In this document: piece after piece, positions 1 through 25,431 of the stretch
Layout of the letters: each line of letters begins with the position of its first letter
Position numbering within the stretch: the stretch's first letter is position 1
IMG/VR virus record: IMGVR_UViG_3300025389_000108
Coordinates: 1 to 25,431 of that record
DNA: 25,431 nt
Source: a virus
Lineage: Duplodnaviria; Caudoviricetes
Reading direction: 5' to 3' (one strand)
Notes under the pieces: model-generated
The model's input: the letters and a program-made list of their open reading frames with translations, nothing else
Told to the model about the DNA's origin: nothing
Database searches by the model: none
Translations under genes and position numbers: made by a program

Positions 1-244
1 GACCCTGGTATAATTGTAATACTCTAAGTATTTCATTTTCAACGGTACTAGTACTATTAACTGCTTGTGACGTTCCAATCATTCCAGGTAAAAGGCTACC
101 AAAACCAGGCGTAGTAAACCCTATTCCTAATGGTTCTTTAAGCCATAGGGCAATGTCTTGAGCTAATTTATTTGAACCGTAGGAAAATTGCAGTTTCCCA
201 CCATTAAGTTGAATATCTCCATTGCTAACTGTGATCGTCTTCAT
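1..244 (-). CDS. Baseplate wedge protein, gp25/GpW-like (partial, runs off the window)
   Basis: Not in the ORF track. My translation from the ATG at 244 is MKTITVSNGDIQLNGGKLQFSYGSNKLAQDIALWLKEPLGIGFTTPGFGSLLPGMIG..., open to base 1. The NGD...KLxQD...L..P.G....P.FGS.L pattern is typical of gp25-like proteins, and the gene follows the hub and spike genes. Confidence 0.8.
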   Translation of the reverse strand, partial: MKTITVSNGDIQLNGGKLQFSYGSNKLAQDIALWLKEPLGIGFTTPGFGSLLPGMIGTSQAVNSTSTVENEILRVLQLYQG

Positions 245-276
245 AATATCTTAGGCAAAATAAGGGGTTTTATACA

Positions 277-1752
277 TTAGTACTTGATAATCTTGGTAAC
301 CACGGCATATGGTTGCATGTTATTGTGACCAGAAGCTGTTGTAGCGGTGTTTCCGCTGGTTGTAAGCCCCGTTTGGGCAGGCACTGTAAAACCAAGACCA
401 GGAATGGCTACACTACCTGTAACTGCTTGTGAGGCAATAGAAAGAGATGGAATAGAAAGAGATGGAATGGAAAGTCCTGGAATGGAAAGTCCTGGAATGG
501 AAGCAGAATTAACAGTGAGTGAAGGGATGCTAACACTAACTCCAGATAGACTGTGGGAGTGACCAGAATCACTGGCACTGACAGTAATACTTGGTGTTTG
601 AGAGTCAGTAGATTCTGAACTAATACGTGCTGACTTAACACCACCAGTTACTGTACCTGTACCAATATTATAAGAACCGGTAAGATTGCTCGATACTTCC
701 CAAAAAGGACCAGCTGTAGGAGTTATACTGTGGCTGTGAGAACTTTGGGAAGCACTTGCACCAATATTAGCATTACCGGTTGCAGTATTCCCAGAACTAA
801 TACTAGCACTACCTGCTGAAGTTGTGGTTGTACCAGTGTTTCCTGTACCGGTAGTACCCGTACCAGTGGTACCTCCACCTGTAGCACCGGTACCAGTAGA
901 ACCGCCAGATGTATTTAAACTTACGCTAGAACTTGTACCTGTGTTGGTTGTTCCTGTAGAACTTGGTACTGTAAACGTGTGGGTGTGAGTTGCTAAAGGT
1001 GTTTCTGCAGTAACAAGAGTGTGGTTTTCTTCACCACTAACTGCTGCTAAAGTTCTATTTGTAAGACCAGTTCCAGAACCTGCGCCGATAGATACTCTTC
1101 CTCGCATATCCGGTACATTAAAATTAGTGCCTGATCCACCCCATGCATAGCCAATTGCGGCAAATAGGGCAGCATAAGTAGTAGTAGAATAGTTAGAACC
1201 GTCGCAAAGCAAATATCCACTTGGAGCTGTTGCTCCAGCATAATCAAGCATTACTCCTGGAGGAGTTGAAACGCTAACAGGGTGTGGTTGAAATGATGCT
1301 TCAATTGGGCTTGTAGCAGTTAATACATAACCAGTTGTAGTTTGACCACCACTTATAGCAATGTTGCCAATGCTTAATGATCCATTAATTAATATTCCAC
1401 TAGCAACTGTTACATTGTTAAGACTGCTAGTCGCTGGTGCTGGCAGTGAGGCAGTGCTATTAATTTGACGAGTATTAGGATCAAACAAACCGGCATATAG
1501 ATATAGTCTATAAAGAGTAGTACGTTTTTCTACCCACCAGACTTGGTACTGTTGAATTTGATCAAGAACTACACCAGCTGGCAATGCTTGTAGGTCAATT
1601 TGATATTGAAAACCATTTTGATCAAAACCAAGACAATAGTAATTTTGGGAAGCACCAGCTGTATTGCTAAGGGGATTAATTTGTGGATTAGACGTTAGGG
1701 TAACTTTGCGTACACCAGATTTAGTATCATACTTTTGACCTGTTACACTCAT
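277..1752 (-). CDS. Central spike/tail fibre protein with a tail-collar domain and HxH needle
   Basis: 491 aa. Collar motifs PPGVMLDYAGATAPSGYLLCDGS, FNVPDMRGRV, GEENHTL and C-terminal HNNMQPYAVVTKIIKY. HxH motifs THTHT, SHSHS and GHSHS. Lies between the hub and gp25-like genes. Confidence 0.85.
   Translation of the reverse strand: MSVTGQKYDTKSGVRKVTLTSNPQINPLSNTAGASQNYYCLGFDQNGFQYQIDLQALPAGVVLDQIQQYQVWWVEKRTTLYRLYLYAGLFDPNTRQINSTASLPAPATSSLNNVTVASGILINGSLSIGNIAISGGQTTTGYVLTATSPIEASFQPHPVSVSTPPGVMLDYAGATAPSGYLLCDGSNYSTTTYAALFAAIGYAWGGSGTNFNVPDMRGRVSIGAGSGTGLTNRTLAAVSGEENHTLVTAETPLATHTHTFTVPSSTGTTNTGTSSSVSLNTSGGSTGTGATGGGTTGTGTTGTGNTGTTTTSAGSASISSGNTATGNANIGASASQSSHSHSITPTAGPFWEVSSNLTGSYNIGTGTVTGGVKSARISSESTDSQTPSITVSASDSGHSHSLSGVSVSIPSLTVNSASIPGLSIPGLSIPSLSIPSLSIASQAVTGSVAIPGLGFTVPAQTGLTTSGNTATTASGHNNMQPYAVVTKIIKY
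436..502. repeat. 15-bp coding tandem repeat (SIPGL/SIPSL units)
   Basis: aatagaaagagatgg x2 (436-465), aatggaaagtcctgg x2 (466-495), then a partial copy. Confidence 0.9.
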
Positions 1753-4466
1753 TGTACAAACTCCAGTCCGTAATGCATAACTGTTCCATTTTTCATTGGA
1801 GCAGTCATCGTTGCCTGAGTAGTAAACCCACCACTTCGGTCACCATTGTGTGTTACTGATACACAATAGAATTGGTATTGATCTTGACCGCCGCTTTCAT
1901 TGTCAAGGTTAAGAACAACTCTCATACCAGGGTATAGTTCTGGCATAAAAGTAAGCGTTACGTTGCTTGTAAATTGGTTTGCCCATTGTTGCATAAAAGT
2001 TTGTAGACCAAAGAAATATTCAAGAGCGTGGCTGTGGATAACATTTACTTCTTGTGGAAATGGTCGAATGCCATATCTTTGTAAGAAATTGAGAGCAATT
2101 TGAGCATTTTGTTGGTCAGTTGCAGTATTACCTACTTGTTGACCAAATAAAAGTTGCATAGTGGTAACATCTTGAATACTAACAACACCATTGGTACTCA
2201 TGTAGTCAACAATGTTAATAGATTGACCAATACCTGAAGTATCACCAATAACTGCTACGTGAGTAACTAATGCATCATCACTGTGGTAAATTTGGAAGTC
2301 AATAATTTCAATATCACATATCTCCATTACAGGATCCATACCATAAATTCCATACCAATCAGGAAACCAAGCTACAAAATCTCCGTTGGGAGCACTCATA
2401 TATGTTCTTAATCCAGCTTGCACTACTTGATGCAAATCTTGCATTAATGGATTATCCAATATAAACGCTCTTGGAGTACCTTGGATTGTAGAAGCAACAA
2501 TGTTGTAATTAGGTGATATCCATTGAGTATTCCATCCTTGAATATCAGTAACTAATGTAGAAGTTTCTGTAGTTGAATAATTAGCATTGGCAGATGTGCT
2601 TGGTACTGTTACAGATTGTCTAAAGTATTGACCCCAACCTGGGTGTAGAGTTAATGGTCTACGAGCACCCATATATGACATTCCCCAACCAGGAGGGCTT
2701 CCGCCATTTTTAATTTGTGACCAATAAACAGGACTTTCTCCTACAGGTTTGCCATAGGTAGATGATTGAATCATTGTTGCTTTGTCGTTTATAAATGGAG
2801 TTTCAAGGTAAGTTACGTGACCTGGTTGTTTAGAACCATCGCTAGGAACATCCCAAAACAACAAATCACCTGGGATTGGCATTTGATTAGGTGGAATCCA
2901 TAGACCACATTTATTATTATCAGAGTTGCTACCAGTACCAAATTGCGAATAAGTGTTTCCACCAATTGTAATACCAATTTGTCGGTAACCCCATTGTACT
3001 AAACCAGAACAGTCAAAATAACCACCGCTATTTTTACCTGGAGTGTTTGGTGTTTCACGGTAATGAGCTCCACTAGTATCTTGACTATATTGAGCACCAA
3101 ATTGTTGGCGTAGGTAATAATTTAATGCTTCAACAGCACTTGTAAGAACCTGAGAAGTAACATTGTTTTGTGAATTGATACCAAGATATGATTGAGTATT
3201 GGTTATGGTAGATTGTTGAATTACTTGTTGAGGGCCTGGTGATGATACTTGAGATTGATCAGCCCATGATATTTCAATATATGCATAATCAACAGCAACT
3301 TTATTGCTCCATTGAGTTGGGTCACCAATGGCGGCATTTAGATAAGCAACAACTCCAGGGTGACATTGCACAGCGTTAGAATTAGGTTCTGCTACAGTGG
3401 AACCATTTTGATAAACAAGGTTGCCATCTTTATCGACTTTTTGAGTTACAGTTGTTGCTCTAAGTGCTACAACTCTATTGGTTTTAGTATTTGTGAGAAG
3501 CAACATTCTTCCGTTATACTTATCTGTTGAATTATAAGCATTTTCAGAAATCCAACTTTTAGCATTATTGATAATATTTGGATCAGGATTAGTTATATAA
3601 GAAAATGGAACACTGCAATAATAAATATTTTCATCGGTTTTATTAAGACTTACTGGATTCATTGAACTTGGTCCAGGAAAATATTGTTTATTTTTACCAT
3701 TTATAGCTGCAGTTTTTAAAGCTATAGCTCTTGATACAGAAAAATTAGTTCCCACGCCACCATCTGGTGCAGCAGTATCTTTTACAGTTTGTTGTTTACC
3801 ATAAACATATTTATTGTTAGAATTACTTTGACCGCTAGTAATATTATTAACACCAACAATAGTTGCAATAGTTTGTACTGTAGTTTGATTGATTGTGCTA
3901 TTATAATTATCTTGGTTTTTAGCAATAGTACCAGCTAAATCAAGAAATTTTTGAGGAACTGGTGCAACATGAATTCTACTAGGATCCCAACCGGCTACCT
4001 TAGTTAATAAATTAACAACAACTTGCGAGATACCACCATCATTTAAAGTTGCATTGCTGCTAGCTGCAGAACTATCCATGTAGTTAAGTAGCAATGATTG
4101 GTATTCCAACAAAGTGTCATCCCAGTATGTTTGCTGGAGGTTTCTTAATGTGCACGATGCTTGGATTTGAATGGGTGTAGGAACCAATGTTTCAATAGGT
4201 GCTAACGTTACATAACCTGTAAAAACTTGTACATAATTAGTTCTTTTAAGGAACACGGTAATTTTGTCCATAGTATTAATTACACGGTTATATTTGCGTC
4301 TTGGGTTTGCAAGCGTAGCGTTAAAAGTACTAACTGCATTTAAATTGCGAGTAACTTGAAAATTCATTATATCATTAGATACGTCAAGAACACCGTTTTT
4401 TAACGTGCTAATAGTGCAGCTAATATCTGGTGTATAAGTAAAAGTACCTGCGTTATTAAGACCCAT
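1749..4466 (-). CDS. Baseplate hub/tail-associated lysin with an NlpC/P60 peptidase domain
   Basis: 905 aa. Hub-like N-terminus (DVSNDI...VTRNLNAVSTF.ATL.NP...VFTGYV) and C-terminus (LTFMPELYPGMRV...FYCVSVTH...GFTTQATM). Internal NlpC/P60 motifs FDCSGLVQWGY, PGDLLF, GHV and YMGARRP. Confidence 0.85.
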   Translation of the reverse strand: MGLNNAGTFTYTPDISCTISTLKNGVLDVSNDIMNFQVTRNLNAVSTFNATLANPRRKYNRVINTMDKITVFLKRTNYVQVFTGYVTLAPIETLVPTPIQIQASCTLRNLQQTYWDDTLLEYQSLLLNYMDSSAASSNATLNDGGISQVVVNLLTKVAGWDPSRIHVAPVPQKFLDLAGTIAKNQDNYNSTINQTTVQTIATIVGVNNITSGQSNSNNKYVYGKQQTVKDTAAPDGGVGTNFSVSRAIALKTAAINGKNKQYFPGPSSMNPVSLNKTDENIYYCSVPFSYITNPDPNIINNAKSWISENAYNSTDKYNGRMLLLTNTKTNRVVALRATTVTQKVDKDGNLVYQNGSTVAEPNSNAVQCHPGVVAYLNAAIGDPTQWSNKVAVDYAYIEISWADQSQVSSPGPQQVIQQSTITNTQSYLGINSQNNVTSQVLTSAVEALNYYLRQQFGAQYSQDTSGAHYRETPNTPGKNSGGYFDCSGLVQWGYRQIGITIGGNTYSQFGTGSNSDNNKCGLWIPPNQMPIPGDLLFWDVPSDGSKQPGHVTYLETPFINDKATMIQSSTYGKPVGESPVYWSQIKNGGSPPGWGMSYMGARRPLTLHPGWGQYFRQSVTVPSTSANANYSTTETSTLVTDIQGWNTQWISPNYNIVASTIQGTPRAFILDNPLMQDLHQVVQAGLRTYMSAPNGDFVAWFPDWYGIYGMDPVMEICDIEIIDFQIYHSDDALVTHVAVIGDTSGIGQSINIVDYMSTNGVVSIQDVTTMQLLFGQQVGNTATDQQNAQIALNFLQRYGIRPFPQEVNVIHSHALEYFFGLQTFMQQWANQFTSNVTLTFMPELYPGMRVVLNLDNESGGQDQYQFYCVSVTHNGDRSGGFTTQATMTAPMKNGTVMHYGLEFVQ

Positions 4467-5140
4467 TATTTTGGCAATCCTTGAATTAAGTTGGTACCGG
4501 AAACTAATACATTAACGTTGATCCAATTTGAACCATATGCATTTTGCGTAGCAGCGGTTGGTGCAAAAGTGGTTGATGATGTAACACTAGTTGTTGAATT
4601 TAGATAAGAAGGAGTATTTGCAGCAGTTATGCTAGTTGTATTAGGATTAATCACTATCATATTATAGTTTGTCATATAGACATTTTGAAATCTAATATAG
4701 TTTTTTTCTACTTGTTGAATCCAACCGCTATATTTTAAAGAAGACAAAGGTTGTTGGCTAATAAGCGTGTTGTAAATTGGCGAACTTTTATCACTATTGT
4801 TGTAATAGTTTAATATCATGGGGGTATTTGTACTACCATTAACAAGAGATTGCTGATGTTTTCTCATGATATCTTGGAAATATTGCATTTTACCGAAACC
4901 ATCTTTAGGGTCAAAATTTTCAAACCCAAGATCAGCGGCTTTGCTTGTGCCAACCAATGGCCATGATATAGAAAATTGCACAGAAGTTTCACCACGACGA
5001 ATTGGCATCCAGCTAACTCCATTGCGTACTTGTCCACTGTTAAATTCAGTTATTGAAGCCGTCGCAAAAGTCTGCATCCATATTTCAAATGTGATGCTTT
5101 TATTACCGTCGTATAGAGTTACTGTTGCGTTCCCAGCCAT
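4466..5140 (-). CDS. Baseplate/tail-tip structural protein
   Basis: 224 aa, translationally coupled to the hub gene and located between the tape measure and hub. Function inferred from gene order. Confidence 0.6.
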   Translation of the reverse strand: MAGNATVTLYDGNKSITFEIWMQTFATASITEFNSGQVRNGVSWMPIRRGETSVQFSISWPLVGTSKAADLGFENFDPKDGFGKMQYFQDIMRKHQQSLVNGSTNTPMILNYYNNSDKSSPIYNTLISQQPLSSLKYSGWIQQVEKNYIRFQNVYMTNYNMIVINPNTTSITAANTPSYLNSTTSVTSSTTFAPTAATQNAYGSNWINVNVLVSGTNLIQGLPK

Positions 5141-5292
5141 TGCTGCCAGCTTTCATTGCTACTAACATTAGTAACTTCATGCATCATGCCTGTGCTGCTC
5201 CATGCCATTCCATTAAATGTTACGGTTTGTCTTCCTGGTTGCACAATAGGGTTAGATATTTTGCAGTTAGAATATGAATAATCTTGAATCAT
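5119..5292 (-). CDS. Small hypothetical protein (57 aa) in the baseplate module
   Basis: Not in the ORF track. MIQDYSYSNCKISNPIVQPGRQTVTFNGMAWSSTGMMHEVTNVSSNESWQQWLGTQQ starts 2 nt after the upstream stop, fills the gap and overlaps the next gene by 22 nt. Confidence 0.6.
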   Translation of the reverse strand: MIQDYSYSNCKISNPIVQPGRQTVTFNGMAWSSTGMMHEVTNVSSNESWQQWLGTQQ

Positions 5293-5294
5293 TG

Positions 5295-5831
5295 TTATTT
5301 CCCAGTTAAGTTAAGATTTACGCTAGTAGTGGTAAAACCAATATAATCGGCATTATATCCAACACCATTGGTTATTCTGTTTAATGCATCATTTGTTACT
5401 GCAGTAGATAATTGAGTACTGCTACTTAAATCTCCGTCTACTTCAAAAGCCATATTGTATTGATAAGTTACAGTGTCAACTCCCCAACCTATTTGCATTT
5501 GCTCCAACCATACGTTCATAGTGATACCTTGGCTAGCAACATTCAAAGTCATACTAGTTTTATGTTTATTTTGATTGTCTTGCATCGTTTTAAACTGGCT
5601 ATATAGATTCAAAAGTCTTTGTCTACTTCCAGCTTCACCTTGCAAAAATACTGTATTAACTCGTGTAGACAACAATTGTGTTACACGTCCACCAATCGTA
5701 CTATAACTGCTTGTATTCATTTGATACGTCCAAGAAAGACTATTTACATTGAACGGGAAACTGTATGTTATTCCTGTTGTGTTATCGGTTAAGGTCGCAG
5801 TTTCGTACTTGTTGTCAAACTGTGTTGCCAT
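5295..5831 (-). CDS. Tail tube initiator/baseplate tube-like protein
   Basis: 178 aa directly after the tape measure gene. The FPFNVNSLSWTY...T.GG pattern resembles tube-initiator proteins of contractile tails. Confidence 0.6.
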   Translation of the reverse strand: MATQFDNKYETATLTDNTTGITYSFPFNVNSLSWTYQMNTSSYSTIGGRVTQLLSTRVNTVFLQGEAGSRQRLLNLYSQFKTMQDNQNKHKTSMTLNVASQGITMNVWLEQMQIGWGVDTVTYQYNMAFEVDGDLSSSTQLSTAVTNDALNRITNGVGYNADYIGFTTTSVNLNLTGK

Positions 5832-5833
5832 TT

Positions 5834-8113
5834 TTATGCACCACTTGGATTATTTACACGAGCACTAGGGCTTGTTGCAGCAGCATTTGCACTTTGAACT
5901 GTAGCAGTAATAATGTTTTGTAGACCAGGTGCTAGGTTCACTTGTACTGTTACTCCATTAGAGGTTGTTGCAGAAGAAGATCCTCCAGCACCAAGACCTG
6001 TTGAATTAAACCCTACACTATTTAAAGATTGTGATAAGTTGCTATTGTCTGTTGAACCCAACAAAGTAGAATTGGCTGGCACTCCTTGTGTTCCTGTTCC
6101 TGGTGTTCCTAATGCAACATTAGACGGTCCGGCATTAGATGAAATACCTCTTGATTGTTTAATAATTTCCCATGCCCAAACAACGGCCTGCTGTGGCGTA
6201 GTTACGTCAGTAACACCAAGTTGCGGAAGAATAATACCTAACTTAATAGCGTATGGGTTGAGGTCTGAAGGCTTTTGAATTGAATTAACTGGTATACCAA
6301 GGTTAACCAACAATCCTAACATTGCGTTAGATTGCAATTTTTGTGCTTGAGCACCACTCATGTTTTGAGCAGCTGCATAAGCATTCATAAAAGAAACACC
6401 GGCTTGTTGTGCAAACAAAGCAGTACCAAGAGTAGTACCCATAAGTTCTTGACCAGTCATACCAGCATTTGCAGCAATTTGATTGCCAGCACCAAATGCA
6501 GCAGATGATTTACCCATTGCTATTGCTGCTTGTCCTTGATAACCAAGACTTGCTGATTTAGCTACACCCATTTGATAAGCCATGTCGGTATATGACATTG
6601 GAGTGTTACCAATTTGACTAGCAGATGTTCTAGCATTATAAAGTCCAGACATCATTTGATTTGGATTAACTCCATAAGCAAGAGCAGTATTTATTGTTTG
6701 TTGAGTTTCTCCATGACTTAAACCATATTTAGTTTGCGCTGTATAATCAAGATTCTTGTAATTGGTTTCAGCACCACCTTTTAGACCAAGTTGCATAGCT
6801 GCCATAGATGCTGTTTGTGCATCTTGACTACTATAGGTCATTCCTAAACCGTGTTGCATAGAATATAAATAATTTGAAGCTTGAAAATTCAATGCATTAT
6901 TACCATTCCATGGCATGTATTGTACTTGACCACCAGTAACATTAGCAAGTGATTGTGAAGGATATGAATATCCGCCCAAAACTGCGTTCTGTGTTCCTCT
7001 TATTGCATTGAAAGTACCAGCACCCAAGCTAGCATACTTGGCAGCAGTAATAGCAGCTGGAGATTGAGTAAATTTTTCTACAGCATTGCCAAGTTTCTCT
7101 AATATTTTTGTTTGTGTATCGCTAAAATTACCTTCTCCAGCATTTTTATTTGTAGCCATAGCACTTAAAATACCGGCAAGTTGACCTAATGCTCCACCTA
7201 TTCCAGGGATTATTCCGAGTGCACTTTGACTTATAGCACCCATTCCACCGTGAATTGCTTGAGAAGTAAGTGCATTATAATTACCTTGATTCAAAAGTTG
7301 TTGAGCTTCATTACTAAATCCACCACTTTTATTAAGTAATGGTTCTAACATTGCTTGATTTTTAATTACATCGCGTATATTTTGTGGTACTGGACGTGGA
7401 GTTTGATGCGTACCAAAACCATATGTACGAAGAGGGTTGCTATATTCTGCAGCACCAGCACCTTCTGTTCCATGTGGTGTTTGATTCATTGGGTCAAATT
7501 CATCGTCAAATTCACCCATGTCGTTGCTTGTTCCACGGCCACCGCCACCACCACGGCCTCTACCAGATCCACTAGCATTACCAAGTTCTTCTGGAGTTGG
7601 CCTTATAGTGGCATGTTTTCCAAAGAAAGTGGGTTGGTTGTAGTCAGCAAATTGTGACGACATAGCGCTGGGTGAATTAAATGGATCAACTTGCCGTTGA
7701 CGAGCTTGGTTGGCAGCAGCTGCATATTGCATTGGACTAGCGAGAGGATTAGAAAAACCATTTTGTCCTTGAGGAGCATATCCATCAATACGGCTTGTAA
7801 GCTGCGCAACACTGTTGGAACTTCCCATGATTTGAGTAATCGTTTGTAAGCTATTTCTTAAAGTTGTATCATTGGTATTGATAGACTTTGTAATTTCATC
7901 AAGCATTGTTTTTATGCCTAGCAAAACTTCATCTTTAAGATCTAATTTTTCACGTAAAGAATCAGCTTTTCCCATGGTTGTGTCCATTGAAAGATTGATA
8001 GCCTCCCAAGAATCATGCATATCTTTACTAATGCTAGCAAGACCTGCCCAACTAGACGAAATGGGTCCTGTATTATCAGGGAATTCAAATTCTAACTGTA
8101 TCGGATCTGCCAT
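5834..8113 (-). CDS. Tape measure protein
   Basis: 759 aa, Ala/Gly/Gln/Met-rich and helical-looking, immediately downstream of the chaperone pair. Confidence 0.75.
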   Translation of the reverse strand: MADPIQLEFEFPDNTGPISSSWAGLASISKDMHDSWEAINLSMDTTMGKADSLREKLDLKDEVLLGIKTMLDEITKSINTNDTTLRNSLQTITQIMGSSNSVAQLTSRIDGYAPQGQNGFSNPLASPMQYAAAANQARQRQVDPFNSPSAMSSQFADYNQPTFFGKHATIRPTPEELGNASGSGRGRGGGGGRGTSNDMGEFDDEFDPMNQTPHGTEGAGAAEYSNPLRTYGFGTHQTPRPVPQNIRDVIKNQAMLEPLLNKSGGFSNEAQQLLNQGNYNALTSQAIHGGMGAISQSALGIIPGIGGALGQLAGILSAMATNKNAGEGNFSDTQTKILEKLGNAVEKFTQSPAAITAAKYASLGAGTFNAIRGTQNAVLGGYSYPSQSLANVTGGQVQYMPWNGNNALNFQASNYLYSMQHGLGMTYSSQDAQTASMAAMQLGLKGGAETNYKNLDYTAQTKYGLSHGETQQTINTALAYGVNPNQMMSGLYNARTSASQIGNTPMSYTDMAYQMGVAKSASLGYQGQAAIAMGKSSAAFGAGNQIAANAGMTGQELMGTTLGTALFAQQAGVSFMNAYAAAQNMSGAQAQKLQSNAMLGLLVNLGIPVNSIQKPSDLNPYAIKLGIILPQLGVTDVTTPQQAVVWAWEIIKQSRGISSNAGPSNVALGTPGTGTQGVPANSTLLGSTDNSNLSQSLNSVGFNSTGLGAGGSSSATTSNGVTVQVNLAPGLQNIITATVQSANAAATSPSARVNNPSGA

Positions 8114-8496
8114 TATTCATCATCTCCAATCTCGTCTAAATTAATACCACCCAATGCATCTAAGAAATTAACCTGTGCAATGGGTTCATTATCCATTTCT
8201 TTAAGCTGTTTATCAATGTCGCTAAACATGTCCATAAGTTCTGCAGCTTCTTCAATACTTTCAGGTGCCATCCATTGAACACCATCATTGCCACTTATTT
8301 CTTGTTGTTGCTTATTTTCCATGTAATCTTTATACAATGAAGGATTATTAATAAACATCATTTGTTCAAACTTTGCAGTCTCAAAATCAATTTCTTCTTT
8401 TTTGTTGCGACGAATCACAGCAGAAAGCATGGCTTCTTGAACTGAATTAAGATCAGCTTGGTTTAGTAAACCTCGAAGATAAGCTAACTCGCTCAT
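8113..8496 (-). CDS. Tail assembly chaperone, frameshift extension (gpT-like)
   Basis: 127-aa acidic ORF in the -1 frame of the upstream chaperone. The frame is open back to the CCCAAAA heptamer and there is no clear Shine-Dalgarno before the ATG. Confidence 0.75.
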   Translation of the reverse strand: MSELAYLRGLLNQADLNSVQEAMLSAVIRRNKKEEIDFETAKFEQMMFINNPSLYKDYMENKQQQEISGNDGVQWMAPESIEEAAELMDMFSDIDKQLKEMDNEPIAQVNFLDALGGINLDEIGDDE

Positions 8497-8513
8497 CTCA
8501 ATAACGTAAGGAT

Positions 8514-9038
8514 CTACTTCCCACCTTTTGGGGTATCATTTTCCTCTTCAGTTTGCTCAAATACGCTTTGACGAACAAGAGGTTCAATGATATTTAATTC
8601 TTGAAGTATAAAAATAACTTTGGTTTCCAGCATTTCAATTTCTTCATAAAGAATATCGATAACGGTGTCATACCAGTTGTTAACAATATACTCATACTTT
8701 TGTCTAATGACATTAATACCTTTACTAAGAGGTACCATATCACGGCCATCTACACTAATAAGGCCAGCTGCTACTACAGAAGCCTTGTAAGCACGACCGT
8801 AACCGATCGTTTCAATAAATGGTTTAGCCAGTAGACTAACTTCTAACTTTTCATTGATCGTTAGCGTCCTTACCACGAACTTGTGATAAGGAATACGATC
8901 TACTTCTTTTTCTAGTTTACCAAGAAATAGTAAACCTTCAAACTCGTCTTTCCACTCGTTAGGGAATGCATCAATCCCCTTACTTTCGGTCTGAGGAAGG
9001 TCTTCAATTCCCCATCCGTTTTCAATGTCTGTTGTCAT
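8514..9038 (-). CDS. Tail assembly chaperone (gpG-like)
   Basis: 174 aa, acidic, with FVVRTLT..E.LE, ending in DTPKGGK. Lies between the tube region and the tape measure. AAAGGT RBS upstream. Confidence 0.8.
   Translation of the reverse strand: MTTDIENGWGIEDLPQTESKGIDAFPNEWKDEFEGLLFLGKLEKEVDRIPYHKFVVRTLTINEKLEVSLLAKPFIETIGYGRAYKASVVAAGLISVDGRDMVPLSKGINVIRQKYEYIVNNWYDTVIDILYEEIEMLETKVIFILQELNIIEPLVRQSVFEQTEEENDTPKGGK
8526..8532 (-). promoter_or_regulatory. Programmed -1 ribosomal frameshift slippery site C CCA AAA
   Basis: XXXYYYZ heptamer in the correct phase (ACC CCA AAA GGT), three sense codons before the stop. The -1 frame reads PKRWEVDPYVIEMSELAY... into the next ORF. Confidence 0.8.
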
Positions 9039-9052
9039 GTTACCTTTGGATC

Positions 9053-9069
9053 TAGGGCCTTTCGGCCTA
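9053..9069 (-). terminator. GAAA-tetraloop hairpin (possible terminator, attenuator or mRNA-stabilising element)
   Basis: The minus strand reads TAGGCC-GAAA-GGCC(C)TA in the 44-nt intergenic gap. No U-tract follows. Confidence 0.45.
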
Positions 9070-9082
9070 CCAGTTGATTTAA

Positions 9083-10054
9083 CTAGTTTTTGTTAAGCAC
9101 TCGGACGTAAGGCTTCTTAACCCTACGGCTACGAAGGTCAATTGTTGCGAAGAATTGACCGTTAGTACCTGAAGCAGGAGCAGTAAGAACTGTACCTACA
9201 ACGTTGTTAGCAAGAGCAGTACCAGTTACAACACCAAGGCTGCTTACAGAAGCAGTAGTGTTAGTTGGAACAGCTAGGTAACCAGCGTTGCTTGAACCGC
9301 TTACAGCAACTGTTGCACCAACAGCTACACCAGAAGCAACGGCAGCCTTAGGGCAAGTACCTTCGATTTGAACAAATCCAAAGTTACCAGCTGGGATGTT
9401 AACTAGAGCAATTCCAGCAAATTCACCAGCCTTAGTACCAACAGTAACAACGTTACCACCTGTACCAGAAAGTGTTGTGTTAACACTTACAGGGTAAGAA
9501 GTTCCAAGACCATCAACCTTAACTAGCAAGCTGATACCAGAAGCAGTTGAGATGTAACGGTTATTGTAGTCCTGCCATACAGTAGCCCAACCACCAGAGA
9601 TGGTAGAAGCAGTACCGTTGTAAGCAAGTGCAAAACGTGAACCGTCTGGACCAATAAGTGTGACGCTTGTGGCATCACCAGATAGGGTTGCATTAGCAAA
9701 TTGAGCACCAGTGTTAGTACCGTCTTCTCCACCAGCTGAGTAACCCTGAGCAGCAAATCCAGCAAGGCTGAATGATGTGGCAGTTGGGCTTACGCTAGTG
9801 AGCAGAGTAAGTGGGCTAATCTGGGCGTTAATTCCAGTTGAAGATTGAGCAGGTACGTAACCTGTAGTTGCTGTAGTGGTGTCCAGGTTAACTGAAACAA
9901 CGCTAATAACATTCTGACGAGCACCTAGGCTAATCTTTGAGAATGTCTCAGCATCTACTACATATTGGACTCCAGGGATCATCTTACGGTGATCCGGGAG
10001 AATAGCTTGTCCAACACCGGCTTGGAGTTGGATTACAAATGAACGTGCAGACAT
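9083..10054 (-). CDS. Virion structural protein, decoration/cement-like
   Basis: 323 aa, Gly/Ser/Thr/Ala-rich. C-terminal AGIALVNIPAGNFGFVQIEG resembles capsid decoration (beta-clip) motifs. Strong GAAAGGT RBS. Confidence 0.55.
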   Translation of the reverse strand: MSARSFVIQLQAGVGQAILPDHRKMIPGVQYVVDAETFSKISLGARQNVISVVSVNLDTTTATTGYVPAQSSTGINAQISPLTLLTSVSPTATSFSLAGFAAQGYSAGGEDGTNTGAQFANATLSGDATSVTLIGPDGSRFALAYNGTASTISGGWATVWQDYNNRYISTASGISLLVKVDGLGTSYPVSVNTTLSGTGGNVVTVGTKAGEFAGIALVNIPAGNFGFVQIEGTCPKAAVASGVAVGATVAVSGSSNAGYLAVPTNTTASVSSLGVVTGTALANNVVGTVLTAPASGTNGQFFATIDLRSRRVKKPYVRVLNKN

Positions 10055-10070
10055 TTTAAGTTTACCTTTC

Positions 10071-10544
10071 TTAGAGCAGTTCTTTTCTTGAACGATACGT
10101 GATTGTGATAATTTTTGGGATTGTCATTGTACCAATTTGAATCATTTCATCAATGGTCACATTGGTAACGACACAGCCCTGGTACACAATCTTGCGCTGA
10201 GTACCGTCAGGCTTATTAATGACCTTGATACAGGTTACTTCACCCTGTGCCAACTGGGCCTTGAAAACATCAAGGAGGTCACTGGCAGTTGTAAATTCTC
10301 CACCAAGCTGAGCCCAGACTTCCGCATTCCATTGTTCCAAGAATGTAATTTCAAGTGCTCCAGCATTTAGAGCAATTGGCAATGCGATTTCAATAGGATA
10401 TGGCGAATCAAGTGGTTGAATCGGTTGTGGTGTGTTTACAGGTTGAGGAGCGCGTTCGTTAATTACCTGTGCGTAAATCAATGGTTGACCATTGTATACG
10501 AACGCTGTATATCCTCCACCTACACGGAAAGTAGACTTTGCCAT
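10071..10544 (-). CDS. Tail tube protein
   Basis: 157 aa directly downstream of the sheath, with AGGAG RBS. Tube-like C-terminus RKIVYQGCVVTNVTIDE...IPKIITITY. Confidence 0.8.
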   Translation of the reverse strand: MAKSTFRVGGGYTAFVYNGQPLIYAQVINERAPQPVNTPQPIQPLDSPYPIEIALPIALNAGALEITFLEQWNAEVWAQLGGEFTTASDLLDVFKAQLAQGEVTCIKVINKPDGTQRKIVYQGCVVTNVTIDEMIQIGTMTIPKIITITYRSRKELL

Positions 10545-10552
10545 TTTTTCTC

Positions 10553-12106
10553 CTAGTAGACTACAAAGTTACTCTGAGCATTCTGAGTAATTACAGTACC
10601 AGTTTGAGTGTTTAGACTCATTGTAACCTGGATGTAGTTAATCGGATATGTCGGAGCATATTGGAATGTGACGTTTACGGTTGTTGGTGTAGCTGGGTTG
10701 AGCGACAATGCCAAGTTTTGATAAGCTTGGATAAGGCCATTGCTCAATTGATTAGTCAATGTTGCTTGTACAGTACCTAGAACGGCTGCAGAAGTCACAT
10801 TGGTAAGTGGGCCACCAATAAGCTTGCTATTAACAAGATCAGATTTTACAGCTTTGGCAAGTTGGTCACTGATAGCATTAATAGAAATTTCTTGAGTTAC
10901 CCACGAAGTAGTGTTTGTGGTTAATCCCTGGTAAACCCAGAAATAACCGTCACGCTTTTGGCGTACAACAGTAACACCATAAGTTAAGTAGTTGGTGGCT
11001 GCATCAACATCACTAATTTGATTAGGAATTGAATTGAAACCATTAACGTTCTTATTAGTAATTGGAGTTGCTACAGTTGGTTGTCCAGTGTAAAGACCAG
11101 CCAAAGCTGCTGCAACGTAGTATCCTGGAATGTTAAAACTTGCAGTGCTCAAACCAGTAGTTGGATTAAAACCAGGGTTGTAATTGATTACTGGTGGGTA
11201 TGAAAGTGTAACGCGTGTGCTGTTGAAACCACTAGCCAATGCTTGCATTTGAGAAGCAGTAACGCCATTAGCAGTACCATCTACACCTACAAAAGCACGT
11301 TGTAGAATTCCGTATTGTTGTTGGTTGTTGAGGTAAGTATTGATTCCACTTGCCACTGTGCTTGCACCATAAGGAATGATTTGACCAGCAGTTGCACCAC
11401 TTGTACTTACAAATGAATAGAGTGGAACGATAACATCGACACCAACAAGGTTCATTAAGTAAGTTGGGTCACTTGTAGTTCCGCTAGTTGCAACAAATAC
11501 ACGTGCCCAGTCATTGTATGCTGCTGGACCAGTTCCTGAAGATGAAATTCTGGCAACTGGCATAACACTTACAGTGCTAGCACCATTTTGGAAAGCAAAT
11601 TGAGCAGCTAGAGTAGCTGGGTTAAGAACAGTTGTACCGCTAACAGCTGCACCAACAACTTGTGAAAGATTGTTAAAACTGTAGTAAGTACCGTAAGCAC
11701 CCCATGCGTGACCATAAGTAATACCAATTGTTCCACTAGGAAGTCCTGTAGAAGCACTGATACCACTTGTAGTTAAGTAACTGTAGGGTCCACCGCTAGG
11801 TGTAGAAATATTAAAGTTAACACCGTAAGTACCAGTAACGGTAGTATTACCGCTTGCCCAAGTTACTGTAAAACCAGAGTAAGAGGCGTAAGCACCAGTT
11901 GATGTGGTGTTAACCATTGGGGTTGTAAGTTGACCAATAACTGTTCCACTTGTTGGTACGGCAACAGTAAATGTGTCAGTAGTAGCACCTGGGGTAGGCT
12001 GGTCAGCAACGATAGCAATGTTGAGATTGTTGTTATTAACAGTAGATAGCGATGTACCCGACTGGGATACATAAACTCCTGGTATAACGTAGTTGGAAAT
12101 AGGCAT
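10553..12106 (-). CDS. Contractile tail sheath protein
   Basis: 517 aa. N-terminal PGVYV and sheath C-terminal core (YVAAALAGL...PITNK, GVTVV, QGLTT, QEISI...D, FQYAPTYPINYIQV). AAGGAG RBS. Confidence 0.9.
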   Translation of the reverse strand: MPISNYVIPGVYVSQSGTSLSTVNNNNLNIAIVADQPTPGATTDTFTVAVPTSGTVIGQLTTPMVNTTSTGAYASYSGFTVTWASGNTTVTGTYGVNFNISTPSGGPYSYLTTSGISASTGLPSGTIGITYGHAWGAYGTYYSFNNLSQVVGAAVSGTTVLNPATLAAQFAFQNGASTVSVMPVARISSSGTGPAAYNDWARVFVATSGTTSDPTYLMNLVGVDVIVPLYSFVSTSGATAGQIIPYGASTVASGINTYLNNQQQYGILQRAFVGVDGTANGVTASQMQALASGFNSTRVTLSYPPVINYNPGFNPTTGLSTASFNIPGYYVAAALAGLYTGQPTVATPITNKNVNGFNSIPNQISDVDAATNYLTYGVTVVRQKRDGYFWVYQGLTTNTTSWVTQEISINAISDQLAKAVKSDLVNSKLIGGPLTNVTSAAVLGTVQATLTNQLSNGLIQAYQNLALSLNPATPTTVNVTFQYAPTYPINYIQVTMSLNTQTGTVITQNAQSNFVVY

Positions 12107-12171
12107 ACATTCTCCTTCACGGTCTTATGCAGAATCTGCGTAGTTTTACAACACTTCTTTTGATAGTTTTA

Positions 12172-12852
12172 TTAAGCGACTGGGTACCAAGGTGTTCCCG
12201 GCTGGTATAAAGAAGAAACAGACGGGTAATATGGAGTTCCAGAAGCAGCAATTGAGGTAATTTGTGGTACGCCATAGTCGTATTTTGTAGCGTAAAAATC
12301 GCCAATACAATTAATGCGAATACTGGCTTCATAAGTTAATTCTTCAGGACTAAATGGTGTTCCTGCACTGATGCTGTCACCTAAGTTGCTATAAGTACTA
12401 GGCAACAAGGTAAGACCAACCAACGAATTATTATAAATGCTGTTGTAGAAAGCGTAACTTCCAGCACTTCCAGGACCCATAAGAATAAGGTTGGAAACGC
12501 TATCCATTAATCGGTCACGTTCTTCAGAGTGCATAGCCATAATTTGTAGATCGATACTGCCTTCAAAATACCCAGACCGGTCTACAATGTCACCAGGATA
12601 AGTGGTTCCACTAATTACAACACCACTTGGAGCAATAGAGTAAGTGTCAGGGTTTAAACCAAACCATTGAACTTTGCTTGCTCGAAATTGCACAAGAATA
12701 GTTGGCCACGCTACTAACTCTTGCGGATACTCAATAGTTATACTATTAGGAGTAAGATCAAGACTTGTATCTGATGGTGTTCCAACATGAATAGCATTAA
12801 ATCCTGCATCCAGTGCTTCTACTATAGCTGTTTTAACTGCTGTAATAAACAT
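12172..12852 (-). CDS. Tail terminator/tail completion protein
   Basis: 226 aa just upstream of the sheath, with SITIEYP...WPTILV and F.GSIDLQIMAM.SEERDRL.D patterns of tail-terminator proteins. Confidence 0.65.
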   Translation of the reverse strand: MFITAVKTAIVEALDAGFNAIHVGTPSDTSLDLTPNSITIEYPQELVAWPTILVQFRASKVQWFGLNPDTYSIAPSGVVISGTTYPGDIVDRSGYFEGSIDLQIMAMHSEERDRLMDSVSNLILMGPGSAGSYAFYNSIYNNSLVGLTLLPSTYSNLGDSISAGTPFSPEELTYEASIRINCIGDFYATKYDYGVPQITSIAASGTPYYPSVSSLYQPGTPWYPVA

Positions 12853-12853
12853 A

Positions 12854-13384
12854 TTAAGCTAACTCTCTGCCGTATATAACCATGCTGACATCATTTTTTA
12901 ATCGTGTGTGGAGCAACATTTCTACAATATTGGTAGATCTTGCATTTCTAGACCATTCATCTACACTCATTTGCAATGAACGTTGAATAAAATTTAAACC
13001 AGTTTTTGCTGGATACATCCACTCTGGTTTCCCATCAGTTATTCTTCCGCTTTTAGCTGATCTATTGATTATCGGAACTTTTCCAATAGTGTCGGCGCTT
13101 GCTCTACGAAAATATAACGTTCCACCAGGACTTCTTACAGGAATAATTTTACCTGCCAATTCTTCCATTGGGTGTTCTTTGATGCCTTGATCCAAATCTA
13201 TCATGTAATCTTTGTTATCTGGAAATTGCATTCCAATAACGCCAATATCCCAATATGGCGTAAGACTTGTAAGACCTTCACCGGTTTTACGTGGTCCAAT
13301 AATTTGAGCAATTTCTACAGCTCTACGAGAAATTTGTTGGGTAACAAATTCCGGGACTGGAACCATATTGTCTAATTCGCTCAT
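12854..13384 (-). CDS. Neck/tail-completion protein (HK97 gp10-like position)
   Basis: 176 aa with PRKTG...SL, ...GIKEH and W.YP..TGLNFIQ. Located between the head-closure and terminator genes. Confidence 0.5.
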   Translation of the reverse strand: MSELDNMVPVPEFVTQQISRRAVEIAQIIGPRKTGEGLTSLTPYWDIGVIGMQFPDNKDYMIDLDQGIKEHPMEELAGKIIPVRSPGGTLYFRRASADTIGKVPIINRSAKSGRITDGKPEWMYPAKTGLNFIQRSLQMSVDEWSRNARSTNIVEMLLHTRLKNDVSMVIYGRELA

Positions 13385-14082
13385 ATTACCGGTACGTTGT
13401 AGTAGGGACTACTTGGGAATACATTTTCCAAAGTACATGTTTGATTTACATATGTTGTTGTGTTGTAACTGATTCCAGGACCAGTACGAATGCTTTGTGG
13501 AGTAACTGCACTAACCTGGAATCGTTCACCAAGTGAAGTTGGTGTTCCTTGATTCCACTGGTTTACACGTACAACAAGGTCACCGGTTCTAATCTCTGGA
13601 TACCAGCTTAATTGGACTTGTGGGTTGTTCTTCCAGAATTGACCTGTAGTGAGGTTAGAACGGATTTGAGGGGTGTCTGCGGCCAACATATAGAGGTGGT
13701 AGCAGACATTCTTAAAACCGCCTGTAAACGTGGTTCCAAAGCAGTCTGGGCAGTAGCTATTACCAGTTTGACGATAAACACTGCTGACACGACTTTGGAC
13801 GCTTGCAGTAGGCTGAGAAGGGTTTGGACTATCCTGGCAAGTTAAACAATAAGTGACTAAACCAAGGGCAGCATCTTCTGCACGCCAAAGTTGACGAACA
13901 ATAATTTCTTCCCCAAACCATTGCAGGGTTTCATCATGGAATCTTTGTTGGTTGGTTTGTGCCCAAATATCTTTCTGTTTTACAACAAGAAGTGGACTTT
14001 CAACTTGATAATTAAGTCCTGTACCCGTACCTGATACTACTGGACCTGGCTGTGGATCGATACCTGACACACTATGCTCCAC
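13381..14082 (-). CDS. Head-closure/neck protein with a Zn-finger-like insert
   Basis: CLTC...CPDCFGTTFTGGF and PEIRTGDLVVR...ERFQV motifs. The likelier start is the GTG at 14070, which has GGAG 6 nt upstream. Confidence 0.65.
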   Translation of the reverse strand: MEHSVSGIDPQPGPVVSGTGTGLNYQVESPLLVVKQKDIWAQTNQQRFHDETLQWFGEEIIVRQLWRAEDAALGLVTYCLTCQDSPNPSQPTASVQSRVSSVYRQTGNSYCPDCFGTTFTGGFKNVCYHLYMLAADTPQIRSNLTTGQFWKNNPQVQLSWYPEIRTGDLVVRVNQWNQGTPTSLGERFQVSAVTPQSIRTGPGISYNTTTYVNQTCTLENVFPSSPYYNVPVI

Positions 14083-14935
14083 CCATGTTTACAGCAGCGT
14101 ACTGGAAGTGAGGACGTGCTGGGTTTGTGAACATGCGTGGAATAAGACCACCAGCAACAAGAAGGCTTCGCTTAGATCCAACCATGTATTGACGTTTCAT
14201 TTGACGAAGCTGCTTATCAGCAACTTCTTTGTCAAATAGGTAAAGTTGCCACCAACGGTTGTAGTAGTCTCTACGGTCCATCCAGGCAGCATTCATACCA
14301 TTTGGAGTAGGTTGTTCGATGTAGTTACGGGCAATGTGTTTTAGAAAGTGAGCATACGTCTGTGTAGCCAATACCCCGTAATAAGTAGTTGGGAATGGCA
14401 CAGTAGCATTCATACCAACTTCATAAGCTGGGCTAAATATAGGTTGGAATTCAAAATTGATATAATCCATGGTTTCGTCTTGCATAACCATAGCTACTTC
14501 TTCATACATCATAAAACCACTTTGTTGTAGTTCTTGCAAGTATGGTCCACCCGATGTACTATCAAAGCTTTTGTCTAATCGGTGAACAATGTTGGTAACC
14601 ATTTGACGAGTTTGAGTATCTAGATTGCTCCAATAAGGCATTTGATCAGTAATAACAAAATTATCTTGATATTTTCTTGGACTTCCGTTAATAGAATAAT
14701 TCCAGATAACAGTGTAATTACCTTGGATTGAAGTCTGGTTTGAGTTCAAAGTATATTGATACGTACCCAAACTTTCATAAGTGGCTTGTCCAGAAGCTAA
14801 AACTACTACTCCATTATCAGAGTTTGTAATACTAAGCCAAACGTATCGATTATCAGGATCTGATAAAGTACCGCTGACATACGTTGTTATACCAACTGGC
14901 TCTGCAGCATATTGTGGTATGGGACGTTGTCTCAT
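14072..14935 (-). CDS. Head-tail adaptor/neck protein with an N-terminal Ig-like domain
   Basis: 287 aa. N-terminal beta domain (L.DPD...GTYQY...GNYTVIWNY) and helical C-terminal part (SFDS..GGPYL, YIEQP, MDRRDYYNRW). First gene of the neck cluster. Confidence 0.65.
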   Translation of the reverse strand: MRQRPIPQYAAEPVGITTYVSGTLSDPDNRYVWLSITNSDNGVVVLASGQATYESLGTYQYTLNSNQTSIQGNYTVIWNYSINGSPRKYQDNFVITDQMPYWSNLDTQTRQMVTNIVHRLDKSFDSTSGGPYLQELQQSGFMMYEEVAMVMQDETMDYINFEFQPIFSPAYEVGMNATVPFPTTYYGVLATQTYAHFLKHIARNYIEQPTPNGMNAAWMDRRDYYNRWWQLYLFDKEVADKQLRQMKRQYMVGSKRSLLVAGGLIPRMFTNPARPHFQYAAVNMGGA

Positions 14936-14938
14936 TAA

Positions 14939-15886
14939 TTAACTACCAATATAAGATAGTGAGAGATATGTTGTTTGCGGACCATTAACTGATCCAGCTA
15001 TAACATAATTAGATCCTGATGCGCTAGTTACTACAAGGTTTAATCCATAGTTAGCACCCAAGTAAAGAATGTCTGAAAATACGATGGTTTCAGGGTAAAT
15101 ACCTGGAGTTCCACTTGCTGCTATGTAGTTGTTTGCACCAATGTAATATCCAGTATTTGTGGCACCACCACTAATGTTAGCATTACTATAAACACCAATT
15201 TGAAGTCCATAAACACCTGCAACTATAGGGTTTGAACCACCACTGGCACTGAGACCAACTGATGCATTAATTTGATAATAACCGGCTGTTGGAACAACAA
15301 GTTTTGTACTAGAACCACTAAAGGCTGCGAGTGTAACACCACCGGTTGTAAAACCATAAGTACCAGTAACAGTAGTACCAACTGCAGTTCCCACTGAACC
15401 ACTTGGTACTAATGTGCCGCTTGAAGCATACATTCTTCCCTTAGGAATACCAGAAATAGTAACTCCACTAAAAGTTGCTACAGCATTATTTGCAATTGTA
15501 AAATTAGTAAAATTGGCTGTTCCACTAACTGCTATACCACCAGTACCACTTAACGACAAAGTACCAGTAGCAGTAAGATTTGATACGTCAAAGTCAGTGG
15601 GTGTAGGACCAGCTACCCATGGAATGTTTGTCCCAGTAATAGCAATTGATCCTTCAGCACCTCTTTGAACAACTTGTGCAACAGTTGAAGTAGTTCCAGG
15701 ACCAATATAAACAATTTCTGGTGCAATAGTAGTACCATAATAGCCAGGGGCTAAAGTAATTGCCATGTATTGGTTAGCTGGAATGGTCAGGTTAGGGAAG
15801 CCAGTACCAGTAATTGTTAACTGACTTGTAGAAACTATACCACTGACAACGCCTGAATAGAAATTAGCACGATAACGATTAGTCAT
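14939..15886 (-). CDS. Virion fibre/appendage protein with a C1q/TNF-like C-terminal domain
   Basis: 315 aa, Gly/Ser/Thr-rich. N-terminal PEIVY...VQRGAEGS anchor-like motif and C-terminal VVPTAGYYQINASV...TYLSLSYIG. Confidence 0.6.
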   Translation of the reverse strand: MTNRYRANFYSGVVSGIVSTSQLTITGTGFPNLTIPANQYMAITLAPGYYGTTIAPEIVYIGPGTTSTVAQVVQRGAEGSIAITGTNIPWVAGPTPTDFDVSNLTATGTLSLSGTGGIAVSGTANFTNFTIANNAVATFSGVTISGIPKGRMYASSGTLVPSGSVGTAVGTTVTGTYGFTTGGVTLAAFSGSSTKLVVPTAGYYQINASVGLSASGGSNPIVAGVYGLQIGVYSNANISGGATNTGYYIGANNYIAASGTPGIYPETIVFSDILYLGANYGLNLVVTSASGSNYVIAGSVNGPQTTYLSLSYIGS

Positions 15887-15891
15887 TTATC

Positions 15892-16383
15892 CTACTTTGC
15901 AGGTGGTGTGTGAATTGATTGAGCATTAATTGCAGAAGTATTAAAGCGTAGGTAGGTCTGTGGCAAACGACCATCCTGATTGACGTGAACGTAACTAGGG
16001 TCGCCCTGCTGACCGTGTGAGATGGTTAGAGGGTTCTTTGCGTTAGCGCCGGTAACGTCAACGATGAGTGCTGTGTGCCAGCCGGTTCCTGGGCCATAAA
16101 CGATTACGTCTCCTGGAAGAACATCTTTGAGGGCAATCTTGCGACCATGTGCAAGCAATGTGCCGGTGTAACCGGTGTGGTTGTAGCTTTGAGCATTTGG
16201 ATCAGGTGCACCAGCCCAGTTGTAGCAGAGGGTGACAAAGGCTGAGCAGTCAGCAGTTACTGGCATTTTTCCTGGGTGTCCAATACCAGACATACGGTTT
16301 GGACCTTCTGAATAGGTGAAATTGGCGTGATTAGTGGCGCACCACTTAGCCCAAGCAACAATATTATCTCTTACGTCGGTCAT
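15892..16383 (-). CDS. NlpC/P60 cysteine peptidase, probable endolysin
   Basis: 163 aa with catalytic Cys (ADCSAFV), GYTGT, and His (PGDVIVYGPGTGWHTAL). AAAGGA RBS. Confidence 0.8.
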   Translation of the reverse strand: MTDVRDNIVAWAKWCATNHANFTYSEGPNRMSGIGHPGKMPVTADCSAFVTLCYNWAGAPDPNAQSYNHTGYTGTLLAHGRKIALKDVLPGDVIVYGPGTGWHTALIVDVTGANAKNPLTISHGQQGDPSYVHVNQDGRLPQTYLRFNTSAINAQSIHTPPAK

Positions 16384-16419
16384 GATTATTCCTTTATATT
16401 CCTATAGACTACGGTAGAT

Positions 16420-18153
16420 TTAGCTGGGTACTACATCTTCCCCAGAGTTATAAAGGGGCTCAGAATAAGGTGCTGTTTGGTTATTTTCTTCAGTTCGTAA
16501 AGCACCTGGTTCATTAGTAGGTTCAGCGTAATCAGCAACTTGGTCATTTTCGGTTGCGTGGTCACCAGCAACATCTACATTGTGCGGTGTAACATAGAAA
16601 TTGACTTCGTTGACTGGCTCTACCTTGGCAGATTCTATAGATCTTACATTTATAACCATACTAATTCCATAACGAACTAAGCTAACAGCTGTAGCAATAG
16701 CTCTTCTAAAATAAGTAATGCTCTTTTTAGTACCAATTTCATAACTAACTGTTGCCGTAGCATATTTTTTGCGATTGTTTGCTTTTGTTACAGTTGCTGA
16801 TACGGATTGCAATACAATGGCAGATTTTTTGTTATTCTTACCACCAGCTCCGTAGCCAATAAATATGGTTATATTTTTGGCAATCTTACGGTATGCATGG
16901 GATTTAATATTGGTGCTAAGGTTGGTGACTAGAGCTTTAACAAAAGTTGAACGTCGTTTATTGACTCTAGCAAGATTTGTTCTATTAGCATTAGCTTTTC
17001 TAGTAAATTTAGATAGTTTGGTGGTTTGGGCAAGATTAACAACTCTAGCAACTGCGTAACGGTAAAATTGATCAATCTTTGAATCAGATACTATGCTAAT
17101 GGCAGTTGCTTTAGCAACTCTAATAAATCTAGATAATTTGCTGGTGACAGTAATATTAATAATTGTTGCTGTTGCTCGTCTTGTAAACTTAGCAGTTTTT
17201 GTAGTTTTAGCTAGTTCTGCCAATATAACTTTAATGTTTTTTCCATAGTTTTTGCTGATCTTGCTCAGCATTACTTGGTTAGCTTTTGCCAATCGTTTAG
17301 CTACTACAAATCTTGTAGCTATAGCAACGTTTAATTGGTTGGCTTTGGCTGCTCTAATAAATTTAGATTTTTTGGTGGTAGTGATTAAATGAGTTATTCT
17401 TGCGGTACCATACCTATGAAAAGCACTGATCTTACCATCAAATGCAATATTAGTAGTCAGCGCTTTAGCAGCTCGTTTGAATCTGCTTAATTGCTTATAA
17501 TTTGCTATATTAATAAATACTGGCTTAATTAAAGCAACACGAGTTTTATTGGATTTAATAAGTAAAACCCTGGTAGCAAAAGCAAAACGAATTCTGTCAA
17601 ATCGTTGTTTACTTGCTACAACACCAACATAGTTAACTATTGCAGTTTTGATCTTTGAACGGATATATCTAGAAACAATTGCTGAGGTTTGCAAAGCAAT
17701 AGCAAATTTGACATGCAAGAAACCATTAGTAGCTCTTGTTAAATTTACAGTTGTAGAAACTGCTTGTTTTGGTCTATTGACACCAGATTTATTGTTAACA
17801 AATATAGTAGCTAAAGCAATAGCGTTCTTAAAGTAATCAATGTGTTGTTGGAACCCATATCCACCTCTCCAACCAAGCTCATAAGCTTCGATGTTGGGTG
17901 AATAATATGCTCTAGTAAAACTACTTTTAGGTCCTGTGTAAGGCGGTGGAATAACCGGACCTTCGCCGCCTCTCCAACCTTCTGGGACTTTATTGTTTTT
18001 GTTTGTGGCAAAATAACCAAATAAGATGGTTTTCTTTTTACTACTATAATCTGGGTGCGGCCCACCCTCACCACCGGTATACCCTTCAATAACTTGATTA
18101 TTGGTTGAACGGTAACCTCTAGAAAGGTTCTTTTTTGGTTTTTTATAGGCCAT
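16420..18153 (-). CDS. Very basic repeat-containing protein of unknown function
   Basis: 577 aa with about eleven 18-20-aa Lys/Arg-rich repeats, three GxxGGxG motifs in the N-terminus and an acidic C-terminal tail. Confidence 0.7.
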   Translation of the reverse strand: MAYKKPKKNLSRGYRSTNNQVIEGYTGGEGGPHPDYSSKKKTILFGYFATNKNNKVPEGWRGGEGPVIPPPYTGPKSSFTRAYYSPNIEAYELGWRGGYGFQQHIDYFKNAIALATIFVNNKSGVNRPKQAVSTTVNLTRATNGFLHVKFAIALQTSAIVSRYIRSKIKTAIVNYVGVVASKQRFDRIRFAFATRVLLIKSNKTRVALIKPVFINIANYKQLSRFKRAAKALTTNIAFDGKISAFHRYGTARITHLITTTKKSKFIRAAKANQLNVAIATRFVVAKRLAKANQVMLSKISKNYGKNIKVILAELAKTTKTAKFTRRATATIINITVTSKLSRFIRVAKATAISIVSDSKIDQFYRYAVARVVNLAQTTKLSKFTRKANANRTNLARVNKRRSTFVKALVTNLSTNIKSHAYRKIAKNITIFIGYGAGGKNNKKSAIVLQSVSATVTKANNRKKYATATVSYEIGTKKSITYFRRAIATAVSLVRYGISMVINVRSIESAKVEPVNEVNFYVTPHNVDVAGDHATENDQVADYAEPTNEPGALRTEENNQTAPYSEPLYNSGEDVVPS

Positions 18154-18258
18154 TATATTGTATTACGCAATCTTTAATGATTAGATCCTCAAAGAACAAG
18201 TTAGAAAGGGATTACTACATACTTCGTTGAGTTATAGAGCGTCTTACATTGTAAAGAT

Positions 18259-18678
18259 CTACAAACCGTATTTACTAATGATATAATCCACTTCTTGTTC
18301 AACGGTTAAACCATCTTTAATGATAGAATCAACGTAATTTATTGGGTCTTGCCAAAGGTTGTTGGTGTCCTCAAAACGGCCTTTTTTGATACGATCCATC
18401 CAAATAAGAATATCTGGTTTACCAAAGGCTTTTCTTGTTTCTTCTGTAGGGCAGACAAAATCCACAATTATATTGTGGCCTTGACGTTCTAGCAACCTTG
18501 CCATTTCTCCAAGCCTACGGGCTTGTTCAATTCTGTCATTGTTTGAAAAACCAAGATCTGAATTGACCGTTGCCCTAACTTCATCAGCATTTAAATGAAT
18601 TACAGGTATTTTTTCTTTTAAACCATTTGCTAGAGCAGTTTTACCCGATCCAGGAAGACCGATAATTTGAATAATCAT
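18259..18678 (-). CDS. cysC: Adenylylsulfate (APS) kinase-like P-loop protein
   Basis: 139 aa. P-loop GLPGSGKT, then HLNADEVR...DLGFS..DR.E..RR.GE.ARLL..QG, matching the CysC pattern LDGD.VR...DLGFS..DR.EN.RR. Shorter than cellular CysC. Confidence 0.75.
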   Translation of the reverse strand: MIIQIIGLPGSGKTALANGLKEKIPVIHLNADEVRATVNSDLGFSNNDRIEQARRLGEMARLLERQGHNIIVDFVCPTEETRKAFGKPDILIWMDRIKKGRFEDTNNLWQDPINYVDSIIKDGLTVEQEVDYIISKYGL

Positions 18679-19259
18679 TAGTGGTAAAACTTTGTTATTG
18701 TCCAGCGTTCTCCACTGATGACCGGTTCTACTTGATGTGCATAAGGGAAATGTGCAGGGAAAAGAATTAATTGGTTTTTCTTAGGCTTAATTTTTAAACC
18801 AAATTCAACAAAATTAATTTCTCCACCATCAAAATTATCATTTAAATAATGCAACAAAGAGAACGTTCTTTTATCAAACATAGCACCACGACCCCAGTCA
18901 ATATGTGCTCTGTAATGATGTCCTTTTTCATATTTTAAAATATGATATGCATCAGATCCAATGGTATCTGTATGGTACTTTTCACAATAATTATCTACGC
19001 ATGTTTTATAAACATTGTCAAGCATTTTTCTTAAATCATTTAATATAACATTGTTAGTGTCATCATTAGATATGCCGATAAGCTTTACGCTTCTAACCTT
19101 TGGCATTATTTCATTGTCTCCAACTGGAGCCAAAGTCCAATGCAAAGAACCATTTCTAATATGTTGTTCCCATTCAGGAATCATATTAGAAATATTTTCT
19201 CCTACATTATCGTAACTTATAATACCTGGTGCTAATATTTCTCTTTTTATTTCATACAT
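18678..19259 (-). CDS. 2OG-Fe(II) oxygenase, prolyl-4-hydroxylase-like
   Basis: ILKYEKGHHYRAHID (HxD), YLNDNFDGGEINF, FPAHFPYAHQVEPVISGERWTI (distal His and 2OG-binding Arg). Start placed at the ATG at 19259 because of the AAAGGT RBS and no overlap with the previous gene. Confidence 0.9.
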   Translation of the reverse strand: MYEIKREILAPGIISYDNVGENISNMIPEWEQHIRNGSLHWTLAPVGDNEIMPKVRSVKLIGISNDDTNNVILNDLRKMLDNVYKTCVDNYCEKYHTDTIGSDAYHILKYEKGHHYRAHIDWGRGAMFDKRTFSLLHYLNDNFDGGEINFVEFGLKIKPKKNQLILFPAHFPYAHQVEPVISGERWTITKFYH

Positions 19260-19269
19260 AATGTACCTT

Positions 19270-19965
19270 TTATTTTTTAATTGCGACCATAAACTCAAGA
19301 GGTGATTCAAATGTTTCGCTCCATACTGAGTCGTCAAGCAATGGTTCTACATATTTAAACATTCTCATTGGAGTAGCTGTTAATAAAATTCCACCTTTTT
19401 TTAAGAGTATGGATGATGCAGTTATAATTTCTTTTATAACTTCTAATCCGTCTTCACCACCGCACAGTGCTGTTAAATCATAAGGAAGAATATCTAATTG
19501 TGAAAGATCGTCTGGTATAGGTATACATGGGTAAGATGCAAAAATAAAATCAACTTGACCATGAAGTTTATCAAGGTGGTTGATCGAATCAAGAGCGCTA
19601 CACATTACTGGAATAAATTTAGAATTATTTTTATTCATTTGTTCTTTAAAAGTGTTGGCATTCTTTACAGTCCAAGAAAATGGTTCTTCATATTTTTCCA
19701 CACCATAAATTGTTGAATTTGGTGCTTCTATTGCCATTGCTATGCCAAGCATACCTGTTCCAGTGCACATGTCTACCATAACAAGGTTATCTGATAAATC
19801 AATTTTTTCTTTTATGTAAAACAAAATATCGTCAAGGAATTTATCCATGCCATAATTCTCTACAAAAACGCCTTTACCGACAGCTATTTTTAATCCACGA
19901 AGTTCGTAAAAACCTTCATCATATGCTTTTGTATTTATAATAAATTTAAATTGTTCTCTAGTCAT
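19270..19965 (-). CDS. SAM-dependent methyltransferase, HemK/PrmC-like
   Basis: 231 aa with VGKGVF, VDMCTGTG, ALCGGEDGLEV and LLKKGG. The NPPY position reads SYPC. Confidence 0.8.
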   Translation of the reverse strand: MTREQFKFIINTKAYDEGFYELRGLKIAVGKGVFVENYGMDKFLDDILFYIKEKIDLSDNLVMVDMCTGTGMLGIAMAIEAPNSTIYGVEKYEEPFSWTVKNANTFKEQMNKNNSKFIPVMCSALDSINHLDKLHGQVDFIFASYPCIPIPDDLSQLDILPYDLTALCGGEDGLEVIKEIITASSILLKKGGILLTATPMRMFKYVEPLLDDSVWSETFESPLEFMVAIKK

Positions 19966-19975
19966 GTTTTATTTC

Positions 19976-20545
19976 CTATTTTGATTCTATAGCCCATATA
20001 GGCATTATGTCCACAACTAAATTAATCCTTGAAGTTGTTCCGTTATTATCAACTGCATGGCGTTTAACATTATTTATTTCCCAAATCTCTCCTGTTTTCA
20101 TATTTATGGTTTCGCCATCAACCCATGATTCACATTGAGGATTAGTTATTATTGGTATTTGGTGCCTATGCACAGCACTAAAATATTGACCCATATCCAT
20201 ATGAATATAAATATTGGTTCCAGCTGGTAATAAGAAATAAAATATTTTGGCTGCTTTGCCATTGCAATCTTTTTCTAATTTATCAATTATTGGTTTAGTT
20301 AATGCCCAAAGTTCTTTATCGTCACATTTAAATTCTGGTGTAAAGGGTGCTGGATAGAACCAATTCCTTGGGTAATCTTGGATTATCAAAGCTTTACCAT
20401 GTTTATGATGAGTTAAATTTAATTGTTGATTAAAGCATTCATCCTTTCCTAGTAAAAAGGTAGATAATTCATTAACATTTACTTCACCCTTTTTAATAAA
20501 ATTGAATGGATTGTTGTATTTACTCCATACTTTAGTTAATGTCAT
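19976..20545 (-). CDS. Aspartyl/asparaginyl(proline) beta-hydroxylase family 2OG-Fe(II) oxygenase
   Basis: 189 aa with LPAGTNIYIHMD, HRHQIPIITNP and GEIWEINNVKRHAVDNNGTTSRINLVVD, a full match to the family pattern. Confidence 0.85.
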   Translation of the reverse strand: MTLTKVWSKYNNPFNFIKKGEVNVNELSTFLLGKDECFNQQLNLTHHKHGKALIIQDYPRNWFYPAPFTPEFKCDDKELWALTKPIIDKLEKDCNGKAAKIFYFLLPAGTNIYIHMDMGQYFSAVHRHQIPIITNPQCESWVDGETINMKTGEIWEINNVKRHAVDNNGTTSRINLVVDIMPIWAIESK

Positions 20546-21262
20546 TTAAGGCTCATAACCAAAAGTTTCAAATTCCCACCACCATTCTTTCTGTATGGCT
20601 TCGAGATCTTGCTTATTAAATATGTCTTTGTATGTAATGTGTTGTGGTTTATAATCGCTTTTTGCTTTATAAGGTATTGTAATCTCTGGCAACCCAACCA
20701 TTGGTAAAATTTTATTTATTTCGTTCTCTATTCCATTTTCATATCGTAAAACATGATCAACTAATATTTTACCATCTGGTGCATATAACCATTTTGTACT
20801 ATAGAGCGTGCAAAATTCTAGTTCTCCTGCATAAAAAAAACGATATTTTAAATAATCTTTTTGTTTTGCGGATAATGCATCCCAGTTATAACCGCCACCA
20901 TATTCAAATGGGTTAGCGTTATTATTGGTTTTTACTCCCCAATATTCTCTCATTTTATGAAAAAACCATGAAGCTATTATTTCATATGGGTGTCTTACAA
21001 AAATAGCAGAGATTGTATTGTTTATAGTTTCTTTACTAAACACTTCGCATACTTCTTGATAAGAGGCATGATTCTTTAGTGTAATATCACCATGAATATA
21101 GTTTCTTGGTGAATGACCATAATCTGATTCATTAATGGGTTGTAAAGGTGTGCAAGTTGAGTTCTCTGGGATAAGATTATACAATGATAATTCCAATGAA
21201 CTTCCGCCAACTTTATAATTTTTTAGTAATAAAAAGTTATTATCGGGAGAATAAATCATCAT
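20546..21262 (-). CDS. Sulfotransferase family protein (Sulfotransfer_2-like)
   Basis: 238 aa with 5'-PAPS-binding-like KNYKVGGSS, 3'-phosphate-binding-like FVRHPYE...SWF, VDHVLRYEN and C-terminal EFETFGY. Confidence 0.75.
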   Translation of the reverse strand: MMIYSPDNNFLLLKNYKVGGSSLELSLYNLIPENSTCTPLQPINESDYGHSPRNYIHGDITLKNHASYQEVCEVFSKETINNTISAIFVRHPYEIIASWFFHKMREYWGVKTNNNANPFEYGGGYNWDALSAKQKDYLKYRFFYAGELEFCTLYSTKWLYAPDGKILVDHVLRYENGIENEINKILPMVGLPEITIPYKAKSDYKPQHITYKDIFNKQDLEAIQKEWWWEFETFGYEP

Positions 21263-21531
21263 TCACCCTTGTTTATTTTTTCCAATTCAAGATTAGCTAA
21301 TGCAATAGCACTCTTTATGTCTGTGGCAATGCCGACCACTTTTAGTTTACCTGGGTTAGTGCCTCTAGAAACAACGTAGAACTTATAGTTCTTATCTTTT
21401 TCTATGAACAACCTTGTTGCAGTATATGAGTCTAAAAAACGAAGATAACGTGTTCGGTTATCATTGTTTTTAGGAAGTACCATTGTCTTCCAACGACGTT
21501 TTTCATTATATATTTTGTTTTTCTTAAACAT
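21259..21531 (-). CDS. Hypothetical basic protein (90 aa)
   Basis: Coupled on both sides (TAATG upstream, ATGA downstream). No recognisable motif. Confidence 0.65.
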   Translation of the reverse strand: MFKKNKIYNEKRRWKTMVLPKNNDNRTRYLRFLDSYTATRLFIEKDKNYKFYVVSRGTNPGKLKVVGIATDIKSAIALANLELEKINKGE

Positions 21532-22241
21532 TAGCTTTCTACCTTATAAATTTTCTTACGCCATATATTTTTTCTATACCAACCAACTTGATAATTATAG
21601 TCTCTTTCGGGATGGTTTTCCATGCTTCTTTTCCATACACCTTTCTTCTTTTTAGCAACCCAATCTTCTCTTTTGAATGGGATAACTTGTAATATAGGAG
21701 TACCTGCAGGGATAATACCTTCAAAGCCCTTCTTAATGCTAAATGGTATATTACCACCATGCATAAAGAATTCACCATCTACAATGCCTGCAAAAGACAT
21801 GAATGGTAAATCAAACCTATTAAAAGGGTGTGTTACTATAGCACTATATCCTTCGGGAAGATGAAAAGCATATTGAGTATGCCAAATAAAATGCTCTTCA
21901 TCATATCCAGCTGCTGATGGCATTGGATCTGTAGATATTGGGTCTCTATTATTGATTGGCATAGGCATTTGTTTACAACGAATAGATGGCCCATGTTCTG
22001 TTTGCTCTACATATAGTTCTTGAGGTAAAGACATGTAAAATCCAGTTGTTAGAGCATCTAAAAATGGTATACACATCTTAAGACCCATGCCAGGCATGCC
22101 ATTCTTTGGGTCTTTATTTTCTAACATTTTTGGTGCTTTTTTGTACCAATCGGGCACAATTTCAACCATTGCTCCCATGCCCTTTTTTTCTACGTATGGA
22201 GAACCCTCATAATAAAGTATATTTTTATTATTTTTAAACAT
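21531..22241 (-). CDS. Conserved phage protein, paralogue 2 (DUF6065-like, possible dUTPase-like beta fold)
   Basis: 236 aa with PDWYKK, KMCIPFLDALTTG, PEGYS..VTHPFNRFDLPF, GIVD and GTPILQVIPFKREDW. Confidence 0.7.
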   Translation of the reverse strand: MFKNNKNILYYEGSPYVEKKGMGAMVEIVPDWYKKAPKMLENKDPKNGMPGMGLKMCIPFLDALTTGFYMSLPQELYVEQTEHGPSIRCKQMPMPINNRDPISTDPMPSAAGYDEEHFIWHTQYAFHLPEGYSAIVTHPFNRFDLPFMSFAGIVDGEFFMHGGNIPFSIKKGFEGIIPAGTPILQVIPFKREDWVAKKKKGVWKRSMENHPERDYNYQVGWYRKNIWRKKIYKVES

Positions 22242-22375
22242 TATTTATACATTTTCCTATGCCATCTAAATTTTTTATACCATTCAGGTACAACTTTTAA
22301 CATCGGTTGTAATTCGTCAGAATAATGAACTTTTGATTCATACCCTAAAACTCTTGGTTCTTTTTCTTTAAACAT
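22241..22375 (-). pseudogene. Internally deleted third paralogue (44-aa mini-ORF)
   Basis: Not in the ORF track. MFKEKEPRVLGYESKVHYSDELQPMLKVVPEWYKKFRWHRKMYK joins the family N-terminus to its C-terminus. TAATG-coupled at both ends. Confidence 0.75.
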
Positions 22376-23055
22376 TATTTATAAATCTTTTTCTTCCAAA
22401 AATTCTTTCGATAATGCCCATTTAACAATTCAGAGACAGGTGCTTTTATAGTAGTATCAGCTTCATTCCAAAGACCTTTTGTAGATTTAGCGGCCCATTC
22501 TTCTCTTTTAAATGGTATCACTTGCACTATAGGAGTACCTGCAGGAATTTCACCTTCAAAACCTTTTTTAATAAAGAATGACATATTAGCACCGGGCATT
22601 GCATAATCATCTACCACTGCACTACTTGTTAAAAATGGCAATTCCCAACGGTTCAATGGGTGTGTGTAAAGCAACGAATAACCATCAGGAGGTCTTACTA
22701 CGATGTTAGCAAACCAAAGAAAATGTTCTTCTTCATATCCTTGTGGTACTGGAGCTGGGTCAGTTACTACACTTGGCCTATTATTAACAACGGGTTCTCT
22801 TGGACTATTGTAACGTATAACAACTCCGTTTTCTGTTCTTTGAACATAGACATTTTCTTCAAGAACTATGGTATAACCAAGTGTAAGACTCTCAAGAAAT
22901 GGAATGCAATGTTTAACTCCAGGCCATTCTTGACCACGTTCGTCAGTTACCCATCTTTTTGTTTTTTTATACCAATCAGGTATAACAGAAAGCATTGGTC
23001 TCATATGATCTATAAAGCCATTATGGCTTTCGTATTTTATGATTTGACGCGACAT
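22375..23055 (-). CDS. Conserved phage protein, paralogue 1 (DUF6065-like, possible dUTPase-like beta fold)
   Basis: 226 aa with PDWYKK, KHCIPFLESLTLG, PDGYSLLYTHPLNRWELPF and GTPIVQVIPFKREEW. Clearly homologous to 21531..22241. Confidence 0.7.
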   Translation of the reverse strand: MSRQIIKYESHNGFIDHMRPMLSVIPDWYKKTKRWVTDERGQEWPGVKHCIPFLESLTLGYTIVLEENVYVQRTENGVVIRYNSPREPVVNNRPSVVTDPAPVPQGYEEEHFLWFANIVVRPPDGYSLLYTHPLNRWELPFLTSSAVVDDYAMPGANMSFFIKKGFEGEIPAGTPIVQVIPFKREEWAAKSTKGLWNEADTTIKAPVSELLNGHYRKNFWKKKIYK

Positions 23056-23384
23056 TACTCTTCGTCTTTCGAATCTTCCTCAACAACTTGTGGTTCTTCT
23101 TCAATAGCTTGCCATTTACCTATTGGACAAAATGCATTAGGTAATTTTACTTTTGCAGGCATAAAACAACCACATTCTTTGCATATCATGGATGATTTAC
23201 GGATGCGTGGACAATCCTTGCAGATGGCAAGGCGTTCACTAGCTAACTCTTCTTCTACTCTACCAATTTTTTTATTGAATAAATCCCATGGTCTAGCTGG
23301 ACGTTGTTCAAATGTTTCTTCGGGAGTATTCTTTAGGTTTTCTAAATATAATTCCCAAGGCGTTTGCTTTGGTTGGCCGTTCAT
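23055..23384 (-). CDS. Small Cys-rich metal-binding protein (DUF6171-like)
   Basis: RLAICKDCP...CKECGCFM..K......CPIGKW, six Cys. Confidence 0.7.
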   Translation of the reverse strand: MNGQPKQTPWELYLENLKNTPEETFEQRPARPWDLFNKKIGRVEEELASERLAICKDCPRIRKSSMICKECGCFMPAKVKLPNAFCPIGKWQAIEEEPQVVEEDSKDEE

Positions 23385-23386
23385 TT

Positions 23387-23620
23387 TTAACGGTATTCAC
23401 TCGCAAATTCACCGGTTTCTTCATCGTAACCAAGACCGACTTGGATGAAAGCACCTTGTGGGTGATCTGTAATATCAATTACTATTGGATTGCTTGTAAA
23501 GATTGCTGCGTTTCTAGCACTACAACTTTGAGCATGAACTACTTTACCATCAAGAACGAATGCTAAACGGTTAGTTGTATTGATAGCAATCATTGGATCT
23601 TCTGGGATTGGAATTGCCAT
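23387..23620 (-). CDS. Small protein, paralogue B (possible fibre assembly/accessory protein)
   Basis: 77 aa, RLAFVLDGKV......SARNAAIFTSNPIVIDIT...VGLGYD..TGEF. Confidence 0.7.
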   Translation of the reverse strand: MAIPIPEDPMIAINTTNRLAFVLDGKVVHAQSCSARNAAIFTSNPIVIDITDHPQGAFIQVGLGYDEETGEFASEYR

Positions 23621-23621
23621 A

Positions 23622-23861
23622 TTATTTCCTATTCTCTTCTAGGCTTTCACCGTCAAAATCAGTGAAAGTATCGGTAGCTACATTATACTGAAAACCTACC
23701 GGTATGTCAAGTCCTGTTATGTTTCTTGCTATTGGTTTACTTAGCAATAGAGCTGCAAATCTTTCTGAGCATTCAATTACTTCTTGTACAAAACCATCAA
23801 GAATAAAAGCAATCCGATACATAGGAGGCGTATTATTTAGGTTCTCTTCTTTGTCTGTCAT
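23622..23861 (-). CDS. Small protein, paralogue A (possible fibre assembly/accessory protein)
   Basis: 79 aa, RIAFILDGFV......SERFAALLLSKPIARNIT...VGFQYN..TDTF. Confidence 0.7.
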   Translation of the reverse strand: MTDKEENLNNTPPMYRIAFILDGFVQEVIECSERFAALLLSKPIARNITGLDIPVGFQYNVATDTFTDFDGESLEENRK

Positions 23862-23877
23862 GATCTCTTTCTATTGT

Positions 23878-25053
23878 TTATATCGCTGAGAATGGTCCAA
23901 CAGTACTACCTTGGGTAGGAGCAGATGCGCCACTACCAGTTACCACTGGTGAATCAATTATACCAACACTAACATTACCAGTTGGAGCAGTCTGAGTGCT
24001 AGTCAAAGTACCTAGAGATGTTACCAATGCAGAATCACTAAAAGCAGTTGCTGTAATACTATTTCCTAGAGTAACAATCTGGATAGAGTTAATCTGAGCT
24101 GTTGTGCTATTTGAAGGTCCTTGTAGAACTCCTGTTGCAATTGTAGTAATTGTACCACCTACAGATTGTAGCAAGCTTAGCTGGTTATAGTACTGCGTTG
24201 AATAGTTTGCTGTATACCCGGCACAAGCACCATATGATGAACAAGAGTATGTTAAGCATCCCGTGGCATATCCTCCTGTACAAGACAACCCATAGCCTGT
24301 GCATGGTGGTGGAAAGTAAGGTGGGAAGAAAGGTGGAAAGAAAGGTGGGAAGAAAGGTGGAAAGAATGGTGGTGGTGGAAAGTAAGGTGGGAAGAAAGGT
24401 GGAAAGAAAGGTGGGAAGAAAGGTGGAAAGAATGGTGGTGGTGGAAAGTAAGGAGGAAAGAATGGTGGTGGTGGTGCGTAATATGGAGGAACACGACCTG
24501 CTTGTGGAAGAACAGGGAATTCTGGTCTATTTCTCTTTTTGCGTCTTGGTAACGTTGTAGTTGATCCATGAGCGTTAGGGTCACCATAAGGGCTGCTATA
24601 ACCGTAACTTGTGCAAACAGTAGAAAAACCCTGACACACTGGACCATATGATGCACATGTGTATCCTGTGCAAGGATACCCACCAGTACAAGTATAACTT
24701 GTTATGTTATTTTGTGAATAAGCATTATTAACAACTGCCCACCAGTTACCAGTGCTTGTCCACCAAAAAGCAATTCCAGTACCATTTGAAGCACTTTGCA
24801 ATTTTATTGTTGCATTAGCTTTATAAGGTATTGTAGCTAATGGGTAAGAACTAGCTGCTGTTGATGTGGTAGCTGATCCGCTTGTTGCATACCATACACC
24901 AGTTTGTGCAACCCAAAGTTGTCCACCTGGAACAGCTGTTCCTAGTGATCCTGATGTTGTTCTTGCAAATAGGTCACTAATTGGTGCTAAAGATCCTGAT
25001 AGGAGTCCATAAGCACGGGCTGCAAGGTCACTTAGTGCTGAGAATAATGGCAT
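23878..25053 (-). CDS. Virion-type beta-sandwich protein with an inserted Cys-ladder/polyproline loop
   Basis: 391 aa. The lectin-like beta domain (SDLFART..GSLGTA..GQLW...GVW) is split by a roughly 165-aa insert with 10 Cys, RRKKRNR and (PPFF)n. GGAG RBS. Confidence 0.75.
   Translation of the reverse strand: MPLFSALSDLAARAYGLLSGSLAPISDLFARTTSGSLGTAVPGGQLWVAQTGVWYATSGSATTSTAASSYPLATIPYKANATIKLQSASNGTGIAFWWTSTGNWWAVVNNAYSQNNITSYTCTGGYPCTGYTCASYGPVCQGFSTVCTSYGYSSPYGDPNAHGSTTTLPRRKKRNRPEFPVLPQAGRVPPYYAPPPPFFPPYFPPPPFFPPFFPPFFPPFFPPYFPPPPFFPPFFPPFFPPFFPPYFPPPCTGYGLSCTGGYATGCLTYSCSSYGACAGYTANYSTQYYNQLSLLQSVGGTITTIATGVLQGPSNSTTAQINSIQIVTLGNSITATAFSDSALVTSLGTLTSTQTAPTGNVSVGIIDSPVVTGSGASAPTQGSTVGPFSAI
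24304..24490. repeat. Hierarchical coding VNTR (12/24/66-bp units) encoding PPFF/PPYF
   Basis: Two exact 66-bp copies (24304-24369 and 24370-24435) plus a partial, diverged third copy. Each contains aggtgggaagaaaggtggaaagaa twice. Confidence 0.95.
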
Positions 25054-25078
25054 TAGAAATCAGTCTCCGATAATAACA

Positions 25079-25431
25079 TTAGAACTTAGTCTGTCCGAGT
25101 AGCATAACATATGTATTAGCTGCTGTACATATTAATGTAATAGCATAGAAGTCATAGTTTACTGTTGCATCTGCAGCAGTCCATATTGAACCACCTTGAT
25201 AGTACGCTGTCACGGTGTAAGTGTTAGTATATGCTGTTCCGTGAGCAGGTAGCGTAGTACCACCGTTAACAGTGTAACCATTGATCGTAAACCCTGATGG
25301 GAGATAGGCTGTAGAACCATTATTTGTACCAACAGTGACAGTAACGGCTTGACCAACAGTAGTTGGAGCATTGGTTATTTGGATTTGCCATGCTGATGTT
25401 GGAGCAGCAGTGTAGACATAGACTCCACCAG
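25079..25431 (-). CDS. Tail fibre-like protein, C-terminal part (5' end outside the window)
   Basis: Not in the ORF track. Open frame ...GGVYVYTAAPTSAWQIQITNAP...YYQGGSIWTAADATVNYDFYAITLICTAANTYVMLLGQTKF* resembles a common phage fibre C-terminal domain. Confidence 0.7.
   Translation of the reverse strand, partial: GGVYVYTAAPTSAWQIQITNAPTTVGQAVTVTVGTNNGSTAYLPSGFTINGYTVNGGTTLPAHGTAYTNTYTVTAYYQGGSIWTAADATVNYDFYAITLICTAANTYVMLLGQTKF

Follow-up and report, generated by a model that had tools for sequence, protein, structure and literature searches.

Bacterial operons combining a beta-hydroxylase, a sulfotransferase and a PAPS synthetase, with tail-collar or collagen-like proteins as substrates, were predicted by Iyer, Abhiman, de Souza and Aravind in 2010 (available text of PMC2938197), and operons of the kind described below are in that sense already predicted. 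The same text ties the tandem dioxygenase arrays of cyanophages such as Syn9 to small-molecule chemistry (PMC2938197). Virion proteins are decorated in actinophages, by glycosylation of capsid and tail tube (Freeman et al. 2023, as cited in the available text of PMC12619734), and by the host enzyme MepM, which methylates a phage tail, with tail methylation affecting host-cell binding (available text of PMC13445384). Phage cysC has been interpreted as an auxiliary metabolic gene (available text of PMC10914622).

The window analysed here, a whole stretch of phage DNA of 25,431 nucleotides, holds a beta-hydroxylase, a sulfotransferase and a PAPS-pathway gene together (the hydroxylate-then-sulfate trio) in a single run of genes. 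All open reading frames named in the sequence-only reading were found on the minus strand at the positions given there; from 25053 down to 18259 successive genes are separated by -4 to +16 nt, and the first wider gap (105 nt) follows the APS-kinase-like gene. The run sits directly behind a tail-fibre gene, and is flanked by it and by head/tail genes including the tail sheath, so that the proposal of real, tightly coupled genes forming a cassette within the structural/tail module is borne out. An assembly artefact was considered and rejected (relatives as well as contigs from 4/4 runs span the region). Cassette genes are retained in relatives at 76-93% identity, with catalytic residues intact. 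The features are as follows.

25079..25431, minus strand: tail-fibre protein, C-terminal end (phrog_5906; the orthologue in relative L001 has 1997 aa and is rich in Thr/Gly/Ser/Asn)
23878..25053, minus strand: appendage protein, 391 aa (AF2 model, structure search and homologues)
24304..24489, minus strand: Pro/Phe/Tyr (PPFF/PPYF) loop of 62 residues, residues 189-250 of the appendage protein (sequence)
23622..23861, minus strand: 79-aa small protein, from a family encoded just behind the scaffold gene
23387..23620, minus strand: 77-aa paralogue of the 79-aa protein (sequence)
23055..23384, minus strand: DUF6171 protein with CxxC, CxxCxC and C (Pfam)
22375..23055, minus strand: first phrog_7084 protein (phrog; distant kinship to DUF6065)
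22241..22375, minus strand: 44-aa remnant resembling both ends of a phrog_7084 gene
21531..22241, minus strand: second phrog_7084 protein (46% identity between the two)
21259..21531, minus strand: 90-aa protein of no family, also present with the sulfotransferase, AspH and kinase genes of L132 and L133
20546..21262, minus strand: Sulfotransfer_2-family sulfotransferase (Pfam E 1e-5)
19976..20545, minus strand: Asp/Asn beta-hydroxylase-family oxygenase, AspH (Asp_Arg_Hydrox/PF05118, E 2e-12)
19270..19965, minus strand: HemK-like class I methyltransferase (weak Pfam hits; best PDB match HemK, E 9e-4)
18678..19259, minus strand: P4H-type Fe/2OG oxygenase (2OG-FeII_Oxy_3/PF13640, E 2e-18)
18259..18678, minus strand: APS-kinase-like protein, 139 aa (APS_kinase E 9e-18)

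We read this run, with a probability of about 0.52, as a modular cassette that matures an appendage of the tail fibre in a lake phage with a contractile tail, probably an actinobacterial one. On this reading the P4H likely hydroxylates prolines of the PPFF loop and the DUF6171 protein likely serves the Cys stalk; the methyltransferase and the sulfotransferase/AspH/APS-kinase set would be additions acquired separately, probably with targets other than the loop.

The appendage protein is predicted (AF2 model) to form a ConA/CBM66-like beta-sandwich from approximately residues 21-122 and 280-391, with a Cys-rich variable insert lying within it. In the VIA structure search the model matched CBM66 4b1m (Z 15.7, rmsd 2.5, 146 aligned) and the receptor-binding domain of TM4 gp23 (Z 14.8, rmsd 2.8, 166 aligned); the predicted lectin fold thus resembles actinophage receptor-binding heads. 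The loop comprises 35 Pro, 21 Phe, 5 Tyr and 1 Ala, contains no Asp, Asn or Gln, and has five Cys on either side in mirror spacing (pairs 122/277, 128/271, 133/266, 140/258 and 147/251); AF2 models stalk and loop poorly (block pLDDT about 40-57) and leaves the Cys pairing unsettled. The loop differs in length and sequence in relatives L001 and L008 and is missing from all 28 of the other scaffold homologues that scored best (P0002-P0029). The PPFF repeat is also mounted on unrelated scaffolds (FN3, PASTA, Ig-like and beta-sandwich) with the same enzyme neighbours. Neither the scaffold nor DUF6065 had a match among annotated phage records, and the literature searched, whose scope leaves most subscription journals outside, returned no paper on the PPFF repeat and 0 hits for DUF6065.

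The P4H most likely starts at the ATG at 19259, giving 193 aa in agreement with its L001 orthologue, and its iron/2OG ligands are intact (H119-x-D121, H175, and R185 as basic 2OG ligand). Its best PDB match is the bacterial prolyl 4-hydroxylase BaP4H 3itq (E 5e-8); it also matches 5c5t (E 1e-3), which we take to be the prolyl 4-hydroxylase of Chlorella virus PBCV-1, hydroxylating Pro-rich repeats of its own virus. Close relatives carry one PF13640 gene (G014 and G097) or two (G098), and the nearest relatives of the window P4H outside its clade adjoin other Pro-rich appendages, (PT)n or PPVYYN. P4H relatives occur in 226 annotated phage records, mostly cyanophages (Synechococcus phages), although annotated records gave no match to the scaffold or DUF6065; this counts against the pairing. 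PF13640 also includes enzymes acting on other substrates.

The sequence-only reading had proposed a check on whether PPFF loops, oxygenases, sulfotransferases and cysC genes occur together; for the P4H they do, far above two controls. Pattern loci with flanks numbered 80, and 11 were dropped for want of a qualifying PPFF open reading frame. PF13640 is present in 40/50 loop-bearing records versus 2/45 loop-less scaffold records (p 6e-15), and in 0/6 loop-less scaffold records that are at least 90% complete. Among 43 portal-matched records, at least five PF13640 copies were found in 8/8 of PPFF type versus 0/35 others. At one orthologous FN3 slot, all eight PP-type repeats accompany 5-8 PF13640 oxygenases and DUF6065, compared with 0/16 other repeats having DUF6065 or more than two PF13640 oxygenases; 11 of these 16 are instead accompanied by another oxygenase family. 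The PP label requires 7 changes on the portal tree (shuffled mean 7.2), indicating that close kin exchange repeat and enzymes jointly. In the complete phage G051 (locus L132), a single case on a different genome backbone, the sulfotransferase, AspH and kinase lie beside the same scaffold without the loop and without the P4H. Exceptions run both ways: 15/50 PPFF loci have no PF13640 oxygenase within 8 kb downstream, 10/50 PPFF records (mostly short fragments) have no PF13640 at all, and 12/35 portal-matched records without PPFF carry 1-3 PF13640 genes, some with no Pro-rich neighbour seen. Because the P4H travels with the loop across related phages, it likely modifies it, and on these sequence comparisons the loop is its candidate substrate.

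Cysteine content is tracked by DUF6171, which follows 16/20 PPFF anchors having at least three Cys versus 1/46, and is present at 26/29 loop-less scaffold loci; it accompanies Cys-rich appendages and is likely a thiol or metal helper. The 79-aa protein is likely an assembly helper. The description "small accessory proteins" does not fit the two phrog_7084 genes, which encode 226 and 236 aa; a likeness of phrog_7084 to dUTPase, noted by eye, found no backing, since neither Pfam at E <= 5 nor a profile search of the PDB matched it to a dUTPase. The 44-aa remnant is missing in L001 and in some co-occurring strains. The PF11397 GlcNAc transferase, attractive as a hydroxyproline-linked partner by its presumed likeness to Dictyostelium Gnt1, was rejected as a PPFF partner, being commoner at loop-less scaffolds (6/29 versus 1/50); it lies beside L059, L071, L086 and L353.

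In its strong form the sequence-only reading would have five enzymes act in series on the PPFF/PPYF loop to leave hydroxyproline, sulfate and methyl groups. All the enzymes are indeed coupled in one run, the loop offers 5 Tyr plus the hydroxyls that would be gained, hydroxylation followed by sulfation of co-encoded proteins is what Iyer et al. 2010 predicted (available text of PMC2938197), and sulfotransferase and AspH genes stand directly behind some Pro/Phe-type FN3 genes (L411, L413 and L424). The sulfotransferase conserves PAPS-binding motifs, and AspH has its ligands (H115-x-D117, H163 and R173). The sulfotransferase motifs are 5'-PSB-like (K17, GGS) and 3'-PB-like (R90...S98). As PPFF-specific partners, however, the APS kinase, sulfotransferase and AspH were rejected: the kinase is not enriched with PPFF (9/59 versus 7/80, Fisher p 0.29), sulfotransferase and AspH are rare by PPFF genes (6/50 versus 1/29 and 3/50 versus 1/29), and all three persist beside the loop-less scaffold, so that the sulfation part of the expected co-occurrence fails. 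The loop, moreover, has no Asp, Asn or Gln to serve AspH or a HemK-type enzyme. The supply of PAPS is incomplete as well. Residues 2-84 of the kinase align with PF01583 and with APS kinases of solved structure (E 4e-10; the P-loop and APS-binding N-terminal half), which upholds that part of the call and makes the protein a putative APS kinase by sequence. The APS_kinase profile is covered only at positions 4-91 of 152, with no significant alignment to the canonical C-terminal half and its lid region past about residue 91; this half is divergent across the whole phage subfamily. The protein stops where the usual phage fusion runs on into a CTP_transf-like nucleotidyltransferase, and PF01467 found no match in 4/4 related records, one of them complete; only half of the fusion is present, and the predicted protein, lacking the sulfurylase/nucleotidyltransferase domain, is not a bifunctional PAPS synthase. 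The methyltransferase was rightly called class I (SAM-binding motif DMCTGTG at residue 65) with HemK as its best PDB match, but the NPPY amide-binding motif of HemK/PrmC was not found, SYPC standing in its place in the window and GYPC in L001. It belongs to a very small family (8 clusters at E <= 1e-10), and related strains lack exactly this gene; it is accessory and dispensable and, like the sulfotransferase and APS kinase, does not travel with the loop. We consider the serial scheme improbable.

Unlikely, though deserving real weight, is the explanation that these are host-takeover or metabolic enzymes acting on host proteins, the envelope or small molecules, and lying near fibre genes in a hypervariable island exchanged as a block. 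EF-Tu is a target of bacterial P4Hs. Most kinase relatives are found at a distance from tail genes, in the company of genes that by eye look WhiB-like, halogenase-like or monooxygenase-like, and 71/79 loci are not of the short form; lone PF13640 genes are found without PPFF. A perfect TTGACA-17-TATAAT lies inside the 79-aa gene at 23710-23682, a strong sigma-70-type site upstream of the enzymes that would permit their expression apart from the structural genes, and 10-of-12 sites precede the first post-PPFF gene at 7/31 loci versus 37/500 other genes, a weak enrichment (p 0.01, but p 0.35 at 11 of 12). Phage cysC has been taken as a gene for sulfate assimilation (available text of PMC10914622). 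Adjacent genes swapped as a block will covary with or without an enzyme-substrate relation, which is a counterweight to the pairing argument. Block linkage nevertheless explains poorly why the oxygenase family shifts with repeat chemistry, why DUF6171 follows cysteine content, why loop and P4H are jointly absent from the otherwise similar G051 cassette, and why PPFF repeats on unrelated scaffolds keep the same enzyme neighbours. A slightly poorer prospect than the serial scheme is that the repeat is a RiPP-like core, modified and then excised to act in free form as an inhibitor, decoy or signal: many relatives carry it C-terminally or ahead of a self-cleaving domain (Hint or Peptidase_S74), AurF-like, carbamoyltransferase, radical SAM/SPASM and TauD enzymes are among those encoded nearby, and a basic stretch lies just ahead of the window loop. 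That loop is internal, however, between the Cys arms of a lectin-fold protein resembling receptor-binding heads, and no peptidase or exporter was recognised among the cassette genes. Very improbable is an unmodified hydrophobic adhesin or spacer beside partly decaying cargo; the truncated kinase, the 44-aa remnant, the dispensable methyltransferase and PPFF proteins without an adjacent oxygenase would fit this, against intact catalytic residues, retention in relatives at the identities given above, and strong covariation.

The best reading remains a substrate-matched modular virion-maturation cassette rather than one cascade acting on the loop. In such a cassette the 391-aa protein would assemble on the fibre or baseplate, with five Cys pairs forming a stalk that holds the loop outward, and Pro would be converted to Hyp in an Fe/2OG-dependent manner in the infected cell, before lysis. 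The sulfation set may act on hydroxyls of the stalk arms, of the Thr/Ser/Asn-rich fibre (the tail-fibre protein being a possible second candidate substrate) or of a host molecule, and would use host APS or PAPS because the phage nucleotidyltransferase half is missing. The purpose may be tuned adsorption or a protected appendage.

Aquatic viromes are rich in phage genes for 2OG-Fe(II) oxygenases, sulfotransferases and cysC, which are usually classed as auxiliary metabolic genes; we know of no substrate for such phage enzymes. The locus offers an unusually clean test, with a single P4H, a single candidate loop and a counterpart in nature that lacks both. Hydroxylation of the loop, if it occurs, would give a substrate to a class of phage enzymes that has long gone unexplained, would call for revision of claims on sulfur and oxygen cycling that rest on auxiliary metabolic genes, and would open up new peptide-modifying chemistry through the repeat-matched enzyme sets. 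More tentatively, freshwater actinophages may display combinatorial RiPP-like peptides on their virions, as interchangeable low-complexity cores on fibre-tip scaffolds (PPFF, FGVF/TPFG, YSFTP, FGAF, (PT)n and Cys ladders) exchanged jointly with enzymes specific to each core (P4H arrays with DUF6065, a second oxygenase family, sulfotransferase/AspH, GlcNAc transferase and DUF6171), the modified tips diversifying host recognition. In that case many of the 2OG oxygenase and cysC genes that count as "metabolic" in phages would serve to tailor virions.

Compared with known systems, the window P4H keeps the HxD...H ligands of the Bacillus anthracis P4H (3itq) and of 5c5t, but its 2OG-binding Lys is replaced by Arg (GERW versus GEKW) and only the C-terminal half aligns. 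The window shares with Syn9-type arrays the phage-encoded, clustered 2OG oxygenases, but has one P4H and no array (available text of PMC2938197). The predicted decoration of virion proteins recalls actinophage glycosylation and MepM methylation, which differ in chemistry and targets and, in the available text of PMC12619734 and PMC13445384, involve no repeat-matched enzyme sets, MepM being host-encoded. The kinase belongs to the same Pfam family as the freshwater phage cysC of PMC10914622 (available text), but is a truncated form whose gene is coupled, within a tail cassette, to that of a sulfotransferase, and is more simply read as putative sulfate-donor supply than as assimilation. A Collar-domain protein lies at 277-1752, 16 kb from the cassette; no tail-collar or collagen-like substrate was found within the window cassette, and relative L132 has a collagen-like fibre. 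The operons of Iyer et al. share with the window a beta-hydroxylase, a sulfotransferase, a PAPS-pathway gene, a methyltransferase, a co-encoded non-enzymatic structural protein as proposed substrate, and the hydroxylate-then-sulfate logic; as far as the available text of PMC2938197 describes them, they differ in that the window genes are carried by a phage and lie within its tail module, a Pro/Phe loop on a putative Cys stalk takes the place of a tail-collar or Gly-X-Y protein as candidate substrate, a PhyH-methyltransferase fusion is absent, the PAPS synthase is present by half only, and in the window's kin it is the P4H, not the sulfation set, that tracks the loop. What is new here is the minimal one-enzyme case, together with repeat-enzyme covariation at one swappable locus.

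The gene run that the sequence-only reading had described is present, with the families it named, and between 25053 and 18259 successive genes are -4 to +16 nt apart; a fibre gene (1997 aa in L001, a relative) immediately precedes it. The window record is about 18% complete, its minus strand carries every long ORF, and its virion genes (Pfam, PHROG) include the tail sheath and tail assembly chaperones. WhiB is present in 4/4 related records, which points to an actinobacterial host; the metagenome runs that best match the window are from freshwater or lakes, and contigs from four runs span the region throughout (30/30 bins). The features discussed here are as follows.

23878..25053 (-), scaffold: 391-aa predicted appendage protein
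24304..24489, loop: its 62-residue Pro/Phe/Tyr (PPFF/PPYF) insert
23710-23682 (-), perfect TTGACA-17-TATAAT (sigma-70-type) site inside a 79-aa gene
23055..23384, DUF6171 protein
20546..21262, sulfotransferase
19976..20545 (-), AspH: Asp/Asn beta-hydroxylase-family oxygenase
19270..19965, methyltransferase
19264-19972 and 22232-22367, methyltransferase gene and 44-aa remnant, precisely present or absent among co-occurring strains
18678..19259 (-), P4H: P4H-type Fe/2OG oxygenase (PF13640)
18259..18678, kinase
16420-18153 (-), 577-aa very basic repetitive ORF, Ala/Lys/Thr/Arg-rich, whose tail is acidic; it matches no family in Pfam or PHROG
277-1752, 1749-4466 and 15892-16383 (-), structural module: a tail-collar-domain protein and two NlpC/P60-type peptidase proteins
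L065:15680-20097, L082:6502-7947, L054:5351-6718 and L085:9279-9896 (other viral loci), further tailoring-type genes

P4H tracks the loop. The strict repeat pattern gave 121 loci (flanks in 80, a qualifying ORF in 69), and a whole-record Pfam search of 50 drawn from the 69 found PF13640 in 40. The control anchored on the scaffold comprised 48 records (43 of 59 new loci, three from a further search and two from the clade of the window, without dereplication), and PF13640 occurred in five, three of which also carry the PPFF pattern, seen in no other control record; the loop-less rate is thus 2/45, both fragments of less than 14 kb, with 0/6 among near-complete records (p 6e-15). In a second control, anchored on the portal (80 loci, of which the 43 with contigs of at least 17 kb were used), PF13640 occurred in 20/43 and in five or more copies in 8/43; seven of these arrays match the strict pattern and the eighth lies downstream of a PPFF variant, so that arrays occur in 8/8 PPFF-type records versus 0/35 others. 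Twelve of the 35 still hold one to three copies: in some, PF13640 lies beside (PT)n appendages, where the nearest non-clade relatives of the window P4H are also found, and in others no Pro-rich neighbour was seen. L353 and L357-L359 hold a second appendage locus, in which (PT)n repeats are accompanied by DUF6171, a single P4H and genes for glycosyltransferases or nucleotide sugars; in L350-L355 and L208-L217, two phrog_7084 genes and two oxygenases form a non-fibre cluster, with long Pro/Glu-rich proteins a few genes upstream of it.

Gene maps at PPFF loci run from fibre genes through the PPFF gene to 2OG oxygenase arrays with DUF6065; the local '2OG' profiles derive from PPFF loci, which tilts the local tallies towards PPFF, a tilt that the whole-record Pfam counts do not share. 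Among 32 regions read upstream of the portal (8 with PP-type cores, 16 with other cores, 8 with no such core), all eight PP cores have 5-8 PF13640-type genes plus DUF6065, and none of the 16 others has DUF6065 or more than two PF13640-type genes. Eleven of the 16 have a 220-aa family that lacks annotation and any Pfam hit, and whose alignment, judged by eye, shows His/Arg motifs of oxygenase type; FGAF and YSFTP cores have phrog_7084 alone or with a sulfotransferase. The 220-aa family follows FGVF/TPFG-type repeats (for example, L361:10933-11607 and relatives), and the FN3 slot upstream of the portal (L361-L368, L511-L524) holds interchangeable aromatic cores (FGVFGF, TPFGF, YSFTP, FGAF, GFSHYA), many of them with a Hint-like domain after the core. 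A portal tree covering 30 of these records requires 7 changes of the PP label (mean of 7.2 when shuffled), and sister pairs with good support carry different cores. The cassette is therefore exchanged whole between close kin, which supplies repeated contrasts but also means that linkage alone could give part of the repeat-enzyme pattern. Tailoring-type genes near PPFF loci include AurF-like, methyltransferase, TauD, radical SAM/SPASM, carbamoyltransferase and wax-ester acyltransferase genes, and glutathione peroxidase is found at 10/50.

The repeat itself is mobile: an estimated 1000 or so stored IMG/VR stretches match its strict pattern, and the scaffolds that carry it include FN3, PASTA and Ig-like ones, frequently with Cys tails, Hint or S74 domains downstream of the repeat. 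A search found 76 homologues of the window scaffold; in the best 28 of the 76 (self-fragment excluded) the N- and C-terminal parts are common to all, and their Cys-rich insert lacks PPFF. AlphaFold2 (AF2; 39-row alignment) builds these two parts into one confident beta-sandwich, leaving the insert without resolved structure; structure comparison ranks CBM66 first (Z 15.7), followed by gp23 of mycobacteriophage TM4, a receptor-binding protein (Z 14.8). Ten Cys are mirror-spaced about the loop (pair sums 398-399), and this spacing and the modelled fold are compatible with a candidate stalk and knob, whose disulfide bonds are putative. DUF6171 lies downstream of 16/20 PPFF anchors that have at least three Cys versus 1/46, and of 26/29 loop-less Cys scaffolds.

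The sulfation genes, proposed earlier as partners of the loop, do not behave as such. APS kinase occurs in 9/59 PPFF records versus 7/80 others (p 0.29); within 8 kb downstream, in 50 PPFF versus 29 loop-less scaffold loci (dereplicated), sulfotransferase was found at 6 versus 1, AspH at 3 versus 1 and kinase at 1 versus 1. The co-occurrence expected of the whole cassette thus holds for P4H and fails for APS kinase, sulfotransferase and AspH. The same scaffold occurs in G051 (L132), a complete phage of 43 kb, where its insert is of Tyr/Cys type; this phage retains the small proteins, sulfotransferase, AspH, DUF6171, phrog_7084 and the short kinase, and has no loop, P4H or methyltransferase. 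PPFF occurs at 7/79 kinase loci, all of the window's own clade, and most of the rest lie amid non-structural genes. The short kinase beside the scaffold in three lineages (the window clade, L132 and L133), and sulfotransferase plus AspH directly downstream of several FN3 core genes, speak for the sulfation set having a structural role. What had been read as a single cassette is shown to be at least three modules.

Iron and 2OG ligands are intact in P4H and AspH, as are PAPS-type motifs in the sulfotransferase, and the best solved relatives of P4H are prolyl 4-hydroxylases (3itq, E 5e-8). Two labels call for caution. In the 139-aa kinase, similarity to APS kinases is confined to about residues 2-84, and the protein ends where the usual 252-aa phage form runs on into a CTP_transf-like domain; just 8/79 kinase loci have fewer than 170 aa, and PF01467 is absent from 4/4 related records. 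The methyltransferase is HemK-like (E 9e-4) with SYPC in place of NPPY; its relatives form 8 clusters at E <= 1e-10, and contigs from 3/4 runs, each another study, skip the gene and join AspH directly to P4H. An estimated 1100 stored viral stretches match kinase patterns, and the usual kinase-nucleotidyltransferase fusion (L432-L503), often adjoining AspH and a halogenase-like gene, is a candidate minimal PAPS synthase. Relatives of phrog_7084 occur in 49 halovirus records (for example, L010:7899-8783, halovirus HF2), solitary and on the opposite strand, head-to-head with the end of the tail module. The 577-aa ORF has a 739-aa counterpart in L001 and, among the loci scanned, is confined to the window's clade.

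We favour, at a probability of about 0.52, a modular maturation cassette in which P4H likely hydroxylates loop prolines inside the infected cell, DUF6171 likely aids formation of the Cys stalk, and the sulfation set, which would require host APS, forms a module of its own whose candidate targets are hydroxyls of the stalk, the fibre (rich in Thr, Ser and Asn) or some host molecule. The cassette is real and this reading is well supported by context; its chemistry is predicted. Enzymes acting on the host or on small molecules, tied to fibre genes through block exchange, seem rather unlikely to us. The predicted promoter at 23710-23682 (8/300 shuffles; 11/12 in L001 and L008) suggests that the enzymes can be expressed separately from the fibre genes, which fits both this reading and the modular one; perfect sites also lie immediately upstream of the first oxygenase in L242, L243 and L262. 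A full cascade placing hydroxyl, sulfate and methyl groups on a single PPFF substrate is improbable, given that APS kinase, sulfotransferase and AspH do not track the loop. We find a released RiPP-like peptide distinctly improbable, and give very little credence to an unmodified loop with partly decaying cargo.

Known P4H substrates include EF-Tu, for bacterial P4Hs, and viral repeats, for the PBCV-1 enzyme. A PF11397 GlcNAc transferase resembling Dictyostelium Gnt1 was rejected as a hydroxyproline-linked partner of PPFF, being commoner at loop-less scaffolds (6/29 versus 1/50). A literature search, with most subscription journals outside its range, found nothing on the PPFF repeat or DUF6065. 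Among virion modifications, glycosylation is known (through a citing passage in PMC12619734) and host-dependent tail methylation is described in PMC13445384; cysC is read as an AMG in PMC10914622. Iyer et al. 2010 (PMC2938197) describe cyanophage dioxygenase arrays and predict bacterial operons whose beta-hydroxylases and sulfotransferases act on co-encoded tail-collar or collagen-like proteins. Against those operons, the window cassette is a new variant of the predicted hydroxylase/sulfotransferase-plus-substrate kind, and it adds a minimal one-enzyme case together with a natural negative counterpart in G051.
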